Below, piece by piece: positions 1 through 64,000 of a DNA stretch of 64,000 nt. Source of the DNA: Clostridia bacterium. Lineage in GTDB: Bacteria > Bacillota > Clostridia > UMGS1883 > UMGS1540. How positions within the stretch are numbered: position 1 is the stretch's first letter; every line of letters starts with the position of its first letter. The stretch lies in assembly GCA_045535515.1 (NCBI GenBank), contig JAZSLT010000010.1, forward strand, positions 1,916 through 65,915, given 5' to 3'. A model generated the notes under the pieces. That model was not told where the DNA came from. It ran no database searches and saw only the letters and a list, made by a program, of their open reading frames with translations. The translations under genes and the position numbers were made by a program.

Positions 1-13
1 TGCCCGGCATTTT

Positions 14-1378
14 TTATATCGCCGGTACCGGTACAGGCCGCGCCGCATCCCACACCTCGGACACTGTAAAGAGGTCCGAAAGCTTTTCGGGATTATAGTA
101 CATGCGGTAGCCGTCAAGATTTCGCCGGCCCTGCCGCATATAGTCGTCGCCAAGCTGTACCCAGTAGGTGTTGGAGTCCACATTACAGAAGTAACGGAAG
201 CCCATCCCCTTTAAAATATTGAATTTTTCGTTTTCCGCCGTATATTTTTCAATACCGGCAATATCGTTGCCATGGGCATAAATCAGAATGTCGGTCTCAC
301 CCAAAATGGGCGCAACCTCCGCCTGCCACTTTTCGGCATCGGCGCGGACTTCCTCGGCAGAAGACGAGCCGTAGTAGCGATGGCCCCAGCTGTGGCTTGC
401 AAATACCCAGCCAAGCTCACGCATTCTGTCTGCCACCGCCTTCGCCATGGGGATTTCCGCTTCGTTATATTCTTCGCCGGACGGGCAGGTGCGGTAGCCG
501 AGAACGCCGTCATACCCCGTAATGGCAAGCGTGGCGCGTGCGCCGCGGTAGGAAAAATCGGGGTGCTCCGCGATAAAGTGCTCTAAAATCGGCACCAAAT
601 CAAAGTCGCCGCGGATGACCGTGCCGTCCGCCTCTATGTATTCGCAGGTGGGGTAGCCGTCCTCGCCGATAACCAGGCGCGAGGCAAAGCCGTCACCCTT
701 CATATACTGATAGTAGCTTACATCGTCCTGACTCATAACAAGCGGCTTTTTATCCGGCGGCAGGAGAATTTCGCACTTTTCCATGCGCGTTGCGCCGTCC
801 TCGCCCGATGCAGGCTTTGCCATATCGTCCATGTTCACCAGCACAAAACCGCGCGCGTGGAGGGAGGAGAGCATGGCGCGAAACTCACTCACGGTCGTCA
901 TATACTGGTTATAGCCGTCCTCGGTGTACTCGCCGTCAAAGGCGCGGGCCGTATCGACCAAAAGCGTGTGGAAGAACACATGCGTCACTTCGTCGATGTT
1001 CGCGGGGACAAGCGTGGCCTTCGTTTCGGTAAACCGGTTTATAGCGGCGGTGAGGCTTTCGTTTTCCGCATAGCCGGCAAAGCTTTTTATATGCGCGATA
1101 GCGCCGTCATAATCATAGCCGGCGGCAAGCTTTTCGGCCGCGAAAAGCACGCTTTCCGCCGTTTCTGTCGGCGCCTCCGAGGAGGGGGCCTCCGTCACCT
1201 CGGCCACGGGCGGCTTTTCCCCTGTCGCCAGCCGGACAACGCCCCGCACACCAAAGAACAGTCCCGTTAAAATGAGCGCGCAAAGGCCAAAAAATACCAG
1301 ATAAAAAATGAAAGCTTGCTTCTTGTGTTTTTTTCGAATCTCTTTTTGTCTTTCTTCTGACAATGCCATAGCGTTCAC
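14..1378 (-). CDS. membrane-anchored putative polysaccharide deacetylase-family protein
   Basis: 454-aa ORF with an N-terminal TM segment and an HSWGH motif reminiscent of NodB motif 2. It is divergent from the 1527 gene and shares its promoter region. The family assignment is weak. Confidence 0.35.
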   Translation of the reverse strand: MNAMALSEERQKEIRKKHKKQAFIFYLVFFGLCALILTGLFFGVRGVVRLATGEKPPVAEVTEAPSSEAPTETAESVLFAAEKLAAGYDYDGAIAHIKSFAGYAENESLTAAINRFTETKATLVPANIDEVTHVFFHTLLVDTARAFDGEYTEDGYNQYMTTVSEFRAMLSSLHARGFVLVNMDDMAKPASGEDGATRMEKCEILLPPDKKPLVMSQDDVSYYQYMKGDGFASRLVIGEDGYPTCEYIEADGTVIRGDFDLVPILEHFIAEHPDFSYRGARATLAITGYDGVLGYRTCPSGEEYNEAEIPMAKAVADRMRELGWVFASHSWGHRYYGSSSAEEVRADAEKWQAEVAPILGETDILIYAHGNDIAGIEKYTAENEKFNILKGMGFRYFCNVDSNTYWVQLGDDYMRQGRRNLDGYRMYYNPEKLSDLFTVSEVWDAARPVPVPAI

Positions 1379-1446
1379 TTCCTTCCTTTCCTTATCTTAT
1401 CATACTTTGCGAATTTTGTCAAGAACTCGGGTACAGGCGGATTTTC

Positions 1447-1475
1447 TTGACAGAAGAGGGCGGGGATGGTATAAT
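1447..1475 (+). promoter_or_regulatory. sigma-70-type promoter (TTGACA, 17 bp, TGgTATAAT extended -10) for the DUF3048 gene
   Basis: TTGACA at 1447-1452 and TATAAT at 1470-1475 with a TG extension, about 50 bp upstream of the 1527 start. Confidence 0.5.
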
Positions 1476-1526
1476 AGAAGAGGAAAAAGCAACGGGCGCC
1501 TATAGGGTGCCGGAAAGGATGAACAA

Positions 1527-2525
1527 ATGAAAAAACTGTACAGTATTTTGCTTATCACCGCGCTGCTCCTTTGTGGCTGCAGTCCAAAAACGGAGAACCC
1601 ACCCGTAAGCTCTTCCCCGGCCGAGGCCACCGAGGCGCCGGCGGCGAAAAGCGAGTTTTACACAAAATATCAGGAGGAAACCCGCCGTCCCGTTGCCGTT
1701 ATGGTCGATAATGATAACAGCGCCGCGTGGCCGCATGCAGGTATAGAGGAGGCCTATATGATTTACGAGGTGCCGGTAGAGGGCGGCTCTACGCGCCTGA
1801 TGGCCTTCTTTTATCAGGACGGCCCCGAAAAAATCGGCCCTGTCCGCTCCTCGCGCCATTATTTCCTCGATTATGTGCTGGAGCATGATGCCATTTATAC
1901 GCATTTCGGCTATAGCCCGCGCGCGCAGGCCGATATTCCGGCGCTTGGCGTAAACAATATAAACGGCGTTTTAGGGACCGATGCGAATGTATTTTGGCGG
2001 GAAGGCGGCGGCTATCACAACGCCTTTACCTCCATGGAGCGTATTCTGGATATGACGGGGAAAAAGGAGTACCGCACCGAGCGCCAAAAAGCACCGCTTC
2101 CCTTTGCGACCGAGGATGCTGTCCCTGCCGGTGACATGGAGGCTAAAAATATAAAAATTCCGTATTCCGGCTTTTATTCCTCCGGCTTTTCCTATAACGA
2201 GGAAAACGGCACCTACGATAAGTATATGAACGGAAAACTACATCCCTTGCAGGGTGACGGCAAAATAGAAGCGAAAAACATTGTGATTATGCAGATGCGC
2301 ACCTACCCGCTCGGGGATGGCTCTGCCCGCATTAACATTGACACCGTAGGAAGCGGGGAAGGCTATTATATTTCCATGGGCAAGGCCGTGCCCATTACAT
2401 GGGAAAAGACGGCGCGCAGCGCCAAAACCGTATGGAAGAACGAGGCGGGAGAGGAAATCGCCTTAAATCCCGGGCAGACATGGGTCATGCTTCTGCCGAG
2501 CGGCGTTTCTCCCCAGATAGGATAA
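1527..2525 (+). CDS. DUF3048-family lipoprotein (YerB-like)
   Basis: Signal peptide with a lipobox (LLLCGCS). The MVDNDNSAAWPHAGIEEAYMIYEVPVEGGSTRLMAFF block is typical of DUF3048. Confidence 0.6.
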   Translation: MKKLYSILLITALLLCGCSPKTENPPVSSSPAEATEAPAAKSEFYTKYQEETRRPVAVMVDNDNSAAWPHAGIEEAYMIYEVPVEGGSTRLMAFFYQDGPEKIGPVRSSRHYFLDYVLEHDAIYTHFGYSPRAQADIPALGVNNINGVLGTDANVFWREGGGYHNAFTSMERILDMTGKKEYRTERQKAPLPFATEDAVPAGDMEAKNIKIPYSGFYSSGFSYNEENGTYDKYMNGKLHPLQGDGKIEAKNIVIMQMRTYPLGDGSARINIDTVGSGEGYYISMGKAVPITWEKTARSAKTVWKNEAGEEIALNPGQTWVMLLPSGVSPQIG

Positions 2526-2526
2526 T

Positions 2527-3867
2527 ATGCAGAAGAATGACATTTTAACCGTTAAGATTATCGGTCAGGGCTGTGAGGGGGAAGGCGTTGCCAAAATGGA
2601 GGGCTTCCCCCTCTTTATCCCGGGTGCAATCCATGGCGAAGTGTGCCGTGTGCAGGTGGTAAAGCTTGCAAAAGGGCATGGCTTTGCCCGTCTTTTAGAG
2701 GTGGCCGAGCCATCCAAGCATCGCGCCGCGCCGCCTTGTCCCGTGTACACAAAATGCGGCGGCTGCAGCCTTATGCACATGGATAGAGAGGCGCAGCTTT
2801 TGTGGAAACGCGCGCGCGTGAAGGAGGCCTTTCGCCATATCGGCGGCATGGCGGCCACGGTTGCGCCTGTGGAAACGGACGGACGCACCACAGGATATCG
2901 TAATAAAATACAAATGCCGGTAGCGGCGATTAGAGGGCGCATCGCGGCCGGCTTTTTTGCGCCTCGCTCCCACCGCATCGTGCCTTGCGAGGGGTGCCTT
3001 TTGCAATCGGAAAAGACAGGGGAAATTATCCGCACCATCACGCGCTGGATGGAAGAAAACCATATCGCGCCCTACGAGGAGGAAACGCATTGCGGGCAGG
3101 TGCGCCATATCTTCGTGCGCGAAGGGGACGGCGGCGAATGTATGGTCTCCCTCATCACGCGCACGCGCACGCTTTCGGCGACCCGGGAGCTTACAGAGGC
3201 GCTCCTTAAAAAAGGCGTTACTACCATTTTGCAGAACATAAACCCCGCGCGTACCAATGTCATTTTAGGCGCGGAAACGCGCGTTTTATACGGAAGCGGC
3301 AAGGTGCAAAAAAGCCTTGGCGACCTCACCTTTTCCGTTTCGCACCATTCCTTCTTTCAAGTCAACGCACCCATGGCCGAGCGGTTGTACGAAAAGGGAC
3401 TTTCCCTTCTCGGCGATATTGCCGACAAAACGGTTTTCGACCTGTACTGCGGCATCGGCTCCATCTCCCTCTTTTTAGCGAGGCGGGCGAAAAAGGTCAT
3501 CGGCGTTGAAATCGTACCCGAGGCTGTTCGCGATGCCGAGGAAAATGCCCGCCGAAACGGCATAGACAACGCCGTTTTCTATGCAGGCGATGCCTTCGAA
3601 GTAACAAAGGCCTGTATGGAAAAGGGCGAGCGCGCTGATATCGCGGTGGTAGACCCGCCACGAAAGGGCTGCGACCCCCGGCTCCTCGAAACGCTTTTTT
3701 CGATGCGGCCGGAGAAAATATTGTATATTTCCTGTAACCCGGCCACCCTCGCGCGCGACGCAAAGGCTTTGGCCGAAAAAGGCTATCGCATCGGCACCGT
3801 GTATCCTTTTGATTTATTTCCGAACACAAGCCATGTGGAGTGCGTCGTGCGACTATGTCGCACATAA
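2527..3867 (+). CDS. rlmD: 23S rRNA (uracil-C5)-methyltransferase RlmD/RumA family (TRAM domain, 4Fe-4S cysteines, SAM MTase)
   Basis: 446 aa. N-terminal TRAM domain, a CxxxxxCGGC cysteine cluster, a class I SAM-binding motif (DLYCGIGSISL) and the C-terminal catalytic Cys region. Confidence 0.8.
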   Translation: MQKNDILTVKIIGQGCEGEGVAKMEGFPLFIPGAIHGEVCRVQVVKLAKGHGFARLLEVAEPSKHRAAPPCPVYTKCGGCSLMHMDREAQLLWKRARVKEAFRHIGGMAATVAPVETDGRTTGYRNKIQMPVAAIRGRIAAGFFAPRSHRIVPCEGCLLQSEKTGEIIRTITRWMEENHIAPYEEETHCGQVRHIFVREGDGGECMVSLITRTRTLSATRELTEALLKKGVTTILQNINPARTNVILGAETRVLYGSGKVQKSLGDLTFSVSHHSFFQVNAPMAERLYEKGLSLLGDIADKTVFDLYCGIGSISLFLARRAKKVIGVEIVPEAVRDAEENARRNGIDNAVFYAGDAFEVTKACMEKGERADIAVVDPPRKGCDPRLLETLFSMRPEKILYISCNPATLARDAKALAEKGYRIGTVYPFDLFPNTSHVECVVRLCRT

Positions 3868-4012
3868 GACGCATCGATATAAATCTCTTACGAGATTTTC
3901 GATATATCCTAAAGGATTCGATATGTGCCAAGGCACTCGATATGTTTCCTTCGGAAACGAGCAAGGCGAGTATGTCGCACACAACACGCATCGATATAAA
4001 TCTCTTGCGCGG
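3843..4012 (+). repeat. CGATAT box/hairpin array (family A, locus 1) with an internal ~40-bp direct repeat
   Basis: TCGATAT boxes start at 3874, 3899, 3918 and 3937 (spacing 25, 19, 19 bp). Each is followed by a different short hairpin: aaatctc/gagattt, atcc/ggat, gtgcc/ggcac, gtttcc/ggaaac. The segment 3843-3883 is repeated at 3972-4012. Confidence 0.7.
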
Positions 4013-4082
4013 CTTTCGGTTGTTCCGTGCATCGCACAAAAAGAGGCAGAAAAAACAATCCCTCCGCGTTTGCTACGCAAAC

Positions 4083-4112
4083 CCGCCTCCCTTTACACAA
4101 GGGAGGCTTTTT
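4083..4112 (+). terminator. intrinsic terminator hairpin (gcctccc...gggaggc + T-run), likely for rlmD
   Basis: A GC-rich 7-bp stem followed by TTTTTATTT. Confidence 0.5.
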
Positions 4113-4139
4113 ATTTGCACACGGAAGCATTCAAAATTA

Positions 4140-4178
4140 AGAAAGAAATCCGCTGTAAGGCGGATTTCTTTCTTATTC
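4140..4178. terminator. hairpin aagaaagaaatccgc-tgtaa-ggcggatttctttctt (first copy)
   Basis: A 15-bp stem flanked by A-rich and T-rich runs. An identical copy lies at 4353-4391. Confidence 0.5.
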
Positions 4179-4249
4179 GTTTTTATTTTGTTTTTACCTT
4201 GTGGGGTCTGTGCAGTTTTTGGGGGCGAAAGAAAAGTGTGCAGATTGTG

Positions 4250-4329
4250 CAAACTGAGCGAAAACAAGGCGTAGCCTTGTTTTCGGTTACCCGAAAGCGT
4301 ACATGGGTACGCTGAGTGGCGAAGTTTGT
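4250..4329 (+). ncRNA. three-way-junction structured repeat, copy E1 (unclassified RNA-like element)
   Basis: P1 caaact/agtttg. P2 cgaaaacaaggc-gta-gccttgttttcg. Conserved acccgaa(a)g linker. P3 cgtac-atgg-gtacg. Conserved gagtggcgaag. Confidence 0.45.
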
Positions 4330-4352
4330 GCAAACCACAAGGCGTTCAGATT

Positions 4353-4391
4353 AAAAAAGAAATCCGCTGTAAGGCGGATTTCTTTCTTCTT
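4353..4391. terminator. second copy of the gaaatccgc...gcggatttc hairpin
   Basis: Same stem sequence as 4140-4178. It follows E1 after an AAAAAAG run. Confidence 0.5.
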
Positions 4392-4466
4392 AATTTCTTA
4401 TTCCATTTTTGCCTTGTGGGTTCTGCGCAGTTTCTTGTGGGGATGGAAAAAAAGATGCAGAATAAA

Positions 4467-4540
4467 CGAACTGAGCCGAGCGAGCTTACTCGCGAGGGAT
4501 ACCCGAAGTCGTACATGGGTACGACGAGCGGCGAAGTTCG
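4467..4540 (+). ncRNA. three-way-junction structured repeat, copy E2
   Basis: P1 cgaact/agttcg, a compensatory change relative to E1. P2 cgagcgag-cttac-ctcgcgag. Conserved acccgaagt. P3 tcgtac-atgg-gtacga. Conserved gagcggcgaag. Confidence 0.45.
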
Positions 4541-4564
4541 TTTAGAGCTTATGGGCATAAAAAA

Positions 4565-4595
4565 GTAGAAATCTGCAAAAATTGCAGATTTCTAC
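4565..4595. terminator. hairpin gtagaaatctgc-aaaaatt-gcagatttctac following E2
   Basis: A 12-bp perfect stem flanked by AAAAAA upstream and a T-rich tail downstream. Confidence 0.45.
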
Positions 4596-4689
4596 ATAAA
4601 GTTACTTGTTATGGTATTTTCTACATTTTAGAAATGTTAAAAACTTGCCCATAAGCGGTCAGCGCTTTTTTTACATTCCCAGCCCCGAT

Positions 4690-6513
4690 TTATTCGGGCA
4701 TGATAATAATTGCCGTCGCCTCATACGCCCCGCTGGAGGTAAGGCCTGTTACGGAAACCTTCATGCCGGTTTTGAGGTCCTTCACGGTCCTTGCAGAGCC
4801 GTCACCACTATCAATAACCTTGAGGTTTGCGCGTTTGGTGAAGACCGTCAGCGTCGAGGTTGCGCCGTTTTCATCGAGTGTGGCCAGCGTGAAGAAGCCA
4901 TACGAGGTGTTAATCGTTTCAATCGTACCGGTGATGGCCGCTGTGGTGGCCGGCGCCGTGCTGGTAAGGCTCGTTACCGTTTCGCTGTCAACGCTTGCGC
5001 TGATGGAGGCGCCGAGGCGCAGGTCATAAATCGTGCCTTCCTTGCCGTCCACGGTGTAGACGCAATCGCGCGATAAGCTATAGGTGCTCACAGCGTTGTT
5101 TGCGCGGATTTTAATGGCCGGAAGCTTGGCAATAATAATTTCCTCAATCGTGCCTTGTGTGATAAACTTGCTGCTGGTAGCCGTTACGGTGGCTACTCTT
5201 TCGTAGCGAAGGAGTACGGTAACCTTATCGCCGACGAGAATCTGGTCGGCCTCTGCGGAGGCGCCGTTTCTTTTCGCCACTACACTTTCCGCTACCTGAT
5301 AGGTTTCCACCTCGCCGTTTGTAAGGCGGATGGCATAGGAAAGCACAGGCTCCAGCGTAATATTTTCAATCGTACCTTTAATGTTTCGTTCGCTTTCCTC
5401 GGCTTCAATCACCACGACCTCGCCCGCGCGAATCTGCAGCTTTACGGCCTGCAGGCGTTTTAAATCAGAAATCGTGCCTGCGGTGCCCTCATAGGTGATA
5501 GCAGCTTCGTCCGAAATCGGATAGGTAAATTCCTCCTCGTCGTTATCTATGGCAAATACCGTGATTTTCTTTTCGCGGCCGGTGGTGACGACAGAAGAAA
5601 TGGCACCCTCAAATATCTCGTCCGGTTCTCTTGTGATGGTATCTATGCCATACAGAACTTCATCGCGCAGCGTAAGTAAAAGCTCGGAGCCTAAGGCGAT
5701 GCGGGAGAAATCCTCGCTATAGCCGTCCTGCTTTATGAGCGGCTTTGTTCCTACGGCTGTGCTAATCTGTGCTTCTTCCCCTTCCTCTGTCAGGAAAGTA
5801 ATGGTTTCCAGCTCGCTGTCAACCTCTTTCACCGTACCCAGCACATAGGTTTCCTTCATTTTGCCGCGCAGGCGATACAAAAGCGTGGCAATCTGCGCGC
5901 GGTTTACCTCTTCCATGGGGCCGAACAGGCCGTCGCCCATGCCGTTCATCAGTTCCTCATCCGTTACATAGCGCACATACGGCTTTGCATCGGCGGGGAT
6001 ATCCGCAGAGTCTTTATATTCTCCGGTGGAGGCATCGAGGTCCACCTTATTGCCCGCGCCCATAACGCGTGTTAAGAGCTTGGCCACCTCGTAGCGCTTC
6101 ATACCGGTCGAAGCATTGTCGCCCCCGATATAGAAGGACAGTTCCTTCTCCGTCAGCACTTCCTTATACAGGAGGAAGGCAACCTCGCTTTCATAAGGTG
6201 TATCATACTTTTCTAAAATGTCCGCATAAAACTCGGTGGCAAAGGCAGAAAAGGAGCTGAGCGTTTCATTGGTAAAGCCCAAGATACGCGCACTTAAAAC
6301 CAATGCCTCGATTTTGGTAACGGTGCGTTCCGGCTTAAAGGTGTTATCGGTGTAACCCTTAATAATGCCGTCCTCCACCATTTCCTCTACCGCATCCAGC
6401 GCCCAACCGTAGCTGTCTTTGGTAACATCGGGGAAGGTGGCCGCCATTGCAGACAGGCCCATTGTGCCTAAAAGTATAGCCGCGAGTACTACGCAAATCA
6501 ACTTTTTACTCAT
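4690..6513 (-). CDS. S-layer homology (SLH) domain cell-wall-anchored protein
   Basis: Signal peptide, then three SLH-like repeats (FPDVTKDSYGWALDAVEEMVEDGIIKGY, etc.) ahead of a long extracellular region. 607 aa. Confidence 0.7.
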   Translation of the reverse strand: MSKKLICVVLAAILLGTMGLSAMAATFPDVTKDSYGWALDAVEEMVEDGIIKGYTDNTFKPERTVTKIEALVLSARILGFTNETLSSFSAFATEFYADILEKYDTPYESEVAFLLYKEVLTEKELSFYIGGDNASTGMKRYEVAKLLTRVMGAGNKVDLDASTGEYKDSADIPADAKPYVRYVTDEELMNGMGDGLFGPMEEVNRAQIATLLYRLRGKMKETYVLGTVKEVDSELETITFLTEEGEEAQISTAVGTKPLIKQDGYSEDFSRIALGSELLLTLRDEVLYGIDTITREPDEIFEGAISSVVTTGREKKITVFAIDNDEEEFTYPISDEAAITYEGTAGTISDLKRLQAVKLQIRAGEVVVIEAEESERNIKGTIENITLEPVLSYAIRLTNGEVETYQVAESVVAKRNGASAEADQILVGDKVTVLLRYERVATVTATSSKFITQGTIEEIIIAKLPAIKIRANNAVSTYSLSRDCVYTVDGKEGTIYDLRLGASISASVDSETVTSLTSTAPATTAAITGTIETINTSYGFFTLATLDENGATSTLTVFTKRANLKVIDSGDGSARTVKDLKTGMKVSVTGLTSSGAYEATAIIIMPE

Positions 6514-6571
6514 TATGTAGTCCGTCCTTTCCTGGTAATTATGTATATTATACCATATGTTGTTTTATTTT

Positions 6572-8965
6572 TCAACTATTTTCGTGCGAAAATACAATTT
6601 TTTTGCGTTTTTTCCCTAAAAGGAAAAGCAAAATAATTGCCGTTCCCGTAGAGAGCGCAAGTCCCGTATAAAAGCCGGGGGAAACGAACCGTATCTCGAT
6701 GTGCGAGGTTCCTGCCGGCACCACAAACGAAAGGTAGGTGTCCATATAGGCAGAGGTCTCGGCCTTTTTGCCGTTGATTTTTACCGAGAACCCCTTTGTA
6801 CGGGGGATAGATGTAAAGACAAGGCTCTCTTTTTCCGTGTCGATATTGGCCGAGAGGCCTGTGCTCTTCTTTTGTACATCGTAGAAAGCTTCTTTTTGCA
6901 GCTTCGCGATGCTGTCCTTATAAGCCGCTGTGTCTAAATACTGCAAAAACATGGTGGTCAGCGGCACTTTTTTATTGTTTAGCGCCTTGACCTCTATTTC
7001 TACCTCCTCACCCGGCGCAAAGGTGCCGAGATATAAATTTATTTTGGTTTCCCGCGTGAAATAATGCGCGTGGAAAATATCGTTTACATATACCTCACAG
7101 ACATCCTCTTCCTCGCCGTCCATATAAAGATACACAGGCTCGCTGTTTGGCGCGGTGAAGGTAATGGTCGTGACGGTTTTCTTCGCGTTACTTTTCTTTC
7201 TGTATTCTATCGGATAAAAGATATCCTGCTCGATACCCGACAGGCACTCTATAAGCACATTCTGGTTTTTAAACGGATTGGCCGAAGAAAATTCGCCCAT
7301 ATCCATATTCCGGTCGGCCACAAAGCCCATCGGCAGCACATAGTCGTTTTTGTACAGCGTTTTGCTGTTATAATGCTTTTTTTCGGTATAAAATTCTTCG
7401 CTTCTTTCGCTTTTGGCCATAATGTATTTTACGCCCAGAATACTGTCCGTAACCGGCGTGGAGCCAAAATAAGAGTTCCAGAAAAATGCCTGCGCCATGC
7501 CTGCATTTTTCGTGAAGGTGTTAATGTTCTTATTATTATGGGAAGAAAAGTGTGTGATGCCATGATAACCGAGGAGCATGGAATCGTTCTTCGAATACTC
7601 GTAATCCTTTTCCACGCGGAAGAGGCCCTCGGTATCCTTGGTGACTTCACTTAAAAACCCGCTCGTTTCATCGCAAAAATCCTTGTAATCGGTAAATTTT
7701 TTATAAGTAAACTCTCTGTCCAGTCCCATAAGCATAACCTTGGAATTGTGGTACATCGTGCAGCTGAGCAGAAAAATGAGAAAAATGCAAATCGCGCTCT
7801 TGAAAACCGGCTTCAGCCGTATTTCCATATGCGCAAACTGCATATACGCCATAAAGACCATGAAAAAGCTGAAAAGAAAGGCATAGCGGTAGGGGAACCA
7901 GTTCGGCGTCTGAAACCCGTGCCAGACCTCATCGAGCGGCACCACCCAAAAGCTTACAACGAACAGGCCGATGATAGCGCCTGCCATCACCTTCGCCTTT
8001 GTCACGATTTTCGGGTTAAAGAAGAAGGCTATGGCCAGACAGGTAACGCCCACGCCGCAGAAAATGGCCGGCAGGCCGCCGTTCATGATGCTATCGTAAA
8101 AATTCGGCGTTAATTTCCGGAAGATATCCATAAAGGGGAAATTGAAGGTTTCGGGATTTTCCCAGCCGGCACCCTTGGTCGTTAAGTCCACCACCGTCGG
8201 CACAATCAGCCACGCGCTAAGGCCAATACCGGCCAGCGCGGACAGGGCAATCTTCACAAAATTTTGCCAAAGTGCCTTCGTTTCCTTTATTCCATGCAGC
8301 CAGAACCACCGGTAAAAGTAATACATCACACAGAAAACGGAAACGGAAAAGGCAAGATAATAGTTACAGATAAACACGGCCGCAATGCTCAGGATAAAAA
8401 GCGTGCCACGCCCTTTTCGGATAATATATTCTATGCCGCACAGAATAAGCGGCAGCAAAATGACGGCATCCAGCCACATCAGCGACAGGGAATAGACGAG
8501 ATTATAGCTCATCAGGGCGTAGGCTGTCGTAAAATACAGCTTAAAGGCACGGTTTTCGTCGAAGGCCTTGTCTAAATAGATGGAAAGCGTCACCCCGCAA
8601 AGGGAGATTTTGATAATTGTTAAAAGTAGGATGCCCAGCGGCAGGGTGTCGGTGCTAAACAGCACGGTGATAAAGGACAGGGGGCTTGCCAGATAATAGG
8701 CAAAAAGGCCGATGTAATTTTGGCCCATTCCCTTCTCCCAGGAGAAAAACAGGCTGGTATCGCCGCTGAAAAGGCCCTTTAGGGAGGAGAAAAAATGTAC
8801 ATACTGGTCGTTCATATCCATAATCAGGAGCGACCGCTCTCCAAACGGATAAAACCCCATAACGCGCAGTACAAGCGTTAATATGACCGCCGGCAAAAGA
8901 AAGGCCAGCGCGTGATAAAGATATTTTATTTTCGTATGCTTTTGCCCGAGCTTTGCGTTTTTCAT
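6572..8965 (-). CDS. YfhO-family polytopic membrane protein (glycosylation of teichoic acid-type polymers)
   Basis: 797 aa with many TM helices. The N-terminal region and length match the YfhO family, and it sits beside a GtrB/CsbB-type GT2. Confidence 0.7.
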   Translation of the reverse strand: MKNAKLGQKHTKIKYLYHALAFLLPAVILTLVLRVMGFYPFGERSLLIMDMNDQYVHFFSSLKGLFSGDTSLFFSWEKGMGQNYIGLFAYYLASPLSFITVLFSTDTLPLGILLLTIIKISLCGVTLSIYLDKAFDENRAFKLYFTTAYALMSYNLVYSLSLMWLDAVILLPLILCGIEYIIRKGRGTLFILSIAAVFICNYYLAFSVSVFCVMYYFYRWFWLHGIKETKALWQNFVKIALSALAGIGLSAWLIVPTVVDLTTKGAGWENPETFNFPFMDIFRKLTPNFYDSIMNGGLPAIFCGVGVTCLAIAFFFNPKIVTKAKVMAGAIIGLFVVSFWVVPLDEVWHGFQTPNWFPYRYAFLFSFFMVFMAYMQFAHMEIRLKPVFKSAICIFLIFLLSCTMYHNSKVMLMGLDREFTYKKFTDYKDFCDETSGFLSEVTKDTEGLFRVEKDYEYSKNDSMLLGYHGITHFSSHNNKNINTFTKNAGMAQAFFWNSYFGSTPVTDSILGVKYIMAKSERSEEFYTEKKHYNSKTLYKNDYVLPMGFVADRNMDMGEFSSANPFKNQNVLIECLSGIEQDIFYPIEYRKKSNAKKTVTTITFTAPNSEPVYLYMDGEEEDVCEVYVNDIFHAHYFTRETKINLYLGTFAPGEEVEIEVKALNNKKVPLTTMFLQYLDTAAYKDSIAKLQKEAFYDVQKKSTGLSANIDTEKESLVFTSIPRTKGFSVKINGKKAETSAYMDTYLSFVVPAGTSHIEIRFVSPGFYTGLALSTGTAIILLFLLGKKRKKIVFSHENS

Positions 8966-8982
8966 AAAACCTCTCCTGTTTT

Positions 8983-9915
8983 TTACTCGCTTTTTTCTTT
9001 TATGATGTAGGAAGGCCGTTTTTTAATTTCCATATACGCCTTGGAAATGTACTGCCCCTGTATGCCCATGCAGAAAAGCTGCACGCCGCTAAGGAGCAAA
9101 ATGACGCAGATGAGCGACGGCCAACCGTACGCCGAGCCTTGCCAGATAAGCTCTCTTATGACCATAACGATTATGGCGAGGAACGAAATCAGGCAAAAGA
9201 CAACGCCCAAAACGGAGGCGAGCGCCAGCGGAACGGTGGAGAAGGCGATAATACAATCTATAGAATATAAAAACAGCTTCCAGAAGGACCACTTCGTCTC
9301 GCCCGCAACTCTTTCCACATTTTCAAAGGCGAGCCATTTCGTCTTGTATCCCACCCAGCTGAAGATACCTTTGGAAAAGCGGTTGTATTCGCGAAGCTCC
9401 AAAATAGAGTCCACCATCTGCCGCGTCATCATGCGGAAATCGCGCGCGCCGTCCACAATCTCCGTCTGCGAAATTTTGTTGATGAACTTATAAAACATTC
9501 TGGCGAAGAGGGAGCGAATCACAGGCTCTCCCTTTCTCGTTACGCGCCTCGTTGCCACGCAGTCATATTCTCCCGTTTCGATAAGCCGGAGCATTTCGGG
9601 AATCAGCGTGGGCGGGTCCTGCAAATCTACATCCATTATCGTTACAAAATCGCCTGTGGCGTGGGTAAGGCCGGCATACATGGCCGCCTCCTTGCCAAAA
9701 TAGCGCGAAGACGATATATATTTCACTCTTTTATCTGCCTCCGCAAGCTTTCGCATTTCTGAAAGCGTGTTATCGCGCGAGCCGTCATCTACAAAAACAA
9801 ATTCAAAGTCGTACGCCTCCAGCTTGTCCACAACCTCGGTGGTCGCTTGGTAAAAAAGCGAAATAGTCGCCTCTTCAAAGTAGCAAGGTACGATAATAGA
9901 AACAGTTTTCTTCAT
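8983..9915 (-). CDS. family-2 glycosyltransferase (CsbB/GtrB-like polyprenyl-phosphate glycosyltransferase)
   Basis: MKKTVSIIVPCYFEE start, a DXD region (VDDGSRD...MDVDLQD) and two C-terminal TM helices. Start set at an internal ATG (9915) preceded by an RBS. Confidence 0.75.
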   Translation of the reverse strand: MKKTVSIIVPCYFEEATISLFYQATTEVVDKLEAYDFEFVFVDDGSRDNTLSEMRKLAEADKRVKYISSSRYFGKEAAMYAGLTHATGDFVTIMDVDLQDPPTLIPEMLRLIETGEYDCVATRRVTRKGEPVIRSLFARMFYKFINKISQTEIVDGARDFRMMTRQMVDSILELREYNRFSKGIFSWVGYKTKWLAFENVERVAGETKWSFWKLFLYSIDCIIAFSTVPLALASVLGVVFCLISFLAIIVMVIRELIWQGSAYGWPSLICVILLLSGVQLFCMGIQGQYISKAYMEIKKRPSYIIKEKSE

Positions 9916-10074
9916 GTTTTTCCCTTCCTCTGTCAGGCAAAAAGGATTAGCCTGCACACATAAATTTTCTTTCGTTTTTTGCCATAATATCGGCAAAACA
10001 CCACTCCCGAATATTCTACATCAATGTTCCACTTTTGTCAATTCCCTTTGCAAATATTTTAGGAAAAGGCGCGC

Positions 10075-10110
10075 AAAAAATCCCGCTCCGAAAAGCGGGA
10101 TTTTTGTCAG
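10075..10110. terminator. bidirectional intrinsic terminator (aaaaatcccgct-ccgaaa-agcgggattttt)
   Basis: Perfect 12-bp stem flanked by A and T runs, between convergent/adjacent minus-strand genes. Confidence 0.55.
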
Positions 10111-10871
10111 CCTAAAATCAGTTTTGTCAGGGAATATAATACGGACGGACAGAGAAGACAGCCGAGGCCTGTGTAGAAGGTCGCGGTCATCGCGCCGTAG
10201 GGAACAAGCTTTGCATCGGTTGCCGCAAGACCTGCGCTCGTGCCGCTTGTGGTTCCCATGAGGCCGCCGTAAATCATGGCCGCCTGTGGCGTGTTAAGGC
10301 CGATTTTTTTAGCTAAAAGCGGCGTCGAAACCATAACGGCTATGGATTTGACAAGGCCGACTGCGATGGAAATAGCGATGACGGTAGATTCGGCGCCAAC
10401 GGCCGCCCCCGTAACGGGGCCTACCACAAAGGTAACGGCACCGGCGCCAATCGTGGCTACGCTTGCCGCATCGTGGTAACCAAAGGCGTATGCCACAACG
10501 CCGCCGGCAATGAACGCGGAGATAACGCCGAAAAACAGAGAGATGATGCCGGCAAGTCCGCATTTTTTAATTTCCGATGCCTTGGCGCCGTACGCCGTGG
10601 CAATAATGGCATAATCCCGAAGAGACGAGCTTCCCAGTAGGCCAATGCCGGCCAGCATCCCGACATCGGAAATGCCTTTTTCCCCGCCTGTAACCTTACC
10701 GCCGATATAGGCGAGGATAAGGCCGATAAAGATAGCAATAGCAGAGGCGTGTATTCTGCCCTTTGTTACTTTTTTCGCCACAAAGGCAGCGAAAAGGGAG
10801 ATGATGCCAACCACTAAAAACGACATGACAAGGCCGTTCTTTGTAAAAAGGTCTACGATTATCTTCAGCAT
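10107..10871 (-). CDS. madM: malonate transporter subunit MadM-family membrane protein
   Basis: 254-aa polytopic membrane protein. It overlaps the MadL-like ORF by 7 nt, as in madLM. The family call comes from recalled similarity. Confidence 0.5.
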   Translation of the reverse strand: MLKIIVDLFTKNGLVMSFLVVGIISLFAAFVAKKVTKGRIHASAIAIFIGLILAYIGGKVTGGEKGISDVGMLAGIGLLGSSSLRDYAIIATAYGAKASEIKKCGLAGIISLFFGVISAFIAGGVVAYAFGYHDAASVATIGAGAVTFVVGPVTGAAVGAESTVIAISIAVGLVKSIAVMVSTPLLAKKIGLNTPQAAMIYGGLMGTTSGTSAGLAATDAKLVPYGAMTATFYTGLGCLLCPSVLYSLTKLILG

Positions 10872-11248
10872 GCTTTCTCCTCCTCTTTGTCCGCTTTTTT
10901 GCCAACCATCGCACCGAGCACCGGCACCAGAGCAAACGCGACCGCAACGGCCGCGAGGCCGCCAATAATCGCAAGCATCCCGCTCGATACGGCATTATAT
11001 ACATTCTGCGATGCGCTCATGGCGACAACGATGGGGAGAAACATGTCTTTCCAGAAAGACAAGCCTTCGTGTGTGCCTTTCGGCAGTTTAGAAAAGATTT
11101 TCTCCGAATTGGTTACCCAGAGAAGCAAAAGCATGGCAAACCCAACGCCGCCGACATCGGAATTTAAACCGATTAGCAGGCCGATGGTGTTGCCGAGAAA
11201 AGAGCCTGTGAGCATACAGGCCGCAAGCAAAGCCGCCCCATAAATCAT
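10865..11248 (-). CDS. madL: malonate transporter subunit MadL-family membrane protein
   Basis: 127 aa with 4 TM helices. The IVVAMSASQNVYNAVSSG block is MadL-like. Confidence 0.5.
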   Translation of the reverse strand: MIYGAALLAACMLTGSFLGNTIGLLIGLNSDVGGVGFAMLLLLWVTNSEKIFSKLPKGTHEGLSFWKDMFLPIVVAMSASQNVYNAVSSGMLAIIGGLAAVAVAFALVPVLGAMVGKKADKEEEKAC

Positions 11249-11383
11249 ATTGTTCCCTCGCCTTCCAAAATTTTTTTCATTATATCACGCGGCGGGGGTG
11301 TTGTCAATACGGAAAAGGAAGAAAGGTGAAAAGAATGGGGTGGATGACAATGTTTAGGCGATATAATAGATGCAGGTGTTTTT

Positions 11384-11560
11384 AGTGATATTCCAACTTC
11401 GTTGGCGTGATATTTTTGATAAATCAAAAGTGATATTGAAACCTTATGGTTTCAGTGATATTATATTTGCCATTAAACTGTGCGAAGCAAAATATCACTC
11501 GGCGAAGCCGAATATAACTGCGAAGCAATATAACTTGCCAAAGGCAAATATAACTGAAAA
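11384..11560 (+). repeat. GTGATATT / AATATAACT box-hairpin array (family B)
   Basis: Four GTGATATT boxes, each followed by a different small hairpin (ccaac/gttgg, tttgat/tcaaaa, gaaacc/ggtttc). Then an inverted AATATCAC. Then three AATATAACT boxes separated by tcggc/gccga, gc/gc and tgcc/ggca hairpins. Confidence 0.65.
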
Positions 11561-11590
11561 AAGACATCCATTGGATGTCTTTTTTCTGGT
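11556..11590. terminator. bidirectional terminator (agacatcca-ttgg-atgtct flanked by A/T runs) downstream of the tRNA pair
   Basis: A hairpin with an A-run on one side and a T-run on the other. On the minus strand it immediately follows the CCA end of the tRNA. Confidence 0.55.
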
Positions 11591-11663
11591 GGGCCCTCAG
11601 GGACTCGAACCCGGGACCATTCGGTTATGAGCCGAATGCTCTAACCAACTGAGCTAAGGGCCC
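11587..11663 (-). tRNA. tRNA with CAU anticodon (elongator Met or lysidine-type Ile2; the D-arm GCTCAGTTGGTTAGAGC resembles Ile2/Met)
   Basis: The reverse complement folds into a cloverleaf: GGGCCCT acceptor, CT-CAT-AA anticodon loop, GGTTCGAGTCC T-arm and an encoded CCA. Confidence 0.8.
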
Positions 11664-11666
11664 GTA

Positions 11667-11741
11667 TGGTGACCCCTACGAGAATCGAACTCGTGTTACC
11701 GCCGTGAAAGGGCGATGTCTTAACCGCTTGACCAAGGGGCC
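11667..11741 (-). tRNA. tRNA-Glu (UUC)
   Basis: The reverse complement, GGCCCCTTGGTCAAGCGGTTAAGACATCGCCCTTTCACGGCGGTAACACGAGTTCGATTCTCGTAGGGGTCACCA, is a near-identical match to Firmicutes tRNA-Glu. Confidence 0.85.
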
Positions 11742-11818
11742 GTATAGTAGCGCCTATAGCGCGTACAGCTTAGTATACCATGTTTTTTGCCCGATTGCAA
11801 GCCTTTTTTATAATTTTT

Positions 11819-12931
11819 TTACGGCCCTGTGGCAAGCGGCGCGGAATATTCCGCTATCCGCTGCAAAATTCTTTCCGCCTCCTCGCCTGTGGCGGGGGTG
11901 GGGCGGTAGTCGTTCAAATTGTTTTGCGAAGAGATACGGCAGGGGATAACGCGGCTTTCCCACTCGCCTGTAAGCGCCCCGTCCACCGTCTGAAACAGCA
12001 TCTGATATATCATGCAATCCTTATCGGACGGGTTGTGGTTGCCGCCAAAGCAGAAGTTGCCCATGCTGTACACAATTTCCTTGCCGCGGTACTTTTCTAT
12101 GCCCTGGAGAATATGGGGGTGGTGTCCCCAGACGCCGTCGGCCCCTGCATCAATGGCATAGCGCCCGATAGCCCTTTGCACCTCGTACGGATAGTGCTCG
12201 CCTTCTATGCCCCAGTGGCAGCTTACAAACACCAAATCTGCGCCCCGCTCCCGAAGGGAGGAGATGGCATCGCGGATAGAGGCGCGAACCTTTGCATCAT
12301 CATACCACACGGAAAAGGCCGCAACGCCGATATACACGGCGCCTTCTTTTCTTTCCGCACCTTCCTCTACTTCCTCGGCGCGCTCACCCGGCCGGGCGGA
12401 GAAAAGCGCCGTTTTTTCGCCGTACGCGTAGGAAATGCCGTGGGCCTCCAGCGCGGCGCGCGTATCCGAAAAGCCCGCCTCTCCAAAATCGTAGGTATGG
12501 TTATTCGCGAGGGAAACGACCTCCACGCCGCCCTCCGACAGGATTTCGGCATACTGCGCCGGCCCTTTGAAGGCATAGGTTTTATCGGCGCGCGCATCGG
12601 ACTCTGTGAGCGTTCCTTCAAAATTTAAGAAGGTGAGGGCGTCTGCCTTGAAAATGGGCGAGACCGCCTCGAGAAAATACGCGCTCCTTTTCTCTTCCTC
12701 CTGAAAACGGGCATGAAAACTGCCCCCGTAGGAAAAGAGGGGGTCGCTGCCGAGTGTGGTATCACCGGCACAGGAGATGACGATGGTTTCCACCTTTGGC
12801 GTGGGCAGCGGTGTGGAAACAGATACGGCGGGAGCTGTCTTCCCCCGCCGCACAAGCTCTGCTGTCAGCACGCCGCCTCCTGTGCATAAAAGAGCTGCTA
12901 TGAGGATAAGCGCAAGCTGTTTTTTTCTCAT
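11819..12931 (-). CDS. CapA-family metallophosphoesterase (poly-gamma-glutamate/capsule biosynthesis CapA-like)
   Basis: Signal peptide/lipobox, then [22 protein letters not shown] and ANNHTYDFG motifs of the MPP_CapA family. Confidence 0.65.
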
Positions 12932-14196
12932 TTTTCGATGATGTCGGTTCCCATGTACGGACGAAGTACCTCGGGAATTACGATGCTGCCGTCATCTCGC
13001 TGGAAGTTTTCCAAAACGGCGGCCACCGTTCTGCCAACGGCTACACCGGAGCCGTTTAAGGTGTGTACCAGCTGCGCTTTTCCATTTCCGTCGCGGTAGC
13101 GGATGGAGGCGCGGCGTGCCTGGAAGTCCTCGAAATTACTGCAGGAAGAGATTTCCACATACCGGCCGTAGCTCGGCATCCATACCTCGATGTCATACTT
13201 CATCGCGGCCGTAAAGCCAAGGTCGCCCACGCAGATTTTTACGACGCGGTAGGGAAGGCCCAGGCCCTGCAAAACGCTTTCGGCATCCCGTGTGAGCTTT
13301 TCCAGCTCCTCATAGGAATCCTCCGGCTTTGTAAACTTTACAAGCTCTACCTTATTAAACTGATGCTGGCGGATAAGGCCGCGCGTGTCGCGCCCTGCGC
13401 TGCCGGCCTCCGCACGGAAACAGGCGGAATACGCCGCGTGCTTTATGGGGAGTGCCGCGCCGTCGAGTATCTGGTCGCGGTATAAATTGGTGACCGGCAC
13501 CTCGGCTGTCGGAATAAGGAAGTAATCCGTATCCGTTACCTTAAAGGCATCCTCTTCAAATTTTGGCAGCTGGCCTGTGCCGACCATGCTGTTTCTGTGT
13601 ACCATGTACGGCGGCAGAATTTCCGTGTAGCCGTTCTCCACCGTATGCTTATCGAGAAAATAGCTGATTATCGCACGCTCGAGCCTTGCGCCAAGGCCGC
13701 GGTACACCGTAAAGCGCGCGCCTGTGATTTTAGCGGCAGAGGCAAAATCCAGTATGCCGAGGCTCTCGCCCAAGTCCCAATGCGCCTTCGGCTCGAAGGG
13801 AAATTCCGTGGGCGTACCAAAGCGGCGGATTTCTACATTATCCTCGTCGGTGTCGCCGTCGGGCACGGTGGGATTGGGAATGTTCGGGATGCGAAGGAGT
13901 CGCGTTTCCTGCTCTTCCTCTATTTCGCGCGTCTGGCTGTCCAGCGCCTTGATTTTATCGGAAATTTCGCGCATTTCGGCAAATATCGCTGTCGTGTCCT
14001 CGCCCGCCTTTTTCATTTTCGGGATTTCCTTAGAAACCTCATTTTGTCTGGCTTTGAGCTGCTCCGCCTCAAAAAGAAGGGCGCGGCGCTTCTCATCCAG
14101 CGCAAGGACAGCGTCAATATCTATTTCCTCTTTTCTTCTTGCCAGCGCTTTTTTTATTTCCTCGGTTTCCGTTCTCAGTCGCTTAATGTCTAACAT
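12928..14196 (-). CDS. serS: serine--tRNA ligase
   Basis: 422 aa. N-terminal coiled-coil arm (MLDIKRLR...) plus a class II aaRS core with conserved motifs. Confidence 0.9.
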
Positions 14197-14208
14197 TTTT
14201 CTCTCTCC

Positions 14209-14625
14209 TTAGTCTATTTTTCTGTCTATATCCGCTTTTACTCTGTCATATCTTCCTTTTATATGCTCCTTCAATATAGAAGGGTCCACCGTATCCAGCG
14301 TTTCCCGGGCCTCCTTATACTCGCCGCGCTCGCACAGCCCGTCCGCTATATAAATGGCCTCGACGGCACCGGCATACACCTCGGCCGCGTTTCGGCTGTT
14401 CTCAAGCTCTGCCGTAAGCTGACGCGTTTTTTCTTCCAGCCCCGAAATCGTCATTTCATTTTTCACCTTCGCCTCTGCCAGCTGTGCGTTTTCGGTTTGC
14501 AGATTCTGCAGATTGCTTTTATAGCTCTGGTTCCCCAGCATCGCCAGACTCAGAAGCACCAGTACAAGTGCAACCGTAAAGAGGATGATGGTATACATCC
14601 AAAAAGACTTAGAATTTTTGTTCAT
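14209..14625 (-). CDS. small TM + coiled-coil protein (DUF4446-like) upstream of parB
   Basis: 138 aa with one N-terminal TM helix followed by a coiled coil. This is a conserved position next to parAB in Clostridia. Confidence 0.35.
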   Translation of the reverse strand: MNKNSKSFWMYTIILFTVALVLVLLSLAMLGNQSYKSNLQNLQTENAQLAEAKVKNEMTISGLEEKTRQLTAELENSRNAAEVYAGAVEAIYIADGLCERGEYKEARETLDTVDPSILKEHIKGRYDRVKADIDRKID

Positions 14626-14742
14626 TTTACTCCGCCCTTTCTCTAAGGCTCAAAATTCGTTTATACGAAAAGAAAGCCTTTTTGTATATGTTTATATTCC
14701 TTTTTATTTTTATGCGCCTTAAAACGCAATTTTGAAAGCCGC

Positions 14743-15585
14743 CTAAATTCCAAAAATTTCCATAATTCGTTCAAATTCGGCTGCCGTCCCGTAGGAAATT
14801 TCAATTTTCCCTTTTTTGGCGTTTCCGCAAAGGCGCACACGCGAGCCGATTTTTTTAGAGAACCTTTCCTCCATATCCCGGATTTCTGCGGTATATTTTA
14901 CCGGTGCCTTCTTCGCCGGCCGGCCAAGACTTACCAGCCGCTCCAGCTCTCTGACGGAAAGGCCTTCGCGGATGACTCTCTCGGCAAGAGAAAGCTGGTC
15001 GGCATCAGCCGCCGCAAGGAGTGTTCTGGCATGGCCCGCCGATATTTTTCCTTCGCGCACCAGTTTTCTGACCGGCTCCTTCAGCGCCAGAAGGCGCAGG
15101 GCGTTGGCAACGGCGCTTCGGCTTTTTCCGATTTTTTCGCTGATTTCCTCCTGCGTCATGCCGTATAAATCCATAAGGTTACGAAAGCCCTCTGCCTCTT
15201 CCATGGGATTTAAATTTTCCCGCTGCAAGTTTTCAATCAGAGCAATTTCGCTGGCCGTTTTCTCATCGTATTCCCGGATAATGGCCGGAATTTCCTTTAA
15301 ATCTGCCATTCGGGCCGCACGCCACCGCCGCTCGCCGGCAATAATCGTGTAAAAGCCGTTTTCGTTCTTAGAAACAACGATAGGCTGAATAATGCCATGC
15401 TCCCGCACGGAGGCTGCCAGCTCCTCCAGCTGCTCGGCGGAAAAGCTTTTTCGCGGCTGGTCCTTATTCGGCTCTACTTCGGCAATCCGCAGATATACGA
15501 TTTTATTGCTATCCGGTTCGTTTTGCGGGAAATCTGCAGAAGTGAACAGGGCATCCAGTCCTTTTCCAAGTCCACCCTTAGCCAT
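14743..15585 (-). CDS. parB: chromosome partitioning protein ParB/Spo0J
   Basis: 280 aa with ParB box motifs (GERRWRAA) and a central HTH. It lies downstream of parA in the same operon. Confidence 0.9.
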   Translation of the reverse strand: MAKGGLGKGLDALFTSADFPQNEPDSNKIVYLRIAEVEPNKDQPRKSFSAEQLEELAASVREHGIIQPIVVSKNENGFYTIIAGERRWRAARMADLKEIPAIIREYDEKTASEIALIENLQRENLNPMEEAEGFRNLMDLYGMTQEEISEKIGKSRSAVANALRLLALKEPVRKLVREGKISAGHARTLLAAADADQLSLAERVIREGLSVRELERLVSLGRPAKKAPVKYTAEIRDMEERFSKKIGSRVRLCGNAKKGKIEISYGTAAEFERIMEIFGI

Positions 15586-15609
15586 ATAACCACTTCCTTC
15601 CTATTATAT

Positions 15610-16383
15610 TTATTCTGTTTCCATTGGTCGGTCCAGTACCTCCTGCGCCAAGTCCATATAGCTTTCCGCGCCGCGGCTGTGGGGGTCATACACGATGACA
15701 GGTTGTCCAAAGCCGGGAGCCTCGGAAAGGCGGACATTACGCGGGATAATCGTTTTGTATACCTTTTGCGGGAAAAACTTTTTCACCTCGTCCACCACCT
15801 GAATTGCGAGATTGGTGCGCGAGGAAAACATGGTCATCAAAACGCCTTCTATTTCAATCTGCGGATTTAAAAGCTTTTTCACTCTTTTTATCGTGGCCGT
15901 AAGCTGGCTGAGGCCTTCCAGCGCATAGTATTCGCATTGGATGGGCATGAGAACGGAGCCGCAAGCCGTCAGCGCATTTAAGGTAATGAGACTGAGTGAC
16001 GGCGGACAATCAATAAAAATAAAATCGTAATCCGCCTGTATGTCGGAAAGGGCCTCTTTCAGGCGATATTCACGCGCCATGAGCCCCACAAGCTCAATTT
16101 CCGCACCGGAAAGCGCCAGGCTGGAGGGACAAACGAAAAGATTTCGAAACTCCGTTTTTACAATAACCTCTTCCATTTTTTTTGCTTCAATGAGGACATC
16201 GTATACGGAATGTTCTATTGTCCGGTTGTCAATGCCGAGTCCGCTCGTTGCATTTCCCTGCGGGTCCATATCCACAAGAAGAACTTTTTGGCCTTTTTTT
16301 GCCAGACAAGCCGCTAAATTCACAGAGGTCGTGGTTTTTCCCACGCCGCCCTTCTGGTTGGCTATTGCTATTATTCTTGCCAT
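15610..16383 (-). CDS. parA: chromosome partitioning ATPase ParA/Soj
   Basis: Deviant Walker A (KGGVGKTT) and 257 aa. Confidence 0.9.
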
Positions 16384-16439
16384 GACTATCTCCCTTTTAT
16401 ATAGTTTCTTCTGCTATTTATCCCATTATAACACAAACT

Positions 16440-16455
16440 TGTTTCACGTGAAACA
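16440..16455. promoter_or_regulatory. parS site 1 (perfect TGTTTCACGTGAAACA palindrome)
   Basis: Exact 16-bp consensus ParB-binding palindrome, 57 bp upstream of the parA start. Confidence 0.85.
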
Positions 16456-16477
16456 AAAAAAGGAAAAAAATATAAAT

Positions 16478-16493
16478 TGTTTCACGTGAAACA
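16478..16493. promoter_or_regulatory. parS site 2 (perfect TGTTTCACGTGAAACA palindrome)
   Basis: Second exact copy, 38 bp centre to centre from site 1. Confidence 0.85.
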
Positions 16494-16617
16494 TTTTATA
16501 GCGGCTTTTATCTGCTCTCTTTTTGCCTTTTTGCGGTGCCTGTTTTTTGCCCTTTTCCCTTTCGTTTTTTTGTTCTATACTGAAAGAAAAAAATTTTCTT
16601 TTTTCTGTTTTTTCTTC

Positions 16618-16646
16618 TTGCAAAAAAGGAATTTTTTTGGTATAAT
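16618..16646 (+). promoter_or_regulatory. dnaA promoter (TTGCAA, 17 bp, TGgTATAAT)
   Basis: -35 at 16618-16623 and an extended -10 with TATAAT at 16641-16646. Confidence 0.5.
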
Positions 16647-16679
16647 AGGATGGAGTGGATATAGAAGGAAAGGTCTTGT

Positions 16680-16800
16680 TTTCCACACTTATTTTCGTAC
16701 TTTTTCACTTTTCCACATACTTATCCACATAAAACAAGCTGATTTTGCCGCGATTTGCCTGTTTTCCACATCTTCCGGTTTTTTTGTTTTCCACTTTTCC
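16680..16800 (+). promoter_or_regulatory. oriC part 1: cluster of DnaA boxes upstream of dnaA
   Basis: A perfect TTATCCACA at 16721-16729. Four more TT(T)TCCAC(A/T) variants (ttccacact, ttttccacata, gttttccacatc, ttttccact) in the same orientation. Confidence 0.7.
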
Positions 16801-16853
16801 GCCGGTAAAAAGGCTTGCATATTATCACTTTTTGGGAAAGGATTTTTCTATAC

Positions 16854-18161
16854 ATGGATGGCGAACTTTTAAATATCTGGGAACATGCTTTGCCTCTGAT
16901 TGAGGAAGAGGTTACGCCGGTCGGCTACAAGACCTGGATTTTAGCAATTTCCCCACTTTCTATTGAAAACAATTTTTTAAATGTTTCTGTACCAAATGAG
17001 GTAAACAAAAACATGGTGGACCACCGCTACAAGGAGCTGATTCAAAATGCCGTGTACGAGGTTTCCGGTCACCGCTGTACGCTCGTGGTACATATCGGCG
17101 AGGCACCCGAGGAAAAGAAGGAAGAGAAGGCCGCCCGAAATCTCGGTATGCCGTTAAATCCGAAGTATACCTTTGACAGCTTCGTCGTCGGCGGCTCCAA
17201 CCGTTTTGCGCACGCGGCCTCGCTTGCCGTTGCCGAAACGCCGGCCAGGACCTATAATCCCTTGTTTTTGTACGGCGGCGTAGGGCTTGGCAAAACGCAT
17301 CTTCTGCATGCTATCGGCAACTTTATCATTGAAAATAACCACGATATGCAGGTAATGTACATTTCGGCCGAAACCTTTACCAATGAGCTGATTAACTCCA
17401 TCAAGGATTCGAGAAACGATGAATTCCGCGAGAAATACCGCAGCGTGGATGTTCTGATGGTGGACGATATTCAGTTTATCGCCGGCAAAAAGGTAACGGA
17501 AGAGGAATTTTTCCATACCTTTAATACGCTTTACGATGCCAATAAACAGATTATCATCACGAGTGACCGGCCGCCCAAAGAGCTGAAAACGCTGGAGGAC
17601 AGGCTTCGTTCGCGCTTTGAATGGGGCATTATCGGCGATTTGTATGCGCCTGACTATGAAACGAGAGTAGCCATTCTGCGCAAAAAAGCACAGCTCGAAA
17701 AAATTGAAATTCCCGATGAAATTCTGGAGCTGATTGCCGAGAAAATTACCTCCAATATCCGCGAGCTGGAGGGTGTTTTCAACCGCGTACTCGCGTATCG
17801 CGGCCTTATAAACAGCGAAATTACGATAGATGTGGCGCTGGATGCGATGAAAAGCTACCACGCAACAGGCGGGCCGAATGTAAGCCCCGAGGAAATTGTG
17901 GATGCCTGTGCCAAATTCTATCATGTAAAAAAAGAAGATATTATGGGCAACAAACGCACAAAGAATATTGCCCGCGCAAGGCAGGTTGTGATGTATATGA
18001 TGCGCGAGATTTTAGGGTATTCGCACCTTAAAATTGCGAAATACCTGGATAAGCACCACACAACCGTTATGTATGGCATAAATGAAGTGGAATCCGCCAT
18101 GCAGGAGGACCATGCCTTCCATATGGAAATATCCACACTCAAGAAGGATATCACAGAATAG
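16854..18161 (+). CDS. dnaA: chromosomal replication initiator protein DnaA
   Basis: AAA+ Walker A (GGVGLGKTHL), a domain IV DNA-binding region and conserved oriC synteny. Start placed at MDGELLNIWEH (16854) rather than the upstream ATG of the ORF track. Confidence 0.9.
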   Translation: MDGELLNIWEHALPLIEEEVTPVGYKTWILAISPLSIENNFLNVSVPNEVNKNMVDHRYKELIQNAVYEVSGHRCTLVVHIGEAPEEKKEEKAARNLGMPLNPKYTFDSFVVGGSNRFAHAASLAVAETPARTYNPLFLYGGVGLGKTHLLHAIGNFIIENNHDMQVMYISAETFTNELINSIKDSRNDEFREKYRSVDVLMVDDIQFIAGKKVTEEEFFHTFNTLYDANKQIIITSDRPPKELKTLEDRLRSRFEWGIIGDLYAPDYETRVAILRKKAQLEKIEIPDEILELIAEKITSNIRELEGVFNRVLAYRGLINSEITIDVALDAMKSYHATGGPNVSPEEIVDACAKFYHVKKEDIMGNKRTKNIARARQVVMYMMREILGYSHLKIAKYLDKHHTTVMYGINEVESAMQEDHAFHMEISTLKKDITE

Positions 18162-18262
18162 TTTTCCACTATAAAAAGTGCCTGTTTTCGGCGAAAAAAG
18201 GACTTTTCCGTCCTTTCCACATGCTCTACTATAAATACTATTTTATTATTATATATATTAGC
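18160..18262 (+). promoter_or_regulatory. oriC part 2: DnaA boxes plus an AT-rich DNA unwinding element in the dnaA-dnaN spacer
   Basis: ttttccact and tcctttccacatg boxes, then a 35-bp stretch made almost entirely of A and T (tataaatactattttattattatatatatta). Confidence 0.6.
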
Positions 18263-18310
18263 GCGTTTTCCTTTTCAGAGGAGCGCCCTTTAAAAAACGG
18301 AGGACAAATC

Positions 18311-19426
18311 ATGATTTTTTCGTGTGAAAAGCAATCTCTTTCCGATGCCGTTTCTATTGTTATGAAGGCGGCCGCAAATAAGGCATCCATGCCGATACTC
18401 GAGGGTATCCTTTTAAGTACGGATGCGGACAGCCTTGTGCTGACGGCTAATAATTTAGAGCTTGCCATCGAGTGCCGCATACCGGCTGAAATCCGCGAAG
18501 ACGGCGCGATTGTAACGGGCGATGTCCGTGTTTTCTCGGAGGTTATAAGGAAGCTTCCGTCCGGCATGGCGGATATTACCGTTTCGGAGAATTTTTCCAC
18601 TACCGTACAAAACGGAAAATCCGTTTATAACATTCTCGGTATGAATCCCGAGGAGTTTCCGGATATTCCTTCCGTCCTTGAGGATTCCGGCATTACTGTC
18701 GGCGCAGAAACCTTAAAAAAGGCCATTCGCCAGACGGCGTATGCCGCCGCGATTAAAAATGAAAGACCTTCCCTCACGGGTGTTTACTTTGAAATTGAGC
18801 CGAAGGCGTTTCACATGGTTGCGCTCGATGGTTTTCGCATGGCCATTCATAACGAGCCGCTTTCGGAAAATCCGGACGAGGAGCCGTACAGCTTTATCGT
18901 GCCGGCGAGAACGCTTTTGGAGCTTTCCCGCATTTTGCCGGATGGTGATGCGCCTGTTTTCATTACAGCCAGCACAAAGCATGTGCAGTTTACCTTCGGG
19001 CAGATTAAGGTCGTGTCGCGCCTTTTGTCGGGCGAATATTTCCAGTATAAGCAGATTATTCCGGGTGATTTTAAAATTCAGACGCGCCTTTCGGTCCGCG
19101 ATGTGCTGACATGTGTAGAGCGCGCGGACCCCATTGTATCGACCGATGTGTATAAAAATCCGGTGATTATGACGCTTTCCAATGATACGCTTTCGATAGA
19201 CTGCGTCACAGCCGTCGGCAAAGCGCATGATGTGATTGAAATTCCCGATTGCGGCAGCGAGATCCGCATTGGCTTTAACCAGCGGTATTTGCACGACGCC
19301 CTGTCGGTATGTGACTGCGAAGAAATTATCATGGAATTTAACGGCAGCCGCAACCCCTGCATTATAAAGCCGGCCGAGGGGGATGAATTTTTGTTTATGG
19401 TCTTGCCGGTGCGTATCAGCGAATAA
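18311..19426 (+). CDS. dnaN: DNA polymerase III beta sliding clamp
   Basis: MIFSCEKQSL start preceded by GGAGG, three clamp domains and ~372 aa. The upstream in-frame ATG of the ORF track lies inside the AT-rich DUE and was rejected. Confidence 0.9.
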   Translation: MIFSCEKQSLSDAVSIVMKAAANKASMPILEGILLSTDADSLVLTANNLELAIECRIPAEIREDGAIVTGDVRVFSEVIRKLPSGMADITVSENFSTTVQNGKSVYNILGMNPEEFPDIPSVLEDSGITVGAETLKKAIRQTAYAAAIKNERPSLTGVYFEIEPKAFHMVALDGFRMAIHNEPLSENPDEEPYSFIVPARTLLELSRILPDGDAPVFITASTKHVQFTFGQIKVVSRLLSGEYFQYKQIIPGDFKIQTRLSVRDVLTCVERADPIVSTDVYKNPVIMTLSNDTLSIDCVTAVGKAHDVIEIPDCGSEIRIGFNQRYLHDALSVCDCEEIIMEFNGSRNPCIIKPAEGDEFLFMVLPVRISE

Positions 19427-19436
19427 AGGAGAAAAA

Positions 19437-19646
19437 ATGGAAGAGATTATCGTTCTTCGGGGAGAATATATAAAGCTGGACCAGGCCGTAAAGCATGTTC
19501 TCGGTCTTTCCGGCGGCGAGGCAAAGGAGCAGATACAGGAAGGCTGTTTTCTCGTAAACGGAGAGGTGGAAACGAGAAGAGGCAGAAAGCTTCGCGGCGG
19601 GGATATGGTGGAAGGCGAGGATATCAAAATTAAAATTGAGGGATAG
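19437..19646 (+). CDS. yaaA: S4-domain RNA-binding protein YaaA-like
   Basis: ~70 aa, lysine- and arginine-rich, in the conserved dnaN-yaaA-recF position. Start at MEEIIV with an AAGGAG RBS. Confidence 0.7.
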   Translation: MEEIIVLRGEYIKLDQAVKHVLGLSGGEAKEQIQEGCFLVNGEVETRRGRKLRGGDMVEGEDIKIKIEG

Positions 19647-19654
19647 AAAAAAAC

Positions 19655-20730
19655 ATGGTTGTCAAACGGCTCATTCTTTCCAATTTCAGAAATTATAAAG
19701 AGGCAGATATAGAATTTTGCCCGGGAACGAATGTCATATACGGAAAAAATGCCGGCGGAAAAACGAATTTACTCGAGGCGCTTTGGCTCTTTACGGCCGC
19801 CAAAAGCTTTCGCGCAGGCGGAGAAAGTGAGCTTATTCGGTTTTCCGAGGAGGCGGCAACGGTGAAAACCGAATATGCGGCCTTTGGCAGGGATATGACG
19901 GCGGAAATCACCATAAGTCCCGGAAAAAGAAAGCTTTTAAAGCTCGGCGGCGTAAAACTGGAAAAAACGAGTGAGCTGCTTGGGCAATTCCCGGCCGTGC
20001 TTTTTAGTCCTGATGAGCTGCACATTATAACAGGCGCACCTGAGGTGCGGCGGCGGTTTATGGACAGCGCCATCTGCGCCGCCCGTCCGGCCTATTATGG
20101 CGCACTTCGTACCTATATCCGCGCGTGGAAACAAAAAAATGCCGCGCTGAAGAAAAATCCCGAAAAAGAAAGCCTTGCGGTGTGGAATACCCAGCTGGCC
20201 GCAGCCGGCGCGCAAATTATGCAGTACAGAAGAAACTTTTTCCTCGCGCTCTCGCCGCTTGCTGCTGAATTTCACCGGCAGATAGCCGGCAAGGACGAGG
20301 TTTTGGAGGTTTTATACGCCCCTTGTGCCCCCCTTCGGGAAAATGAGGCGGAGCAAAGGGATGCGCTATATGCGGCGCTTGAGAAAAAGCGGGATGCGGA
20401 AATCCAGCAAGGCCTTTCGCTTATTGGCCCGCATCGGGACGAAATCCGCTTTCTTATCGGCGGACGCGAGGCACGCGCCTATGCCTCCCAGGGGCAGATG
20501 CGCACCGCCGCCGTTTCGATGAAGCTGGCACAAGGCGCACTCCTGGAAAAGGAAACCGGCGAGGCCCCTGCCGTTTTTCTCGATGATATTTTAGGGGAGC
20601 TGGATGCAGAAAGAAGAGCATTTCTTCTTTCCCATACAAAAAACAAGCAAGTTATTTTAACCTGTACCGAGAAAGAGGCCGTGGAGAAAACAGGCGAAAT
20701 GCGGTTTTTTGCGGTTAAGGAGGGCACCGT

Positions 20731-20746
<16 letters not shown>
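19655..20746 (+). CDS. recF: DNA replication/repair protein RecF
   Basis: Walker A (GKNAGGKTNLLEA), an SMC-like signature near the C-terminus and 363 aa. Confidence 0.9.
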
Positions 20747-22921
<2,175 letters not shown>

Positions 22922-22935
22922 GGAGGGAATAAAAC

Positions 22936-25401
22936 ATGTTTAATATTGAAAACGAAAAAATTATTCCCGTGGAGATAAGCCGGGAGATGAAAACGGCGTA
23001 CATCGATTACGCCATGAGTGTTATTATCGGCCGCGCCCTGCCCGATGTGCGCGACGGTTTAAAGCCTGTACACAGAAGAATTTTATATACGATGAACGAG
23101 GACGGCATCACGGCCGACAAGGCGTACCGCAAGTGTGCCACCACCGTCGGTGATGTGCTGGGCCGGTACCATCCGCATGGTGATGCGTCTGTTTACGATG
23201 CGCTCGTTCGTCTGGCGCAGGACTTTTCGCTCCGTTATCCTTTGATTGACGGACAAGGTAACTTCGGTTCGGTGGACGGCGACCCCCCTGCGGCTTACCG
23301 TTACACCGAGGCGAGAATGAGCCGCCTTTCGCAGGAGATGGTGGCGGATATTGAGAAGGAAACGGTGGACTTTGTGCCGAACTTCGATGAGCGGCTGAAA
23401 GAGCCGACCGTTCTGCCCTCGCGTTTCCCGAACCTGCTCGTAAACGGCTCCTCGGGTATTGCCGTAGGTATGGCCACGAACATTCCGCCGCATAATCTTT
23501 CGGAAATCGTGGAAGCTATCCATGCGATGCTGGAGGACCCTGAAATTTCCATCGAAGAGCTGATGGAAATTATAAAAGGCCCTGATTTTCCGACCGCCGG
23601 TCTTATTTTAGGCCGGAGCGGCATCCGCAGTATGTACACAAAAGGCCGCGGCCATATTATCATGCGCGCCCGCGCCGAGGTGGAGGAGCATGGCGGCAGA
23701 GAACGGATTATCGTGACGGAAATTCCGTATCAGGTCAACAAGGCGCGCCTTATCCAGAAAATTGCGGAGCTTGTGAAGGAAAAACGCATTGAAGGCATCA
23801 GCGACCTGCGCGATGAGAGCGACAGGGACGGTATGCGTATTGTTATAGAGCTTAAACGCGAGGCAAACGGCAATGTTGTCCTCAATCAGCTGTATAAAAA
23901 TACGCAGATGCAGGAAACCTTCGGCGCGATTATGCTGGCGATTGTAAATGGTCAGCCGCAAATTTTAAACATAAAAGAGATGCTCTGGCATTATATTGTA
24001 TTTCAGGAGGAGGTTATCCGCCGCCGCACCGCCTTTGACAAGAAAAAGGCAGAGGCGCGCGCCCACATACTCGAGGGCCTTCGGATTGCCCTCGACCATA
24101 TTGACGAAATTATCCGCATTATCCGCCAGAGCTATGACGATGCAAAGCCCCGCCTGATGGAAGCCTTCGGCCTTTCCGAGGTGCAGGCACAGGCAATCCT
24201 CGACATGCGCCTTGCAAGACTGCAGGGTCTGGAGCGCGAGAAAATTGATGCGGAATACAAGGACCTTATGGAAAAGATTGCGTACTATACCGAGGTTCTG
24301 GCAAACGAGAGCATGGTGCGCGACATTATCCGCGACGAGCTGGGTGCCATCCGCGATAAGTACGGCGATGACCGCCGTACCGAAATTACCGCGATGGTCG
24401 GCGATATTGACGATGAGGATATGATTGACGAGGAAGAATGTGTCTTTACGCTTACGCATTTCGGATACATCAAGCGTCTGCCCACCAGCACCTACCGTAG
24501 CCAGCGGCGCGGCGGGCGCGGCATCACCGGCCTCAGCACGCGCGAGGAGGACTTTGTGGAAACCATCTTCACCGCCTCCACCCATGCGCACATTCTGTTC
24601 TTTACCAATCGCGGAAGAATGTACCACTTAAAAGGCTACCAGATTCCCGAGGCCGGCCGGCAGGCAAAGGGTACGGCGATTGTAAACCTTCTGCCGCTTG
24701 CGCAGGACGAGAAGATTATGACGATGCTGGGCGTGCGCGAGTTTGAGGAAAACAGCGCCCTTATTATGGCAACGCGCGCCGGCACGATTAAGAAAACGAT
24801 GCTTTCGGAGTTTAACATGGCAAGACGCGGCGGCCTCAACGCCATTGGTTTAAATGAAGGCGACGAGCTGATGGCGGTCCGCATGGTACGGCCGGGCGAC
24901 AATGTTATTATCGGCACGCATGACGGTATGGCTATCCGTTTCCTCGAGGAGGATGTACGCCCGATGGGCAGAGCGGCGCACGGCGTACGCGCGATAAAGC
25001 TTCGGAGCGGCGATATGGTGGCCGGCATGACCACCGCGCGTGACGATGCGGAGCTTTTAGTCGTCACCGAAGGCGGCTACGGCAAGCGCACCACACTCGA
25101 TGCGTATAAAACGCAAACCCGCGGCGGTATCGGTATCCGCACCTACAAGATTACGGAAACGACAGGAAAGCTTGTGGGTATCAGCACCGTGACCGACAGC
25201 GAGGATATTATGATTATCACAAGTGAAGGTATTATCATCCGTCTGCCAGCGGGGGGTGTCAGCAGCATTGGCCGAAATACACAGGGCGTCCGTCTTATCC
25301 GTATGGAGGAGGGCGTGCAGGTCGTGTCGATTGCCCTTGCGGAGCATGAAGAGGCAGAAAATGAGGAAACGGCAGAGGAAGCTGCGGACGAAGCAGAATA
25401 A
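22936..25401 (+). CDS. gyrA: DNA gyrase subunit A
   Basis: Active-site region AYRYTEARM with catalytic Tyr, a GyrA-box region and an acidic C-terminal tail. 821 aa. Confidence 0.95.
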
Positions 25402-25458
25402 AGGAAATATAATAGGGCGGGGAAACTCGCCTTATTATCGTCATAAAGGAGGAGCAAA

Positions 25459-26079
25459 ATGAACGAAAAAGCCCTTTACCATCTTTCCTACGGTCTGTTT
25501 GTCCTGTCCTGTCACGAGGAAGGAAAGGACGGCGGTTGTATTGTCAATACGGCGATGCAGGCCGCGAATGTACCGGTACAGATGAGCGTTTGTGTATCCA
25601 AAGCGAATTACACGGCGGAAATGATACAAAAGACAGGGCGGTTTACGCTGTCCGTTTTGCATGAGGGCGTACCCTTCTCCCTTTTTGAGCGGTTCGGCTT
25701 TCAGACAGGCCGCGAGGTGGATAAATGGGAAGGCCTTTCGGGCAAGGCGCGCGACGGACAGGGGATTTACTACTTGACCGAGGCCGCAAACGCCTATATT
25801 TCCTGCCGCGTGACGAAGGAGATAGACCTCGGCTCCCACCTTATGTTTATCGCGGAGATTGCGGAGAGCGAGGTTTTGTGCGAGAAGCCGTCCATGACAT
25901 ACGCGTATTATTTTGCCCGTGTAAAGCCTGCCCCGAAGGCGGAAAAGGGCGCATGGGTATGCAAAATATGCGGCTATGTGTATGACGAGGAGAAGGAGGG
26001 CATACCGTTTGCCGATTTGCCCGAGGACTGGGTTTGCCCCTTATGCAAGCACCCGAAATCTGACTTCGAGCGCCGATAA
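25459..26079 (+). CDS. flavin reductase-like domain fused to a C-terminal rubredoxin (Hrb-type high-molecular-weight rubredoxin)
   Basis: Flavin_Reduct-like N-terminal 150 aa. C-terminal [11 protein letters not shown]...CPLCKHPK rubredoxin CxxC pairs. Confidence 0.65.
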
Positions 26080-26101
26080 GGCGGAAAGGCAGGGCGCGAA
26101 A

Positions 26102-27100
26102 ATGAAGGAACGCAAAATCGTAACGATTGGCGGCGGAACGGGGATGTCCACAATGCTCCGCGGCCTGAAGAAGTACACGCGAAATCTGACGGCGATTGTC
26201 ACGATGGCCGATGACGGCGGCGGGAGCGGGCGTCTTAGAGAAGACCTCGGGATGCTGCCGCCCGGCGATGTGCGAAACTGCCTTGTGGCGCTGGCCGATG
26301 CCGAGCCGGTGATGGAAAGCCTTTTCCGGTACCGCTTTTCCGGCGGAGAGCTGAGCGGCCAGAGCCTTGGCAATCTCATTATCGCCGCCATGGATAGCAT
26401 GTGCGGAAGCTTTGAGGAGGCCATTCGCCGCACCGGCGAGGTACTGGCGATTTCCGGCCGCGTGTTGCCGGTGACGACCGAGGATATCCACATTACCGCG
26501 CGGTTTTCCGACGGCGCTGAGGTGCAGGGGGAATCCCATATCGGGGATGCCACAAACGAGCATGGCGGCCGCATTGAAAAGGTGCGGCTGGTGCCGCAAA
26601 AGGCGAAGGCGGCAACAGGTGTTCTGGAAAGCATACGCGAGGCGGATGCCATTTTGCTCGGCCCGGGCAGCCTTTATACCAGCATTATTCCAAATCTTCT
26701 GGTAGAAGGCGTGGCCGATGCGCTGCGGAGGACAAGTGCGCCGAAAATCTATGTTTGTAATGTGATGGGCCAGCCGGGTGAAACCGAGGGGTATACGGCC
26801 TTTGACCATGTGGAGGCTATTTTGCAGCACGGCGGAGAGGGCATCATTGATTATTGCGTCGTCAACACCGAAAAAATAGAGGATGCGGTGCGCCGGCGCT
26901 ATGCCGAGGAGGGCGTAGGCCCCGTTTTGGTGGACGCGCCGCGGTTTCGGGAAAGGGGCATCGGTCTTATCGGGGCCGAGGTTTTAGGGCGAAAAGAAAA
27001 TCTGGCACGCCATAATCCTGAAAAGCTGGCAGAATGTATTTTTGATTTTTTAGAGGGACTTTTACGAAGGGGATACATACGCGAGGAAAGCGGCGCATAG
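26102..27100 (+). CDS. yvcK: gluconeogenesis factor YvcK / CofD-like (UPF0052) family protein
   Basis: MKERKIVTIGGGTGMSTMLRGLK N-terminus characteristic of YvcK. Start at 26102 with an RBS; the upstream part of the ORF-track frame overlaps the previous gene. Confidence 0.75.
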   Translation: MKERKIVTIGGGTGMSTMLRGLKKYTRNLTAIVTMADDGGGSGRLREDLGMLPPGDVRNCLVALADAEPVMESLFRYRFSGGELSGQSLGNLIIAAMDSMCGSFEEAIRRTGEVLAISGRVLPVTTEDIHITARFSDGAEVQGESHIGDATNEHGGRIEKVRLVPQKAKAATGVLESIREADAILLGPGSLYTSIIPNLLVEGVADALRRTSAPKIYVCNVMGQPGETEGYTAFDHVEAILQHGGEGIIDYCVVNTEKIEDAVRRRYAEEGVGPVLVDAPRFRERGIGLIGAEVLGRKENLARHNPEKLAECIFDFLEGLLRRGYIREESGA

Positions 27101-27148
27101 AGGACGCGTTCCCGAAAGCGTTAAATCACGCGAAGAAAGGCATATATT

Positions 27149-28243
27149 ATGGGAAAAAAATTATTTTGTATTTTGCTGTGCGCGGTGCTTTTCCTGCCCG
27201 CCGGTTGCCGGAAAGAAGGCGGCGGGGGCGAAGAGGCACCGTGGAAGATTGCGATTATAACAGGCGAAGGGGGCGAGGCGGCCGAGGTGGCCGCGCGTCT
27301 TGAACGGGAGGAGCCGTATGTGGTGCGGCGCACCTATCCTGGGGACCGCTCGGCCGAGAAAACCGTTTCCATCTGCGCCGAGCTTTTAGAGGATAAGTCG
27401 CTTCGTGCCATTTTGTTCGTGCCAGCAGTTGCGGGGATTGACGAGGCCGCAAAAATGGCCGAGGAAAAGCGGCCCGATGTTCTCTTTCTTGTAGGCACCG
27501 CTGCCGAGGATGCCGGCTTTGCCGCGCAAACGGCCGACATGGTGCTGGCGCCGGATGTATATACGATGGGTACGGAAATCATAAACGAGGCGTACCGCAT
27601 GGGTGCAAAGCGGTTTATTCATTACACCTTTGCGCGCCATCTTTTGTCCGAGCCGTTTCTGCGCCGAAGGGAGCTTATGGTCGAGCGGTGCGGCGAGCTG
27701 GGGATAGAGTTTATCGATATTACCACGCCCGACCCCCTCACGGCCGAGGGCGGAAAAGAGGAGGCGCGCCAGTTTATTGAGGAGGATGTGCCCCAGAAGG
27801 TGGGCGATTACGGCGCAAACACCGCCTTTTTCGCCACCGATTGTACCATTATGCCGGAGCTTATCCGGCAGGTGGCGGAGTGCGGCGCGATTTGCCCTCA
27901 GACCTGTTGTGCCGGCCCTTACCACGGGTATACGGAGATGTTCGGCATAGAAAAAGAGGAATATAACAATACGCAAGGGGTACTGCGGCAGATAGCGGAT
28001 AATATTGCCCCGTACGGCAATACGGGGCACATGGCCGCGTGGTGCCAATCGCCCGAAACTCTTATGGTAGAGGCGGGCGTAGAATATGCGCGGCGCTACG
28101 GAGAGGGCGAAATCAAAAAGAAAGCCGACAGGGAAACGGCAGAGGCGGTGATGGACGGCCTGACGGGGGGGCGGACAACGCTTTCCGAGATGGCGCATGC
28201 ACCGAACTGCTATCTTTTCCTGTGCGAGTATTATATGCTGTAG
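27149..28243 (+). CDS. lipoprotein with a periplasmic-binding-protein-like fold (DUF3798-like)
   Basis: Signal peptide with an LPAGC lipobox. 364 aa. The family assignment is tentative. Confidence 0.4.
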   Translation: MGKKLFCILLCAVLFLPAGCRKEGGGGEEAPWKIAIITGEGGEAAEVAARLEREEPYVVRRTYPGDRSAEKTVSICAELLEDKSLRAILFVPAVAGIDEAAKMAEEKRPDVLFLVGTAAEDAGFAAQTADMVLAPDVYTMGTEIINEAYRMGAKRFIHYTFARHLLSEPFLRRRELMVERCGELGIEFIDITTPDPLTAEGGKEEARQFIEEDVPQKVGDYGANTAFFATDCTIMPELIRQVAECGAICPQTCCAGPYHGYTEMFGIEKEEYNNTQGVLRQIADNIAPYGNTGHMAAWCQSPETLMVEAGVEYARRYGEGEIKKKADRETAEAVMDGLTGGRTTLSEMAHAPNCYLFLCEYYML

Positions 28244-28254
28244 CGCTTCGGGCG

Positions 28255-28325
28255 CGGCGATATAAATTCTTCTCGGAATTTGTGATATGCTGCAAGTAAC
28301 TCGATATGTCCCTTCGGGACGAGAA
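28255..28325 (+). repeat. CGATAT box/hairpin array (family A, locus 2) in the 5' leader of pgeF
   Basis: ggCGATATaaattc..gaattt, gtGATATgctgc, then CTCGATATGTCCC-TTC-GGGACGAG immediately before the RBS AAAGGAG and the ATG at 28338. Confidence 0.65.
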
Positions 28326-28337
28326 AAAGGAGAAACC

Positions 28338-29129
28338 ATGTTTCCTAAAATCCGCGCGGCGATTCCCTATTTTGCCGCTTTTACGGAATATCCCTTTTGC
28401 ACCGCCGGCATTACAACGCGGGAAGGCGGCGTATCAAAGGGGCATTTATCCGCGTTAAATCTCGGCACGCGCTGCGGGGACGAGGAGGCGGCGCTTTCGG
28501 AAAATTACCGCCGCCTCGCAGAGGCTTTTGGCATCTCGTACGAGAAAATCGTGTCCACAAATCAAGAGCATACCGACCGTGTTTTGCGCGTAGGGACGGA
28601 GGACGCCGGGCGCGGCATTGTGCGGCCGCGGTTTTCGGAAGGGGTGGACGGCCTTGTGACAAACGAGCCACATCTGCCGCTTCTTGCTTATTTTGCCGAT
28701 TGCGTGCCGGTGCTTTTTTGTGACCCGAGGGCGCGCGCGGTGGGCGTTTGCCATAGCGGCTGGCGCGGCACCGTAGGAAAAATCGCCGCCAAAACCGCCG
28801 CCCTTATGCAAACGGAATTCGGGAGCAAGAGCGCGGACATCCATGCGGTAATCGGGCCGCATATCGGCGCGTGCTGCTTTGCGGTGGATGCGCCGGTGCA
28901 CGAGGAATTTGTAAAGGCCTTCCCCGAAAATGCCGGATTTTCCGAAAAACGGGGCGAAAAATACTACATCAATTTGTCCGCCGCGGTGGAAAAAACCTTG
29001 CAGGACGAGGGGCTTACCAAGATAGAAAACATGAACATCTGTACCGCATGCCACAGCGAAACCTTCTTTTCGCACCGCAAAACGGGCGGGAAGCGCGGGT
29101 GCTTTGCAGCGGTTATTGCCATACGATAA
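28338..29129 (+). CDS. pgeF: peptidoglycan editing factor PgeF / YfiH-family purine nucleoside phosphorylase-laccase domain protein
   Basis: The conserved HSGWRG motif and CxxH region of the YfiH/DUF152 family. ~263 aa. Confidence 0.75.
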   Translation: MFPKIRAAIPYFAAFTEYPFCTAGITTREGGVSKGHLSALNLGTRCGDEEAALSENYRRLAEAFGISYEKIVSTNQEHTDRVLRVGTEDAGRGIVRPRFSEGVDGLVTNEPHLPLLAYFADCVPVLFCDPRARAVGVCHSGWRGTVGKIAAKTAALMQTEFGSKSADIHAVIGPHIGACCFAVDAPVHEEFVKAFPENAGFSEKRGEKYYINLSAAVEKTLQDEGLTKIENMNICTACHSETFFSHRKTGGKRGCFAAVIAIR

Positions 29130-29143
29130 AAGGAGGAATGGCG

Positions 29144-30658
29144 ATGTTTACCAAAGTGAATACCGCCTGCCTTACAGGCATTGACGGCCAGATGGTCGTG
29201 GTGGAGGCCGATGTATCCCAGGGATTGCCCGGTTTTGAGGTGGTGGGGCTTCCCGATGCCGTGGTAAAGGAAGCGAGAGAGCGCGTTCGCGCGGCCATCA
29301 AAAACTGCGGCTTTTCCTTTCCGGCGCGCCGGCTTACGGTAAATCTGGCACCGGCCGACCTTAAAAAGGTGGGCAGCATGTTTGACCTGCCGATTGCCGC
29401 CGCCCTTCTGCTTGCTACGGAAGAGGTAAGGGGAGATGCCGACGAATTTGTGCTGATTGGCGAGCTGTCCCTCGCGGGCGAGCTTCGGCCGGTGCCGGGC
29501 GTTCTTTCCCTTGTGATGGGCGCGGCACGCGGCGGAAGAAAAAAAGTAATTGTACCCAAAGAAAATGCGCGCGAGGGCGCGCTTTGTCAGGATGCCGAGG
29601 TATACGGCGCATCTACGCTGGCTGAGGTAATGGCGTATATTTCCGGTGCGGAAAAGCCGGAGCGGGTGACGGTCGATTTGCAGGCGCTTCTTGCGGAAGG
29701 GTGCGCGCCTTCCGGCGATTTTTCCGAGGTAAAGGGACAGGAAACCGTAAAACGCGCGATGGAAATTGCCGCCGCCGGCGGCCATAATATACTGATTGTC
29801 GGCGCGCCCGGCTCCGGCAAAAGCATGCTGGCACAGCGCCTTCCTTCCATTTTGCCGCCTCTGACGGCAGAGGAAGCGCTGGAGGTCACGAAAATTCACA
29901 GCGCGGCCGGCCTTTTGCCGTCTGCCGCACCGCTTATAACCGCGCGCCCCTTCCGCGCGCCGCATCACAGCGCATCGACCGCCGGTCTTGCCGGTGGCGG
30001 CGTGAGCGTGCGTCCGGGGGAAATTTCGCTGGCGCACCGCGGCGTTTTGTTTTTGGATGAGCTGCCGGAATTTCGGCGCGATGCCATGGAGGTCCTTCGC
30101 CAGCCGATGGAGGACGGGGTGGTAACGGTTACCCGTGCCGCCGCCACGCACACCTACCCCAGCGATTTTATGCTGGTCGCGGCGATGAACCCCTGCCGCT
30201 GCGGCTATTACGGCGATAAGACGCACCATTGTCGCTGCACCGCCGCCTCGATTGCGCGCTATACGGGGCGCATCAGCGGTCCGCTTATGGACAGAATTGA
30301 TTTAAAGGTGGAGGCCGAAACGGTGACATACGACGACCTCTCCGCGCCGCCGGCCGAAAGCTCGGCCGCCATCCGCGAGAGGGTGACGAGGGCGCGCGCC
30401 CGTCAGGCCGAAAGGCTGGCGAAGCTTGGTCTTTTCTGTAACGCCCAGCTTACCGCGGATGTAGAGGCGCATTGTCACCTTTCGGGCGAGGCCGAAAGAA
30501 TGGCGCGCGAGGCTTTTTCTTCGCTCCACCTTTCCGCACGCGCCTACACGCGCATTTTAAAGGTGGCGCGCACGATTGCCGACCTTGACTGTGCCGAAAA
30601 GGTGGAGGCGCACCATATTGGCGAGGCGTTTCGGTATCGTCTGGCAGGAGAAAAATAA
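29144..30658 (+). CDS. yifB: YifB/ComM-family Mg-chelatase-like AAA+ ATPase
   Basis: N-terminal Lon-like domain (MFTKVNTACLTGIDGQMVVVEADVSQGLPGFEVVGLPDAVVKEARERV), Walker A GAPGSGKSM and a C-terminal Mg-chelatase subunit ChlI-like region. Confidence 0.8.
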   Translation: MFTKVNTACLTGIDGQMVVVEADVSQGLPGFEVVGLPDAVVKEARERVRAAIKNCGFSFPARRLTVNLAPADLKKVGSMFDLPIAAALLLATEEVRGDADEFVLIGELSLAGELRPVPGVLSLVMGAARGGRKKVIVPKENAREGALCQDAEVYGASTLAEVMAYISGAEKPERVTVDLQALLAEGCAPSGDFSEVKGQETVKRAMEIAAAGGHNILIVGAPGSGKSMLAQRLPSILPPLTAEEALEVTKIHSAAGLLPSAAPLITARPFRAPHHSASTAGLAGGGVSVRPGEISLAHRGVLFLDELPEFRRDAMEVLRQPMEDGVVTVTRAAATHTYPSDFMLVAAMNPCRCGYYGDKTHHCRCTAASIARYTGRISGPLMDRIDLKVEAETVTYDDLSAPPAESSAAIRERVTRARARQAERLAKLGLFCNAQLTADVEAHCHLSGEAERMAREAFSSLHLSARAYTRILKVARTIADLDCAEKVEAHHIGEAFRYRLAGEK

Positions 30659-30660
30659 GG

Positions 30661-30760
30661 TGCGATATATTTGCCTTGCAAATGCGATATACAGGCTACG
30701 CCTGCTCGATATGCCTCGCGGCTCGATATGTTGCCTTGCGGCAACGAGAATTTTACTTAT
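30661..30760 (+). repeat. CGATAT box/hairpin array (family A, locus 3)
   Basis: gtGCGATAT-atttgc/gcaaat, GCGATAT-caggc/gcctg, CGATAT-gcc..ggc, and CTCGATATG-ttgcc-ttgc-ggcaa-CGAG as the terminal module. Confidence 0.65.
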
Positions 30761-30769
30761 AAAAGAAAG

Positions 30770-30808
30770 GGACTGTAAATTAATTCGGCAAATTAATTTA
30801 CGGTCCCT
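30770..30808. terminator. long hairpin gggactgtaaattaatt-cggc-aaattaatttacggtccc
   Basis: A 17-bp stem between array A3 and element E3. Confidence 0.45.
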
Positions 30809-30839
30809 TGGGGAATAGGAAAAAACGATTCAGAATTGT

Positions 30840-30922
30840 CCAAATCGAACACAAAGCAAGGTAAAGCCTTGCTTTGTGGTAACCCGAAGGCGTGCGAGGG
30901 CACGGCGAGAGGTGAGATTTGG
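30840..30922 (+). ncRNA. three-way-junction structured repeat, copy E3
   Basis: P1 ccaaatc/gatttgg. P2 cacaaagcaagg-taaa-gccttgctttgtgg. Conserved aacccgaagg. P3 cgtgc-gaggg-gcacg, with compensatory A:U to G:C changes relative to E1, E2 and E4. Confidence 0.45.
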
Positions 30923-30942
30923 CAATAGCAAAAAGGCATATA

Positions 30943-30972
30943 ATTTGAAGAAAAACATCTGGAAAACAGATG
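30943..30972. terminator. hairpin gaaaaacatctg-gaaaa-cagatgtttttc after E3
   Basis: Perfect 12-bp stem with A/T-rich flanks. Confidence 0.45.
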
Positions 30973-31089
30973 TTTTTCAACATTTATGGTGATTTTAAAT
31001 AATTTACAGGCGAAGGATACTCTGTATTCTTTGTTATCTCTGCCTTTTTGCGGTCTGGACTTTTTTTACATTCCCCATTTTTTGCTTTT

Positions 31090-31674
31090 TTAAAAGCCCT
31101 CCCCCGTGAGGGCGTCGAGCGTTTTTCCATATCCTTCAATAAAATGGTCGAAAAAGAGCTGCACTTCTTCTACGCCGCTCTCATCCAGCGCGCGCCGTAT
31201 GCTTTCCTTCGCGGCCGAAAACTCGCGGTTGCCGCTTTTCTCTTCTTCTATACATTTGATATACGCCGAAAGCTTGTCCGCCGCCTTCACAATCGCGCGT
31301 GCTTCCTCATTTTCGGGAGAAATCAGGGGCGAAAAGGCGGCGCGCATTTCCTCGGGCAGCATCCCGACAAGCTTTTCCTCCGTTTCCTTCTCAAGCGTCT
31401 TATACGCCCGGGCGAGATTTGGATTATTATACTTTACGGGCGTTGGCATATCGCCGGTGATAATTTCCGGCGCATCGTGATAAAGCGCAATGAGCGCGCA
31501 AAAGGCGGCATCGTGCTTTTTGCCGAGGTAGCAATTTCCCAAGGTGGCCAGCGCGTGCGAAAGCATCGCGACCTCCATGGTGTGCTCGCTCAGGGTTTCC
31601 TGCCGCGTAGAGCGCATCAGCGCCCAGCGGTCAATATATTTCATACGGGAGAGCAGGGCGAAAAAATTGCTCAT
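31090..31674 (-). CDS. HD-domain phosphohydrolase (YfbR-like 5'-deoxynucleotidase family)
   Basis: HD motif (LSEHTMEVAMLSHALA...YHDAPEIITGD). 194 aa. Confidence 0.7.
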   Translation of the reverse strand: MSNFFALLSRMKYIDRWALMRSTRQETLSEHTMEVAMLSHALATLGNCYLGKKHDAAFCALIALYHDAPEIITGDMPTPVKYNNPNLARAYKTLEKETEEKLVGMLPEEMRAAFSPLISPENEEARAIVKAADKLSAYIKCIEEEKSGNREFSAAKESIRRALDESGVEEVQLFFDHFIEGYGKTLDALTGEGF

Positions 31675-31675
31675 T

Positions 31676-32581
31676 TTATTTTCTCCTTCCGTTTATTTCT
31701 TCCGAAAGTACAAAGGTTTTGCCGGCAACGGCATCAAGTGGGCCGCCGTCAGGCGAAAAGGCAAAATGGATTTTATAGGCGCATAAATCCTGCCCCCTGC
31801 CGCCGCTTCCGTATTTGGCATCGCCGACGAGCGGACAGCCGATAGAGGCAAGGTGCACGCGTATCTGGTGCGAGCGGCCGGAAAAAAGCTCCGCCTCTAC
31901 TAGGCTCGTTTTCCCGTCCGAGGAAAGCGTGCGGTAGTGCGTTTCGGCGCGTTTGCCGCCGTCGCCGATGCGGCTCTTGTTCGTTTTTTCATCTTTTAAA
32001 AGCGCACCGCGAAGGATGCCTTCTTTTGGATTTGGCACACCCTCCACGCGGCAAAGGTATAGCTTTCGTACTTCGCCCTTCCTGATTTTCTCGTTCATGG
32101 CGCGAAGAGAGACAAGCGTTTTGGCGCCGATAACAAGGCCGCGCGTGTTAAAATCCAGGCGGTTACAAAGGGCCGGCGTAAAGCCGTTTTCAGCCTTTGG
32201 CGAAAAGGCGCCCTTTTCATAAAGATACCACAAAAAGCGGTCTATGAGCGTATTTTCGGTGTGCGTTTTATCCGGCTGGGTGGCAAGGTGTGCCGGCTTT
32301 ACAAGGAGCGCAATATGCTCGTCCTCATAGAAAACCGAAACGCCCCCGGCTTTTTTTGGTGCGGCAGGCGCGCAAGACAGGAGCGCCTCGTCCCCGAAGA
32401 ATTTAATCTCGTCCCCTTCGCATAGGCGCGCGCCCGGCGCCGGTTTTTTGCCGCAGACCTTTATTTTCCCCGTCCGCATATATTTATAAATCAGACTTTT
32501 GGGCGCAGTGGGCATAAGGCGCGCAAAAAACGCGTCTACCCGCTTGCCGTCGTCATTTTTTCCGGCCGTAAATATCCTCAT
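31676..32581 (-). CDS. RluA-family pseudouridine synthase
   Basis: An RluA catalytic motif region (HxxRxDxxTSG-like: ETHYRTL...SGRSHQIRVHLASIG). 301 aa. Confidence 0.75.
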   Translation of the reverse strand: MRIFTAGKNDDGKRVDAFFARLMPTAPKSLIYKYMRTGKIKVCGKKPAPGARLCEGDEIKFFGDEALLSCAPAAPKKAGGVSVFYEDEHIALLVKPAHLATQPDKTHTENTLIDRFLWYLYEKGAFSPKAENGFTPALCNRLDFNTRGLVIGAKTLVSLRAMNEKIRKGEVRKLYLCRVEGVPNPKEGILRGALLKDEKTNKSRIGDGGKRAETHYRTLSSDGKTSLVEAELFSGRSHQIRVHLASIGCPLVGDAKYGSGGRGQDLCAYKIHFAFSPDGGPLDAVAGKTFVLSEEINGRRK

Positions 32582-33375
32582 TGCGGCGGAATGTGGCCGA
32601 CATCCGGCAGGATGTAGCTGGGACGGTAGGGGAATTCGGAAAGCTCCTTCTCGCCCGTTACGCCGCTGAGAACCAAAATGGTGTCAATCTCCGTCTGAAT
32701 ACCGGAGAGAATGTCGGTGTCCATTCTGTCCCCCACGATAGCCGTGCCCTGCCGCCGTGTGCCGAGCTTTCGCATGGCGTGGCGCATGATAATCGGGTTC
32801 GGCTTTCCGATAAAATAAGCACTTCGCCCTGTGGCCAGCTCGATGGGCGCCGTCAGCGCGCGGCAGGCCGGTAAAAGGCCGCGTTCGGAAGGTCCCGTAA
32901 GGTCGGTATTCGTACCGATGAGTTTGGCACCGCCAAGGACAAGGCGAATGGCGTGTTCAATCTTTTCAAAGCTGTAGGAACGGCTTTCGCCGACGACCAC
33001 ATAGTCGGGATTATAGTCGTTCATGGCAATTCCGGCATCATAAAGCGCGCCCGTAAGGCCCGGCTCGCCGATAACATACGCGCTTCCGCCCGGGCATTGG
33101 CTCGAGAGGAAGGAGGCGGTGGCGAGGGCGCTTGTGTAAAAGTGGGACGCGTCAATATCCAGCCCCAGCCGCGCCATCTTCTGAGAAAGCTCACGCGGGG
33201 AGCGCTCGCTGCTGTTCGTTAAAAAGAGAAACTCCTTTTTTTCGCGGCGGAGCCAATCGAGAAAACGGTCCACCCCTTCAAGGAGACGCGAGCCGTGATA
33301 GATAACACCGTCCATATCACAGATAAAGCCCTTTTTCTCGTGAATGGCCTCCAGATTTTTTGAAATTTCAATCAT
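32578..33375 (-). CDS. HAD-IIA family hydrolase (NagD-like sugar phosphatase)
   Basis: DMDGVIY motif I, with the other HAD motifs present. 265 aa. Confidence 0.75.
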   Translation of the reverse strand: MIEISKNLEAIHEKKGFICDMDGVIYHGSRLLEGVDRFLDWLRREKKEFLFLTNSSERSPRELSQKMARLGLDIDASHFYTSALATASFLSSQCPGGSAYVIGEPGLTGALYDAGIAMNDYNPDYVVVGESRSYSFEKIEHAIRLVLGGAKLIGTNTDLTGPSERGLLPACRALTAPIELATGRSAYFIGKPNPIIMRHAMRKLGTRRQGTAIVGDRMDTDILSGIQTEIDTILVLSGVTGEKELSEFPYRPSYILPDVGHIPPQ

Positions 33376-33390
33376 GCTTGTTTCCTTTCT

Positions 33391-34395
33391 TTATACAGGG
33401 GCTGTTTCTCCTGCCGCATACGCCGCACACCCTTTTTCGGCGCGGACAAGGCGGAGACGAACGCCGTATTTTTCGGATAAATAAATAAAATTCTCTTTTT
33501 TCTGCCCGACCACCAAGGAGGTCAGCTTTTCCTCGCAAAAAATAGTGATTTCCGGCCCCCGGAGCCGGGAAACGGCGCGTTCAAGGCGGTTTCGCCATAC
33601 TCTTGCCCGCACAAGCTGCCCCATCGCCGGATGGTATGCGCCGCCTTTCACCGTAGAAAAAAGCGTGTCCGTTTCCTGCAGGCCTATGCGGATAACCTGC
33701 ACGCCGCCGTCCTCCAAAACAGAAAGGCAGGCGGCCGCACGCGCGATGGTATCTTCCATGGAGGGCGGCGTATAGCGCCCCTCCTCCAGCATACGGCAAA
33801 GCGGCGAAGCGGAGAATACAACCGTCGGATAAATGCGCGCGATATCGGCGCCCATTTCTACAAAGCGGCGCGCCGTCAAAAGCTCGGTCTCGGGCGTGGA
33901 GGCCGGAAGCCCCGTCATCATCTGCAGACCTAATGTGGCACCGCCCCTCCTTATAAGCGCGGCGGCGCGGCAGGTATCCTCGCTCGTGTGGCCGCGGCCG
34001 GAGGCAGAAAGCACGGCATCCGACATCGACTGCGCGCCAAGCTCTATTGTTTTCACTCCATAAGAGGTGAGAAAATCCACCGTTTCGGCATCTATCAGGT
34101 CCGGCCGCGTGGAAATGCGGATGCTTTCCACCCGTCCGCTTTTTAAAAACGGCGATGCGGCGGAAAGGTAAGAAACTTGCGCCTCGCGCGAAATACCGGT
34201 AAAGCTGCCGCCGAAAAAGGCCACCTCGGCGCGTTTTTGCGGGTTCTTTTCTAAAAATTGCCCGATAGAAAAAGCGACGCTTTCCGCAGAAGGCGCCGCC
34301 TGCACATTCGTCACCGACCTTTGGTTGCAAAAGACGCAATCGTGCGCACAACCCAGATGGGGAATAAAAATCGGAATACAAAAACGCGTTTTCAT
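33391..34395 (-). CDS. radical SAM protein (TIGR01212-like, CxxxCxxC)
   Basis: CAHDCVFC cluster near the N-terminus. Start at MKTRFC (34395), where ATGA overlaps the rnc stop. Confidence 0.65.
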   Translation of the reverse strand: MKTRFCIPIFIPHLGCAHDCVFCNQRSVTNVQAAPSAESVAFSIGQFLEKNPQKRAEVAFFGGSFTGISREAQVSYLSAASPFLKSGRVESIRISTRPDLIDAETVDFLTSYGVKTIELGAQSMSDAVLSASGRGHTSEDTCRAAALIRRGGATLGLQMMTGLPASTPETELLTARRFVEMGADIARIYPTVVFSASPLCRMLEEGRYTPPSMEDTIARAAACLSVLEDGGVQVIRIGLQETDTLFSTVKGGAYHPAMGQLVRARVWRNRLERAVSRLRGPEITIFCEEKLTSLVVGQKKENFIYLSEKYGVRLRLVRAEKGCAAYAAGETAPV

Positions 34396-35075
34396 ATAAG
34401 GCCCTCCAGCGCCTCTTTGGCCGCCGCTTGCTCGGCCGCCTTTTTCGTTTTGCCGCGCCCCGTTCCGAGACATGTCCCTTCCCAAAACGCGGAAACGGTA
34501 AACTCCTTCGCATGGTCCGGTCCGTTTTCCTCTATGACGACATAGCGGACAGAAGCGACATTTTTGCCCTGCAGGCGTTCCTGCAGCGCCGTTTTATAAT
34601 CGCGCGCGGCACCGCCGCCGATAGCCTCTTCTATCGTTTCGGTCAAAAAGGAAAGCACATATTTTTCGGCTTTTTCGCGCCCGCCGTCTAAATACAGCGC
34701 GGCAATCAGCGCCTCCATAGCATCGGCCAAAACCGAAGGACGCGTTCTTCCGCCGCTTGCCGCCTCGCCCCGTCCGAGACGAAGGTAGCGGCCGATATCC
34801 ATTTTTTGGGCATGAAAAGCGAGCGCCCCCTCGCATACGCTCTGGGCGCGCACCCGCGTCATCTCCCCCTCGGAAATGGAAGGGGTGCGGGCAAACAGAT
34901 AGTCACTCACAATAATACTGAGGACGGCATCCCCCAAAAACTCCAGCCGCTCATTGGAGGCACAGCGGTTTTCGTTGGCGAAGGAGCTGTGTGTAAGCGC
35001 CTCTAAAAGAAGCGCGGGGCGGACAAAGGTGTGCGCCATCCGTGCTTCAAAAAAGGCAAGAGCTGTCTTAGGCAT
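34392..35075 (-). CDS. rnc: ribonuclease III
   Basis: [10 protein letters not shown] signature, catalytic [11 protein letters not shown] and a C-terminal dsRBD. The start is uncertain: internal ATG at 35075 (MPKTAL) or the ORF-track ATG at 35099. Confidence 0.85.
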
Positions 35076-35295
35076 GCGATTTAATGTAGGAAACGGCATC
35101 GCCTACGGTGCGGATGCTCTCCGCCTCTTCATCGGAAATGGAGAGAGAAAACTCATCCTCAAAGGACATAATCAGCTCCACAAGGTCCAGCGAATCGGCA
35201 CCGAGGGTGTCAACAAAAGAGTCACTTTCCGTAATGCTTGCGGCATCCATACCAAGCTGTTCTGCGATAATATCGGCTACTTTTTCAAAAATCAT
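35068..35295 (-). CDS. acpP: acyl carrier protein
   Basis: 75 aa with the [11 protein letters not shown] phosphopantetheine-attachment motif. Confidence 0.9.
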
Positions 35296-35498
35296 TTTTC
35301 ATCTTCCTTTCTAATGGACGAGGCGGAAAAACCAGCCTCGATTATTAGCTATTATAGTTTATTCCAAGGAAAAAAGCAAGAGTTTTTACATTTTTTATGG
35401 AAAAACAATTTTCTTATTTTCCGCGCGCAAAAAAAGCTGGCATTTTTAAAAGGAATGTGCTATACTTATAGTATATGTAAAAAGAGGAGGTATTACCC

Positions 35499-36323
35499 TT
35501 GCAATATGTAGAATCCATGCTGCTTGGTTTAATTCAGGGACTGACGGAGTTTCTGCCTGTGTCAAGCTCCGGTCATCTCGCCATTTTCAAGCGGATTTTA
35601 GGCGCGGATGCCCTTTCGACAACGCTCACGATGGACATTTTGTTACATATCGGAACGCTTTTTGCTGTTTTCCTGATGTATTACAAGGATATATGGGCGC
35701 TCGTGCGTGAATTTTTTTGTATGGTGTGGGACGCCTTGCGCGGAAAGCCGGACTTTAAATCGCCGTACCGCCGCTTTGTGCTGATGGTGATTATCGGCTC
35801 CATTCCCGCCGGCGTGGTGGGCGTGGCTTTAAAGGATGTTATCCCTACATTGCCGCTTTATTGTGTGGGCATCTGCCTTTTTATAACGGCACTGCTTCTC
35901 TGGCTTTCCGACAAAATGGCCGAGGGGAAGAAAACGATGGAAACGGCCTCGTACCCCTCCTCGCTTTTCGTCGGCCTTTTTCAGGCGGTGGCGATTTTGC
36001 CCGGCATCAGCCGCTCCGGCTCTACGATTGTGGGGGCGCTCTCGGCCGGCTATGCGCGTGAATTTGCCGTAAAATATTCCTTTATTTTGTCCATTCCGGC
36101 TATACTGGGCGCGGCGCTGCTCGATGCGGTAGATATTATAAAAAGCGGTACGATTGGGATTAGCATAGGCCCTGCGCTCGCCGGTATGGCGGTAGCCGCC
36201 GTCAGCGGTTTTCTGGCGATTCGCTGGCTACTTCGCCTCGTACAAAAAAGCCGCTTTCATTATTTTTCCTATTACTGCGCGGCGGCCGGGATACTGGCCA
36301 TCATTTTGCATTTCGGAGGGTAA
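35499..36323 (+). CDS. uppP: undecaprenyl-diphosphatase
   Basis: Conserved BacA/UppP motifs (GLIQGLTEFLPVSSSGHL; PGISRSGSTI). 274 aa with 8 TM helices. Confidence 0.9.
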   Translation: MQYVESMLLGLIQGLTEFLPVSSSGHLAIFKRILGADALSTTLTMDILLHIGTLFAVFLMYYKDIWALVREFFCMVWDALRGKPDFKSPYRRFVLMVIIGSIPAGVVGVALKDVIPTLPLYCVGICLFITALLLWLSDKMAEGKKTMETASYPSSLFVGLFQAVAILPGISRSGSTIVGALSAGYAREFAVKYSFILSIPAILGAALLDAVDIIKSGTIGISIGPALAGMAVAAVSGFLAIRWLLRLVQKSRFHYFSYYCAAAGILAIILHFGG

Positions 36324-36326
36324 GGT

Positions 36327-38591
36327 ATGGCACAGAGAAAACGGATTCCCGCCAAAAGCGTGCCGAAGAAAAACGGCATGACGCGGGAGATGTGGGCGAT
36401 AATATGGATTGCCGCAGGCATTATTGCGGCGCTTTGCCTGTATACGGAGGCGGCGGCCTCGCCCTTAGGCAGCGCGGTGGGCGCGCTCGTGCTTGGCACG
36501 ATGGGCGCGGTCGGGTATGCCCTGCCTGTTTTTCTTCTTGTTTTCGGTCTGCATTACCTTGTGCAGCGCGATTTTAAAAGGGTTCGGCGGTACTATATAC
36601 AGGGCATGGTGCTCCTTGTTTTGTTGAGCGCAGTTTTGCATTTGTTCCGCGGCAACCACTCGTGGGATTTTGCCCTGTATTATGAAAACCACGGCGCGGG
36701 CGGCATTATAGGGGGACTACTTGCGACCACGATGGTAAAGCTTGCGGATGTGGCCGTTTCGGCGGTTGTATTTATTCTGGCGATGCTTCTGATTCTCGGC
36801 AACATGACGGGCGTTTCCGTTTCGGATATCGTGGAAAGGGCAAGGCTGTATTTCGAGAATAAGAGAAATGCGCGTCCGGTAAAGGAAGAAAGGCCGGCAG
36901 CGGACAAGCCCCCCGTAAAGAAAAAGAAGGCGGAGGCACCGGCCGAGGGAGAAGAGGAGCCTTTCGACTTTAATAAAATCAAAATTTTCACGCATGACCA
37001 GATGACGGTAAACGATGTGTCGGACGAGGCGGAAGTCCCGATAGATACACCCGCGGAAGAGAACACGGCCGAGGCGGAAGAGGAGGCCGCCCCGCCGGTA
37101 GCCGTTTCGGAAATCGCGGCGGAGATTACCGAGCGGAGGGAGGAGCGCATTTATGTTTATCCTTCCACCGACCTTCTGGAAAGACCGATGAGTGCGAAAA
37201 GCGAAAAGGCGGAGGATTTGCGCGAAAGCGCGCGAAAGCTCGTGGAAACATTAAAGAGCTTTGGCGTGGAGGCGAAGATTTTAGAGGTTACGAAGGGCCC
37301 GAACATTACAAGATACGAGCTGCAGCCGAGCGCCGGCGTCAAGGTCAGCAAAATTGTAAATCTTGCAGACGATATTGCCCTAAACCTGGCCGCTACGGCG
37401 GTGCGTATTGAGGCCCCTATCCCCGGAAAAGCGGCGGTGGGCATTGAGGTTCCGAACCAAAAGGGAACGACCGTCACTTTACGCGAAATGCTGGAAACGC
37501 CGGAATTTAAGAATTTCAAGGCGAAGACGGCGTTTGCGGTGGGTAAAACGATTTCCGGCGAAACGATGGTGGCGGACCTTTCCAAAATGCCGCACCTTCT
37601 CATTGCCGGTGCCACCGGCTCCGGTAAAAGCGTTTGCATAAACACGCTGATTGCAAGCCTTATCTACAAGGCGGCGCCGGAGGATGTGCGCCTTTTGATG
37701 ATTGACCCGAAGGTGGTGGAGCTAAAAGTTTATAACGGCCTTCCCCATCTTTTAATTCCTGTTGTGACAGACCCCCGAAAAGCGGCCGGTGCCTTAAACT
37801 GGGCGGTGACGGAGATGCTCCGCCGCTACAAGCTTTTCTCGGAAAGTAATGTGCGAAACCTTGCCGGCTATAACGAGTTTTTAGTCAGCGAAGGCGAAAA
37901 AACGATGGAATCCATTATTATTGTGGTGGACGAGCTTGCCGACCTTATGATGGCCGCGCCGCATGAGGTGGAGGATGCGATTTGCCGTCTGGCGCAGATG
38001 GGGCGTGCGGCCGGCATGCACCTTGTCATCGCTACCCAGCGCCCGAGCGTCGATGTTATTACCGGTCTTATCAAGGCGAACATTCCCTCGCGTATTGCGT
38101 TTGCGGTTGCCAGCCAAATTGACAGCCGTACCATTCTCGATATGATGGGCGCCGAAAAGCTTTTGGGAAAAGGTGATATGCTCTATCTGCCCTTTGGCGC
38201 ATCCAAGCCGATACGCCTGCAGGGTGCGTTTATTTCCGATGCCGAGGTGGAGCGGCTTGTCGATTTCGTCCGCGGGGACGAAGAGGCGGAATACGATGAG
38301 GAAATTATGGAAAGACTGGAAAGAGGCGAGGAGGCGGAGGACGATGACCCCGGTGACAGCGACGACCTTCTGCCCGAAGCCATTGAAATTGTAGTGGAAA
38401 GCGGACAAGCCTCGGTTTCGATGATACAAAGGCGGCTCAAGGTCGGCTACAGCCGCGCCGGCCGCATTGTAGACCAGATGGAGGCGCGCGGCATTATCGG
38501 CCCGCACGAGGGCAGTAAGCCGCGGCAGGTTCTGATAACCCGCCAGCAATATTATGAAATGACAATGCGCGAAAGCGATGCGGCGGAATAG
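36327..38591 (+). CDS. ftsK: DNA translocase FtsK/SpoIIIE
   Basis: N-terminal TM helices, a Pro/Glu-rich linker, an AAA+ motor (GATGSGKS) and a C-terminal gamma winged helix. Confidence 0.9.
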   Translation: MAQRKRIPAKSVPKKNGMTREMWAIIWIAAGIIAALCLYTEAAASPLGSAVGALVLGTMGAVGYALPVFLLVFGLHYLVQRDFKRVRRYYIQGMVLLVLLSAVLHLFRGNHSWDFALYYENHGAGGIIGGLLATTMVKLADVAVSAVVFILAMLLILGNMTGVSVSDIVERARLYFENKRNARPVKEERPAADKPPVKKKKAEAPAEGEEEPFDFNKIKIFTHDQMTVNDVSDEAEVPIDTPAEENTAEAEEEAAPPVAVSEIAAEITERREERIYVYPSTDLLERPMSAKSEKAEDLRESARKLVETLKSFGVEAKILEVTKGPNITRYELQPSAGVKVSKIVNLADDIALNLAATAVRIEAPIPGKAAVGIEVPNQKGTTVTLREMLETPEFKNFKAKTAFAVGKTISGETMVADLSKMPHLLIAGATGSGKSVCINTLIASLIYKAAPEDVRLLMIDPKVVELKVYNGLPHLLIPVVTDPRKAAGALNWAVTEMLRRYKLFSESNVRNLAGYNEFLVSEGEKTMESIIIVVDELADLMMAAPHEVEDAICRLAQMGRAAGMHLVIATQRPSVDVITGLIKANIPSRIAFAVASQIDSRTILDMMGAEKLLGKGDMLYLPFGASKPIRLQGAFISDAEVERLVDFVRGDEEAEYDEEIMERLERGEEAEDDDPGDSDDLLPEAIEIVVESGQASVSMIQRRLKVGYSRAGRIVDQMEARGIIGPHEGSKPRQVLITRQQYYEMTMRESDAAE

Positions 38592-38606
38592 GGAAAGGAA
38601 GGAAAA

Positions 38607-39776
38607 ATGAAAATTACCGACGATATTTTGTATGTAGGGGTAAACGACCACGAGGTAGACCTGTTTGAAGGACAATACAAGGTACCCGCCGGCATGGCGT
38701 ATAATTCCTATGTAATTACCGATGAAAAGACGGCCGTTTTCGATACGGTGGGCGCACCGTTTGGCGAGGAGTGGCTCGGGAACATCGAAGGGGCGCTGGG
38801 CGGGAAAAGTCCCGATTATCTTATAATCCAGCACATGGAGCCGGACCATTCGGCCTACATTGTGTCCTTTATGGAAAAATACGAGGCGGCAAGAATTGTG
38901 GCCAGCGCCAAGGCTTTTACCATGATGCGCCAGTTTTTCGGCACCGATTTTGCCGCGCGGCAGGTCGTGGTGGGAGAAGGCGACACGCTTTCGCTCGGCC
39001 GGCACAACCTGACATTTCTGACCGCGCCCATGGTACATTGGCCGGAGGTTATCGTAACCTACGACAGCACCGACCGCGTGCTCTTCTCGGCCGACGGGTT
39101 TGGAAAATTCGGCGCGCTCGATGCGGAAGAGGACTGGGCGTGCGAGGCGCGGCGGTATTATTTCGGCATCGTGGGTAAATACGGCGCACAGGTGCAGGCG
39201 CTTTTGAAAAAGGCGGAAAATTTGGAGATTTCCACTATCTGCCCTCTGCATGGACCGGTGCTTTCGGAAAATCTCGGGTATTATATAGACCTTTACAAAA
39301 CATGGTCGTCCTATACGCCGGAGAGTGCGGGCGTTTTCATCGCGTACGCCTCGATTTACGGCAACACAAAGCGGGCGGCGCTGGCGCTTTCGGAAAAGCT
39401 TAAAAGAGAAGGCTGCCCGCGCGTGGGCGTTTGCGATTTAGCGCGCGAGGATATGGCCGAGGCGGTGGAGGATGCGTTTAGGCACAGCCACCTCGTTTTA
39501 GCGGCGTCTACCTATAACGCCGATGTGTTCCCCTTTATGCGTACCTTTATCGAGGCGCTCGTCGAGCGGAATTTCCAAAACCGCACCGTGGCGCTCATCG
39601 AAAACGGCTCGTGGGCGCCCATGGCGGCGAAGAAGATGCGCGAGGCGCTTTCGCCCTGTAAAAATCTGACCTTTACGGAAAGCACCGTGCAGATTTTATC
39701 GGCACCAAACGAAGAAACCGACCGCGCTCTTTCGGCACTATGCCGGGAGCTTTGCGCGGATTTTGGGAAGGAGTAA
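38607..39776 (+). CDS. fprA: flavodiiron protein FprA (metallo-beta-lactamase + flavodoxin domains)
   Basis: Di-iron ligand motif HMEPDHS and a C-terminal flavodoxin-like domain. 389 aa. Confidence 0.8.
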   Translation: MKITDDILYVGVNDHEVDLFEGQYKVPAGMAYNSYVITDEKTAVFDTVGAPFGEEWLGNIEGALGGKSPDYLIIQHMEPDHSAYIVSFMEKYEAARIVASAKAFTMMRQFFGTDFAARQVVVGEGDTLSLGRHNLTFLTAPMVHWPEVIVTYDSTDRVLFSADGFGKFGALDAEEDWACEARRYYFGIVGKYGAQVQALLKKAENLEISTICPLHGPVLSENLGYYIDLYKTWSSYTPESAGVFIAYASIYGNTKRAALALSEKLKREGCPRVGVCDLAREDMAEAVEDAFRHSHLVLAASTYNADVFPFMRTFIEALVERNFQNRTVALIENGSWAPMAAKKMREALSPCKNLTFTESTVQILSAPNEETDRALSALCRELCADFGKE

Positions 39777-39781
39777 TACAG

Positions 39782-40999
39782 ATGATAAGAAAAATTCTGG
39801 CGGTTTCGCTTTCTGTTTTACTGCTGTGCGGCACAGCTTCTGCCGCGACGGTGGAATTTACCGTGGACAAAAACGCCTTCTTTATGGAGGAGGAAGGTGC
39901 GGCGGTGGAAAAGGCACTTGAGGCCGCGCCCTTTATCAGCGCGGCAGGCCGCACAATGGTACCGGTGCGCGCGATAGCGGAGGCATTTGGTGCCGCGGTC
40001 GGCTGGGAGGCAGAAGCCGCCCGCGTGACAATAAAGAAAGCCGATACGGAGATTACCTTGACTATCGGGCAGAGCGAGGCCTATATAAACGGCGCGCCCA
40101 CCGTTTTAGATGCGGCGCCGGAGATTGTAGAGGGCAGAACGATGGTTCCCCTTCGGTTTATCGGCGAGGCGCTCTCCTGTCAGGTACAGTATGTGGCGGC
40201 CACAAAGCAAATTCTGATAGAGGATGCGCCCGTCCTTCTCTCCTGCGGCACGCAAACGGCTTCGCTTTGGGACTTAAAGGCGGCGTATGCGTATCTTTAT
40301 AAATATTATGAAACCTGGCGCGGCGATATGGAGGAAGAAGAATACGCCGACACAGTCGCGTATCTTGCGACAGAGGCGGTCAGCGAGCAGCTTTACATAC
40401 GCGCGGCCTTCCCCGCGGCCTACCTTTCGGAGGCGGATGTGCTGACGGTGCAGTTTGCCGCCACCGAAACGGCAAAAATAGTTACGGTGCCGCTTAGTGG
40501 GTATCTCGCGCGCTGGATGGAAAACCTGTATTATCAGGACGGCGGCCCGATTGTGGACTTTATGCTGCGCGAGCGCGATATTGCAAAAATCTATACGGAT
40601 AATTTTGTATGCGCCAAGCACATTTTAGTCGAGGACGAGGCACTCGCCGGCGAAATTTACGAAAAAGCCGCAGGGGGCGCGGATTTTGACGCGCTTTTGG
40701 CAGAGCATAACATCGACCCCGGTATGGAACAGAACCCGGACGGGTATGTGTTTACAAAGGGCGAGATGGTAAAGCCGTTCGAAGAGGCGGCCTTCTCGGC
40801 GGCCGAGGGAGAAATTACAGCGCCTGTGCAAACGGACTACGGCTACCACATTATAAAGCGGATGCCGCTGCCCGCGATGGATGAAAGCGCCGCGGCAAAA
40901 ATTGCGCTTTCCGAGGCAGAGACGGTGCTGATGACGGCCGAGGCACCAACCTTTCACTACGATACGGAAACGCTTTGTAAAATGATTATAGCAGAATAA
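39782..40999 (+). CDS. secreted PpiC/parvulin-type peptidyl-prolyl isomerase with two copper-amine-oxidase-N-terminal-like repeats
   Basis: Signal peptide, a duplicated GRTMVP(V/L)R(A/F)I(A/G)EA motif and a C-terminal parvulin domain (...TDYGYHIIKR). Confidence 0.6.
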   Translation: MIRKILAVSLSVLLLCGTASAATVEFTVDKNAFFMEEEGAAVEKALEAAPFISAAGRTMVPVRAIAEAFGAAVGWEAEAARVTIKKADTEITLTIGQSEAYINGAPTVLDAAPEIVEGRTMVPLRFIGEALSCQVQYVAATKQILIEDAPVLLSCGTQTASLWDLKAAYAYLYKYYETWRGDMEEEEYADTVAYLATEAVSEQLYIRAAFPAAYLSEADVLTVQFAATETAKIVTVPLSGYLARWMENLYYQDGGPIVDFMLRERDIAKIYTDNFVCAKHILVEDEALAGEIYEKAAGGADFDALLAEHNIDPGMEQNPDGYVFTKGEMVKPFEEAAFSAAEGEITAPVQTDYGYHIIKRMPLPAMDESAAAKIALSEAETVLMTAEAPTFHYDTETLCKMIIAE

Positions 41000-41002
41000 A
41001 GA

Positions 41003-41035
41003 AGGTGGGCAAGGAAAAATCCTTGCCCACCGTTT
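41003..41035 (+). terminator. intrinsic terminator gtgggcaagg-aaaaat-ccttgcccac + TTTTTT
   Basis: A 10-bp GC-rich stem followed by a T-run, downstream of the PpiC-type gene. Confidence 0.6.
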
Positions 41036-41108
41036 TTTGATGTGGAAGGTAGTGTGCGCCTTTTCTACCCCCACCCGTATTTTAGGGAGGAGAAAAGTGC
41101 GCAGATTG

Positions 41109-41191
41109 GACAAACTGAGCGAAAACGAGGCAAAGCCTTGTTTTCGGGCACCCGAAGTCGTACATGGGTACGACGAGCGGCGAAGTTTGTT
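41109..41191 (+). ncRNA. three-way-junction structured repeat, copy E4
   Basis: P1 gacaaact/agtttgtt. P2 cgaaaacgaggc-aaa-gccttgttttcg. Conserved cacccgaagt. P3 tcgtac-atgg-gtacga. Conserved gagcggcgaag. The surrounding 237-bp segment is bracketed by 20-bp direct repeats at 41052-41071 and 41310-41329. Confidence 0.45.
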
Positions 41192-41328
41192 CAAAACACA
41201 AGGCAACAAAATAAAAAGGAATTCGCGCTTGACGAATTCCTTTCATAAAATCATTCACAAAAACGATGTTGTTTCTGTTTTATTATGGAATTACACCTTG
41301 CCTTGTGTGGTGTGCGCCTTTTCTACCC

Positions 41329-42723
41329 CTAAAACTGAAAGAAATTCTTAGCGTTTTGGTAACTGATGCCGGTTACGATTTCGCCGAGCGCCTCAAAGTC
41401 CGCCGGATACTCGCCGTTTTCTACCCAGCCGCCGATAAGGTTACACATAATGCGGCGGAAATATTCATGCCGCGGGTAGGACATAAAGCTGCGCGAGTCC
41501 GTCAGCATACCGACAAAGCGGCCGAGAAGGCCTAAATTCGCGAGCGAGCGCATCTGCTCCACCATACCGTCGCGCTGGTCATTGAACCACCAGCCGGAGC
41601 CGAACTGAATTTTCGACGGCGCCTCGGTGTCCTGGAAATTGCCGAGCATCGTGGCCAGCACATAGTTATCCTTCGGATTTAAGGTGTACAAAATCGTTTT
41701 CGGCAGCATATCCTGCTCGTTGCACGCATCAAGAAGTGCCGCGAGAGGGGCGGCGATGCACTTATCGTCAATCGAGTCAAAGCCGGTGTCGGGACCGAGC
41801 TTTTTGTACATGCGGCTGTTGTTGTTGCGAAGGGCGCCGATGTGCAGCTGCATCGTCCAGCCGCGTTTTTTGTACTCGGCGGCGAAGAACAGGAGCATAT
41901 ATGTCTTGTACGCGTTGATTTCGTCCTCCGTCAGGGCTTCGCCACCGAGCGCCTTTTTGAAGGCGGCGTTGGCCTCTGCCTTGTCGGTCTTTTTAAAGGG
42001 AACGCCGGCGAGCGCATGGTCGGAAAGGCGGCAGCCTACCTTGTGGAAGAAATCAATTCTGTCCGCAAGAGAAGAGAGGAGCGCGTCAATATCCGTGAAG
42101 GTGGTACCGGTGAGCGCGGCAAGGTCCTTCATGTAGGGCACAAAGGTTTCCAGCTCACAGTTTACCGCCTTGTCGGGCCGGAAGGTGGGCAGAACGCGCA
42201 CGCGGTTTTGCTTTTGCAGCGCAATGTGGTATTCCAGCGTGTCAAGCGGGTCATCGGTCGTGCAGAGAAGCTCCACATTTGACTTTTCAATCAGGCGCAT
42301 GGCCGAAAAATCGTCCGATGCAATCATTTTGTTCGCCTTTTCGTAAATGGCCTTTGCCGATTTTTCATTCAGGATATCGTCAATCCCGAAAAAGCGCTGG
42401 AGCTCCAGATGCGTCCAATGAAAAAGCGGGTTGCCAATGGCATATTTCAGGGTTTTGGCAAACGCCTCAAACTTCTCAAAGTCCGGCTTATCCCCTGTCA
42501 TGTAGTCCTCAGAAATGCCGTTTGAACGCATGGCGCGCCACTTGTAATGGTCGCCACCCAGCATAATTTCCGTAATGTTTTTAAAGCGTCTGTCCTCACA
42601 AATCTCCTTCGGATTTAAGTGACAATGGTAGTCGATAATCGGCATTTTGGCCGCATAATCGTGGTACAGCTTTTGCGCTGTCTTCGTTTCCAGCATAAAA
42701 TTCTTGTCCATAAATGCTTTCAT
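41329..42723 (-). CDS. uxaC: glucuronate isomerase
   Basis: 464 aa with a characteristic N-terminus (LYHDYAAKMPIIDYHCHL). Confidence 0.85.
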   Translation of the reverse strand: MKAFMDKNFMLETKTAQKLYHDYAAKMPIIDYHCHLNPKEICEDRRFKNITEIMLGGDHYKWRAMRSNGISEDYMTGDKPDFEKFEAFAKTLKYAIGNPLFHWTHLELQRFFGIDDILNEKSAKAIYEKANKMIASDDFSAMRLIEKSNVELLCTTDDPLDTLEYHIALQKQNRVRVLPTFRPDKAVNCELETFVPYMKDLAALTGTTFTDIDALLSSLADRIDFFHKVGCRLSDHALAGVPFKKTDKAEANAAFKKALGGEALTEDEINAYKTYMLLFFAAEYKKRGWTMQLHIGALRNNNSRMYKKLGPDTGFDSIDDKCIAAPLAALLDACNEQDMLPKTILYTLNPKDNYVLATMLGNFQDTEAPSKIQFGSGWWFNDQRDGMVEQMRSLANLGLLGRFVGMLTDSRSFMSYPRHEYFRRIMCNLIGGWVENGEYPADFEALGEIVTGISYQNAKNFFQF

Positions 42724-42754
42724 GTCTTTTCCTCCTCGTTTTTATTTCCGCGCG

Positions 42755-44131
42755 CTACCCTTCTACCTTCGGCAGAGAGGAGAGCGCCTTTTTAATTTCT
42801 TCGTCGGTGGGAATGAAGTCCGACATTTCGCCGTCGTTAAACTTCCCGTAGGCCACCATATCGAAATAGCCCGTTCCCGTAAGACCGAACACAATCGTTT
42901 TTTCCTCGCCCGTTTCCTTGCAGCGGAGCGCCTCGTCAATCGCCACGCGAATCGCATGGCTGCTCTCCGGCGCCGGCAAAATGCCTTCCACCCTGGCAAA
43001 CTGCTGTGCCGCCTCAAAAACATCCGTCTGGCAGACCGAGGTGGCTTCCATCAGCCCGTCCGCATACAGCTGGGAAAGCGTGCTGTTCATGCCGTGATAG
43101 CGAAGACCGCCCGAATGGCTGGACGACGGGATAAAACCGCTGCCTAAGGTATACATTTTAGAGAGCGGACAAACCATGCCCGTATCGCAATAATCATACG
43201 CATAGGTGCCGCGCGTAAGCGTCGGGCAGGAGGCAGGCTCTACGGCAATAATGCGATAATCCGCCTCGCCGCGCAGCATTTCGCCCACAAACGGGGAAAT
43301 TAAGCCGCCGAGATTGGAGCCGCCGCCGGCACAGCCGATGATAACATCCGGCTTTATGCCGTATTTGTCAAGCGCCGCCTTCGTTTCCAGACCAATGACC
43401 GACTGGTGGAGCATAACCTGATTTAACACGCTGCCGAGCACATAGCGGTACCCTTCTTTTTTGGAAGCCGCCTCTACCGCCTCGCTGATGGCACAGCCGA
43501 GGCTACCCGTGGTGCCGGGGTGCGCCGCTAAAATCCGCTTGCCCACTTCCGTTTCCATAGAGGGCGAGGGGGTGACGGATGCGCCGTAGGTCCGCATAAC
43601 CTCGCGGCGGAACGGCTTTTGCTCGTAGGAAACCTTTACCATATATACCTTGCAGTCAAGGCCAAAGTACGCACACGCCATCGAAAGCGCCGTGCCCCAT
43701 TGGCCGGCCCCCGTTTCGGTGGTTACGCCGCGAAGCCCCTGCTGTTTGGCATAATAGGCCTGCGCGATGGCGGAGTTGAGCTTATGACTGCCGCTTGTGT
43801 TGTTGCCCTCAAACTTATAATAGATTTTGGCGGGCGTTTCCAGCTTTTTTTCGAGACAATACGCACGCACGAGGGGTGAGGGGCGATACATTTTGTAAAA
43901 ATCGCGGATTTCCTCGGGAATTTCAAAATACGCGGTGGTATCGTCCAGCTCCTGGGCGATAAGCTCGTCGCAAAAGGTGGAGGAAAGGTCCGCCCCCGTC
44001 ATCACCTGATGCGTTTCGGGGTGGAGAAGCGGTGCCGGCTTGTTTTTCATATCGGCGCGGACATTGTACCACGCGCGCGGCATCTCCTTCTCCTCGAGAT
44101 AAATTTTATAAGGGATTTTTTCGTTTGCCAT
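42755..44131 (-). CDS. TrpB-like pyridoxal-phosphate-dependent enzyme (tryptophan synthase beta-like, TrpB2 type)
   Basis: The PLP lysine motif (SGSHKLN) and the TrpB-like fold. Start moved to MANEKIPYK (44131) with a GGAGAA RBS. Confidence 0.7.
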   Translation of the reverse strand: MANEKIPYKIYLEEKEMPRAWYNVRADMKNKPAPLLHPETHQVMTGADLSSTFCDELIAQELDDTTAYFEIPEEIRDFYKMYRPSPLVRAYCLEKKLETPAKIYYKFEGNNTSGSHKLNSAIAQAYYAKQQGLRGVTTETGAGQWGTALSMACAYFGLDCKVYMVKVSYEQKPFRREVMRTYGASVTPSPSMETEVGKRILAAHPGTTGSLGCAISEAVEAASKKEGYRYVLGSVLNQVMLHQSVIGLETKAALDKYGIKPDVIIGCAGGGSNLGGLISPFVGEMLRGEADYRIIAVEPASCPTLTRGTYAYDYCDTGMVCPLSKMYTLGSGFIPSSSHSGGLRYHGMNSTLSQLYADGLMEATSVCQTDVFEAAQQFARVEGILPAPESSHAIRVAIDEALRCKETGEEKTIVFGLTGTGYFDMVAYGKFNDGEMSDFIPTDEEIKKALSSLPKVEG

Positions 44132-44158
44132 AAGGGTTCTCCTTTCTTTGGCGGGACA

Positions 44159-44442
44159 AAAACAAAAACTCCTGTCCCACGCCATTTTGCTGGGACAGGA
44201 GAATAAAATCCTGCGGTGCCACCCGGCTTGGCGCTTTTGCGCCCACTCTACGCATACTACCATATGCCGGCCTTTTGTAACGGAGAGCCAAACTCCGGCG
44301 CCCATACTCCAAAACTGTTTCTGTTTGCCCTCGAAGGTCCATTCGGCTTTATGTTTTTCACCGCAATCCCACCGCCTGCGGCTCTCTTTTGAAAAAGGGA
44401 TAAAGCGTACTTACTCCTTCTCAACGGTTTACCTAAGTATAA
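44159..44442 (-). promoter_or_regulatory. T-box riboswitch leader (probable tRNA-Trp specifier) with an intrinsic terminator, controlling the TrpB-like gene
   Basis: Minus-strand promoter TTGACA-17-TATACT (44465 to 44437). T-box sequence GGGTGGCACCGCAGG (44225-44211). Terminator ctcctgtccca..tgggacaggag + U-run (44202-44159), which shares bases with an alternative antiterminator. A candidate UGG specifier sits at 44342-44340. Confidence 0.6.
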
Positions 44443-44480
44443 CACCCCTCTATCGTTTTGTCAAGTATTTTACCAAAATT

Positions 44481-45800
44481 TTATCCGAAGGTCGGCCGTC
44501 CTTTGCGGATATTGTACGCCGCGCCGAGAAACGCCCAGTTCTGGCGGAAGGGACGCATAATCGTCCAGTAGCCGCTGCCGAGGAGGTTAAATTCGTCAAT
44601 AAGGTCATATTTCGCACTTATACTGCGGATATCCTCAAACCAGACGATGTGCGCTCTTCCCCGCTCGTCGCGATAGCGGAAGAAGGGCGATTGGGAAGGC
44701 GCATCAAACTGGATTTCCGCGCCATACTGCGCCGCCAGCCGGACGGCCTGCTGGTTCCCGATATTCGTCGCGCGGTCACCCTTTTCATAAGGAAGCGTCC
44801 AGTCATAGCCGTAATTCGGAATGCCCATGAGAATTTTACCTGGCGGAATTTCCGTTACCGCATATTCCACCACCTCGCGAACGCGGTTAAGTGGCGCTAC
44901 GGCCAGCGGCGGCCCGTAGGAATAGCCCCACTCGTAGGTCATGAGAAGCACCGTGTCCACAATCGCGCCAATCGCGCCGTAGTCGTGCGCCTCGTAAAGA
45001 AGGCCCGGCTGGTCGGCGTATGTTTTGGGCGCAAGGTCAACATGGGTGGGATAGCCGGCCGCGTGCAGCTGCGCCGTTGCATTTTCGAGGAAGCGGATAA
45101 AGCCTTCGCTGTCCTCGGGGGAAATGTACTCAAAGTCGATGTCAAGCCCCTGATACCCTTTTCGCTGCATCGTTTCGATAATGGCGGCGAGCACTTTGTT
45201 TTGCAAGGCTTCATTCCGAAAAAGAAGGGACGCGCGCTCGCCGCTGAAGTTGCCGTCCTCGGTAATGGAGGAAAGGAGCATGTAGGGCGCTACATTTTCG
45301 GAAAGCGCCGCCTCGATAAGCGGGAGGTCGTTTAGGGTGATGAGCGTACCCTCCGCCGTAAAGCCGTAGCCGAACACCGTAAGGCGCGAAAGATACGGAA
45401 GCGTCGTGCGGAGCGTCGGGCGGTTTATGTTCGGGTAGGCGTAGCCGGAGACGGTGAGCGTGCGCCTCTTATCCATCCGAAAGGAAATGGTGAGCTGCTG
45501 CCCCGGAAGGAGGGTGGGGTTTAAAATCAGCTCGGGATTATTGCGGCGTATTTCGCCCGTGGTGGTGCCAAAGGCGCGCGCGATGGAGAAGAGCGAATCT
45601 CCCGGCCGCACCGTGTACACCTCGTCGGGGAAAAGAATGAGAAGCGCCTGCCCCACGACAAGCGTGTCAGAGGCGGCAAGACCGTTGTCCGACAAAATGC
45701 GCTGATACGAAACGCCGTACCGGCGGGCGATGCTGCGCACCGTATCGCCGCGGCGAACGACATAAATTTCCAAAACAAACACCTGCCTTTTTGTTTTCAT
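44481..45800 (-). CDS. LysM-domain glycoside hydrolase family 18 protein (YaaH/SleL-like peptidoglycan hydrolase)
   Basis: Two LysM repeats (VRRGDTVRSIARRYGVS; TVRPGDSLFSIARAFG) followed by a GH18 chitinase-like TIM barrel. Confidence 0.65.
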   Translation of the reverse strand: MKTKRQVFVLEIYVVRRGDTVRSIARRYGVSYQRILSDNGLAASDTLVVGQALLILFPDEVYTVRPGDSLFSIARAFGTTTGEIRRNNPELILNPTLLPGQQLTISFRMDKRRTLTVSGYAYPNINRPTLRTTLPYLSRLTVFGYGFTAEGTLITLNDLPLIEAALSENVAPYMLLSSITEDGNFSGERASLLFRNEALQNKVLAAIIETMQRKGYQGLDIDFEYISPEDSEGFIRFLENATAQLHAAGYPTHVDLAPKTYADQPGLLYEAHDYGAIGAIVDTVLLMTYEWGYSYGPPLAVAPLNRVREVVEYAVTEIPPGKILMGIPNYGYDWTLPYEKGDRATNIGNQQAVRLAAQYGAEIQFDAPSQSPFFRYRDERGRAHIVWFEDIRSISAKYDLIDEFNLLGSGYWTIMRPFRQNWAFLGAAYNIRKGRPTFG

Positions 45801-45836
45801 TGTATGCGCGGAGAGGAGGGGGTGTGCAGGAAAGGA

Positions 45837-45865
45837 TTGCATTTTTTTAAGGGGTGTGGTATAAT
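45837..45865 (+). promoter_or_regulatory. promoter (TTGCAT, 17 bp, TGgTATAAT) driving the family-A array leader and the DUF1624 gene
   Basis: -35 at 45837-45842 and extended -10 TATAAT at 45860-45865. The predicted transcription start is about 25 nt before the first CGATAT box. Confidence 0.5.
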
Positions 45866-45889
45866 GAATTTAATTGCAAAGCAATTAAA

Positions 45890-46190
45890 TTCAGCGATAT
45901 AAATTCCTGACGGAATTTGCGATATGTACTTCGTACGCGATATATCTTCGATGCGATATGTCCCTTCGGGACGAGAAATAGGAATTTATATCATATCGCA
46001 ACGGAATGAAATGGAGTTATATCGCATTTGAACAGAGTGAAAATATATCGCACGAACGAAGTGAGTATATCGCCAAAAGTCGGCATCTAAATTGTGCACG
46101 AATTCAGCGATATAAATTCCTGACGGAATTTGCGATATGTACTTCGTACGCGATATATCTTCGATGCGATATGTCCCTTCGGGACGGAAA
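45890..46190 (+). repeat. CGATAT box/hairpin array (family A, locus 4): unit, inverted boxes, unit
   Basis: A near-perfect 88-bp direct repeat (45890-45975 and 46098-46186). Each copy has four GCGATAT boxes separated by aattcc/ggaatt, gtac/gtac and gtccc/gggac hairpins. The central 45976-46097 carries four inverted boxes (ATATCGC). The array ends in CGATATGTCCC-TTC-GGGACGG + RBS + ATG at 46203. Confidence 0.7.
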
Positions 46191-46202
46191 AAGGAGAAGA
46201 AA

Positions 46203-46940
46203 ATGGGAAAAGAGCGCATTTTTTGGATAGATGAATGGCGGGGCGTAGCCCTCCTTGCCATGATACTACATCATATTGCGTTTAACCTGACGGATTTTCT
46301 GGCGCTGCCGTTGCCGCTTGTCCGGGCGGTGCTTTCGAGCCGCGCATTTGACGCGGTGCAGACGGTGTTTATTGCTATTTTCTTTTGCATATCCGGCATT
46401 TGCTGCCGTTTCTCCAAAAGGCCTTATCTTCGCGCGGGGCGCGTCCTTCTCGGGGCCGCGGCCGTGACGGCGGTGACATGGGCGCTTTTTCCGGACGAGG
46501 CGATATGGTTTGGTGTTTTGCATTGTCTTGGTGCGTGCATGCTTTTGTATGCGGTTTTCGGGCGGTGGCTCCGGAAAATACCGCCGCTTTTGGGAATTGC
46601 CGGAGCTATTCTTCTTTTTGTTATTACCTGCCGCGTGCCAGACGGATTTTTGCTTTTTCTCCCCTTGCCGGCCGGTTGGTATTGCGGCGGTCTTCTTACG
46701 ATTTTCGGCTTTTCCGCGCCGCTTTTTACCTCGCTCGACTATGTGCCGCTTCTGCCGCACCTGTTTCTGTTTTTGATAGGCGTGTTTATCGGCCGTCTGC
46801 CGCTGAAAAATAGTCGGCAGCACAGCCGTTTTCTGGCGTTTTTGGGGCGGCACAGCCTTTCGGTCTATCTTTTGCATCAGCCGCTTTTGTTCGGGGTGTT
46901 TTTGTGTTTCGAAAAAATCCTAGGAGGGATGAAACTATGA
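46203..46940 (+). CDS. DUF1624 / acyltransferase-3-like membrane protein
   Basis: Polytopic membrane protein with the N-terminal WIDEWRGVALLAMILHH motif typical of DUF1624. Confidence 0.55.
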   Translation: MGKERIFWIDEWRGVALLAMILHHIAFNLTDFLALPLPLVRAVLSSRAFDAVQTVFIAIFFCISGICCRFSKRPYLRAGRVLLGAAAVTAVTWALFPDEAIWFGVLHCLGACMLLYAVFGRWLRKIPPLLGIAGAILLFVITCRVPDGFLLFLPLPAGWYCGGLLTIFGFSAPLFTSLDYVPLLPHLFLFLIGVFIGRLPLKNSRQHSRFLAFLGRHSLSVYLLHQPLLFGVFLCFEKILGGMKL

Positions 46941-47713
46941 ATTGGTACCGCATAAAAACCGTTTTAATTTTTCTCTTTTTAGCGATTAATATTTTTCTGC
47001 TGGCGCTTCTTGGGGCCGAGGCCCTTTCTGCAAGGAAAGCGGCGAAGGAAAAGGGAGAGGCGGCCGGCGCGGCGCTTTCTGAAAACGGCATTACGGTCAC
47101 GGCACCCATACCGCACAAAACGCCGCGGCTCGGGGCGCTGACAATCGAAAACCTAAACGCGGCGCCCGAGGCACTGGCAGAACGCATTTTAGGCGGGAAG
47201 GCCGTGCGGGCCGGCGATGCTTTTCTGCGGGAGGGACAAACGGTTTCCCTTATGGAAAAGGGCTTTCGGTATGCAAGCGGAAAAGAGGCGGTGACGCCGA
47301 CAAAAAAAGATGTTTCCCGCCTTCGGGAGGCGCTTTCCGGCATGGGCTTTTCCATGGAATACGCAAAAGGGCATCGCGAGGGGGAGGCCGTTTTGTTTGT
47401 GCAGATGGTGGACGGGGTACAGCTTTTTGAAAGTGCGCTTTTTGTATATCCGGCCGCGGACGGCACCATCGCGCGCATGGAGGGCGATTGGGCCAATATT
47501 ACGAAAAGGGATTACGAGCGGGGCACCATAAAGCCGGCGGCCGATGCGCTTTTAGATTTTCTCCGGTCGGGCGGGAAGGGGGAAATCACCGCCATTACAA
47601 GCGGCTATGCGGTGCTTCGTGCAGAAAGCGGCTACCGCACCGCCGATGCTATCCCCGTCTGGGAGATAAAAACAGCGGCCGGTACGGTGTTTTATGCGGA
47701 CGCACGACAATAA
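46937..47713 (+). CDS. membrane-anchored hypothetical protein (YycH/YycI-like topology)
   Basis: N-terminal TM helix then a ~230-aa extracytoplasmic domain. ATGA overlap with the upstream gene. Confidence 0.35.
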   Translation: MNWYRIKTVLIFLFLAINIFLLALLGAEALSARKAAKEKGEAAGAALSENGITVTAPIPHKTPRLGALTIENLNAAPEALAERILGGKAVRAGDAFLREGQTVSLMEKGFRYASGKEAVTPTKKDVSRLREALSGMGFSMEYAKGHREGEAVLFVQMVDGVQLFESALFVYPAADGTIARMEGDWANITKRDYERGTIKPAADALLDFLRSGGKGEITAITSGYAVLRAESGYRTADAIPVWEIKTAAGTVFYADARQ

Positions 47714-47852
47714 TTTGTGAAAATTGCACAATTTTTTTGAAAAAAGATTGTTTAAAGTAGGCATTTCGTAAATTCGTTTTTTATATTATAATAGAGGTAT
47801 CGGGATTATCATACTGTATTTTCCGAGCATTTATTATAGAGGAGGAACGGAT

Positions 47853-49928
47853 ATGAACAAGTATGCAGTAGAGAAAATCAGGAATGTTGTGCTTTTAGGC
47901 CACGGTGGGGCGGGAAAGACCTCTTTTGCCGAGGCAATGGCCTTTAATGCCGGCGCTGTAGACAGACTGGGCAAGATTAGTGACGGCACGACCATTTCCG
48001 ACTACGATGCCGAGGAGATAAAGCGCGCTATTTCAATTAACACTTCACTCGTGCCGTGCGAATGGAACGGCACGAAGATAAATGTAATAGATACACCCGG
48101 ATTTTTTGATTTTGTCGGCGAAGTGCACGAGGGGATTCGCGTAGCCGGGGCCGCGATTATCGTCGTTTCCGGCCGCAGCGGCGTTTCCGTCGGTGCGGAA
48201 AAGGCTTGGGAGTACGCGCACGAGGCGCACATTCCGGCGGCGTTCTTTGTCAATAAAATGGACGATGAAAATGCGAACTTTGACCGTACCATGCGCGAGC
48301 TGGACGCGACCTTCGGAAAATCGGTAGCGCCCTTCCAGGTTCCCATCCGTGAGGACGGCAAGTTTATCGGCTATGTGGATGTGGTGAAGATGATTCCCTA
48401 CCGCTTTGAGGGCCTCAAACGAATCCAGATGGACGCGATTCCCGAAAGCTGCACCGAAACGCTTACGCAGGCGCGCCACCTTCTGATGGAGGCGGTGGCC
48501 GAAACAAGCGAAGCGCTGATGGAAAAATATTTCGAGGGCGAGGAATTTACCATTGAGGAAATCCGCGCGGCGATTAAGGACGGCTTTAAGCAGGAGGCCA
48601 TTGTGCCGGTATTCTGCGGAAGTGCCACGACCAATATGGGCGTTATGAAGGTAATGGACGCGATTGCTGATTATTTCCCCACGCCGCTTACTTTAAATGA
48701 AGTGATTGCAAAGGATAAGGACGGTGCCGATGTGGTACTGCCGCCGAACCCCGACGGACCGCTGGCGGCGTTCGTATTTAAAACGATTGCCGACCAGTTT
48801 GTAGGTAAAATTTCGCTGTTCCGCGTATATTCCGGCACCTTAAAGGCCGACTCCACCGTACTGAATACGGCTACGGGTACGCAGGAGAAAATCGGAAAGC
48901 TTTACATCATGCGCGGCAAAAAGCAGATAGAGGTGGATTCTATCTGTGCAGGCGATATCGGCGCCGTTACCAAGCTTGCCGCCACACAGACGGGGCAGAC
49001 GCTTTCTTCGCCGTCCGCTCCCCTTACGCTCGCCGGCATTGCCTTCCCCGAGCCGAACCTTTCTCTGGCCATCTTGCCGAAGGCGAAGGGGGACGAGGAG
49101 AAAATCGGCAGCGGTCTGCATAAGCTCGAGGAGGAGGACCCCTGCTTTAAGGTATATAACAATACCGAAACGAGGCAGCAGGTCATCTCCGGTATAGGCG
49201 AGCAGCATCTCGATGTGATTATCAGCAAGCTGAAGGCGAAATTCGGCGTGGATGTGGATTTGACCGAGCCGAAGGTGCCGTACCGCGAAACGCTCCGCAA
49301 GAAGGTTAAGGTACAGGGGCGGCACAAAAAGCAGTCCGGCGGACATGGCCAGTTTGGTGATGTATGGATTGAATTTGAGCCGGGCGATACAGACGATTTG
49401 ATTTTTGAAACCAACATTTTCGGCGGCGCGGTACCGAAAAACTTTTTCCCGGCCGTAGAAAAGGGACTTCGCGAATGTATCCAGAAGGGCGTTTTAGCCG
49501 GCTATCCCGTTGTGGGCCTGAAGGCTACGCTGGTGGACGGCTCCTACCATCCGGTAGACTCTTCGGAAATGGCGTTTAAGGTAGCGGCCTCGCTGGCCTT
49601 TAAGGAAGGCTTAAAACAAGCAGGCCCTGTACTGCTGGAGCCGTTTGGTAAGCTCGTGGTTACCATTCCGGAAAGCTACATGGGCGATGTGGTAGGCGAT
49701 GCCAACAAGCGTCGCGGCCGCATTTTAGGTATGGAGCATATCGGCAAAGGCCTCGGTAGAGTGGAGGCTGAGGTGCCGATGAGCGAGATGCACAAGTACG
49801 CCACCGACCTTCGTTCCATGACGCAGGGACGCGGCAATTTCAGCTTTGCCTTTGAGCGGTACGAGGAAGCGCCGCAGAATGTGGCACAGGCTGTTATAGA
49901 CAAGGCAAAAGCAGACACAGAGGAGTAA
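47853..49928 (+). CDS. elongation factor G-family GTPase (EF-G paralog)
   Basis: G1 GHGGAGKTS, DTPG, NKMD and EF-G domains II-V. 691 aa. A second EF-G copy, away from the str operon. Confidence 0.8.
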   Translation: MNKYAVEKIRNVVLLGHGGAGKTSFAEAMAFNAGAVDRLGKISDGTTISDYDAEEIKRAISINTSLVPCEWNGTKINVIDTPGFFDFVGEVHEGIRVAGAAIIVVSGRSGVSVGAEKAWEYAHEAHIPAAFFVNKMDDENANFDRTMRELDATFGKSVAPFQVPIREDGKFIGYVDVVKMIPYRFEGLKRIQMDAIPESCTETLTQARHLLMEAVAETSEALMEKYFEGEEFTIEEIRAAIKDGFKQEAIVPVFCGSATTNMGVMKVMDAIADYFPTPLTLNEVIAKDKDGADVVLPPNPDGPLAAFVFKTIADQFVGKISLFRVYSGTLKADSTVLNTATGTQEKIGKLYIMRGKKQIEVDSICAGDIGAVTKLAATQTGQTLSSPSAPLTLAGIAFPEPNLSLAILPKAKGDEEKIGSGLHKLEEEDPCFKVYNNTETRQQVISGIGEQHLDVIISKLKAKFGVDVDLTEPKVPYRETLRKKVKVQGRHKKQSGGHGQFGDVWIEFEPGDTDDLIFETNIFGGAVPKNFFPAVEKGLRECIQKGVLAGYPVVGLKATLVDGSYHPVDSSEMAFKVAASLAFKEGLKQAGPVLLEPFGKLVVTIPESYMGDVVGDANKRRGRILGMEHIGKGLGRVEAEVPMSEMHKYATDLRSMTQGRGNFSFAFERYEEAPQNVAQAVIDKAKADTEE

Positions 49929-49936
49929 GAAAGATA

Positions 49937-49975
49937 AAAAAGGGATGAGAGCGATGCGCGTTCTCATCCCTTTTT
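49937..49975. terminator. bidirectional terminator (aaaagggatgagagcg-atgcg-cgttctcatccctttt) between convergent genes
   Basis: A 15-bp stem flanked by A-rich and T-rich runs. Confidence 0.6.
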
Positions 49976-49986
49976 CTGTCTTCGGT

Positions 49987-52398
49987 TTACGACTCTTCCA
50001 ATATAGCGCGGAGCTTTTCGTCGTACTTTTCGCTTAGCTCTGCAGCGTATTCCTCCTTGTCGGCATGCGCGATAATCCGGCAGGCGGCGCGGCGGCTGTC
50101 CGGCAAAATCAGCACCCAGCCATGCGCTTCTTCAAACCTTACGCCGTCTGTTTTGTTTTCCGCCGGTGCGCTTTCCGATAAAACGCGCATCAGGCGCCCC
50201 TTGTCGCCCTGCGCGCAAGGCACCTCGCGCCGCCGTATATAAAAGGGTGGAATTTCATCGATGAGGGAGGAAAGGGTGACCTTTTGGCGGTGCAGGAAAT
50301 CGAGAATCCGGATAACGGCCCCCACCGCATCAAAACGGAGAATAAACTGCTCCTCCATATCGGCCTCGCCGCCCGAAAGACCGCACAAAAGCGAGACGGG
50401 AGAGTCCGCCGTGCGAATGACGGTGGCGCCCCATCGGGACGCCATGTCCTCCAGCACAAGAGGCATGGAGGCGGGGGCGAGGATGCGGGCGTTTTTGTGC
50501 TTTCGCATCACGAGGAGAGCGCAAAGGAGGGCGTAGACATCGGCATCGAGAACTCTTCCGCGCTCATCTACCAAAAGCAGCTGTTCGCACTTTTCGTCCA
50601 AAACGGCACCAAACAAGCAGCGCTCCTTTACTACCCGCTCGGCAAAGCGGCGAAGCTTTTCCGCATTGTCGGGAGAGGGGGCGGCATCTTCCGTAAGAAG
50701 GGTAAAGCCGAGCTCGGCGGCGGCGGAGGAGAGAAGGCGGTCGCCCCAATCCGAGGCGGAGGCGGCTAAAATGCGCATCTCGGGCATTTTCTCCGTACCG
50801 CGCAAATTCTGGCGAAGATAATAGAGCTTATATTCATACGCATCGGTGACCGCAGGGAGGGCGCTTGCCTCGCCAAGCGTAAAATCTTCCCTGGAAAAGC
50901 GCGTGCGGAGTGTGCGCATTTCTTCCGTGGACAGCGCACCGCCGCCTTTCCCTAAAATCTCTAAAAAGCCGCTGTTTTCCTGTGTGGAGGCGTGTACGGC
51001 GGCCGAAAGACCGTACACCTTCGCGGCCGAGCGCGTAATGGGCAGCGGCTGGCTGCCAAAGTCCACCACCTCTTGCCCTGTGGACATAATGCCGCTTTGT
51101 ACGGCGTATTTGAGCATAAGGCTTGCGGGACTGCCGTCCGCCGCAATACCGATGCGCCCGCGCCGCACCGTGGAAAGGGCCTGTCCGAGCTTTTGGGCAG
51201 AGGCGGGCGTAAGCTCACTCCCCACGCGTCCGCCTGCGCCGCGCTCTGTAAAAAGCTCGTCCGCCTGCATACTTCCCCACACGAGGCTGGTGGACAGAAT
51301 TTCGCCTGCCCCCACTACCTTGGAGGGCCACACGCGCACGCCCGGCCGCACAACGGCATCCGCCCCCACCCGGCAATCCTCGCCGAGAACCGATTGCTCA
51401 TAAACGGCTGCACCTTCGCCTACCCGGGCGCGGTTGCAAACAATACTGCCGCGGATTTGTGCGTTTTTTTCTACCGTTACATGGTCAAGAAGAACACTCC
51501 GCTTGATAGAGGCACCCGACTCCACCACGCACCCTTCGCCGATAGAGGTGTAGGCATCCACGCGGGCGCCGCTTTTGATGTGGGAATTTTTCCCAATAAG
51601 CACCGGCGGGGTAAGAATGGCACCGGCCTCAATAACGGCGCCCTCCTCGGCATATACGCCCTCCGAGAGGCGGCAGGCGTCCATGGGAAGGCTGATTTTG
51701 CCGGCGAAAATATCATAATGACAATGGCGGTACGCATCCAAATCGCCGATATCGCACCAGTAGGAAGAGGAAACATATCCATATAAAGGGCGGTTTTCCG
51801 CCAGAAGGCGCGGGAAAATATCCTTCGAAAAATCCGAGGGGAGCGAGGTGCAAAGCGACAGGACGGAAGGGTTTAAGATATAAATGCCGGTGTTGACCGT
51901 ATCGGAAAAAACCTGGCTCCACGACGGCTTTTCGAGAAAACGGACGATGCGGCCTTCTTTATCCGTTACCACCACGCCGTACGAAAGCGGAATATCCATG
52001 GGGGAAAGAAGGAGGCTGGCCTCGGCGCCCTTTGCTTTATGGAAGGCAAGGAAGGAAGAGAGGTCCGCGTCGGTCAAGGCATCGCCGCTGACAACGAGAA
52101 AATCATCGTCTAAAAAATCGCCCGTGTTTTTCACGCTGCCGGCGGTGCCAAGCGGCGTGTCCTCCAGAAAATAGGTGAGGTGTACGCCGAAGGCGGAGCC
52201 GTCCCCAAAATAGGAGCGGATATGCTCCGGCATATACTGGAGCGTGACGCCGATTTCGGTGATGCCGTGCTTTTTGAGTAGCACGATAATGTGCTCCATG
52301 ACCGGTCGGTTTACAATGCGGGAGAGGGGCTTTGGCAGAGAAGAGGTTAAAGGTCTCAGGCGCGTACCCTCGCCGCCCGCCATAATGATTGCTTTCAT
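49987..52398 (-). CDS. bifunctional sugar-1-phosphate nucleotidyltransferase (GMPP-like + LbH) / phosphomannomutase-phosphoglucomutase family protein
   Basis: N-terminal [21 protein letters not shown]-transferase motif, left-handed beta-helix hexapeptide repeats, and a C-terminal PGM/PMM domain. 803 aa. Confidence 0.65.
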
Positions 52399-52410
52399 AG
52401 GTACATCTCC

Positions 52411-52791
52411 TTAAAAAATATTGTACAGGGATAATTTTTCCCGCGCGTGGATATGCTCTGCAAGGGCGCGCAGCGTTTTCGCCTCCGCCACAAGCTCCGG
52501 CCCCTCGCGCATGCGGAGAAAGCCGGAGGCGGCGGCGGTAGTGATAAGGATATCATCGAGGAGTGCGTGGTCGGTAAAGGAGGCAAGGCGGGGCGAGGCT
52601 TTTTCCCATTCGCTATGGAGCCTTGCCATCGCCCGCTCGCTTTCCTCCCAATCCTCTTCCTCCGCGGCCGCGGAAAGCGCATCGACAAGGGAGACGAGGT
52701 TTTCGCTCTCGGAATAAAGGTAGCGGTCATAAAAAACGAGGCCGGTCACCAGCACCAGAAGAAGGACAAGTGAAAAGATAAAGGTGCGCAT
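52411..52791 (-). CDS. DUF4363-family protein
   Basis: ~126 aa with an N-terminal TM helix. Start moved to MRTFIF (52791) with an AGGAGG RBS. Paired with DUF421 as is usual. Confidence 0.45.
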   Translation of the reverse strand: MRTFIFSLVLLLVLVTGLVFYDRYLYSESENLVSLVDALSAAAEEEDWEESERAMARLHSEWEKASPRLASFTDHALLDDILITTAAASGFLRMREGPELVAEAKTLRALAEHIHAREKLSLYNIF

Positions 52792-52801
52792 AAAAACCTC
52801 C

Positions 52802-53425
52802 TTATTTTTCTTTTTTCTGCCATGTGAGGCCGTCTTTTTTTGTGTAGGTAGCGAGGAAAACATCGCGAGGGCGCGTGTCACCCAGCATTTTTTGGAGCTT
52901 CTCTTCGGAAAGGCCGCATTTTTTAAGGTTTTCCGAGAGAACGCGGCCGTCGCTTATAAGGGTGTAGGGAAGCGAGCCGCCCTCGGATTTCGGAAAGGCG
53001 CTGATGCTGCCGTCCGTTTCCACAATCGCAATTTCCACCTCCGAAACGCTTTGGATGTCCTTTTTGCGAAGCTCGTCCTCCACATCGTCAATATTCACGC
53101 GCAGGCGGCGCATCTCGCGCTCGTCTAAAACACCGCCGCGGATGATAATGGCCGGCCGACCCAGCAAAAAGGCGCGCGCGTACCCCGATTTTAGGCTGAC
53201 GAAGGACAAAACGATTTCCAAAATGACGAGGGCACAAATCGGAATAAGACCGGAAAGAAGCGGAATACCCGTATCCTGCATGGGGACGGCGGCAAGGTCG
53301 CTGAGCATCAGCGTTACCACCAGCTCAAACGGCTGCAGCTCTCCGATTTGCCGCTTGCCCATAATGCGCATGGCCAGAATAACGGTAAAATACAGAATAA
53401 TCGTTCGCGCAAAAGAAATAATCAT
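52802..53425 (-). CDS. DUF421 (YetF-like) membrane protein
   Basis: Two or three TM helices plus the C-terminal YetF-like domain. Start at MIISFARTI (53425) with a GGAGGA RBS. Confidence 0.55.
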   Translation of the reverse strand: MIISFARTIILYFTVILAMRIMGKRQIGELQPFELVVTLMLSDLAAVPMQDTGIPLLSGLIPICALVILEIVLSFVSLKSGYARAFLLGRPAIIIRGGVLDEREMRRLRVNIDDVEDELRKKDIQSVSEVEIAIVETDGSISAFPKSEGGSLPYTLISDGRVLSENLKKCGLSEEKLQKMLGDTRPRDVFLATYTKKDGLTWQKKEK

Positions 53426-53565
53426 AGGGGCATCCTCCGGCGGCGGGCCGTTTTTTTTTCGCACGAGGCTTGCTTTCCCGCCATTTTTTGTGTATACTTA
53501 TTATGTACAGACAACCGGAATTTATGCTTTAAAAATTTTAAAAGGATAGGGGGCGAAGAAGGGGT

Positions 53566-55584
53566 ATGGTACGGCTGGACGACAGCATAGATACATTGGC
53601 CGGTATAGGCGAAAAAACGAAGGAAAAACTGGAAGAAATCGGGATTTTTACGATTTATGATGCCCTTTTGTATGCGCCCCTTCGGTATGAGGACAGGCGT
53701 GAGAAAAAGCCGATTGCAAGCCTTCTGGACGGAGAGAGGACAGGCACTTTGGCGATGGCGAGTGGGGCGATGGCGGTGCGCCGCGCGGGCGGCAAAACGC
53801 TCTATACGCAAGTCTTTCGCGACGGGAGCGGCCTTTTGCGCGTCACCTGGCAGAATACGCCGTATATTATGCGGAGCATACGGCAGGGGGTACAGTATAC
53901 CCTGTATGGCCGCGTCAGTATCCGCGGCGGTGTGCGCCGCATGTTTGCGCCCATTTGTGAGCCGCAGGGTGCGCCGCCGAAAAAGCTTGGAAAAATCGTT
54001 CCCGTATATCCCCTTGGCGGGCAGGTGACGCAAACGATGGTTTCGGGCGTTATCGAAAGCGCGCTTGCCGCGATGCCGCCGCATTTCCCCGAAATTTTGC
54101 CCGAGAAGGCAAGGCACGCCGGCGGCCTTATGGAAAAAGCCGAAGCCGTACGCGCTCTGCACCGTCCTTCTTCCATGGAGGAGGCGCAAAGGGCGCTCGA
54201 GCGCCTGAAGTTTGAGGAGCTTTTTCTCCTCTTTACGGGCATGCAGCAACAAAAAAAGAGCCTTTCCGAAAAGAAAGGACTCGTACTGTCTTGTGATATG
54301 GCGCCGTTTTTCGCCTCGCTTCCCTTTGCGCTTACAAAGGGGCAGGCGGCGGCGGTGGAGGATATCGGGCGCGATATGGAAAGCGGACGCGTGATGAACC
54401 GCCTTATAGAGGGCGATGTGGGCAGCGGCAAAACGGCGGTAGCCGCCGCCGCGTTATACCGCGCCGCCGCCTCAGGAGGACAGGGGCTCCTGATGGCACC
54501 TACCACGCTCCTGGCCGCCCAGCACGCCGCCACGCTTTCGGCGCTTTTGCCGCACGAGGAAATTTGTCTTTTAACCGGCAAGCTTTCGGCGAGAGAGCGG
54601 CGCGAGGCCGAAAGAAAAATAGCCGACGGCACCGCGCGCGTTATCGTGGGGACGCAGGCCGTTTTAAGTGAAAAGCTGAAGCTCGAACGCGTGGCGCTCG
54701 TGATTGTGGACGAGCAGCACCGCTTTGGCGTTCGCCAGCGCGGCTTTCTCTCGGGCCTTTCCCAAAACCCGCATGTGCTGGTGATGAGTGCCACGCCCAT
54801 TCCGCGCACCCTTTCGCTCACACTTTACGGCGATTTGGATATTTCCGTTTTGCCCGCGAGGCCAAAGGGACGGCAGGCGGTGGAAACCTTTGCGGTGCCG
54901 CCTTCCTATCGCGAGCGGATTTATCGTTTTATAAAGAAGGAGCTGGAAAAGGGGAACCGTGCGTACATCCTTTGTCCCCTGGCGACGGACGGGGGCGAGA
55001 GCGGACTTTCCGATGTGGAAAGCTACGCGGCCGCGCTTTCCGATGTTTTCGGCGCCGACACCGTTTTGGCCCTGCACGGCAAAATGCGCGACAAGGAAAA
55101 AATTATGGAGGCCTTTTCTACAGGGAAACCGAAGGTGCTCGTATCGACAACGGTGGTGGAGGTAGGCGTCGATGTGCCGTCGGCCACGGTTATAGTGATT
55201 GAAAACGCCGAGTGCTTTGGCCTTTCCCAGCTGCATCAGCTGCGCGGACGCGTGGGGCGCGGTACGGAAAAGTCGTATTGCATCCTCATTTCCGAGCCGC
55301 GCACAAAGGAAGCGAGCGCGCGCCTTTCTACCATGCAGCGCACGGAGGACGGGTTCCGGATTGCCGAGGAGGACCTTCGCCTTCGCGGGCCGGGCGAGTT
55401 TTTCGGGGTGCGGCAGCATGGGCAGCTGCAGCTATTATATGCCGATGTGCTGGCAGACAGCCGCCTTCTGACTTTGGCGCACAGGGAGGCCGCGCGCCTT
55501 TTGGCGGAGGACCCAACGCTCGGAAAATATCCCGCCGTGCGGGAGGCGACAGGAAAGCTTTACGCGCGGTTTGCGATGAATTAA
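53566..55584 (+). CDS. recG: ATP-dependent DNA helicase RecG
   Basis: Wedge domain, SF2 helicase motifs (GDVGSGKT; DEQH) and 672 aa. Confidence 0.9.
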   Translation: MVRLDDSIDTLAGIGEKTKEKLEEIGIFTIYDALLYAPLRYEDRREKKPIASLLDGERTGTLAMASGAMAVRRAGGKTLYTQVFRDGSGLLRVTWQNTPYIMRSIRQGVQYTLYGRVSIRGGVRRMFAPICEPQGAPPKKLGKIVPVYPLGGQVTQTMVSGVIESALAAMPPHFPEILPEKARHAGGLMEKAEAVRALHRPSSMEEAQRALERLKFEELFLLFTGMQQQKKSLSEKKGLVLSCDMAPFFASLPFALTKGQAAAVEDIGRDMESGRVMNRLIEGDVGSGKTAVAAAALYRAAASGGQGLLMAPTTLLAAQHAATLSALLPHEEICLLTGKLSARERREAERKIADGTARVIVGTQAVLSEKLKLERVALVIVDEQHRFGVRQRGFLSGLSQNPHVLVMSATPIPRTLSLTLYGDLDISVLPARPKGRQAVETFAVPPSYRERIYRFIKKELEKGNRAYILCPLATDGGESGLSDVESYAAALSDVFGADTVLALHGKMRDKEKIMEAFSTGKPKVLVSTTVVEVGVDVPSATVIVIENAECFGLSQLHQLRGRVGRGTEKSYCILISEPRTKEASARLSTMQRTEDGFRIAEEDLRLRGPGEFFGVRQHGQLQLLYADVLADSRLLTLAHREAARLLAEDPTLGKYPAVREATGKLYARFAMN

Positions 55585-55606
55585 AGAATTAAAGGAGAAA
55601 AGAAGT

Positions 55607-56389
55607 ATGAAAATATTGGTTTTTGCGGACCTTCACTACTATAGCGGCACCGAGCCGAAATTTGACACGAGTAAAAAGCTTGTGCAGTATGCCGACGCGA
55701 TGCTGCAGGCGCTTATTAAGAAGGCAGAGGAAGAAAAGGTCGATTTTGTTGTCAATCTGGGCGACAGTATTCAGGATAACAACGATAAAGAGGGCGACAA
55801 GGAGAGCCTTCGCCTTGTTTTCGAGAGACAAAAGGCGTTTCCCTGCCCGTGCTATACGGTACTCGGTAATCACGATATGAAAATGATGGACAGTAAAAAG
55901 GAGGTCGAGGCCATTTTAGGGTATGAAACGACCTATAGCTTTGACAGGGGCGGGTATCATTTCGTGTTTCTGACAACGGATGTCGATACGGAAAAGGACT
56001 TTTTGCGCGGCGGCATACACAGAACTTGGGTGCTCCCCGAAAAGACGCTCCGCTGGCTCGAAATCGATTTAGAGAAAAACACGCTGCCGTGTATCCTTTT
56101 TACCCACTTTGCCTTAGCGGAGGACGAAAGCATTACGGACGAATGTCTGTTCCTCAAAAACAGAAACGAGGTGAAGGCCGTTTTGGCCCGCCATGACAAT
56201 ATAAAGGCCGCCATCTGCGGCCACCAGCATATAGGAAGGGTACATAAAGAGGGCGGTATTCCCTATTATCTCATCGCATCTCCCACGGCGGCGGAGGAGG
56301 ACGCGCCGGGTGTGCCGTGCGGCGCGTATGCGATTTTGGAAACCGAGGGGGAAGAAGTTACGGTTTTGGAGAAACGCATCCGGCTGTAA
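55607..56389 (+). CDS. calcineurin-like metallophosphoesterase
   Basis: Motifs (ADLH, GDSIQD, GNHD and GHQH) in order. 260 aa. Confidence 0.7.
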   Translation: MKILVFADLHYYSGTEPKFDTSKKLVQYADAMLQALIKKAEEEKVDFVVNLGDSIQDNNDKEGDKESLRLVFERQKAFPCPCYTVLGNHDMKMMDSKKEVEAILGYETTYSFDRGGYHFVFLTTDVDTEKDFLRGGIHRTWVLPEKTLRWLEIDLEKNTLPCILFTHFALAEDESITDECLFLKNRNEVKAVLARHDNIKAAICGHQHIGRVHKEGGIPYYLIASPTAAEEDAPGVPCGAYAILETEGEEVTVLEKRIRL

Positions 56390-56390
56390 T

Positions 56391-56480
56391 GGAGCTAAAT
56401 TGACCTTCGGTCAGCTAAATTGCCTGCGGCAGCTAAATTCGCCTTGCGGCGAGCTGAATGTGCTTCGCACGCGAAATTAT
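56391..56480 (+). repeat. AGCTAAATT box/hairpin array (family C)
   Basis: AGCTAAATT-gacc-ttc-ggtc, AGCTAAATT-gcc-tgc-ggc, AGCTAAATT-cgcc-ttgc-ggcg, AGCTGAATG-tgc-ttc-gca, CGCGAAATT. It starts 2 nt after the phosphoesterase stop codon. Confidence 0.65.
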
Positions 56481-56490
56481 GGCAGACATT

Positions 56491-56530
56491 AAAAAAGGAT
56501 GGAATGCTTTTGCATTCCATCCTTTTTTGC
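56491..56530. terminator. bidirectional terminator (aaaaaaggatggaatgc-ttt-tgcattccatcctttttt)
   Basis: A 14-bp stem flanked by A6 and T6 runs, between convergent genes. Confidence 0.65.
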
Positions 56531-56538
56531 TATACAGA

Positions 56539-57012
56539 TTATTTTACATTTCCCTTTTTAATCTTGAGGCCGTAATAGATATACGCGGCAATCAGATAGA
56601 TGGCCAGGCAGACATAAAGGAAATTAAAGCGCGCGAGTGTGGTAGCTTCTCCGCCGATAGGAAGGAAGGGGATTTTAGATAAAAGCCCTGCCAGAAAAGC
56701 GGTAATGGTGCCATGCAGGATTTCGCGCATGAAGAAAGCGGCTACGGCAAAATAGGGGATAAAGAACAGCCATTTTTTGTCCTTTTTAACAAAGAACAGA
56801 ACGAGCATTGCCGCCACGCCCAAAACGCCGAGCCATCCGATGGCGAGAATGAGAATTCTGGTTTGTTCCGCATAAATGGAAACGAACCAGTTGTACAAAA
56901 AGAGGAGCAGCATCGCCGACACGAGGGCGATGGCCGTGGCCGTTACAATTTTGTTATCCAGAGCTTCACGAGCTTCGCGGGAAAGCTTCGTCTTTGGTTT
57001 TTCCTGTTTCAT
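56539..57012 (-). CDS. hypothetical polytopic membrane protein
   Basis: 157 aa with 4 predicted TM helices. No recognisable motifs. Confidence 0.4.
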   Translation of the reverse strand: MKQEKPKTKLSREAREALDNKIVTATAIALVSAMLLLFLYNWFVSIYAEQTRILILAIGWLGVLGVAAMLVLFFVKKDKKWLFFIPYFAVAAFFMREILHGTITAFLAGLLSKIPFLPIGGEATTLARFNFLYVCLAIYLIAAYIYYGLKIKKGNVK

Positions 57013-57353
57013 AAGAGACCTCCTAAAATGTTATATGAACTATTATACCTTTTTTGCCCGGCAAAGTCAAATCTTTTTGGAAAAAATTATGCGCGCTTCT
57101 TTTGGGCGGGAGATGCGCGCCGCGCGCCCGATGGCGGTGCACAAAACACGCGAGGGACAGGTGCGCAAAAGATGAAGTGGTGAAAAAGAAAACGAGGCGG
57201 TATACTGGGCTTGTCGGCAGGGGAACGGAAAAACGGCAAAGCCGCAAACTGTCCCGAAAACACAAAGTTTATTTGAAAGAAGAGAGGCGGGCTACCATAG
57301 CGGAGATGCCGACCGCTTTTTCTGCCGAATAAAACGAAAAAGGGGGTGAAACC

Positions 57354-59000
57354 ATGCAAAACAAAAAAAGAATACGCCAGAGCCTGATGAGCGAGGAGAA
57401 AAGGGAGCTGGCAAAAAAGTACCGGGATTTTTATCTTCGTGCATGGCAGGACAAGGCGCGCAGGGGACTGGGAGAACGCTTTGCGCTTTACGAAGCCTAC
57501 TGGGAGGGCGATGTAAACCTGCCCGAGTCGGAGAATGACCCGGGAAGCAGCACGAACATTGTCCACGCCAATGTGGAGGGGCAGGTGTCGCTGCTTTTGG
57601 AGCAGAGCATCGGGATACTGCCCGTACCCGTAACGCCTGACGATGCGCCCTTTGCGAAAACCGTGCAAAAGGTGCTGGAGTTTGTCAAGGAAAAAAACCG
57701 CCTGACGCGAAAGCTCGACCTGCACGAGCGGCGCAGAGAAAAATACGGAACCGGAATTTTTCGCGTGTCGTTTGACCCGGCGGCGCTCGATGGGGCGGGG
57801 CTGCCGGTTATTGAGGCGTGCAGTCCGCAGAACATCTTTGTAGACCCGGGTATTACCGATGTTTACCGCACCGAGGAGGCGGCCTTCATTATTGAAACGG
57901 TTTGCAAAACGGTACATTGGGCGAGAAGACAGTACGGCGATGCGGTGGCAGATGCCATTGTGCCGGGGTACAGACCGCAGTTTGAAGGAGAAGAAGGCGG
58001 CGAGGACACCTATTTGCACATGCTGGTCTGGACGAAGGAAGGGGGTAAGCTTCGTCTGGTGGAAATGACAGGCTGCGGCCTGATTTTATCCGACAGCTTT
58101 GAAGAGGGCGAAACCGATTTTTATCCGGGCGGGCGGTATCCTTACTTTTTCACCCCCCTTTACTACCGCGAAGGCTCCATCTGGGGCAAAGGGGATGTGG
58201 AGCTGCTGATTCCGCTGCAGGACCTTATCAACGACCTCGACGACCAAATCCGCATCAATGCACGCCTTACAGGCAATCCGCAGCGCCTGATTGAAACGGG
58301 CAGCGGCATTGATTTAGATGCTATGACAAACGAGGCCGGCCTGAACATTCCCACCACGAGTGTTTCGGCCGTGCGGAATCTGGAGGCACCGCCGCTTCCG
58401 GCATACATTCTCCAGCGGCGCGACACCGCCCTTCGCTACGAGAGCCAGCGCGTCACCCGTTTTTCCGACCAGATGACGGGTGCCAAGCAGGCAGGCGTAA
58501 ACACCGCTTCCGAGGCGATGGTGCTCCAGCAGGGCGGGCAGATGTCCATCCAGCACAAAAAGCTTCTCCTCCAGGAAACGCTTTCCGAGGTCTTTGCCTA
58601 CTGTCTCGAGATGATTCGGGCGTACTGGACCGAGGAGGTGGCCGTTCGCCTGACGGACAAGCCGACGGAATTTATTTTCTTCCGCGGCAGCGACCTTCGT
58701 GCCATAAGCCGAAGAGGCGGCGGCACGAAGGAGGCGGCATTTGACCTTGTGGTGACGGTGGGCGCAGGCCTTCCCACCAACAAGGCGGCGGCGTACCAGA
58801 TGATGAGCGACCTGTACGCCAAGGGGCTTGTAACGCCCCACGAGGTGCGCGCGTTTTTGGCGGACTATTTTGGTCTGCCGCTGGGAGAGGCGCCGGCTGA
58901 AGTGGATGAAGGCGGAAAACAGGCGGAAAAAGGCGCCAAAATCGAACATGCGGCGGCAGAAGGACTTTCGGCAGAAGGCGCGCCGCGCCGCAAGCGGTAA
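57354..59000 (+). CDS. putative phage portal protein
   Basis: 548-aa acidic protein that opens a scaffold + capsid module. The size, composition and position fit a portal. The assignment is by context, not by a recognised motif. Confidence 0.45.
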   Translation: MQNKKRIRQSLMSEEKRELAKKYRDFYLRAWQDKARRGLGERFALYEAYWEGDVNLPESENDPGSSTNIVHANVEGQVSLLLEQSIGILPVPVTPDDAPFAKTVQKVLEFVKEKNRLTRKLDLHERRREKYGTGIFRVSFDPAALDGAGLPVIEACSPQNIFVDPGITDVYRTEEAAFIIETVCKTVHWARRQYGDAVADAIVPGYRPQFEGEEGGEDTYLHMLVWTKEGGKLRLVEMTGCGLILSDSFEEGETDFYPGGRYPYFFTPLYYREGSIWGKGDVELLIPLQDLINDLDDQIRINARLTGNPQRLIETGSGIDLDAMTNEAGLNIPTTSVSAVRNLEAPPLPAYILQRRDTALRYESQRVTRFSDQMTGAKQAGVNTASEAMVLQQGGQMSIQHKKLLLQETLSEVFAYCLEMIRAYWTEEVAVRLTDKPTEFIFFRGSDLRAISRRGGGTKEAAFDLVVTVGAGLPTNKAAAYQMMSDLYAKGLVTPHEVRAFLADYFGLPLGEAPAEVDEGGKQAEKGAKIEHAAAEGLSAEGAPRRKR

Positions 59001-59037
59001 CCTTTTTACCGGCGGACGAGAAGGAAGGAGAAAAGGG

Positions 59038-59271
59038 ATGCAGATTTATTTACCCGAGGCCGTTGCGCGGAGAATGCGGCGGCATGCGTATTTACAGAGC
59101 ATTGACATCGAAAAGCTGCGCGACAACCCCGTTTGTCCGCGCTGCGAGAGGGCGGCGCTTCGCGACAAGGGCTGGTCGGAGGAGAAAATCGGCCATTGTC
59201 CCTATTGCGGACACCGCGGCCCCATGCCGGTAACGGTGGGAGAATATGCAGCGAAGGCGCTGTATAAGTAA
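59038..59271 (+). CDS. small zinc-ribbon protein (CPRC...CPYCGH)
   Basis: 77 aa with two CxxC pairs. Good RBS (GGAAGGAG). Confidence 0.4.
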   Translation: MQIYLPEAVARRMRRHAYLQSIDIEKLRDNPVCPRCERAALRDKGWSEEKIGHCPYCGHRGPMPVTVGEYAAKALYK

Positions 59272-59289
59272 AGAAAACAGGAGGAAATT

Positions 59290-60042
59290 ATGGCAAAAAC
59301 AAAAAAGCGTCCTAAGCCGCAGGACAAAAAAACGGCGGCAGGCGTCGGCACAGCCTCGAAAATCGCGCAGGCGGAGATGGCGGAGGAGCTTCTCTTCACG
59401 CTTTCCGAGGATGCACAAGAGGCAGAGGCCGAAACAGAAACGGCAAAAGAGGTGGAAGATACCGCGAAGGAAGGCGCAAAAGCGGAAGAGGCCGAGGACA
59501 AGGAAAAGGCGGAAATGCTGGCCATATTAAAACGGCTCATGGACGATATGGGCGTCAGCGGTATGGCGGCGCTCGTCGAGAAGATTGACGAGGCCGAGAA
59601 GAGAAAGCTGGTCCGCTCCTATGGTCTTGACGAGGCGGCGGCCGCTCTCTTTTTAGAGCAGCAGGAGAAGGTGCGGGCGCTGCGCGAGGCCAAGGAGAAG
59701 GCCGTGCGCGAGGCGATGTACGCCGAGATGCGCAAAAACCCCTTCTATGCCGATGTGGACAGCCGAAGAGAAGCGCTCGAAGCCTTTATTCTCCGCACAG
59801 GCACCACGCCCCGCGAGGCGTACGGCGCCCTGTTTGCCGAGGAGAGAATGGAGAAAATGGTACGCGAGATGGAAGAAAAGAAGAGCGCGGCCGAGAAAAA
59901 GGCCAAGCATATTCCGGCGCTTTCCGGTGGCGATGCGCCGGAAAATGAAGGCTACAAAAAGCTTTCGGAGGCTGAAAAGTGGGCGGCGGAGCGTGCGGGT
60001 ATGACGCCGCAGGAATACGCCCGCTACAAGTATGCGTATTAA
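59290..60042 (+). CDS. putative phage scaffolding protein (Ala/Glu/Lys-rich coiled coil)
   Basis: 250 aa, highly charged and helical, immediately upstream of the capsid gene. Typical scaffold position and composition. Confidence 0.5.
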   Translation: MAKTKKRPKPQDKKTAAGVGTASKIAQAEMAEELLFTLSEDAQEAEAETETAKEVEDTAKEGAKAEEAEDKEKAEMLAILKRLMDDMGVSGMAALVEKIDEAEKRKLVRSYGLDEAAAALFLEQQEKVRALREAKEKAVREAMYAEMRKNPFYADVDSRREALEAFILRTGTTPREAYGALFAEERMEKMVREMEEKKSAAEKKAKHIPALSGGDAPENEGYKKLSEAEKWAAERAGMTPQEYARYKYAY

Positions 60043-60058
60043 AAAATAAGAAAGGAAA

Positions 60059-60985
60059 ATGAAAATGGCAACAAAACTTGAAAGAAGTAATTTTGCGGCG
60101 CTTTTGACGCCGGTACACAGAAAGGTGTTTTTTGACACCTACAACAAGAAGAAAAAGCAGTATACCGAAATTTTCAAGGTAGACGAAATGCACGCGAAGG
60201 AAGAATCCTTCCCGCATCTCGGCGCTTTCGGCAAGTGGGCGGAAAACGCGGAAGGAAATGATTTTAATGTGGCGGACATCGCACAGGGCGATATTGCCAC
60301 CTTCACCGCCCGCCGCTTTGACAAGGCGTATGAGGTGACCTGGGAGCTTGTACAGGATGACCTTTACAATGTGATGAAGGGAAGTGGCCGAGGCGGCAGC
60401 GCCTCCAAGCTCGGCAGCGGACTCCAGGCGACCGAGGAATCGCAGGCCGCCCGCGTGATTTTGGACGGCTTTACCGAAAACGGCTACGATGGCGTACCGC
60501 TGTTTTCGGCAAATCATCCGCTGGTAAACGGCACGGAAAGCTGTTCTAACCTCGTGGAAGGTGCGCTGACGGACGAGAAGCTCAAGGAAGCGCTGACCAG
60601 AATGCGCCTTCAGAAGGACGAGGCCGGCGTGCTTGTTGCCGCGCATGCGGACAAGCTGGTTGTACACCCCGATTGGGAATTTACGGCCCGCGCTCTCGTT
60701 GGCTCCACCTTACAGGCAGGCACAGCCAACAACGATAAGAACACCATTCCGCACCTTGACATTGTGGTATGGGATTATCTGTATGACGGCACGGATACAA
60801 ATAAGCCGTGGTTTGTACAAGACGGCAGCATGGACAACCTGATGTTCCTGTGGCGCGAAAAGCCCATCTTTGACAGCGAAAAGATTGACAACAAGATGGA
60901 CTATCGCTTCTACGGATACTGCCGCTTTGACACAGGCTATGTGGATTGGCGCGGTCTTGTCGGCTCTACGGGCAAAAGCGAATAA
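60059..60985 (+). CDS. putative phage major capsid protein
   Basis: 308 aa, following the scaffold gene with a strong RBS. Assigned by position and size only. Confidence 0.45.
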   Translation: MKMATKLERSNFAALLTPVHRKVFFDTYNKKKKQYTEIFKVDEMHAKEESFPHLGAFGKWAENAEGNDFNVADIAQGDIATFTARRFDKAYEVTWELVQDDLYNVMKGSGRGGSASKLGSGLQATEESQAARVILDGFTENGYDGVPLFSANHPLVNGTESCSNLVEGALTDEKLKEALTRMRLQKDEAGVLVAAHADKLVVHPDWEFTARALVGSTLQAGTANNDKNTIPHLDIVVWDYLYDGTDTNKPWFVQDGSMDNLMFLWREKPIFDSEKIDNKMDYRFYGYCRFDTGYVDWRGLVGSTGKSE

Positions 60986-61008
60986 GGAAAAGGGAAGGAA
61001 GTGAGAAT

Positions 61009-62604
61009 ATGCGTGTATCCGAAATTTTAAACGAGGGTGTAGAGCAGTTTTTGTCAATCGCACCTTCCACAGTAGCGCACATGGAGGACACGGATAATCC
61101 CCATGCGGTGACGAAAAAGACGATAGGGCTTGAAAATGTTACCAACGACCTGCAGGCCAAGGATGCCGACTTCCGTTCCCACAAAGAGGCGGCAGAGCTT
61201 GACCATCCGGACGGCAGCGTGACAACAGACAAGCTGGCCGCGGCGGCGGTGAAAACAGAGAAGCTCGCAAGCGGCGCGGTGACGGCGGAAAAAATAGCCG
61301 AGGGCGCCGTGGGCGGTGATGCACTCCGGGAGGGGTGCATCCGGCCGGAGCACCTCGCCGGCAACCTGAAAACAACCCTTTCCGAGAAGGTGGACACAGT
61401 GAAGGGGATGGGCCTTTCGCAAAACAGCTTTACCGATGCGGAAAAAGCGAAGCTGGGTGCTATAAAGGTGGTGGACGAGGAGACGCACACGCTCGACACG
61501 GCGACGCTGGTGCTGAAGGGGCAGGAGCTTGTGCTGCACAAGGAAGGACATCGGTATACCTACGAAGGAGAAACGGTGCTGGACAGGAATGTCACCAGTT
61601 TTATTTCGGCAGACACCGATGAGGTGAACGGCAATATGATGGTGGCCTATCGGGACAGAGACAATATTTATACCGTTTCCTGGCTTTATGGGGGAGACAA
61701 GAAATGGTACACATTCAAGCTGCCGGAAAACACCTCCTGTCACACCATGTATCAGGGCACCCTTTATTATGTCGTTTTAGAAGGAAATGTGGCGAAGGTA
61801 GAAAGACGGACCCATATCAATGCGGTGCACGATTGGGGAAGCTATACACTGGCAAGAACGGGAACGATAGAGGTGAAGGGTGTTTTTGCAAAGGACGATT
61901 CCGTTCGCATTGTCTATTGGGAACATGGGACAAGCTATACAACCTTGTGCGTGGAGAAGTTCAAAAAGAGCACAGGAGAGCAGGAATGGATTTACACCAA
62001 AAATATGACAAAAAAAGCAAAATTTACGCCGCCTCCTGCCGATGCCGACACGATTTACGAAAGCCGCGTGCGCATGGTGACACATGATGCATCGGACGAC
62101 CTGTATGTGGCAATGGTGCTTCCCTCGAGCCAGAAATACGCCGTTGTGCGTATCGACATAAACGGCGAAGTAAAGGGCGAATACTTCCCAATCGAAAGCA
62201 ATCATGACGGCTATATTTTTCAGGACCTTGCTGTTGTGGACAAAAAGATTTATGCCTTCGCCCGCTCACGGCTGATGATGGCCGATATGGAAACGGGCGC
62301 AACGGTTATGGCGTGGCGGCACAACAGCCAATGCCTCCGAGGCATCAATGTTGACCCCGAAGGGGAAATCTACCTGATGATGGAAAGCACGGCCGGCGTC
62401 ACAAAATTGTATCGCTTTAAAGGAAACCGGGAAATGGAATGTAATATCAATGAGGCGGCAAACACCTATCCGCAGAAAATAGACGGACGATATCTGATAG
62501 CGCGATATCTCGATGGCAAGATGTATTTATTCCATATACCGGAAGGAACAGAGAAGCTTATGATGACCACCTACACGGCCGATACGGTGTACAGCATATT
62601 GTAA
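61009..62604 (+). CDS. phage structural protein with N-terminal tail-fiber-type tandem repeats and a C-terminal beta-propeller-like domain
   Basis: Repeats VTTDKLAAAAV / KTEKLASGAV / TAEKIAEGAV (phage fibre repeat type). The C-terminal 300 aa has recurring aromatic/beta-strand blocks. Start at MRVSEIL (61009). Confidence 0.45.
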   Translation: MRVSEILNEGVEQFLSIAPSTVAHMEDTDNPHAVTKKTIGLENVTNDLQAKDADFRSHKEAAELDHPDGSVTTDKLAAAAVKTEKLASGAVTAEKIAEGAVGGDALREGCIRPEHLAGNLKTTLSEKVDTVKGMGLSQNSFTDAEKAKLGAIKVVDEETHTLDTATLVLKGQELVLHKEGHRYTYEGETVLDRNVTSFISADTDEVNGNMMVAYRDRDNIYTVSWLYGGDKKWYTFKLPENTSCHTMYQGTLYYVVLEGNVAKVERRTHINAVHDWGSYTLARTGTIEVKGVFAKDDSVRIVYWEHGTSYTTLCVEKFKKSTGEQEWIYTKNMTKKAKFTPPPADADTIYESRVRMVTHDASDDLYVAMVLPSSQKYAVVRIDINGEVKGEYFPIESNHDGYIFQDLAVVDKKIYAFARSRLMMADMETGATVMAWRHNSQCLRGINVDPEGEIYLMMESTAGVTKLYRFKGNREMECNINEAANTYPQKIDGRYLIARYLDGKMYLFHIPEGTEKLMMTTYTADTVYSIL

Positions 62605-62617
62605 CGGAGGCGGAAGG

Positions 62618-62842
62618 ATGAATGAGATAACGATAGCCGGCCTTTCCTTTTTGGGAACCTGTGTGGGAACGGTGGGCGGCATACTGACGGCGAGCCGTCT
62701 GACAAACTATCGCCTCGAGCAGCTGGAAAAAAAGGTGGCCAAGCATAACAATCTGGTGGAACGCATGGCCTGTGCGGAGGAGAGCGTGAAAAGCGCACAC
62801 CGCCGCATTGACGAAATCAAGGAGGAGGTACTGCATGGATAA
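62618..62842 (+). CDS. BhlA/UviB/XhlA-family holin-like protein
   Basis: 74 aa: one N-terminal TM helix followed by a coiled coil. First gene of an XhlA-XhlB-amidase-type lysis cassette. Confidence 0.55.
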   Translation: MNEITIAGLSFLGTCVGTVGGILTASRLTNYRLEQLEKKVAKHNNLVERMACAEESVKSAHRRIDEIKEEVLHG

Positions 62843-63014
62843 ACGATGGAAAAGCCCGATTTTATGGGCATCGTGTCTTGCGCTCTTCGCCTTTGTGATG
62901 AAAACCTGGGTGGGATGGGAAATTCCGCAGTTTGATACATTTGCGGAGCTTCTTTTGGCGGCGCTTGCGGCGCTGGGCGTTATCAACAATCCCACCGACA
63001 GGGAGCATTTTTAA
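62835..63014 (+). CDS. phage holin (SPP1/XhlB-type, two TM helices)
   Basis: 59 aa with two TM helices and a charged C-terminus. ATGGATAA overlap with the upstream gene and a GGAGGAGG RBS. Confidence 0.55.
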   Translation: MDKRWKSPILWASCLALFAFVMKTWVGWEIPQFDTFAELLLAALAALGVINNPTDREHF

Positions 63015-63033
63015 AAAGCAGGAGGGGAACGAG

Positions 63034-63648
63034 ATGCAAATAGCCTACAACAAAACCGAGAGAAAGGAAAAGCCGCGCTACATCGTGGTACACACGACGG
63101 GAAACACCCGAAAGGGTGCGGATGCGGCGGCGCACTTTTCGTACTGGAACAGCAAAAATGTAGGGCAGAGCGCCGATTTTGTCGTAGACGAAAACGGGGC
63201 GCTCCAGATAAATGATTACACAAAATATTATACATGGCATTGCGGGGACGGAAAGGGGCGCTACGGCATAACCAACCAGAACTCTATCGGGGTGGAAATC
63301 TGCGTAAACGAGGATGGCGACTTTTCGCGCGCGCTCGAGCATACCGTTGCCCTTTTGCGAAGGCTGAAGGGGGAAACGGGAATAGAAAATGTGGTGCGGC
63401 ATTACGACGCCTCCCGTAAAATGTGCCCCGCGGCCCTGGCTGAAAACGATTGGGAAAAGTGGAAGGAGCTGAAAAGAAAAGTGGCAGAGGTAGAGGAACT
63501 GACCAGCGTAAACGACATCGTTTGGGAGCTGGGAGAGAGAGGCGTTATTACAGATGCCGCCCTCTGGCTTCGAAAGCTGGAAGAGGATGAAAATGCGTAC
63601 TGGCTGGCGCGAAAGTGCCTGCGCTATATGAGGGGGAGATGTGTGTGA
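63034..63648 (+). CDS. N-acetylmuramoyl-L-alanine amidase (amidase_2/PGRP domain) endolysin
   Basis: YIVVHTTGN, HCGDG and ...ICVNEDGD blocks typical of amidase_2 Zn amidases. Follows two holin genes. Confidence 0.75.
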   Translation: MQIAYNKTERKEKPRYIVVHTTGNTRKGADAAAHFSYWNSKNVGQSADFVVDENGALQINDYTKYYTWHCGDGKGRYGITNQNSIGVEICVNEDGDFSRALEHTVALLRRLKGETGIENVVRHYDASRKMCPAALAENDWEKWKELKRKVAEVEELTSVNDIVWELGERGVITDAALWLRKLEEDENAYWLARKCLRYMRGRCV

Positions 63649-64000
63649 GAGTAGGAGAAATTCTGGCCGATGTGAAAACGAGAATGCCGAATGCCTTTGA
63701 AGAGGATACGCTTATACGGTGGCTGGACAGCGCCGTACGGGAGCTTTACAAGGTGCTGGGTGTGCGCGAGGGCTTTACCTTCCGCGCCATGGGCGGTCAG
63801 ACGATATATCCTATCCCGACCGACATATGTGCGGGTGGCATCAGCGCCGTGGTAGTCGGCGGAAAGGAAATAGCGGCGCGGCGCATCGGCGATGCAAACG
63901 GCATCGGCTGGTTCGGGGCCACGGAGGGCTTTATCGGGCTGTACCCGAGCCCGGGGCGAGGGGAAAAGATAACGATATGGTATTATGTGCGCCCCGCACG
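63645..64000 (+). CDS. phage gp6-like head-tail connector protein (partial, runs off the window end)
   Basis: GTG start overlapping the amidase stop, with an AGGGGGAG RBS. N-terminal helical region, then ...IYPIPTD...ISAVVVGGKEI... and ...ITIWYY, the pattern of Phage_connect_1 proteins. Not in the ORF track because it is truncated. Confidence 0.45.
   Translation, partial: MRVGEILADVKTRMPNAFEEDTLIRWLDSAVRELYKVLGVREGFTFRAMGGQTIYPIPTDICAGGISAVVVGGKEIAARRIGDANGIGWFGATEGFIGLYPSPGRGEKITIWYYVRPA

Follow-up and report, generated by a model that had tools for sequence, protein, structure and literature searches.

The window analysed here, a 64-kb stretch of DNA from an uncultured gut member of the Clostridia whose closest named relatives are Ruminococcaceae, Oscillospiraceae, and Acutalibacteraceae MAGs, carries an rlmD/RumA-type methyltransferase gene with an array of short repeats in its 3' UTR (Table 1). 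Each unit of this array, A1, consists of a 7-nt box and a hairpin; the hairpins are, in order, aaatctc/gagattt, atcc/ggat, gtgcc/ggcac, and gtttcc-UUCG-ggaaac. Another hairpin, P0, precedes the array, and a partial direct duplicate of its start and a predicted intrinsic terminator follow it. Arrays of the same family (Family A) are found at 28257, 30662, and 45.9 kb, and two extra loci share the architecture: 11358-11590 on the minus strand, with GTTATAT/GTGATAT boxes, and 56393-56480, with GCTAAAT/GCTGAAT boxes. The window holds at least nine array units in 64 kb, and copies scattered through UTRs occur in it at a density of about one per 7 kb.

Table 1. Coordinates of array, composite, and associated features in the window
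Feature	Position	Strand	Description
rlmD/RumA-type methyltransferase gene	2527-3867		
P0 hairpin	3842..3872	+	From fold and sequence; directly 5' of first box, overlaps rlmD stop codon (3865-3867)
Solo sense array A1	3874..3961	+	4 x TCGATAT, each followed by a hairpin, GAG at end; 3' UTR of rlmD
Partial direct duplicate of A1 start	3971..4006	+	3' part of P0, TCGATAT, hairpin-1 5' arm (aaatctctt)
Intrinsic terminator (predicted)	4085..4115	+	GCCTCCCTTTACACAAGGGAGGC then TTTTTATTTG; would close the rlmD-array transcript
Complete Gut-1-type composite	11358..11590	-	Downstream of tRNA-Glu and tRNA-Met
P0 of 11.4-kb composite	11560-11588	-	Terminator-like
First half of 11.4-kb composite	11487-11556	-	GTTATAT x 3 and GTGATAT, with hairpins
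Centre of 11.4-kb composite	between its two halves	-	GGCAAATATA
Second half of 11.4-kb composite	11359-11461	-	ATATCAC x 4
Degenerate solo array	28257..28325	+	GCGATAT, GTGATAT, TCGATAT; 2 of 3 hairpins intact
Solo sense array	30662..30748	+	GCGATAT x 2, TCGATAT x 2, four hairpins, then GAG
Promoter-like site	45837..45865	+	TTGCAT, 17 nt, TGg-TATAAT (extended -10); sequence reading only
P0 hairpin of 45.9-kb composite	45866-45892	+	
P0 and first half 'A' of 45.9-kb composite	45866..45975	+	4 x GCGATAT with hairpins
Centre of 45.9-kb composite	45981..45992	+	GGAATTTATATC; complements box 1 (GATAT) and hairpin-1 5' arm (AAATTCC)
Second half of 45.9-kb composite	45993..46073	+	4 x ATATCGC antiboxes, between them hairpins with tandem G·A/A·G mismatches
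Array 'B'	46107-46188 (entry 46100..46188)	+	Directly upstream of RBS/ATG (46203) of HGSNAT/Acyl_transf_3 gene
Solo array with variant box	56393..56480	+	GCTAAAT x 3, GCTGAAT, four hairpins

Array loci and their settings

The window contains 85 copies of the hexamer CGATAT where 31.3 ± 6.0 would be expected, and none of 100 shuffles reaches 85. The surplus is concentrated at 3875-3997 (5 boxes), 30663-30729 (4), and 45895-46172 (12), and a cluster at 28258-28307 has two CGATAT boxes and one TGATAT. An initial annotation of this DNA described four loci at which (T/G)CGATAT boxes alternate with short hairpins every 16-25 nt; all four are present with exactly this spacing (box-to-box steps of 25/19/19, 25/19, 22/22/17, and 25/18/16 nt), and every stem that it quoted is in the window. 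Nearly all inter-box intervals in the window arrays are self-complementary end to end. The array at 28257-28325 does have the boxes, but it is degenerate, with three of them and one interval that lacks a hairpin. The end module CTCGATATGT-hairpin-CGAG, reported as common to all four loci, is found at 3936, 28300, and 30722, and not at 45.9 kb, where TGCGATATGT takes its place and one copy ends in CGGA. The stretch 45890-46190, listed as one array, is in fact composed of a sense array (45894-45975), a half with four copies of ATATCGC (45993-46073), and another sense array (46107-46188).

The arrangement of rlmD end, P0, and array recurs in the related loci L129, L176, L186, L321, L323, L326, L337, and L338; in L321, where RumA is 85% identical, A1 has an orthologue with small stem changes. 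An exact look-up of the RumA protein encoded in the window returned no record. The duplicate at 3971..4006 is read, from its sequence, as the remnant of a second, downstream 'B' array; in L332 the layout of array A followed by array B is intact, and the rlmD 3' end is duplicated. The array at 28257 is preceded by a DUF3798 gene and followed by a PgeF-type gene with its RBS/ATG at 28338, and that at 30662 begins 4 nt past the stop of a ComM/YifB-type gene. The array at 56393 begins directly where ORF 55607-56389 stops; a terminator-like hairpin and T run, read from the sequence by eye, come after it at about 56493-56530. A metagenome scan seeded with ComM/YifB for sites orthologous to 28257 and 30662 returned 49-56% identity only (soil, water, and similar sources) and no close relatives.

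A covariance model (CM) built from related arrays recovers the window arrays at E = 1e-20 to 7e-11. Scores are 70.9 bits for A1 (CM R1, E = 2e-16), 49 bits at 28257, 56.8 bits at 30662, and 87.4 bits for 45866..45975; the variant array at 56393 scores 17.7 bits (E = 0.006) and was also found by a generic periodic-box scan. Other periodic 5-mers flagged in the window, such as 27086-27139, contain no box/hairpin array on inspection. Coding repeats were rejected: ORFs such as those overlapping 3809-4315 are spurious, and well-supported genes flank the arrays.

Composite elements

A comparison with related genomes, which the initial annotation had proposed, drew on 120 genome loci, ascertained with three GCGATAT boxes, and on 18 further contigs. 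From the sequences in this sample, the array is the first half of a composite RNA of about 200 nt. The composite begins with the P0 hairpin and runs through four box-hairpin units and a centre to four antiboxes (ATATCGC) with tandem-G·A hairpins, where each antibox is the reverse complement of a box. Convergent box/antibox pairs number 28 among the 120 loci and the window. The inverted partner array, like the conserved genomic home described below, had gone unnoticed in the initial annotation.

The first-half hairpins of the 45.9-kb composite are aaattcc/ggaattt, gtac/gtac, atc/gat, and gtccc-UUCG-gggac; a hairpin of its second half is AC-GA-AC-gaa-GU-GA-GU, and the single-sequence fold of this half has z = -5.0. 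The 86-nt stretch holding array B is identical to 45887-45972. In the relatives L240, L326, L330, and L334, a gene for a four-helix-bundle protein is located between the second half and B, and the region 45866-46188 is a composite that lacks this gene. The promoter-like site at 45837..45865 would put P0 at the transcript 5' end. A promoter consensus scanner did not call this site because its -35 element matches at just 3 of 6 positions, so the promoter is claimed from a reading of the sequence. Promoter-like sites (TTGATA-17-TATAAT and TATGATATAAT) also stand upstream of P0 in L149 and L158. A scan of 45750-46260 gave no terminator-like site.

Consensus folding of 18 composites with RNAalifold predicts pairing of boxes with antiboxes (B1:A4, B2:A3, B3:A2, and B4:A1), which would give a rod, and in the same structure every local hairpin. 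The types of box and antibox covary, GCGAUAU occurring with AUAUCGC, UCGAUAU with AUAUCGA (L238), and GUGAUAU with AUAUCAC (Gut-1 seeds; see below), although this is equally expected of two inverted copies of one DNA site. Support for the pairing is limited because boxes are nearly invariant in a sample ascertained with GCGATAT x 3. Several single deviations of a box or antibox give a mismatch (U·C in L332, A·C in L145, C·A in L337, and G·A in L176), and in the 11.4-kb composite three GUUAUAU boxes stand opposite AUAUCAC, which gives U·C. The chances of the modelled rod forming in the composite are about even.

The centre is related to the start of the array. Its complementarity to the hairpin-1 arm averages 6.4 of 7 positions for cognate and 4.7 of 7 for non-cognate arms (27 elements, 12 arm words), and it tracks the box, with ATATC accompanying GATAT and ATATA accompanying TATAT. 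By these comparisons, the centre, paired with box 1 and the hairpin-1 5' arm, appears to form a conserved helix that is an alternative to hairpin 1.

Hairpin structure and the acting strand

In an alignment of hairpins from related arrays, 88.7% of cells are paired, compared with 50.8% in shuffles, and the stems are formed by 63 different words. Cells with changes on both sides number 874 against 238 in shuffles. All 17 modelled pairs covary, with a score of 0.861 against 0.206 in shuffles; none of 500 shuffles reaches this value, and it falls to 0.02-0.15 when the pairing partners are slid. An alignment-free count agrees: all four outermost positions are Watson-Crick pairs in 53% of 356 distinct inter-box intervals, a figure that drops to 1.9% with non-cognate arms and to 0.8% when the intervals are shuffled. 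The proposal that pairing, and not stem sequence, is kept by selection on a structure is borne out by these figures. Only two copies have an exceptional folding energy, the one at 3840-3962 (z = -5.0) and that at 11.4 kb (z = -6.5); for the remaining array copies it is unremarkable (z = -0.2 to -1.5), so that covariation, rather than stability, is the evidence for structure. Since, in addition, sense and antisense strands fold equally well by thermodynamic z-scores, energy was dropped as evidence.

The initial annotation left the choice between RNA and cruciform DNA, and strand asymmetries indicate the former. Firstly, G·U pairs outnumber A·C by 30 to 10 (P = 0.002). Secondly, the internal mismatches of second-half hairpins are mostly G·A or A·G (53 of 60), and the tandem G·A motif is present in 25 of 65 such hairpins. 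Thirdly, sense-strand loops begin with U (TTC 47 and GAA 0; TGAC 16 and GTCA 0), UUCG-type loops being predominant in array hairpins, many of them cUUCGg. Fourthly, 29 solo or sense arrays lie within 100 nt past a co-oriented ORF, compared with 2 beside an ORF on the opposite strand (P = 5e-7). Extended -10 promoter look-alikes precede P0, and intrinsic terminators are predicted downstream; it is from these and from gene orientation that transcription of the arrays is inferred. The arrays are likely to act as RNA on the sense strand.

Short direct repeats in both orientations in intergenic DNA might otherwise be iteron- or operator-like sites in double-stranded DNA for a DNA-binding protein, or might have arisen by neutral minisatellite drift. 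Both are scarcely credible: the spacing is irregular (16-25 bp) with no helical phasing, compensatory changes are found in every spacer and would have no role in duplex binding, and the asymmetries above favour RNA. Minisatellite drift, which the initial annotation had also argued against, predicts similar units, which is at odds with the 63 stem words counted.

The position of arrays downstream of co-oriented stops, their UUCG-type loops, and their placement between stop and terminator (3874-3961 and 4085; 56393 and 56493) or between cistrons (28257; 46107) would suit a general cis-acting function in mRNA, in which hairpins block 3'-5' exonucleases and single-stranded A/U-rich boxes are RNase Y/E-type endonuclease sites at which cistrons are parted, with no dedicated partner. 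REP elements in E. coli have mRNA-stabilising roles. As the sole explanation this is very improbable, for it leaves unexplained why a 7-nt box is nearly invariant across families, and why there should be an antibox half, hairpins with tandem G·A, a centre helix, and a fixed home beside rlmD and the four-helix-bundle gene.

Relation to the Gut-1 RNA motif

The initial annotation did not recognise the architecture as a described element class. However, a 7-nt linker alternating with variable hairpins with UUCG-type loops is the Gut-1 motif, Rfam RF01706 (Weinberg et al. 2010, Genome Biol 11:R31, PMC2864571). That paper lists it among sRNAs that are not cis-regulatory, places it 'only in human gut' sequences, and gives no organism, function, or context. 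It has been an orphan in Rfam since 2010, with 43 metagenomic sequences (RF01706), and a literature search for 'Gut-1 RNA' or 'Gut-1 motif' found nothing beyond the 2010 paper. The Family-A arrays very likely belong to this module. They have the same architecture of linkers and short covarying hairpins (seed consensus linker GUGAAAU), and they share its habitat, as gut Clostridia are the hosts. In the cmscan alignment, window boxes fall on the linkers of the model and the intervals on its three helices, and the covariation of Gut-1 hairpins is reproduced by both the alignment-based and the alignment-free tests.

The match to the Rfam model varies between copies. The 11487-11556 copy (minus strand) scores 51.7 bits, above the gathering threshold of 50; 45892-45964 and 46105-46177 score 33.4 bits (E = 8e-5), below it; at that threshold there is no match at 3874, 28257, or 30662, and no Gut-1 call on 10 related composite loci. 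The score of 33 bits against a cut-off of 50 makes Family A a box variant of Gut-1: its box, (G/U)CGAUAU, departs from the consensus (G)UGAAAU at 2 of 7 positions, and linkers in the Gut-1 seed alignment include GUGAUAU, GUUAUAU, and one GCGAUAU.

The Rfam model spans three hairpins and four boxes only, while the arrays here are half of a larger composite. The seeds BAAZ01000095 and BAAZ01025322 themselves continue into a centre (GGCGAAUAUA) and an AUAUCAC antibox half with G·A hairpins, and BAAZ01025322 has a tRNA, a hairpin, and the array in the same synteny as window 11358-11590. The Gut-1 description includes neither the second half nor the centre helix, and it has no placement in 3' UTRs and no link to rlmD or the four-helix-bundle gene.

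Genomic home and the four-helix-bundle protein

In every such locus examined, the composite lies between rlmD and a gene for a PF05635/TIGR02436 four-helix-bundle protein (TIGR02436, E = 2e-23; PF05635, E = 5e-21). The order of rlmD-type methyltransferase, composite, and four-helix-bundle gene was found in five of five clusters looked up and in L323; across the whole sample, the four-helix-bundle gene adjoins an array in 9 of 120 loci. Array 1 of the window occupies the same position after rlmD as the composites of relatives and, judged by this synteny, appears to be the remnant of such a locus. The window itself has no four-helix-bundle gene.

The arrangement raises the possibility that the composite is a multivalent protein-binding RNA, with boxes as the sites at which an RNA-binding protein, itself oligomeric, attaches. 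The neighbouring protein is the best candidate: its gene always follows the composite directly on the 3' side, and the RBS of this gene comes after the last antibox. Avd, an accessory protein of DGRs, binds nucleic acids. The four-helix-bundle protein is basic (pI 8.9), its closest solved relative is 2RLD, an entry with five chains, and PF05635 resembles Avd (PMC10053308). It is at least 80% identical across MAGs in which RumA is only about 70-75% identical, and each array would offer it four to five repeated sites. The composite would then be an autoregulatory leader, in which antiboxes mask boxes, and solo arrays would be its regulon or decoys, as CsrB/RsmZ are for CsrA. Nonetheless, this is unlikely. 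Many arrays are present in the window, yet the gene is absent from it; adjacency is also expected if the RNA is simply the leader of that gene; and KCGAUAU, GUGAUAU, GUUAUAU, and GCUAAAU boxes coexist in one genome, which is awkward for a single trans-acting partner. A literature search for PF05635/TIGR02436 returned DGR or incidental mentions only.

IVSs in 23S rRNA consist of a PF05635-type ORF bracketed by complementary RNA arms. Similar bracketing occurs here, with the antibox half upstream and array B downstream of the ORF (L240, L326, L330, and L332), but the element is outside the rRNA gene, no reverse transcriptase or DGR is nearby, and the arms are 7-bp segments broken by hairpins and not a continuous RNase III stem. 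CsrB and RsmZ carry GGA motifs in hairpin loops, where they bind CsrA. The likeness to them is in possible working only, a repeated short motif being displayed by varying hairpins; here the motif is the linker between hairpins, and an antisense copy is built into the same RNA.

Comparison with mobile and repeat DNA

Much of the distribution of the arrays is reminiscent of selfish or neutral REP/BIME/REPIN- or MITE-like DNA, where hairpins serve a transposase or recombinase in single-stranded DNA, copies spread and then decay, and effects on RNA are by-products. Intergenic copies are numerous, inverted pairing of arrays recalls REPINs, and identical sequence is shared by the A and B copies at 45.9 kb. 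Flanks are duplicated, including the rlmD 3' end, and L336 is a modular fusion of arrays with different boxes. At the orthologous site there may be four units, two units, none, or a full composite, and in relatives array copies are duplicated on both sides of the protein gene, which is the behaviour expected of repeat DNA. Homologues of the four-helix-bundle gene are often on contigs of less than 1 kb, as expected beside repeats.

REPs are 20-40-nt imperfect palindromes with a 5' GTAG, near-identical within a genome, and mobilised by RAYT transposases. MITE copies, too, are near-identical. Like the arrays, the REP, BIME, and REPIN elements of Enterobacteria and Pseudomonas are short extragenic hairpin repeats of high copy number that mainly lie just 3' of genes, frequently as inverted pairs, and compensatory stem changes and effects on mRNA stability are known for them. 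Here, by contrast, the constant part is the 7-nt linker, stems differ in every window copy (the A/B duplicate excepted), and units come in ordered fours; GTAG is absent, and we know of no RAYT for these arrays. Boxes but not stems are conserved across Clostridia families, which, like the biases in G·U, G·A, loops, and gene orientation, is unexpected for an element that works only as DNA. A MITE identity does not fit the solo arrays, which have neither TIR nor TSD; the composite has a 12-nt inverted repeat (box 1 and hairpin-1 arm with the centre) and no TSD. No transposase was annotated among the genes beside arrays. Searches of plasmid and phage collections gave no array matches, the two weak phage matches both being in the protein-coding part, and a scan of viral contigs for CGATAT x 3 gave, among the matches listed, single chance matches only. 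An origin as repeat DNA alone is improbable.

Several other element types were compared. Pneumococcal BOX elements (boxA-boxB(n)-boxC) are likewise modular, intergenic, variable in unit number, predicted to fold as RNA, and found in Firmicutes, but their modules are 45-60 nt and conserved in sequence, and they have no alternation of box and variable hairpin and no antibox half. CRISPR arrays have repeats of at least 23 nt, spacers that are unique and not palindromic, and cas genes, whereas here the repeat is 7 nt and the spacers are 9-18-nt palindromes; CRISPR-DR models gave chance-level matches only (18 bits against a cut-off of 38-44). Array hairpins are not intrinsic terminators or attenuators, being without U tracts, and the true terminator of the rlmD array is downstream at 4085. 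ToxI of type III toxin-antitoxin systems has identical tandem repeats of about 34-40 nt that precede the gene of an endoribonuclease toxin, in contrast to units of 16-25 nt that differ in sequence, and the downstream gene, where present, encodes the PF05635 four-helix bundle and not ToxN/AbiQ. The C. difficile 16S-23S spacer, with a single GTGATAT and a different 9-bp repeat, is unrelated.

Proposed mechanism and significance

The best explanation as a whole is that the arrays are a Gut-1-type RNA module, which is half of a composite and works as set out here; a probability of roughly 0.55 is assigned to it. Family-A arrays would be read on the plus strand within mRNAs, as 3' UTR past a stop, intercistronic spacer, or 5' leader. 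The unit would be a single-stranded 7-nt box followed by a hairpin of free sequence in which pairing is selected; the hairpins, each orthogonal to the others, would space the boxes and hold them exposed. The working parts would be the boxes, which in the composite may pair with the four antiboxes to form a rod of 7-bp helices and four-way junctions. The centre helix would compete with hairpin 1, and the leader would therefore be two-state.

The solo arrays at 3874, 28257, 30662, and 46107 would be first halves that have no partner in cis, either as remnants or as copies that have dispersed. Their most likely role is in cis, on the mRNA that carries them, where they would be structured barriers or mark points of processing; they may also offer their boxes to a partner in trans, which could be an antibox RNA or the four-helix-bundle protein. 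That the arrays have any specific regulatory role, as modelled, is doubtful. A bolder and decidedly unlikely proposal is that arrays, antibox half, and Avd-like protein constitute one previously unrecognised post-transcriptional system in gut Clostridia: the rod leader would be two-state, an oligomeric PF05635 protein would read the boxes, and dozens of solo arrays would be the regulon, reached by protein binding or by 'velcro' pairing of box and antibox in trans. If true, this would be the first cellular function for orphan Gut-1 and for the large non-DGR family of '23S rRNA IVS proteins'.

The analysis places Gut-1 in named lineages, the Oscillospiraceae, Ruminococcaceae, and Acutalibacteraceae MAGs of human, ruminant, and other animal guts. 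The catalogued motif is only half of a larger RNA; an antisense half lies within the same RNA, as does a conserved alternative helix, and the order rlmD, composite, PF05635 four-helix-bundle gene gives this RNA a fixed genomic home. Box-variant copies scattered through UTRs go undetected by Rfam, and in practice Rfam-based annotation misses most copies. The system is testable, the RNA being short and the candidate partner a small, easily expressed protein; binding is predicted to depend on the boxes, boxes and antiboxes to form a rod, and flanking genes to be affected in their expression.

Architecture and identity of the arrays

What the data show is a family of modules that are structured at the RNA level and keep their single-stranded boxes conserved; the family has a composite form and a fixed genomic neighbourhood. 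The initial annotation had proposed that 7-nt boxes, (T/G)CGATAT, alternate with short hairpins at a spacing of 16-25 nt at four loci (Family A), and reading all four regions confirms both layout and spacing. All four loci are real, but two more, near 11.4 and 56.4 kb, share the architecture. The stretch 45890-46190, taken initially as one array, does contain the boxes, but two sense arrays there flank an inverted run. Similarly, the terminal module thought to be common to all arrays, CTCGATATGT...CGAG, is present at three loci, whereas the 45.9-kb copies carry TGCGATATGT.

Box-hairpin arrays and composites in the window
Feature	Position	Strand	Boxes and layout
Array A1	3874-3961	+	four TCGATAT, each followed by an end-to-end self-complementary interval (sequence reading): aaatctc-ttac-gagattt; atcc-taaa-ggat; gtgcc-aa-ggcac; gtttcc-ttcg-ggaaac
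Gut-1 composite	11358-11590	-	GTTATAT/GTGATAT boxes
Array	28257-28325		layout as A1, partly decayed
Array	30662-30748		layout as A1
Composite	45866-46073		P0 hairpin through second half
Two sense arrays	45894-45975 and 46107-46188		layout as A1
Inverted run	45993-46073		four ATATCGC, between the two sense arrays
Array, different box	56393-56480	+	GCTAAAT x3 and GCTGAAT, four hairpins

The window contains 85 copies of CGATAT where 31 +/- 6 are expected (0 of 100 shuffles reach 85), and the surplus is concentrated in the array clusters. When folded interval by interval, nearly all units of the window arrays form a hairpin. The two 45.9-kb sense arrays are contained in an 86-nt stretch that is identical between both copies.

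A1 starts 7 nt after the stop codon of rlmD, which encodes a RumA-type methyltransferase, with a terminator downstream at 4085. The 30662 array is placed after the stop of a ComM-type gene. The 56393 array comes directly after the stop of ORF 55607-56389, with a terminator-like hairpin and T run at about 56493-56530 (read by eye from the sequence); the window holds no antibox array matching its boxes. An RBS lies immediately downstream of the 28257 and 46107 arrays, and the motif TTGCAT-17-TGgTATAAT, read by eye where the promoter scanner gave no call, precedes the 45.9-kb composite.

An Rfam scan at curated thresholds finds the Gut-1 RNA motif (RF01706) at 11487-11556(-), scoring 51.7 bits (threshold 50). 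The RF01706 alignment consensus, CAaUGAAAU-hairpin-GUGAAAU-hairpin-GUGAAAU-hairpin-GUGAAAU, alternates a 7-nt box with variable UUCG-type hairpins, and the linkers of the seed alignment include GUGAUAU, GUUAUAU, and one GCGAUAU. The 45.9-kb arrays match the RF01706 model from end to end, although under threshold (33.4 bits, E = 8e-5). Because of the model match and the shared box and hairpin consensus, the claim of an undescribed element class has to be abandoned: the initial interpretation was half right, in that a structure is under selection, but the architecture was already described as Gut-1, which Weinberg et al. 2010 (PMC2864571) count among the likely RNAs without a cis-regulatory or riboswitch role. 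Family A belongs to the Gut-1 lineage as a box variant, which current Rfam thresholds miss. New here are the composite architecture, the alternative helix, and the tandem-G·A hairpins, as well as the placement of arrays just after stop codons and the synteny of rlmD, composite, and four-helix-bundle gene.

The 11.4-kb composite is complete and contains the only Rfam-threshold match in the window. It lies directly after tRNA-Glu and tRNA-Met, and its P0 looks like the terminator of the tRNA operon. The Gut-1 seed BAAZ01025322 resembles it, in that both follow a tRNA and a terminator-like hairpin.

Conservation of pairing

A covariance model built on 35 four-box arrays recovers each window copy (87 to 49 bits), also matches the second half of composites, the 11.4-kb copies, and the 56.4-kb copy with lower scores, and finds 136 instances across loci. 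Standard pairs make up 88.7% of alignment cells, compared with 50.8% in column shuffles, and 874 cells are changed on both sides, compared with 238. The covariation score is 0.861 against 0.206 when shuffled, with 0 of 500 shuffles as high, and drops to 0.02-0.15 when partners are slid by 1-3 columns. Double changes are present in 17 of 17 modelled pairs.

Since the covariance alignment is fitted to its own model, an alignment-free test was added, in which intervals are delimited solely by consecutive boxes. Of 356 distinct intervals, 53% have Watson-Crick pairs at all four outermost positions, against 1.9% when arms are combined across intervals and 0.8% when shuffled; the 4-nt arms comprise 63 different words. 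Pairing is thus kept while the stem sequence is free, and conservation of pairing rather than sequence, as originally proposed, is firmly established.

RNA or cruciform DNA

Two forms of the selected structure were initially considered, RNA and cruciform DNA. Selection on structure stands, and several strand asymmetries favour RNA. On the composite sense strand, G·A or A·G accounts for 53 of the 60 internal mismatches in second-half hairpins; on the opposite strand these become U·C or C·U. The tandem motif stem-GA-2 bp-loop-2 bp-GA-stem (e.g., AUC-GA-GC-aaa-GC-GA-GAU) is found in 25 of 65 such hairpins. First-half hairpins contain 30 G·U/U·G versus 10 A·C/C·A (P = 0.002). Loops are U-first, with TTC outnumbering GAA by 47 to 0, TGAC outnumbering GTCA by 16 to 0, and TTGC outnumbering GCAA by 9 to 0. 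By crude ORF calls, 29 sense arrays start no more than 100 nt past the end of a co-oriented ORF, and 2 lie beside an opposite-strand ORF (P = 5e-7). Taken together with the placement of the window arrays, these mismatch, G·U, loop, and ORF-orientation features favour selection acting on the sense-strand RNA. Folding energy contributes nothing further here: z-scores are exceptional in two copies only, and both strands fold equally well.

Composite plan and long-range pairing

Downstream of 28 sense arrays, at a distance of 30-100 nt, lies an array of reverse-complement boxes (antiboxes). Oriented composites begin with the P0 hairpin, which ends in '..AG'. The first half consists of four boxes and their hairpins; hairpin 1 usually reads AAAUYC...GRAUUU, and the GC-rich hairpin 4 (cUUCGg) is followed by GAG/GUG. 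Then come a linker and a centre, e.g., GGGAUUUAUAUC, and the second half, with four AUAUCGC antiboxes and three hairpins between them. On the 3' side is either an intrinsic terminator (related-genome loci L143, L187, L191, and L229) or an RBS and start codon.

When composites are folded one at a time, their boxes pair with the antiboxes (z = -5.0, -5.7). RNAalifold, applied to 18 composites, gives B1:A4, B2:A3, B3:A2, and B4:A1, each of 7-8 bp, in addition to the local hairpins, and so predicts a rod of short helices and four-way junctions. Box and antibox types change together: GCGAUAU with AUAUCGC, UCGAUAU with AUAUCGA (L238 6450-6633), and GUGAUAU with AUAUCAC (Gut-1 seeds). Where single positions deviate, some are compensated or tolerated as a wobble (L229 A-U, L187 G·U, L338 U·G) and others mismatch (L332, L145, L337, L176); in the 11.4-kb copy, three GUUAUAU boxes face AUAUCAC antiboxes, to which they are not complementary. 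The box:antibox helix set is plausible, but falls short of proof because inverted copies of one DNA site would covary alike.

The centre helix is better supported than the box:antibox helices. In every case the centre is complementary to the final five bases of box 1 and the 5' arm of hairpin 1, and it tracks 12 different arm words (AAAUCCC, GGAUCC, AGAUCCG, CCAUCCC, UCGCC, UUGCC, and others). In addition, AUAUC/GAUAU and AUAUA/UAUAU change together in this helix, and complementarity is 6.4/7 for cognate versus 4.7/7 for non-cognate combinations. Since the centre helix excludes hairpin 1, the RNA has two conserved, mutually exclusive pairings.

Distribution and genomic neighbourhood

A scan of 185,579 species genomes with the pattern GCGATAT-N8-20-GCGATAT-N8-20-GCGATAT found at least 120 loci. 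About 84 of the 120 listed are in gut or rumen MAGs labelled Clostridia, Eubacteriales, Oscillospiraceae, Ruminococcaceae, Acutalibacteraceae, Ruminococcus, Eubacterium, or Faecousia. The remaining 36 or so are from scattered phyla, in line with a hand-calculated chance expectation of about 40, a rough figure that assumes uniform base composition. The closest named RumA proteins belong to Ruminococcaceae and Clostridia MAGs.

At 9 of the 120 listed loci, the last antibox is directly followed by the RBS of a 113-117-aa gene. Its product matches TIGR02436 'four helix bundle protein' (E = 2e-23) and PF05635 '23S rRNA-intervening sequence protein' (E = 5e-21), and its closest solved structure is 2RLD. 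PF05635 is reported to be similar to the DGR protein Avd (PMC10053308). The array-linked subfamily is very large and strongly conserved: a search with this protein gave 6970 proteins at E <= 1e-10, the best 120 of which are at least 81% identical. All five homologue clusters examined (P0187, P0150, P0127, P0209, P0159) share the order rlmD-type methyltransferase, 120-460-nt spacer, four-helix-bundle gene, and so does L323, where RumA is 75% identical. In each of these spacers, the covariance model finds a sense array and second half. At L129, L176, and L186, P0 overlaps the methyltransferase gene end, as in the window.

The main rival to the pairing model treats the boxes as protein sites, for which the four-helix-bundle protein is the candidate partner. 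This is compatible with most data and can be combined with pairing.

The state of the array varies 3' of RumA orthologues: L321 (85% identity) has the window's array with small stem changes, L323 the full composite and four-helix-bundle gene, L324/L325 a two-box remnant, and L322 no array. A1 is therefore the first half of the element, still in its ancestral position behind rlmD. At L240, L326, L330, and L332, a second sense array (B), often near-identical to the first (A), follows the four-helix-bundle gene; at L334, the next gene is of the Acyl_transf_3 family. Window 45866-46188 contains A, second half, and B, then an HGSNAT/Acyl_transf_3 gene, with no four-helix-bundle gene between A/second half and B, and resembles this locus with that gene lost.

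A second copy of the rlmD 3' end, P0, and first box lies downstream of the array in the window (3971-4006, a 36-nt partial duplicate of A1's own start) and at L332 (2090-2130), where it stands at the head of a T-type B array that closely resembles A1. This suggests recurrent duplication or recombination at the rlmD site. GTGAAGT-box arrays adjoin the four-helix-bundle gene at L323 (3420-3500) and L336 (385-470); the L336 array is joined to the final two units of a GCGATAT array, a sign of modular recombination between box types. Selfish DNA would account for such duplications and for copy-number dynamics, but leaves the strand asymmetries, divergent stems, and cross-family box conservation unexplained, and array-like sequence was not found in phage and plasmid collections.

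Possible function

In a model based on RNA pairing, the hairpins would be mutually orthogonal spacers, their differing stems avoiding misfolding and recombination, and would display the boxes as functional sites. In the composite, boxes would pair with antiboxes into a rod, forming the leader of the four-helix-bundle gene, and the centre helix would be a switch. Solo arrays (a first half alone) would act in cis on host mRNAs as barriers or processing points, and may also be reached in trans by antibox RNA or the four-helix-bundle protein. The orphan RNA may thereby help to explain an orphan protein family, and vice versa.

Additional observations

The usual NIAEG motif of IVS proteins reads ANSHEA in the array-linked four-helix-bundle subfamily, and many array-linked homologues are on contigs of 500-1000 nt, as if beside assembly-breaking repeats. 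Two unannotated 'Bacteriophage sp.' sequences from human faeces in the phage collection, MT835815.1 and MT835590.1, are 71-73% identical to part of the four-helix-bundle CDS and have no match to the arrays. L332 has about 270 nt extra between rlmD and P0 (1040-1310), with long inverted repeats (ggattatccgaac...gttcggataat), which may be an inserted element. Unrelated to the arrays, the Oscillospiraceae MAG contig L125 carries a ZMP/ZTP riboswitch (RF01750, 61 bits) at 2376-2458.

Follow-up and report, generated by a model that had tools for sequence, protein, structure and literature searches.

Modular, palindromic intergenic repeats with a conserved three-way junction: a previously undescribed family in uncultured gut Clostridia

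Four similar sequences on the plus strand of a 64-kb stretch of DNA from a Clostridia genome (the whole stretch analyzed is referred to below as the window) were proposed in a preliminary description to fold into a three-way junction and to represent a functional RNA, for example, a small RNA or a ribozyme-like junction. Are these sequences RNA genes, or are they repeats of some other kind? All four copies are where they had been placed. A degenerate pattern for the core, ACCCGAAR.CGTRC..GGGYACG..GAG, has four matches in the window (0.01 expected by chance), with core starts on the plus strand at positions 4289, 4501, 30882, and 41150; a covariance model derived from 101 relatives likewise recovers these four copies, with scores of 98–109 bits, and nothing else in the 64 kb. 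We refer to these copies as E1 to E4. The variants previously given for two of the stems, P1 and P3, are correct, and the third stem, P2, is a hairpin that differs in sequence in each copy, as had been stated. The copies lie downstream of plus-strand genes with the identities assigned to them earlier, namely, a TRAM/uracil-5-methyltransferase of the RlmD/RumA type, a YifB-type Mg-chelatase ATPase, and a PpiC-type PPIase. The genes downstream of the copies are all on the minus strand and encode an SLH-domain protein, a YfbR-like nucleotidase, and UxaC. The six annotated neighbors in the window are ordinary housekeeping genes that are functionally unrelated to one another. The length first assigned to the element, 75–85 nt, had to be revised: the initial reading captured only part of a unit of ~220–270 nt.

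We assign these units to a new family of modular palindromes that lie between genes as repeats in uncultured Clostridia of the gut (Oscillospiraceae/Congzhengia-like). When the whole window was searched against Rfam 15 at gathering thresholds, only two tRNAs and Gut-1 RNA were matched, and at E < 10 the only rows over the junction in the region 4100–4700 were SraB and ncS011, with 15–22 bits versus thresholds of 130 and 48. Searches by sequence string and by keyword found no published description of the element. Scanning one genome per GTDB species with a junction-based pattern yielded at least 117 loci; among the 117 matches listed, ~105 are clear homologs and ~12 are chance matches (~17 expected). 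The hosts of the listed loci are nearly all gut metagenome-assembled genomes (MAGs) labeled Clostridia, Oscillospiraceae, Acutalibacteraceae, or Congzhengia, from ruminants and humans. There are several copies per MAG, at least seven loci matching the strict pattern are present in one MAG, and the same subfamilies (E1/E4-like, E2-like, and E3-like) are common to different species. No element was found in phage and plasmid collections; in IMG/VR, it is present on one contig. Overall, ~150 relatives from gut Clostridia MAGs and metagenomes were compared.

The Gut-1 RNA in the window (RF01706, 51.7 bits) adjoins two tRNA genes; the group is located at 11487–11556 on the minus strand and at 45892–45964 and 46105–46177 on the plus strand. 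In addition, short hairpins with CGATAT(A/G) between them form arrays at several other sites (3849–4018, 28257–28331, and 30665–30745, plus strand), and two of these arrays match Gut-1 below its threshold (33.4 bits, E = 9e-5). Array or Gut-1 copies are seen after genes (rlmD-like and yifB) and also directly before a ribosome-binding site and start codon (46204), and two hairpin arrays lie just upstream of E1 and E3. The 2010 paper describing Gut-1 reportedly found it solely in human-gut metagenomes; the window places it in a Clostridia genome. A Bacteroidales origin of the window, which the Gut-1 match had at first suggested, was rejected once the genome scan pointed to MAGs of Clostridia.

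In an alignment of 101 copies, RNAalifold predicts a P1 of 10 bp that is followed by a U-A pair, tandem G.A/A.G pairs, a pair that switches between G-C and A-U, and a C-G pair, together with a P3 of 7 bp. Compensatory double changes are found in 15 of the 21 predicted pairs. At the switching pair, UGA[G/A]C covaries with GG[C/U]GA, with G-C in 54 copies and A-U in 42. The segments that were originally regarded as conserved and single stranded are conserved, but the alignment and covariation reveal that they are partly paired: the upstream segment ending in gcagattg belongs to P1 and to a long-range helix, H1, and GAGCGGCGAAG holds both the covarying G-C/A-U pair and the tandem G.A/A.G, which extend P1. 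P2 is much more variable, with 56 distinct sequences in 75 copies, mostly 7–32 nt long, and it folds into a clean hairpin in all of the 25 cases inspected except the shortest one (7 nt). Two paralogs from a single MAG (L004 and L037) have compensatory differences in both P1 and P3.

The first, strict pattern was too narrow at the P3 loop and at the pair that closes P2, and the invariance of a "GG" in each of these two places in the alignments derived from it is a selection artifact. Because this pattern also fixed the junction strands, a second sample was taken from metagenomes and anchored only on the two P1 strands; it comprised 50 distinct copies. Only 8 of the 50 match the strict pattern, and thus the counts from the genome scan underestimate the family, the real size of which is several-fold larger. 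In this P1-anchored sample, CCCGAAG is present in 45 copies and GAGNGGNGAAG in 48, and the G-C/A-U pair is retained in 49, across 31 different P3 hairpins and 19 loop types. Because the junction strands CCCGAAG/GAGNGG are conserved in a sample that was not selected on them, their conservation is genuine. G.U pairs exceed A.C mismatches in P1 (74 to 10), in P3 (36 to 0), and, in the long-range helix, in H1 (130 to 53); the large excess of G.U identifies the plus strand as the folding strand. The junction therefore defines a genuine family under structural selection that evolves like a folded RNA. The part of the original proposal that spoke of a functional-RNA signature stands to the extent that structural selection is evident (compensatory changes in 15 of 21 pairs and a G.U to A.C ratio of 110 to 10 for P1 and P3 together).

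The three-way junction is the 5′ domain of a larger palindromic unit of 220–270 nt, with all units in the family spanning 125–290 nt. On the plus strand, the order is leader, junction, box, box′, and tail, usually followed by a U-tract; box and box′ form a helix, H2, and the tail forms H1 with the leader. The leader, GGGGAUAGGAAAAAAUG.UUCAGAA (also written GGGGATAGGAAAAAATG.TTCAGAAC), precedes P1, and the tail, GCGGUCUGGACUUUUUUUACAUCCCC (consensus after box′, GCGGTCTGGACTTTTTTTACATCCCC), is an imperfect inverted repeat of the leader of ~25 nt. Leader and tail covary between subfamilies. The box starts 12 nt past the core, is 9–12 nt long, and has at least 12 different sequences across copies; in ~70 of 95 copies, its exact reverse complement lies 102–127 nt downstream. 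H2 is either a plain hairpin or encloses an A/T-flanked hairpin and an AT-rich spacer.

In the window, E1 spans positions 4221–4437 on the plus strand (covariance-model match at 4214–4346, 108.8 bits) and consists of a leader (4221–4243), the junction (4244–4333), box (4335–4343), central hairpin (4356–4385), box′ (4411–4419), and a tail (4420–4437) that is truncated and fused to the leader of E2; box and box′ are exact 9-nt reverse complements. Within the E1 junction, P1 (4244–4254/4324–4333) is followed by the tandem G.A, P2 is formed by 4259–4270/4274–4285 and P3 by 4296–4302/4307–4313, and the joining strands are guuACCCGAAA (J2/3) and GAGUGG (J3/1). E2 (4438–4680, plus strand; match at 4431–4558, 106.6 bits) has its leader at 4438–4462, junction at 4463–4544, box at 4547–4557, central hairpin at 4565–4595, box′ at 4646–4656, and tail at 4657–4680, with an exact 11-nt box/box′ pair, and the convergent SLH-domain gene has its stop codon at 4690–4692. 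E3 (30810–31076, plus strand; 98.1 bits) likewise has an exact 11-nt box/box′ pair; its leader (30810–30834), junction (30835–30926), box (30928–30938), central hairpin (30950–30978), box′ (31041–31051), and tail (31052–31076) precede the stop codon of the convergent yfbR-like gene at 31090. In E4 (41085–41329, plus strand; 106.6 bits), the leader (41085–41104), junction (41105–41195), box (41197–41207), central hairpin (41214–41244), and box′ (41298–41308; exact 11-nt pair) are followed by a tail (41309–41329) that overlaps the stop codon of the convergent uxaC gene (41329–41331).

Related fragments adjoin these units. Upstream of E1, a partial unit on the plus strand (4136–4220; 83% direct repeat of 4350–4409, repeat family D9) contains a hairpin (4138–4175), a spacer, a box′-like accttgtgg (4196–4204), and a tail-like ggtctgtgcag (4205–4215) but no three-way junction, and its hairpin scores as a terminator on both strands. 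Directly upstream of the E3 leader, at 30768–30808 on the plus strand, there is a simple hairpin, agggactgtaaattaatt-cggc-aaattaatttacggtccct, which belongs to the H1 stem family but carries no insert; it lies between yifB and the leader, where the yifB terminator would be expected, and the same arrangement is found upstream of many relatives. A solo copy of the E4 tail, gtgtgcgccttttctacccc, lies upstream of the E4 leader (41053–41072, plus strand) as a direct repeat of the real tail, with 20 nt of the left flank matching the tail exactly. The box′ and tail of E2 (4646–4680) are 80% identical to those of E3 (31041–31075), although the two junctions are from different subfamilies; modules appear to have been reshuffled between units. 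As for the window as a whole, its GC skew flips near 16 kb, being negative before and positive after this point; all four units are on the plus strand, as are most genes past ~16 kb, which may reflect a replication-related switch.

Pairing was also assessed over the whole unit by excising the loop of H2 and counting pairs for the pre-specified helices H1, P1, P3, and H2. The proportion of paired cells was 92.5%, compared with 78% in shuffled controls (none of 500 reached the observed value) and 37–49% with slid partners, and double changes were found in 37 of 49 pairs. By helix, pairing was 77–86% for H1, 97% for P1, 99.6% for P3, and 98.9% for H2, the H2 figures being inflated because box′ was located by its exact reverse-complement match. 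The minimum free energy fold of E3 (30808–31080) has −108.6 kcal/mol, with a z-score of −9.7, and contains H1, P1, P2, P3, H2, and the central hairpin.

Not all units are complete. Only H1 and the junction are present at three loci (L057, L107, and L114), and at five others (L058, L081, L101, L111, and L113) H2 is a plain hairpin without an inner hairpin or spacer. Insert-free versions of H1, for example, GGGGGTGTAAAAAAA-loop-TTTTTTTACACCCCC followed by TTTT, are common directly upstream of leaders, where they look like the terminator of the upstream gene, and simple hairpins with H1 arm sequences adjoin complex units in alternating orientation. Some units are also more elaborate. At L055 (element at 3817–3952, minus strand), box′ is 232 nt from box rather than ~115 nt, with an extra segment of ~115 nt between the box and the central hairpin that looks like a nested insertion inside the unit. 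At L015, the spacer-box′-tail segment is duplicated on both sides of one junction (1745–1820 and 1975–2050); the upstream duplicate abuts the ribosome-binding site and start of a divergent gene, and thus the module can also occupy a 5′ region. The units at L075 (~1500–1560) and L036 (~3700–3800) have a different G+C-rich repeat, ..CCACCTCATCCGAGTTGCTTCGCAACCCACCTTCTCCTC.., in place of or after their inner portion, which suggests that a second repeat family inserts into or beside units. A circularly permuted unit, in the order box′-tail-leader-junction-box and transcribed from the spacer, was rejected as the general form because the box′ found upstream of E2, E4, and two other units (L027 and L047) is not complementary to their own box; permuted units are possible in duplicated loci such as L015, L071, L110, and L120.

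What, then, does such a unit do? Its position relative to genes is informative. On the tail side, 59 of 70 units face a convergent gene whose stop codon lies 0–10 nt from the tail. On the leader side, the gene is located at 20–400 nt and is co-directional in 45 cases and divergent in 23 (n = 68). After the tail, at least five T in 8 nt are found in 38 of 70 units and at least four in 47 of 70, compared with 8 of 69 in the reverse sense. The arms of H1 lie 100–250 nt apart. The preliminary description had assigned each copy a terminator of its own, namely, the strong hairpin that follows the junction. By a simple terminator rule, however, this central hairpin passes on the plus strand only in E1; in E2 and E4 it passes only on the minus strand, and in E3 on neither. 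Among 79 units, 29 pass on the minus strand and 17 on the plus strand. The supposed terminator hairpin is enclosed in the covarying H2 and is more frequently compatible with termination on the opposite strand.

These results bear on the suggestion that each copy encodes a self-contained small RNA of ~100–150 nt. A broader version of this idea, in which the units are paralogous, independently expressed small RNAs or RNP scaffolds whose junction binds a protein or small ligand and which act in trans, would agree with several observations: purifying selection acts strongly on the junction core but leaves the stems and P2 variable, the structure is strand specific, its subfamilies are shared by different species, and units fold far better than shuffled sequence, as exemplified by E3. 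However, no conserved sigma-70-type promoter was found upstream of the leader, with 17 weak matches in 69 units at scattered positions rather than at a fixed distance; candidate sigma-H or sigma-A promoters within the leader were discarded because of misfitting hexamers and spacing and no positional enrichment. Furthermore, a complete terminator hairpin lies immediately before many of the units, both H1 and H2, which covary, reach past the hairpin that would end a short RNA, and this hairpin satisfies the plus-strand rule in just the 17 units mentioned above. We therefore consider trans-acting RNAs of this kind unlikely, and the original claim of a self-contained transcript with its own terminator is not supported.

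Two other roles were considered on the basis of gene context and coding potential. Placement as a riboswitch or cis-acting leader does not fit, with the downstream gene convergent in most units and the six window neighbors unrelated. A small basic peptide was suggested by AGGA-N5-ATG in the leader and a 34-aa ORF in one copy; it was rejected, as the frame is not preserved across copies: P2 lengths, which range from 7 to 32 nt, are not confined to multiples of three and place the conserved downstream sequence in differing frames, and some subfamilies lack a start codon.

The same gene context weighs on the idea that the repeat carries, in the form of the junction, a novel self-cleaving ribozyme or orphan ligand-binding aptamer. 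On the one hand, purine-rich joining strands that do not vary and a tandem G.A beside P1 give the three-way junction the appearance of such RNAs, many hammerhead and twister copies are likewise multicopy and spread in association with repeats, and Rfam has no match. On the other hand, where a hammerhead core would have CUGANGA/GAAA/UH, the alignment, read by eye, has UGAGC/UUACCCGAAG/CGAGAGGCGAA; no ribozyme family was matched in the region 4100–4700 even at E < 10; and an aptamer would have no downstream gene to control, most units facing the 3′ end of a convergent gene and the six neighbors being unrelated. Such a catalytic or ligand-binding role is thus very improbable. Nothing that we found supports an independent small RNA or a ribozyme.

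The distribution of units among related genomes provides a different line of evidence. Over 273 nt, E3 shares 91% identity with units in the MAGs of two other species (L064 and L018), whereas the flanks are 55–58% identical, the level of every other pair compared, and encode unrelated genes. Conversely, at orthologous uxaC loci in two relatives (L118 and L119, 85% protein identity) and at orthologous yifB loci in four (L121, L122, L124, and L125, 71–76%), the element is absent and ordinary, unrelated terminators are found in its place; another yifB ortholog (L071, 77%) has a unit of a different subfamily. The same element at non-orthologous sites combined with empty orthologous sites constitutes insertion polymorphism, with site boundaries that are approximate, and leader and tail correspond to the terminal inverted repeats expected of miniature inverted-repeat elements (MITEs). 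Direct repeats of the unit's own tail, or of spacer-box′-tail, border some units. The unit behaves like a mobile or rapidly turning-over intergenic element. Conserved small RNA genes behave otherwise and would not be expected to be missing at orthologous loci of relatives with 71–86% protein identity, which further argues against trans-acting RNAs.

Could the selected form be DNA rather than RNA? The units may be elements whose single-stranded DNA folds are recognized by a recombinase or transposase, in the manner of REP/RAYT, IS200/IS605-PATE-like, or attC-like systems, with the junction as the recognition structure. Leader and tail do resemble terminal inverted repeats and covary between subfamilies, near-identical copies sit in unrelated contexts while orthologous loci are patchy, and next to some units there are further copies of the tail, either solo or in direct repeat. 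Target-site duplications were not detected: identical 3-mers flank 12 of 69 units (permutation mean, 6.8; maximum, 12), and there is no signal for k ≥ 4, as is the case with Y1-transposase and IS110-type elements. Folded DNA also tolerates G.T pairs, and the data would be compatible with folding either as RNA or as single-stranded DNA. However, transposition through single-stranded DNA is accompanied by a strong strand bias, and there is no replication-strand bias here (orientation relative to GC skew is positive in 45 of 95 loci, p = 0.68); orientation instead follows the neighboring genes (59 of 70). A motif scan of the 117 fetched loci (~0.8 Mb), where neighboring genes are unannotated, and of the window gave only three solo leader motifs and no widely separated leader/tail pair. 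No conserved target motif was found beside the unit ends, the element was absent from the plasmid and phage collections, and the annotated neighbors in the window are housekeeping genes. For integron attC sites, retron msr/msd, and TnpB omega-RNA, which were considered as possible resemblances, the defining neighbors (integrase, reverse transcriptase, or tnpB) or core motifs are not seen in the window. Recognition as folded DNA is, in our judgment, also an improbable account. Thus, each of the three alternatives (small RNA or RNP scaffold, ribozyme or aptamer, and single-stranded DNA substrate of a recombinase) fails at least one test.

A further idea is that the junction is the core of a new class of mobile structured RNA that processes itself or recruits or guides a recombinase, as bridge and omega RNAs do, targets terminator-like hairpins, and spreads as a loop insert. 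This would account for the shared H1 arms, the nested variants, the lack of target-site duplications, and the sequence-specific junction; we nevertheless regard it as quite unlikely.

Several known intergenic repeats invite comparison. The pneumococcal BOX (boxA-boxB-boxC), RUP, and SPRITE elements are modular intergenic repeats in which complementary terminal modules close a stem around variable internal modules; they are multicopy, non-coding, located at gene ends, and co-transcribed with their neighbors. Identity with a known repeat of the BOX/RUP type, which the preliminary description had raised, does not hold literally for an undescribed repeat, but the architecture and genomic behavior are BOX-like: a complementary leader and tail enclose an optional junction, H2, and central hairpin with spacer. 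Unlike BOX, the element is found in gut Clostridia rather than in Streptococcus, has no sequence similarity to it, contains a three-way junction with joining strands conserved in sequence across species, and has an outer stem that is followed by a T-tract and matches ordinary terminator-like hairpins of the same genomes.

The REP and BIME sequences of Enterobacteria and Pseudomonas, which are mobilized by RAYT, are extragenic palindromes located at the 3′ ends of genes, frequently where two genes converge; their orientation alternates, they combine with other motifs into mosaics, and they can serve as partial terminators or mRNA stabilizers. The simple H1-arm hairpins that alternate in orientation beside complex units are reminiscent of this arrangement. 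However, REP is a G+C-rich hairpin of 20–40 nt without branched cargo, in contrast to units of 125–290 nt with a conserved junction, and no far-apart leader/tail pair that could bracket a RAYT-like gene was present in the fetched loci, where genes are unannotated. The bcr1 elements of the Bacillus cereus group and the Correia elements of Neisseria are 100–160 nt, multicopy, and intergenic, with inverted-repeat ends and predicted stable RNA folds with compensatory changes, and they affect the termination or stability of neighboring transcripts. They generate target-site duplications (TTTAT for bcr1 and TA for Correia), which were not detected for our element, and have no sequence or structural similarity to it. 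Finally, like bidirectional intrinsic terminators, the element lies between convergent stop codons and has an outer stem with a T-tract (38 of 70 units), and its A/T-flanked central hairpin fits a minus-strand terminator in 29 of 79. Ordinary terminators have loops of 3–8 nt and no conservation across loci, whereas the "loop" of H1 is 80–240 nt of conserved, independently folding RNA.

Taken together, we favor, with a probability of roughly 0.55, the interpretation that the units are a BOX/REP-like structured intergenic repeat that elaborates a terminator hairpin and acts as a two-way stop or insulator, with the junction as cargo. The plus-strand fold, the polarity of the T-tract, and the covariation of H1 and H2 argue for a plus-strand RNA that extends from the leader through the tail as the form under selection. 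Transcription reading through from the leader side would yield this RNA, which would adopt the multi-domain fold closed by H1 and end at the U-tract, against the stop codon of the convergent gene, with H1 as the terminator stem. The convergent gene's own transcript would end at the central hairpin. The unit would thereby separate gene ends as a compact insulator or two-way stop for transcription that resists nucleases, and units would be gained, lost, and copied between loci without leaving a target-site duplication. The junction would be a conserved cargo domain; its sequence-specific core implies recognition by some factor, which it most likely binds. Some observations sit less easily with this interpretation. 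A complete simple terminator hairpin stands before many units and would limit the entry of transcription into the element, and in 23 of 68 cases the gene on the leader side is oriented away from the unit. In addition, a terminator stem with arms 150–250 nt apart is unusual, and a purely structural role in termination leaves the conservation of the junction sequence unexplained.

If the repeat interpretation is correct, an abundant uncultured clade of gut Clostridia would have large structured intergenic modules that reshape the 3′ ends of unrelated genes. Those who search for RNA motifs would gain a well-supported three-way-junction motif with a sequence-specific core, and annotators would be warned that this motif marks a repeat module rather than a riboswitch or a small RNA gene. 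The family would also provide a tractable case of terminator hairpins acquiring and keeping folded inserts.

Follow-up and report, generated by a model that had tools for sequence, protein, structure and literature searches.

A tRNA-linked array of boxes and hairpins as a probable copy of an extended, two-part Gut-1 RNA motif

Gut-1 RNA was described by Weinberg et al. (2010, Genome Biol 11:R31, PMC2864571), who reported 43 members from human-gut sequences only and judged the motif to be an RNA and not cis-regulatory. Since 2010 it has been part of Rfam (RF01706) as a 77-nt model without a function or a cultured host. Like the Gut-1 units analyzed in our study, the REP and BIME elements of Enterobacteria are multi-copy palindromic modules that follow transcription units at their 3' ends or separate cistrons, and protection of mRNA 3' ends, attenuation and effects on translation have been proposed as their roles (PMC2817692, PMC12306157).

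Identity and architecture of the array

Here we analyzed an array at 11384-11560 of the window, the whole 64-kb stretch of DNA under study. The first-pass annotation had described it as four direct boxes and inverted boxes with covarying hairpins between them, which fitted a DNA-binding regulator array as well as an RNA element. The Rfam covariance model RF01706 matched the minus strand over its full length (Table 1), although the margin over the gathering threshold is narrow, and the plus-strand half scored 26.1 bits. Since the minus strand reaches 51.7 bits and the plus strand 26.1 bits, the half that had been called inverted is the modelled Gut-1 core, and the GTGATATT half repeats this grammar in convergent orientation. 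Gut-1 consists of three hairpins separated by GUGAWAU linkers, and the window has the same organization, with three consecutive covarying hairpins and linkers of the GUGAWAU type between and flanking them. Moreover, an nhmmer profile that was built from 97 foreign elements, excluding the window copy and its four nearest relatives, matched the minus strand at 11567-11369 (E 9.7e-54, 176.6 bits, 199 nt, model positions 30-230). Matches at or above the Gut-1 gathering score were found on the same strand in 10 of 18 related loci, and an Rfam scan of the region returned no other credible family.

Similar features were seen in two of the seed sequences covered, BAAZ01025322 and BAAZ01000095. Along their flanks a tRNA or stop codon is followed by a strong hairpin, then by AGUUAUAUU/AGUGAUAUU boxes and their hairpins, by the centre GCGAAUAUAAUAUCAC and finally by AUAUCAC anti-boxes. 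One of these two seed sequences also follows a tRNA, and the seed strand is the strand of the window match. Based on these comparisons we hold with high confidence that the window array represents one complete copy of an extended two-part Gut-1 RNA motif, and the Rfam model, with its 77 positions, spans only the first half of this larger unit. In Rfam and in PMC2864571 Gut-1 is this first half, and neither the anti-box half nor the long-range helix nor the 4+4 rule is described there. The same holds in PMC2864571 for the tRNA link and the named MAG lineages, including those of the ruminant gut, that were found here. The motif itself is known. New are its organization in two parts with the long-range helix, its association with tRNA genes and the wide range of related arrays. 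With its two parts, the real Gut-1 unit measures about 200 nt, and its long-range helix and a local hairpin compete with each other. The unit follows the 3' ends of transcription units, in one third of cases those of tRNA operons, and its carriers are gut lineages that can be named. Strand-specific RNA-seq, pull-downs and deletion tests therefore become possible once a cultivable or metatranscriptome-sampled carrier has been identified.

On the plus strand GTGATATT starts at 11385, 11407, 11430 and 11455, and one minus-strand copy lies at 11491-11498. These five copies are all that the 64 kb contain, 1.5 being expected, and all lie in the array. The four minus-strand boxes comprise one GTGATATT and three GTTATATT, and AGTTATATT was found on the minus strand at 11511, 11527 and 11547 (three observed, 0.32 expected). 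Both sets of boxes were thus confirmed with their coordinates. The spacing of 22-24 bp held for the first two start-to-start intervals on the plus strand, which measure 22 and 23 nt, but the third is 25 nt. Read on the plus strand, the anti-box array is a second, convergent box array. Six clean spacers form perfect hairpins (CCAAC-TTC-GTTGG, TTTGAT-AA-ATCAAA, GAAACC-TTAT-GGTTTC, CGGC-GAA-GCCG, GC-GAA-GC and TGCC-AAA-GGCA). Their stems hold 27 Watson-Crick pairs, whereas 20,000 shuffles of the same spacers gave 9.9 +/- 2.2 pairs and a maximum of 21. The complementarity is therefore far better than in shuffled sequence, as the annotation had wanted checked, and together with the heavy covariation across more than 100 loci it bears out the proposed grammar of boxes plus covarying hairpins. 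The folding z-score of the whole array was -6.7 on the plus strand and -6.9 on the minus strand. The repeat array in the window is far beyond chance.

Table 1. Features of the array and of its surroundings (positions of the window)
Feature	Position	Strand	Remarks
hp0	11556-11586	-	14-bp hairpin with A-run and U-run flanks; intrinsic terminator of the tRNA operon; bounds the element on its 5' side
Gut-1 core (Rfam extent)	11487-11556	-	RF01706, 51.7 bits (gathering score 50), E 2.6e-7, full model 1-77
Boxes 1-3, AGUUAUAUU	11547-11555, 11527-11535, 11511-11519	-	box search
Box 4, AGUGAUAUU	11491-11499	-	box search
hp1, hp2, hp3	11536-11546, 11520-11526, 11500-11510	-	hairpins of the Gut-1 core
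hp4, UUGC-UUC-GCAC	11480-11490	-	last hairpin of the box array; conserved position
Long-range helix, 5' strand GUUAUAUUUGCC	11543-11554	-	box 1 plus 5' arm of hp1; partner 11460-11471
Centre, 3' strand of the long-range helix, GGCAAAUAUAAU	11460-11471	-	overlaps the first anti-box; contains TATAAT
Anti-box array, four AAUAUCAC(U) sites	11384-11462	-	plus-strand Gut-1 score 26.1 bits
Anti-boxes, as plus-strand AGTGATATT	11454-11462, 11429-11437, 11406-11414, 11384-11392		spaced by hp5-hp7
hp5, hp6, hp7	11438-11453, 11415-11428, 11393-11405	-	stems covary
Full element	11369-11567	-	profile match, elements of other genomes only
Promoter-like TTGAAA-17-TGaTATTAT	11436-11464	+	formed by anti-box 2/hp5 and the centre
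tRNA-Met(CAT), tRNA-Glu(TTC)	11587-11663, 11667-11741	-	upstream transcription unit
madL promoter, TTGACA-17-TATAAT with TG	11279-11307	-	downstream of the element, outside it

A search for further arrays had been recommended, and the boxes do recur: scanning one genome per species for GTGATATT-N18-45-AATATAATATCAC yielded at least 119 other contigs. Among the matches listed, the carriers are nearly all gut MAGs of the Oscillospirales type (Acutalibacteraceae, Oscillospiraceae, Ruminococcus, Faecousia, 'Clostridia bacterium') from human, goat, sheep, cattle and roe-deer hosts, and 102 full-length elements were parsed from these matches. The canonical unit consists of hp0, four boxes, hp4, an invariant centre and four anti-boxes separated by hairpins of 6-7 bp. 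Its AGUKAUAUU boxes go with short hairpins closed by C-G pairs and the complementary AAUAUCACU boxes with longer ones. Four boxes are present in 91 and four anti-boxes in 82 of the 102 parsed elements; box 1 reads AGUUAUAUU in 82 of 92 elements and box 4 reads AGUGAUAUU, again among the matches listed. A hairpin equivalent to hp0 precedes box 1 in essentially all 102.

The copies listed as nearest to the window element, at loci L109 and L053, are 91-92% identical to it. Other copies differ in their arrangement. At L052 (1273-1469) both ends of the mirror-symmetric element carry a full box array and a terminator hairpin of their own. At L083 (about 1100-1142) a second element begins directly after the last anti-box, and at L085 (2424-2728) a convergent tRNA-Ser lies on the anti-box side about 20 nt past the last anti-box. 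Besides, the loop motif GAACGRAGUGR recurs in one anti-half hairpin of both the B family, to which the window array had been assigned, and the A family, another array family of the window. It was found in hp5 of L011, L018, L088 and L096, and in the first or third anti-array spacer of L153, L202 and the window (46052-46066), and one way to fold it gives a GAA triloop whose stem contains tandem G-A/A-G mismatches.

Hairpin covariation and the long-range helix

Among the matches listed, the two halves of the element contain 131 and 194 distinct spacers. Of these 92% are hairpin-like, with about 93-95% of the stem positions in Watson-Crick pairs, and in many stem pairs 20-50 sequences had changed on both sides. 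The stem of hp4 covaries in the related elements as well (CG 50, UA 18, GC 16). The gathering-score match of the right half and this covariation over more than 100 loci support the RNA element, one of the two readings that had been offered for the array.

A second fold involves distant parts of the element. Box 1 and the 5' arm of hairpin 1 (GUUAUAUUCGCC) pair with the centre (GGCGAAUAUAAU), and the invariant GGCAAAUAUAAUAUCAC of the centre thereby enters a 12-bp helix that excludes hairpin 1. In 68 sequences 98.4% of the cells of this long-range helix were paired and 15 cells had changed on both sides; compensatory variants comprise CGCC/GGCG, UGCC/GGCA and UGUU/AACA. The competing hairpin 1 was paired in 97.5%. 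An analogous helix is present in the family-A leader of the window, where 45897-45908 pairs with 45981-45992. Metagenome elements of the A type form it with fresh compensation (AAATCC/GGATTT, GCATTCC/GGAATGC, GGATCC/GGATCC and GAATCC/GGATTC, with AAATTCC/GGAATTT as further partners). This independent recurrence in family A is the strongest evidence that the long-range helix is real. The kinship with family A that the annotation had asserted is also seen in the family-B profile, which weakly matches the family-A and family-D arrays in the same orientation.

For the window RNA, the fold with the long-range helix was calculated at -44.4 kcal/mol, which is close to the minimum free energy of -47.6 kcal/mol and about 9 kcal/mol better than the local hairpins alone. 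Boxes and anti-boxes are complementary to each other, and RNAalifold draws box 4 paired with anti-box 1. In the related elements no covariation supported the pairing of boxes 2-4 with anti-boxes, and the variants of boxes 1-3 (GUU, GUUC, GUGG) are uncompensated in the anti-boxes. A forced nested ladder of boxes and anti-boxes was only 1.3 kcal/mol better than the local hairpins alone. The constraints on the element act on a single strand.

Genomic context and transcribed strand

The flanks of the array were found as annotated, with a terminator at 11556-11586, minus-strand genes for tRNA-Met and tRNA-Glu, and MadL and MadM, which were recognized by Pfam. The stem of hp0 has 14 pairs followed by a T-run and ends at 11586, next to the end of tRNA-Met at 11587. 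Rich in G+C, followed by a U-run and placed where a transcription unit ends, hp0 has the features of an intrinsic terminator, and because of the A-run upstream of it, it reads as a terminator both ways. Among the matches listed, a tRNA gene lies directly upstream on the same strand in 35 of 103 copies, with 12 isotypes, and in 32 of these 35 the tRNA ends 119-130 nt from the centre. The upstream ORFs in the same set are co-oriented with the element in 58 cases and not in 20. Genes upstream of the copies without a tRNA are unrelated housekeeping genes that have nothing in common, and for this reason a link to highly expressed or functionally related upstream genes was rejected. Two A-type full elements lie close to translation starts: at L176 the element fills the gap between the stop codon and the RBS-ATG of co-oriented genes, and at L202 it lies about 70 nt upstream of an RBS.

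Where hp0 lacks a U-run, a terminator was found after the last anti-box in 16 of 29 copies, compared with 15 of 60 otherwise (p = 0.008). In a subgroup whose hp0 reads GAGGCGCAC.. or GUGGCACC.. and has no U-run (L027, L033, L036, L038, L040, L045, L092 and L093), a conserved extension is seen about 10-120 nt past the last anti-box. It consists of a UGCCGAGAAAA...UUUUCGGCA hairpin followed by GUAUGUAACCCACUAUGACACUUUCA...UGAAAGUGUC and a U-run and forms a conserved module ending in a terminator. Convergent genes adjoining the element have their own terminators, and therefore the idea that the anti-box half terminates these genes was rejected. Judged by its neighborhood in the related genomes, the element belongs to the 3' end of the unit that precedes it and shares the orientation of that unit.

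Several other origins were discarded. Only 15 matches among 2.9 million viral contigs speak against a phage origin. A CRISPR or type III antitoxin array does not fit, as the units are not identical repeats and the repeat has 8-9 nt; between the flanking genes of the array no cas or toxN-like ORF was found. The small ORFs of 47 and 86 aa that cross the array cannot be reconciled with the compensatory changes in the stems.

The indicators of the transcribed strand conflict, since the gene context favors the annotated strand and the loop polarity the other. Wobble pairs were uninformative: G-U and A-C mismatches are equally rare on both strands in both halves (9 versus 13 and 22 versus 19), so that neither strand carries a wobble signature. 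Loops of the box strand begin with U (UUC, UAC, UUGC and others), whereas GNA/GNRA loops were counted on the complementary strand in 28 of 55 and 12 of 33 cases versus at most one. In hp0, a genuine terminator, GNNA/UUCG loops lie on the transcribed strand. No promoter was found for minus-strand transcription of the window array, and a tRNA-strand promoter in the centre was rejected because TATAAT is present there but the -35 is not above background and a TG is missing. For a full-length RNA of the opposite strand, inspection of the right flank by eye and by alignment showed no conserved promoter beyond the last anti-box. With moderate confidence, we suggest that the element acts at the RNA level on the tRNA strand. 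Past the strong terminator hp0, the window array may receive little RNA of the minus strand.

Candidate functions and related arrays

The explanation we favor, tentatively and at a little under even confidence, is a structured RNA module that would be transcribed box-first with the upstream unit, recruit a factor and play a REP/BIME-like role between operons, and not a DNA operator. In the window copy, box-first transcription would occur by read-through of hp0, whereas in copies whose hp0 lacks the U-run, or which lie between cistrons, the element would be ordinary 3' UTR or spacer. The variable hairpins might act as insulators, so that four identical AU-rich sites of 9 nt stay unpaired and apart from each other. 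These sites could be exposed or masked through alternative folds, in which hp1 is set against the long-range helix and the boxes against the anti-boxes. Such a multivalent display would recruit a putative sequence-specific single-strand RNA-binding protein or endonuclease. The recruited factor may then cap, process or protect the upstream transcript at its 3' end and prevent read-through RNA from entering the next unit. Since the two halves mirror each other, the same action could apply to transcription from the other side. The specific role, be it docking, processing or insulation, is a guess, and our confidence in it is low.

Multi-site protein-sponge RNAs of the CsrB/RsmZ type use unrelated hairpins to expose a repeated short single-stranded motif, as the element does. 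However, these RNAs present a GGA motif in loops, whereas the element carries AGUKAUAUU in linkers, contains complementary anti-sites and is not a free-standing gene in the window. REP and BIME elements often lie within about 15 nt of a stop codon in alternating orientation, as seen here, and their proposed roles fit the positions of the Gut-1 units. In contrast, REPs have conserved stems tagged GTAG/CGTC and are linked to RAYT transposases, whereas here the stems vary and the single-stranded linkers are conserved (PMC2817692, PMC12306157). The stems of the element differ between units and copies (131 and 194 distinct spacers), and a GTAG/CGTC tag is absent. The two share no sequence similarity and the analogy is functional only. 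The element follows the opposite principle to REP/BIME, with linkers conserved and stems free.

Among the alternatives, an sRNA from the opposite strand stays a live rival because of the loop polarity, the neutrality of the mismatches and an extended -10 with a -35 in about half of the copies, though we consider it improbable. It would be an RNA of about 120 nt on the plus strand of the window that starts near 11471 from the extended -10 in the centre, runs through hp4'-hp1' and ends at hp0, with four single-stranded AAUAUMACU sites. In that case Rfam would have the wrong strand for Gut-1, with the GTGATATT half serving as promoter and upstream region. A promoter scan did find TTGAAA-17-TATTAT with TG at 11436-11464, the TTGAAA coming from anti-box 2/hp5, and among the matches listed at least 4 of 6 positions of the -35 agree in 48 of 102 elements as compared with 13% in the background. 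Yet half of the copies lack the -35, and the search pattern itself had fixed the -10. The GNA/GNRA loops of hp1-4 fall on this strand, with the polarity of the control terminator hp0; the conserved A-run that precedes hp0 reads as a U-run here; and L052, mirror-symmetric with a terminator at both outer ends, would fit as well. The internal G-U pairs of hp0 point the same way, with 27 on the opposite strand versus 10, but this excess comes largely from one inherited hp0 subtype. With a predicted start immediately beyond the strand of the helix, the sRNA leaves the strongly covarying hp5-7 and the long-range helix unexplained. Moreover, arrays of the same superfamily are sense-oriented in 3' UTRs, 5' UTRs and intercistronic spacers, and among the seed sequences covered those of the GUGAAAU type have a downstream terminator on the box strand.

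A small chance, similar to that of the sRNA, goes to a factor-independent, bidirectional fail-safe terminator or insulator in which each hairpin plus AGUKAUAUU is a weak terminator or pause site. Four units would face each direction, back up hp0 and shield the neighbors from read-through and antisense transcription. Four units in the window score terminator-like in their own reading direction, and the mirror-symmetric element always lies between transcription units directly after a terminator-like hairpin, with neighbor genes that have nothing in common. At L085, the convergent tRNA about 20 nt beyond the last anti-box also fits. Nevertheless, U-richness needs neither near-invariant 9-nt boxes nor an exact 13-nt centre across bacterial families, and the long-range helix would have no role. 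Some related arrays directly precede an RBS or separate two cistrons, and termination there would shut off the gene that follows. Convergent neighbors have terminators of their own.

The other reading in the first-pass annotation, a DNA-binding regulator array in the promoter region of madLM, was not supported. The array lies upstream of the madL core promoter, a perfect TTGACA-17-TATAAT at 11307-11279, and thus outside the promoter and the 5' UTR. Among the matches listed, madLM occurs at one of about 115 related loci, 5 kb from the element, where madL has a consensus promoter and no array. With madLM absent from 114 of 115 related loci, no array at the one madL found and varying downstream genes, the link was rejected. 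The element is independent of madLM, and its identification removes a tempting but wrong inference of madLM regulation by the array. In this reading, which we regard as very unlikely, four direct and four inverted double-stranded sites about two helical turns apart would bind a regulator or nucleoid protein that controls madLM or the local topology. The spacing of 22-25 bp, the inverted arrangement, the equal G-U and A-C counts and a position 105-280 bp upstream of the madL start site agree with it, and operator and iteron arrays share the direct and inverted 8-9-bp boxes at about two helical turns. Unlike in such arrays, the spacers of the window array are hairpin-constrained and its promoter association is not conserved. 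A double-stranded operator array is unlikely because its spacers would need no hairpins, no polar loops and no covarying long-range helix, whereas the palindromic compensated spacers, the polar loops and the covarying 12-bp helix are single-strand constraints. In addition, the orientation is fixed relative to the upstream unit, and homologous arrays lie inside transcribed UTRs. The boxes may resemble -10 or Fur-type half-sites, but DnaA boxes, Fur/PerR half-sites, the extended Shine-Dalgarno sequence and C/D box C presumably each fail to fit some of the box families. In the madL promoter the -10 region at 11282-11294 (CGCCGCGTGATATAAT, minus strand) agrees in 12 of 13 nt with the hp3/box-4 junction at 11492-11504 (CGCCGAGTGATAT), which may reflect chance or derivation from a box.

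Least likely is a selfish MITE- or REP-like repeat that spread to many gene 3' ends without a host function. It would suit the variety of contexts (tRNA genes of 12 isotypes, protein genes without relation), the presence of several copies in a genome, the inverted boxes at the ends and a lineage-specific pair of copies that are almost identical (91%). Against it, the hairpins are kept by compensatory substitutions and do not decay, the stem sequences are not conserved, unlike those of RAYT-recognized REPs, no target-site duplication or associated transposase was seen, and copies within a genome (67-77% identical) predate the species splits, those between genomes being 84-92% identical. This pattern of identities rules out a recent MITE burst and favors a host function over recent mobility.

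Further arrays were found in the window, so that arrays occupy at least six loci in it and comprise eight box arrays and five variants of the box. The other loci lie on the plus strand at 3874-3960 (four TCGATAT), 28257-28320 (GCGATAT/GTGATAT/CGATAT), 30662-30745 (two GCGATAT and two TCGATAT), 45894-46185 (four GCGATAT, four inverted ATATCGC and four GCGATAT) and 56393-56475 (three AGCTAAATT and variants). In these five the box strand is the sense strand. Four of them start 4-14 nt past a stop codon, two end just before an RBS-ATG, and the last hairpin is usually followed by GAGAA. Family A1 (45837-46205, plus strand) begins with a promoter-like TTGCAT-17-TGgTATAAT and a 12-bp hairpin. Array 1, a centre that pairs with box 1, four anti-boxes and an identical array 2 follow, and a membrane-protein gene with its RBS and ATG (46203) comes next. 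From its layout it looks like a leader whose anti-boxes could pair with either array, in a 1:2 / 2:3 attenuator-like arrangement. A wider proposal, less secure than our favored reading and rather unlikely in our view, is that Gut-1 would be the visible tip of a large superfamily of conserved linkers and free hairpins in gut Oscillospirales. The complete unit would then be a two-part, two-state RNA device, in which the covarying long-range helix closes the box array and the complementary anti-boxes follow. It would answer a putative factor, act on transcripts from both directions at the ends of genes and tRNA operons and thereby be a lineage-specific counterpart of REP/BIME.

Apart from the arrays, the window spans the chromosomal origin region at 14743-20746, with parB and parA on the minus strand and dnaA (16815-18161), dnaN and recF on the plus strand. 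A DnaA-box cluster is located at 16679-16770, and the GC skew changes sign at about 18-20 kb. A T-box leader on the minus strand at 44188-44433 scored 92.5 bits, just under the Rfam gathering score of 93.

Follow-up and report, generated by a model that had tools for sequence, protein, structure and literature searches.

A probable Gut-1-family repeat cluster in the leader of a DUF1624 gene of a gut Clostridia-type organism

What is the repeat-rich segment that separates one DUF1624 gene from its promoter near 46 kb of the window (the whole stretch of DNA that was analysed, 64,000 nt), and was it built to control that gene? An earlier note had read it as a palindromic super-array with a leader-based regulatory role. 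In our analysis, this segment (about 45866–46186) is probably a three-arm cluster of one dispersed, REP/BIME-like repeat of the Gut-1 family, which is carried within a co-transcribed leader and was not built for DUF1624. Each arm would be a chain of modules, and each module would consist of one 7-nt box (here GCGATAT) and one short, near-perfect palindrome with a C-G closing pair and a T..C loop.

The repeat search identified one 91-nt direct repeat, 45888–45978 and 46101–46191, whose two copies are 98% identical and spaced by 213 nt. The near-identical unit of the earlier note is therefore real, but the limits given for it (45890–45975 and 46098–46186) were slightly off. Each copy contains four GCGATAT boxes, at +6, +31, +49 and +65, and each box is followed by a short palindrome: AAATTCC-TGAC-GGAATTT, GTAC-TTC-GTAC, ATC-TTC-GAT and GTCCC-TTC-GGGAC, respectively. 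The first copy forms arm A1 (45888–45979, plus strand); its boxes are located at 45894, 45919, 45937 and 45953, its hairpins at 45901–45918, 45926–45936, 45944–45952 and 45960–45972, and it ends with a GAGAAAT tail. Arm A2 (46101–46191, plus strand) is a 98% copy of A1, with boxes at 46107, 46132, 46150 and 46166 and a terminal hairpin at 46173–46185. Arm B (45993–46073, minus strand) is sandwiched between them. It carries four inverted GCGATAT boxes, at 45993, 46019, 46045 and 46067, as the super-array reading had stated, but its hairpins are degenerate, with stems of 2–4 bp, and the palindromic character claimed for the whole array extends only poorly to this middle arm. One segment of arm B, ACTCACTTCGTTCGT, is similar to the module ACACTCACTTCGTTCGTGT of locus L146. 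Arms B and A2 are connected through the spacer CAAAAGTCGGCATCTAAATTGTGCACG (46074–46100, plus strand), part of which, GGCATCTAAA, is common to the window and the ortholog L002 in pairwise alignment.

Two further elements were identified by inverted-repeat search and folding. The first, hp0 (45865–45893, plus strand), is one perfect 13-bp palindrome, TGAATTTAATTGC-AAA-GCAATTAAATTCA; it precedes the CA dinucleotide and first box, and it overlaps the −10 element and the predicted transcription start. According to the fold, the transcript would begin with a hairpin made of the inner part of hp0; other array copies carry a different hairpin at this position. The second is the junction AGGAATTTATATC (45980–45992, plus strand), which is 100% complementary to 45896–45908 (GATATAAATTCCT), that is, to the last 5 nt of box 1 and the 5′ half of hairpin 1. 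In the folding model the junction can close arm A1 as one 13-bp long-range stem, an alternative to hairpin 1, and the minimum-free-energy fold uses this pairing. In L025, L095, L146, L195, L200, L433, L248 and the Gut-1 seed, the junction follows the same grammar and changes together with hairpin 1 and the box.

The promoter of the DUF1624 gene (45837–45865, plus strand) consists of one −35 element, TTGCAT (45837–45842), one 17-nt spacer and one extended −10 element, TGG-TATAAT (45857–45865). It had been proposed as TTGCAT-17-TGgTATAAT, and it is both present as described and conserved in position and sequence in the alignment of six orthologous upstream regions, where ATTGC.TTTT....T.TG.TA.A.T is invariant. 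The consensus scan missed it, because the −35 element matches only 3 of 6 positions. Transcription is predicted to start near 45872. We found no plus-strand terminator between this promoter and the gene, and no antiterminator; with no terminator separating the two, the array is very probably the sense-orientation 5′ leader of the DUF1624 gene. We infer the start site and the co-transcription, and the leader would then be about 320–330 nt in length. Its last hairpin, GTCCC-TTC-GGGAC, is followed by the ribosome-binding site (RBS) AAAGGAG at 46190–46196 and the ATG codon at 46203 (46190–46205, plus strand), in agreement with the earlier note. Both the RBS and the ATG are unpaired in the predicted leader fold, and the final 30 nt of the leader, RBS included, are unpaired in both the minimum-free-energy and centroid folds. 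The gene itself (46203–46940, plus strand) encodes a DUF1624/HGSNAT_cat membrane acyltransferase (Pfam PF07786, E 4.5e-39), and the N-terminus of the product agrees with its orthologs. The whole leader folds favourably on both strands (z −3.1 and −5.4), so these folds do not identify the functional strand.

The earlier note had suggested comparing orthologous loci for presence or absence of the array, and this comparison divided them. Five more distant DUF1624 loci contain the same promoter about 25 nt from the RBS, without any array; the array-free orthologs (L003, L004–L007 and L008–L009, with 64%, 58% and 57% protein identity, respectively) retained both promoter and RBS. The nearest relative, L002, with 78% nucleotide identity in the coding sequence, carries a shorter array of two modules. 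The spacer recurs there, and so does the terminal module, 23 nt of which are identical between the window and L002 although the coding sequences are only 78% identical. Since the distant orthologs keep the promoter close to the RBS without the array, the leader array appears to be a lineage-specific insertion, as judged from presence and absence at 57–86% protein identity and not among near-identical strains. The cluster would have been inserted between the ancestral promoter and RBS in the lineage of the window organism and L002, and would then have undergone module gain and loss and local duplication, the last seen in the 98% identity of A1 and A2. As a later insertion behind a promoter that was already in place, the array would be no purpose-built regulator of DUF1624. 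It has nevertheless persisted since the split from L002 with its terminal module identical, and it may for this reason have a real function, even at DUF1624.

These comparisons bear directly on the idea of a dedicated device, in which a cis-regulatory 5′ leader or a DNA operator array would govern both the DUF1624 gene and pgeF. The conserved promoter, the position of the array between promoter and RBS, its retention in L002 and the perfect 13-bp palindrome over the −10 element and start site would all fit such a device. However, five orthologous loci have the promoter but lack the array, the same element occurs in 3′ regions and beside unrelated genes, the RBS is free, terminator and antiterminator are lacking, the boxes are irregularly spaced, and no Rfam cis-regulatory family matches; we therefore regard a dedicated leader as very improbable. 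An attenuator, riboswitch or T-box-like leader was rejected, as the RBS is not sequestered, no terminator is present and the array is not conserved with the gene across orthologs. The boxes are spaced by 25, 18 and 16 nt and then by 26, 26 and 22 nt, without the helical phasing that an operator array would have; a phased operator array was rejected. What stands of the proposed leader-based regulation is the conserved promoter and the sense orientation of the arrays at DUF1624 and pgeF; the 3′ copies, the array-free orthologs and the free RBS speak against a gene- or leader-specific device.

In the preferred reading of a dispersed repeat, the leader would begin with a hairpin and end with a free RBS, and its effect on DUF1624 would therefore be at most generic. 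We propose that the array shields the end of the mRNA, that it leads to processing of the transcript, or that it presents single-stranded GCGAUAU boxes to one factor that acts on all copies; no signal-specific effect is part of the proposal. For the DUF1624 gene the consequence is modest, namely a long structured leader with a free RBS.

The same repeat is dense in the window. GCGATAT occurs 34 times, compared to 11.4 ± 3.2 expected, and none of 100 shuffles reached 34; 12 of the 34 boxes fall in 45894–46172. At least 10 arms are located at six sites in the 64 kb, the DUF1624 leader and five others, which corresponds to about one arm per 6 kb. The neighbouring genes (methyltransferase, MadL, DUF3798, PgeF, YifB, DUF1624 and phosphoesterase) are functionally unrelated, and the copies lie behind stop codons, between cistrons, or in the spacer from a terminator to a promoter. 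The first of them (3874–3962, plus strand) has four TCGATAT boxes, hairpins and a GAGC tail, and begins 6 nt past the stop of a gene for an RNA methyltransferase; it is followed by a partial duplicate at 3972–4008, resulting from a local duplication of 3855–3893. At 11.4 kb, one copy with GTTATAT/GTGATAT boxes (11487–11556, minus strand) lies between a tRNA terminator and a consensus promoter, and its inverted partner arm (11358–11466, plus strand) has GTGATAT boxes. The orientation of the arms alternates, plus/minus here and plus/minus/plus at 45.9–46.2 kb. The copy at 28244–28325 (plus strand) is located between the DUF3798 stop codon and the pgeF RBS, and its first and last modules are the same as those of A1 and A2. 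As the earlier note had observed, pgeF is preceded by the same terminal module, TCGATAT-GTCCCTTCGGGAC-GAGAAAAAGGAG, in a sense-oriented array; the true pgeF ATG is at 28338, and the product matches Cu-oxidase_4 at 5.9e-80. Two GCGATAT and two TCGATAT boxes and a GAGAA tail make up the copy at 30662–30749 (plus strand), which begins 3 nt past the yifB stop codon. The last copy (56394–56470, plus strand) contains three GCTAAAT boxes, one GCTGAAT and one GCGAAAT; it begins 4 nt past the stop codon of a phosphoesterase gene, upstream of that gene's terminator. Box variants such as GCGATAT, GTTATAT and GCTAAAT thus coexist in one genome. Like the DUF1624 array, the yifB array is patchy among relatives: it is present in the window and in L250, which have only 2 of 4 modules in common, in line with a changing module content, and absent in L251 and L252. 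No arrays were found in about 20 kb each of the relatives L004, L008, L251 and L252.

To which known family does the repeat belong? Under the Rfam Gut-1 model (RF01706), arms A1 and A2 stay below the gathering threshold of 50 bits, at 33.4 bits (E 8.5e-5 on 481 nt and 0.011 window-wide), and all three model hairpins align to A1. One window copy, 11487–11556, passes the threshold with 51.7 bits; its partner arm scores 34 bits and the copy before pgeF 30.2 bits. Gut-1 is characterized by at least three consecutive hairpins with a conserved 7-nt linker, and each forward arm at DUF1624 has four boxes and four hairpins. The box GCGAUAU matches the Gut-1 linker consensus GUGAAAU at 5 of 7 positions, and the seed rows themselves hold GCGAUAU, GUGAUAU and GUUAUAU. 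The seed rows also display the junction and the inverted arm, and one of them sits after a tRNA terminator, as in the window. The flanking architecture is common to the window, the GTGAAAT-type arrays (L433) and the seed rows BAAZ01000095 and BAAZ01025322: the first hairpin is AAATYCC..GGRATTT, and the junction consists of X′, one truncated inverted box and one inverted box, followed by the inverted arm. On these alignments, what Rfam models as Gut-1 would be the forward arm of the composite element. The grammar of the full element would read hp0, CA, box, X-loop-X′, repeated box-hairpin units, GAGA.., X′, inverted box minus 2 nt, inverted box and inverted arm. Like Gut-1, the window arrays have tandem short hairpins, C-UUC-G type apexes, a conserved 7-nt linker and an origin in gut Clostridia-type sequences. 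Different from the Rfam entry, which is filed as a stand-alone small RNA ('Gene; sRNA'), the element described here is a dispersed composite found in leaders, 3′ regions and phages; the DUF1624 locus has a promoter and no terminator before the coding sequence, and the other window copies are intercistronic or in 3′ regions. Gut-1 was rated as certainly an RNA and reported only as occurring in human gut sequences (Weinberg et al. 2010; PMC2864571), and our full-text search of the literature on Gut-1 returned nothing besides this original report.

The composite element is not confined to the window; among other gut metagenome contigs and phages, the same element is found in L025, L095, L146, L195, L200, L202, L250 and L433, and forward-inverted or inverted-forward arm pairs occur in L025, L146, L195, L200, L202, L220 and L250. 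L095 and L025 are phage loci, where arrays lie between terminase, portal and capsid genes. No arrays were found in 79 related phage loci (480 kb), in which the terminase-portal spacer is 0–20 nt, compared to 245 nt in L095; by this comparison, the phage arrays also appear to be insertions. We defined a true array as one with different palindromes between identical boxes. The GCGATAT-triple pattern gave 480 matches, most of which are coding tandem repeats or chance; a loose hairpin filter retained 69 of the 480, and only about 16 loci contained true arrays. In viral contigs, the GTGAAAT-triple scan identified three true arrays and the ATGAATT-triple scan none, and blastn of the DUF1624 leader against 50,697 annotated phages gave no match.

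REP/BIME sequences of enterobacteria and pseudomonads combine a short palindrome and a brief conserved motif beside it; they often lie just past stop codons and inside transcripts, and have known generic effects on mRNA stability. Our arrays resemble them in build and position, and also in the many intergenic copies beside unrelated genes, the clusters of alternating orientation and the patchy presence at orthologous sites. However, the hairpin varies and the linear box is constant here, the reverse of REP; the arms are chains of 2–5 modules, no linked RAYT gene has come to light in the 64 kb, and the hosts are a gut Clostridia-type organism and phages. Pneumococcal BOX and other MITE-like repeats have a variable number of modules and strong secondary structure, are intergenic and co-transcribed, and can alter the expression of neighbouring genes. 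The modular build, the variable internal module number and the intergenic position are shared with BOX, whose modules are 45–59 nt long and fixed in sequence, whereas ours are 16–25 nt with free stems. Like CRISPR arrays, the element alternates a constant short repeat with variable segments; a CRISPR array was rejected, since the boxes are 7 nt (not 23–50 nt) and the 9–19-nt segments between them are palindromes of recurring types and not unique spacers. CRISPR repeat models gave only weak, chance-level matches (E above 0.8), and neither a CRISPR leader nor cas context was seen near the arrays. Type III toxin-antitoxin repeats, which are identical tandem units before a toxin gene, were rejected as well.

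On which nucleic acid would the element act? Among the inter-box segments of all window arrays, 22 of 29 have a symmetric Watson-Crick stem of at least 4 bp, compared to 0.55 expected and a shuffle maximum of 4. The stems contain 373 Watson-Crick pairs, 1 G·U and 4 A·C; the closing pair is C-G in 54 of 61 hairpins, and the loops are T..C, with 67% pyrimidine. The box is conserved and the stem sequences vary freely between modules. Of 27 cases curated by hand, about 24 have the forward arm pointing in the same direction as the flanking genes. The strand specificity of boxes, loops and arm orientation suggests selection on a single-stranded form over neutral junk.

One form could be a protein-binding RNA platform. 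The hairpins would keep the GCGAUAU boxes single-stranded and offer four binding or cleavage sites per arm to an RNA-binding protein or ribonuclease; all transcripts with an array would come under common regulation or be processed, and arrays on their own would serve as sponges, in the manner of CsrB/RsmZ towards CsrA. Titration or recruitment of such a putative factor, suggested in the earlier note, is possible. The conserved box with freely varying stems, the strand-oriented boxes and loops, the co-orientation with transcription, the location within transcribed 5′, intercistronic and 3′ regions, and the published rating of Gut-1 as an RNA all favour the platform, which we nevertheless consider unlikely. 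The stems lack the wobble signature that selection at the RNA level leaves, a single genome contains several box variants, one composite is placed in a terminator-to-promoter spacer, inverted arms put the box complement into the same transcript, and no candidate protein is known. The analogy to CsrB/RsmZ is functional only: in both, numerous small hairpins display a repeated short single-stranded motif, either on the hairpins or in the stretches between them. CsrB and RsmZ, however, are separate small RNA genes whose partner is known (CsrA, which binds GGA), whereas our arrays have neither a partner nor a GGA motif, lie inside mRNAs and include inverted arms.

The almost purely Watson-Crick stems, without G·U excess, would instead suit a DNA-level element, whose palindromes extrude in single-stranded DNA and, together with the box, form the substrate of a strand-specific enzyme, in parallel to REP GTAG/RAYT or IS200/IS605 ends; the RNA would be a by-product. 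The direction of replication could equally explain the orientation bias, X′ flanks the inner modules in duplicate, as a target-site duplication would, the distribution among relatives and phages is patchy, and the arms alternate in orientation as in BIMEs. However, known Y1 enzymes read one specific hairpin while the hairpins here change in sequence from module to module, no transposase was identified in the 64 kb of genome covered, the array at 3874 follows gene orientation on the apparently opposite replichore (a single case), and the oriented T..C loops would need an explanation. A DNA-level element seems quite improbable to us. It speaks against the insertion reading as well that no mobilising enzyme came to light in the 64 kb, and that neither clear terminal inverted repeats nor an unambiguous target-site duplication was found at the arrays. 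One 12–13-bp inverted repeat (GATAT-X / X′-ATATC) encloses the forward arm, with X′ duplicated, and alternative pairing explains both features equally; L025 has an 18-nt flanking direct repeat, perhaps part of hp0.

For the dispersed repeat that we favour, the family would spread in strand-oriented fashion into tight intergenic spacers of chromosomes and phages. A broader proposal, which we put forward only tentatively and with considerable doubt, is that Gut-1 is one box variant among box-hairpin arrays, and that these arrays together form an unrecognised class of non-autonomous, strand-oriented propagating element of gut Clostridia and their phages. One trans-acting enzyme or RNA-binding factor would read the 7-nt box beside any perfect hairpin, the box would co-evolve with this factor, and the stems would derive from templated fold-back synthesis and not from selection. 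If true, this would explain both the lineage-specific boxes (GCGATAT, GTGAAAT, ATGAATT and GCTAAAT) under one grammar and the occurrence of different boxes at the same orthologous site.

Gut-1 has been an orphan "small RNA" in Rfam since 2010, known from gut metagenomes only. The window puts the motif into an assembled genome context, as a dense, dispersed composite repeat with variable boxes and with copies in phage operons. For annotation, such loci would not be riboswitch-like leaders, start codons within arrays may be miscalled, and contig breaks at array sites find an explanation. The problem is also defined, namely which factor recognises a 7-nt box beside a perfect hairpin of any sequence, and whether it does so on RNA or DNA. 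As to the host, the nearest named YifB is that of Congzhengia (55%), and the genome-contig scan with the DUF1624 protein gave one sole match, Lagierella, at 29%.

Upstream of the DUF1624 gene, a repeat search of the window identified a 91-nt direct repeat (45888–45978 and 46101–46191; identity 98%, spacing 213 nt), each copy of which contains four GCGATAT boxes. The copies lie in the forward arms A1 (45888–45979) and A2 (46101–46191); the inverted arm B (45993–46073) sits between them and carries four minus-strand boxes (45993, 46019, 46045 and 46067). The earlier note had described 88-bp units around inverted boxes; this layout holds, and the unit coordinates were slightly off. GCGATAT occurs 34 times in the window (expected 11.4 ± 3.2; 0 of 100 shuffles reached 34), with 12 copies packed into 280 nt of the DUF1624 leader. 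Each forward box of the leader is followed by a short palindrome, and, taking the window's arrays together, 22 of the 29 inter-box segments form a symmetric stem of 4 or more Watson-Crick pairs, versus 0.55 expected. Arm B has kept its boxes, and its hairpins are poor.

On the plus strand, the array is preceded by the extended −10 promoter that had been read from the sequence, TTGCAT-17-TGG-TATAAT (−35 at 45837–45842, TGG-TATAAT at 45857–45865). It was missed by the consensus scan because its −35 matches at 3 of 6 positions only; it is common to six orthologous upstream regions, all of which have ATTGC.TTTT and T.TG.TA.A.T unchanged and the same distance apart. At the other end, the final hairpin (46173–46185) adjoins the RBS (AAAGGAG) and the ATG at 46203 of the plus-strand gene, as had been noticed earlier; the product is a DUF1624/HGSNAT_cat protein. 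The upstream neighbour is a divergent LysM-GH18 gene.

Comparison of orthologous loci for the array gave a divided outcome. It is present in shorter form in L002, the nearest relative (80% protein and 78% coding-sequence nucleotide identity), and absent upstream of DUF1624 in L003 (64% protein identity), L004–L007 (58%) and L008–L009 (57%), where the promoter is kept and the RBS lies within ∼25 nt of it. The L002 leader, whose contig breaks 120 nt upstream, has only hp0 (the palindrome before the first box) and two modules before the RBS; its terminal module is identical to that of the window over 23 nt, and the spacer 3′ of arm B is also common to both. Judged from its presence in the window and L002 and its absence from L003–L009, the leader array is an insertion, and the element entered the leader before the organisms of the window and L002 split. 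Its module number has changed since that split, and arms A1 and A2, being 98% identical, stem from a recent duplication.

The DUF1624 leader array belongs to a dispersed family, which we identify as Gut-1 (RF01706). The Rfam model scores 51.7 bits (threshold 50) at 11487–11556, minus strand. Against the same threshold, arms A1 and A2 score 33.4 bits, with all three model hairpins aligned, and the pgeF array 30.2 bits. Box-hairpin arrays of like build were located at 3874–3962 beside an RNA methyltransferase gene, at 11358–11466 paired with 11487–11556 beside madL and tRNAs, at 28244–28325 between the DUF3798 gene and pgeF, at 30662–30749 beside yifB and at 56394–56470 beside a phosphoesterase gene. 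Their neighbours are unrelated housekeeping genes, and the box types across these five sites are TCGATAT, GTGATAT/GTTATAT, GCGATAT and GCTAAAT. Four window arrays start 0–6 nt past a stop codon, and the composite at 11.4 kb is flanked by the tRNA terminator on one side and, on the other, by a promoter that matches the consensus perfectly. That promoter (TTGACA-17-TG-TATAAT, 11279–11307, minus strand) directly adjoins the composite and precedes the madL-like gene. A local duplication at the methyltransferase site (3855–3893 and 3972–4008) takes in the gene's final codons with the stop codon, box 1 and, of hairpin 1, the 5′ half; the second copy lies on the far side of the array.

A full-text search for Gut-1 found a single paper (Weinberg et al. 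2010, PMC2864571), which reports it from human gut sequences, says no more on its occurrence, and classes it as a non-cis-regulatory RNA. The paper's seed alignment already has the architecture of the window's arrays: its rows contain GCGAUAU, GUGAUAU and GUUAUAU boxes, after which come a junction and then the inverted arm, and one row places them 3′ of a tRNA and its terminator, like the 11.4 kb site.

The grammar of the full element was compared between the window and metagenome and viral contigs fetched by a GCGATAT-triple pattern. From the 5′ end, the order is hp0, CA, box 1, X-loop-X′ (the two halves of the hairpin 1 stem), further box-hairpin modules and a GAGA-type tail, followed by X′ again, the inverted box minus its last two bases, the inverted box and the inverted arm. 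In the DUF1624 leader, the junction AGGAATTTATATC (45980–45992) is the exact complement of 45896–45908. Between loci, X′ covaries with hairpin 1 (AAATTCC, AAATCCC, AAATCC, GCATTCC, GGATCC), and the truncated inverted box tracks the box (ATATC with GCGATAT; ATTTC with GTGAAAT in L433; AATTC with ATGAATT in L248). Either alternative pairing that closes off the forward arm or a duplication arising at insertion could explain this covariation. Stem modules of the types ATTTGC..GCAAAT, GTTGC..GCAAC and ATCGC..GCGAT recur between loci, with loops varying inside a T..C pattern. On a more novel reading, to which we give a rather low probability, the arrays are propagating elements of a new kind, with a factor that reads the box and co-evolves with it. 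In L202 (8958–9260), a canonical Gut-1 array with GTGAAAT boxes (55.3 bits) adjoins GCGATAT-type inverted and forward arms in one intergenic region, so two box variants coexist side by side.

Other loci repeat the pattern. The array 3′ of yifB is also present in L250 (86% protein identity, from the same sample as L002), with an additional inverted arm and two of four modules common to the window copy; L251 (77%) and L252 (76%) have no array at yifB, nor any in the ∼21 kb scanned of each. In L248, an array (17192–17332) starts straight after the stop codon of a DUF3798 ortholog (64% identity), a site equivalent to that of the window's pgeF array; its box differs (ATGAATT, four copies), and its grammar is unchanged, with the matching junction AATTC-AATTCAT.

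GCGATAT arrays were also found in two IMG/VR contigs, L095 (5008–5091, 7057–7150 and 10041–10185) and L025 (1428–1493 and 4352–4522), intergenic among the terminase, P22-like portal and capsid genes that both encode. Among 80 loci fetched with the L095 portal (480 kb), L095 alone was positive, the 79 relatives being without arrays; its terminase-portal spacer is 245 nt versus 0–20 nt in the relatives. In a related phage, L494, the terminase-portal spacer holds a different insert of ∼150 nt (1875–2041), itself a long palindrome, which suggests that small elements land repeatedly at this junction.

Evidence on whether the element acts as RNA or DNA is mixed, the stems lacking wobble and the modules being oriented. 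Stem positions in 69 distinct hairpins are Watson-Crick in 373 cases, G·U in 1, A·C in 4 and of other kinds in 10; G·U being near-absent, the wobble signature that selection on a single RNA strand would leave is missing, and the stems resemble perfect DNA palindromes or the output of a templated process. In 54 of 61 hairpins a C-G pair closes the stem, and the loops are of T..C types (TTC, TGC, TTAC, TGAC), 67% pyrimidine on the box strand. Forward arms are co-directional with adjacent genes in ∼24 of the 27 cases curated by hand; L200, L204 and one L025 arm are the exceptions.

The array's place in the leader agrees with the earlier proposal: the promoter is conserved in orthologs, and no plus-strand terminator was found between it and the DUF1624 gene. 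Transcription from ∼45872 would give a leader of ∼330 nt, whose 5′ hairpin would be formed by the inner part of hp0. The predicted fold of this leader (−96 kcal/mol, z −3.1) consists of numerous small hairpins or of long-range pairings between boxes, and the last 30 nt, RBS included, would stay unpaired; nothing resembling a switch emerged from the predicted fold and terminator scan. The leader-based regulatory role also suggested in the earlier note, taken here as that of a dedicated array, is not supported, given the promoter-keeping orthologs without it, the copies at unrelated genes and the free RBS and lack of a switch in the prediction. REP and BOX elements are known for generic effects on mRNA stability or processing, and such an effect is the most that the anatomy would support for DUF1624. 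We read the locus as a new member of Gut-1 and as a REP/BIME-like composite repeat of dispersed occurrence.

ATG codons within the arrays at 46137 and 28287 are in frame with DUF1624 and pgeF, respectively, so mechanical ORF calls extend both proteins falsely at the N terminus; the correct starts are 46203 and 28338. In the stretch 45799–45842 (minus strand), the longest ORF of the LysM-GH18 gene begins with an ATG formed by the CAT of the −35 TTGCAT read on the other strand, and conservation in L003 and L004 favours a start at 45801 instead. A cluster of DnaA boxes (TTATCCACA, TTTTCCACA) at 16680–16800, where gene orientation switches, lies upstream of dnaA (16815–18161)-dnaN-recF-gyrB-gyrA and is a probable chromosomal origin. 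A T-box leader at 44188–44433 on the minus strand (92.5 bits, Rfam threshold 93, E 6.6e-19) precedes a PALP-family enzyme gene (42755–44305).
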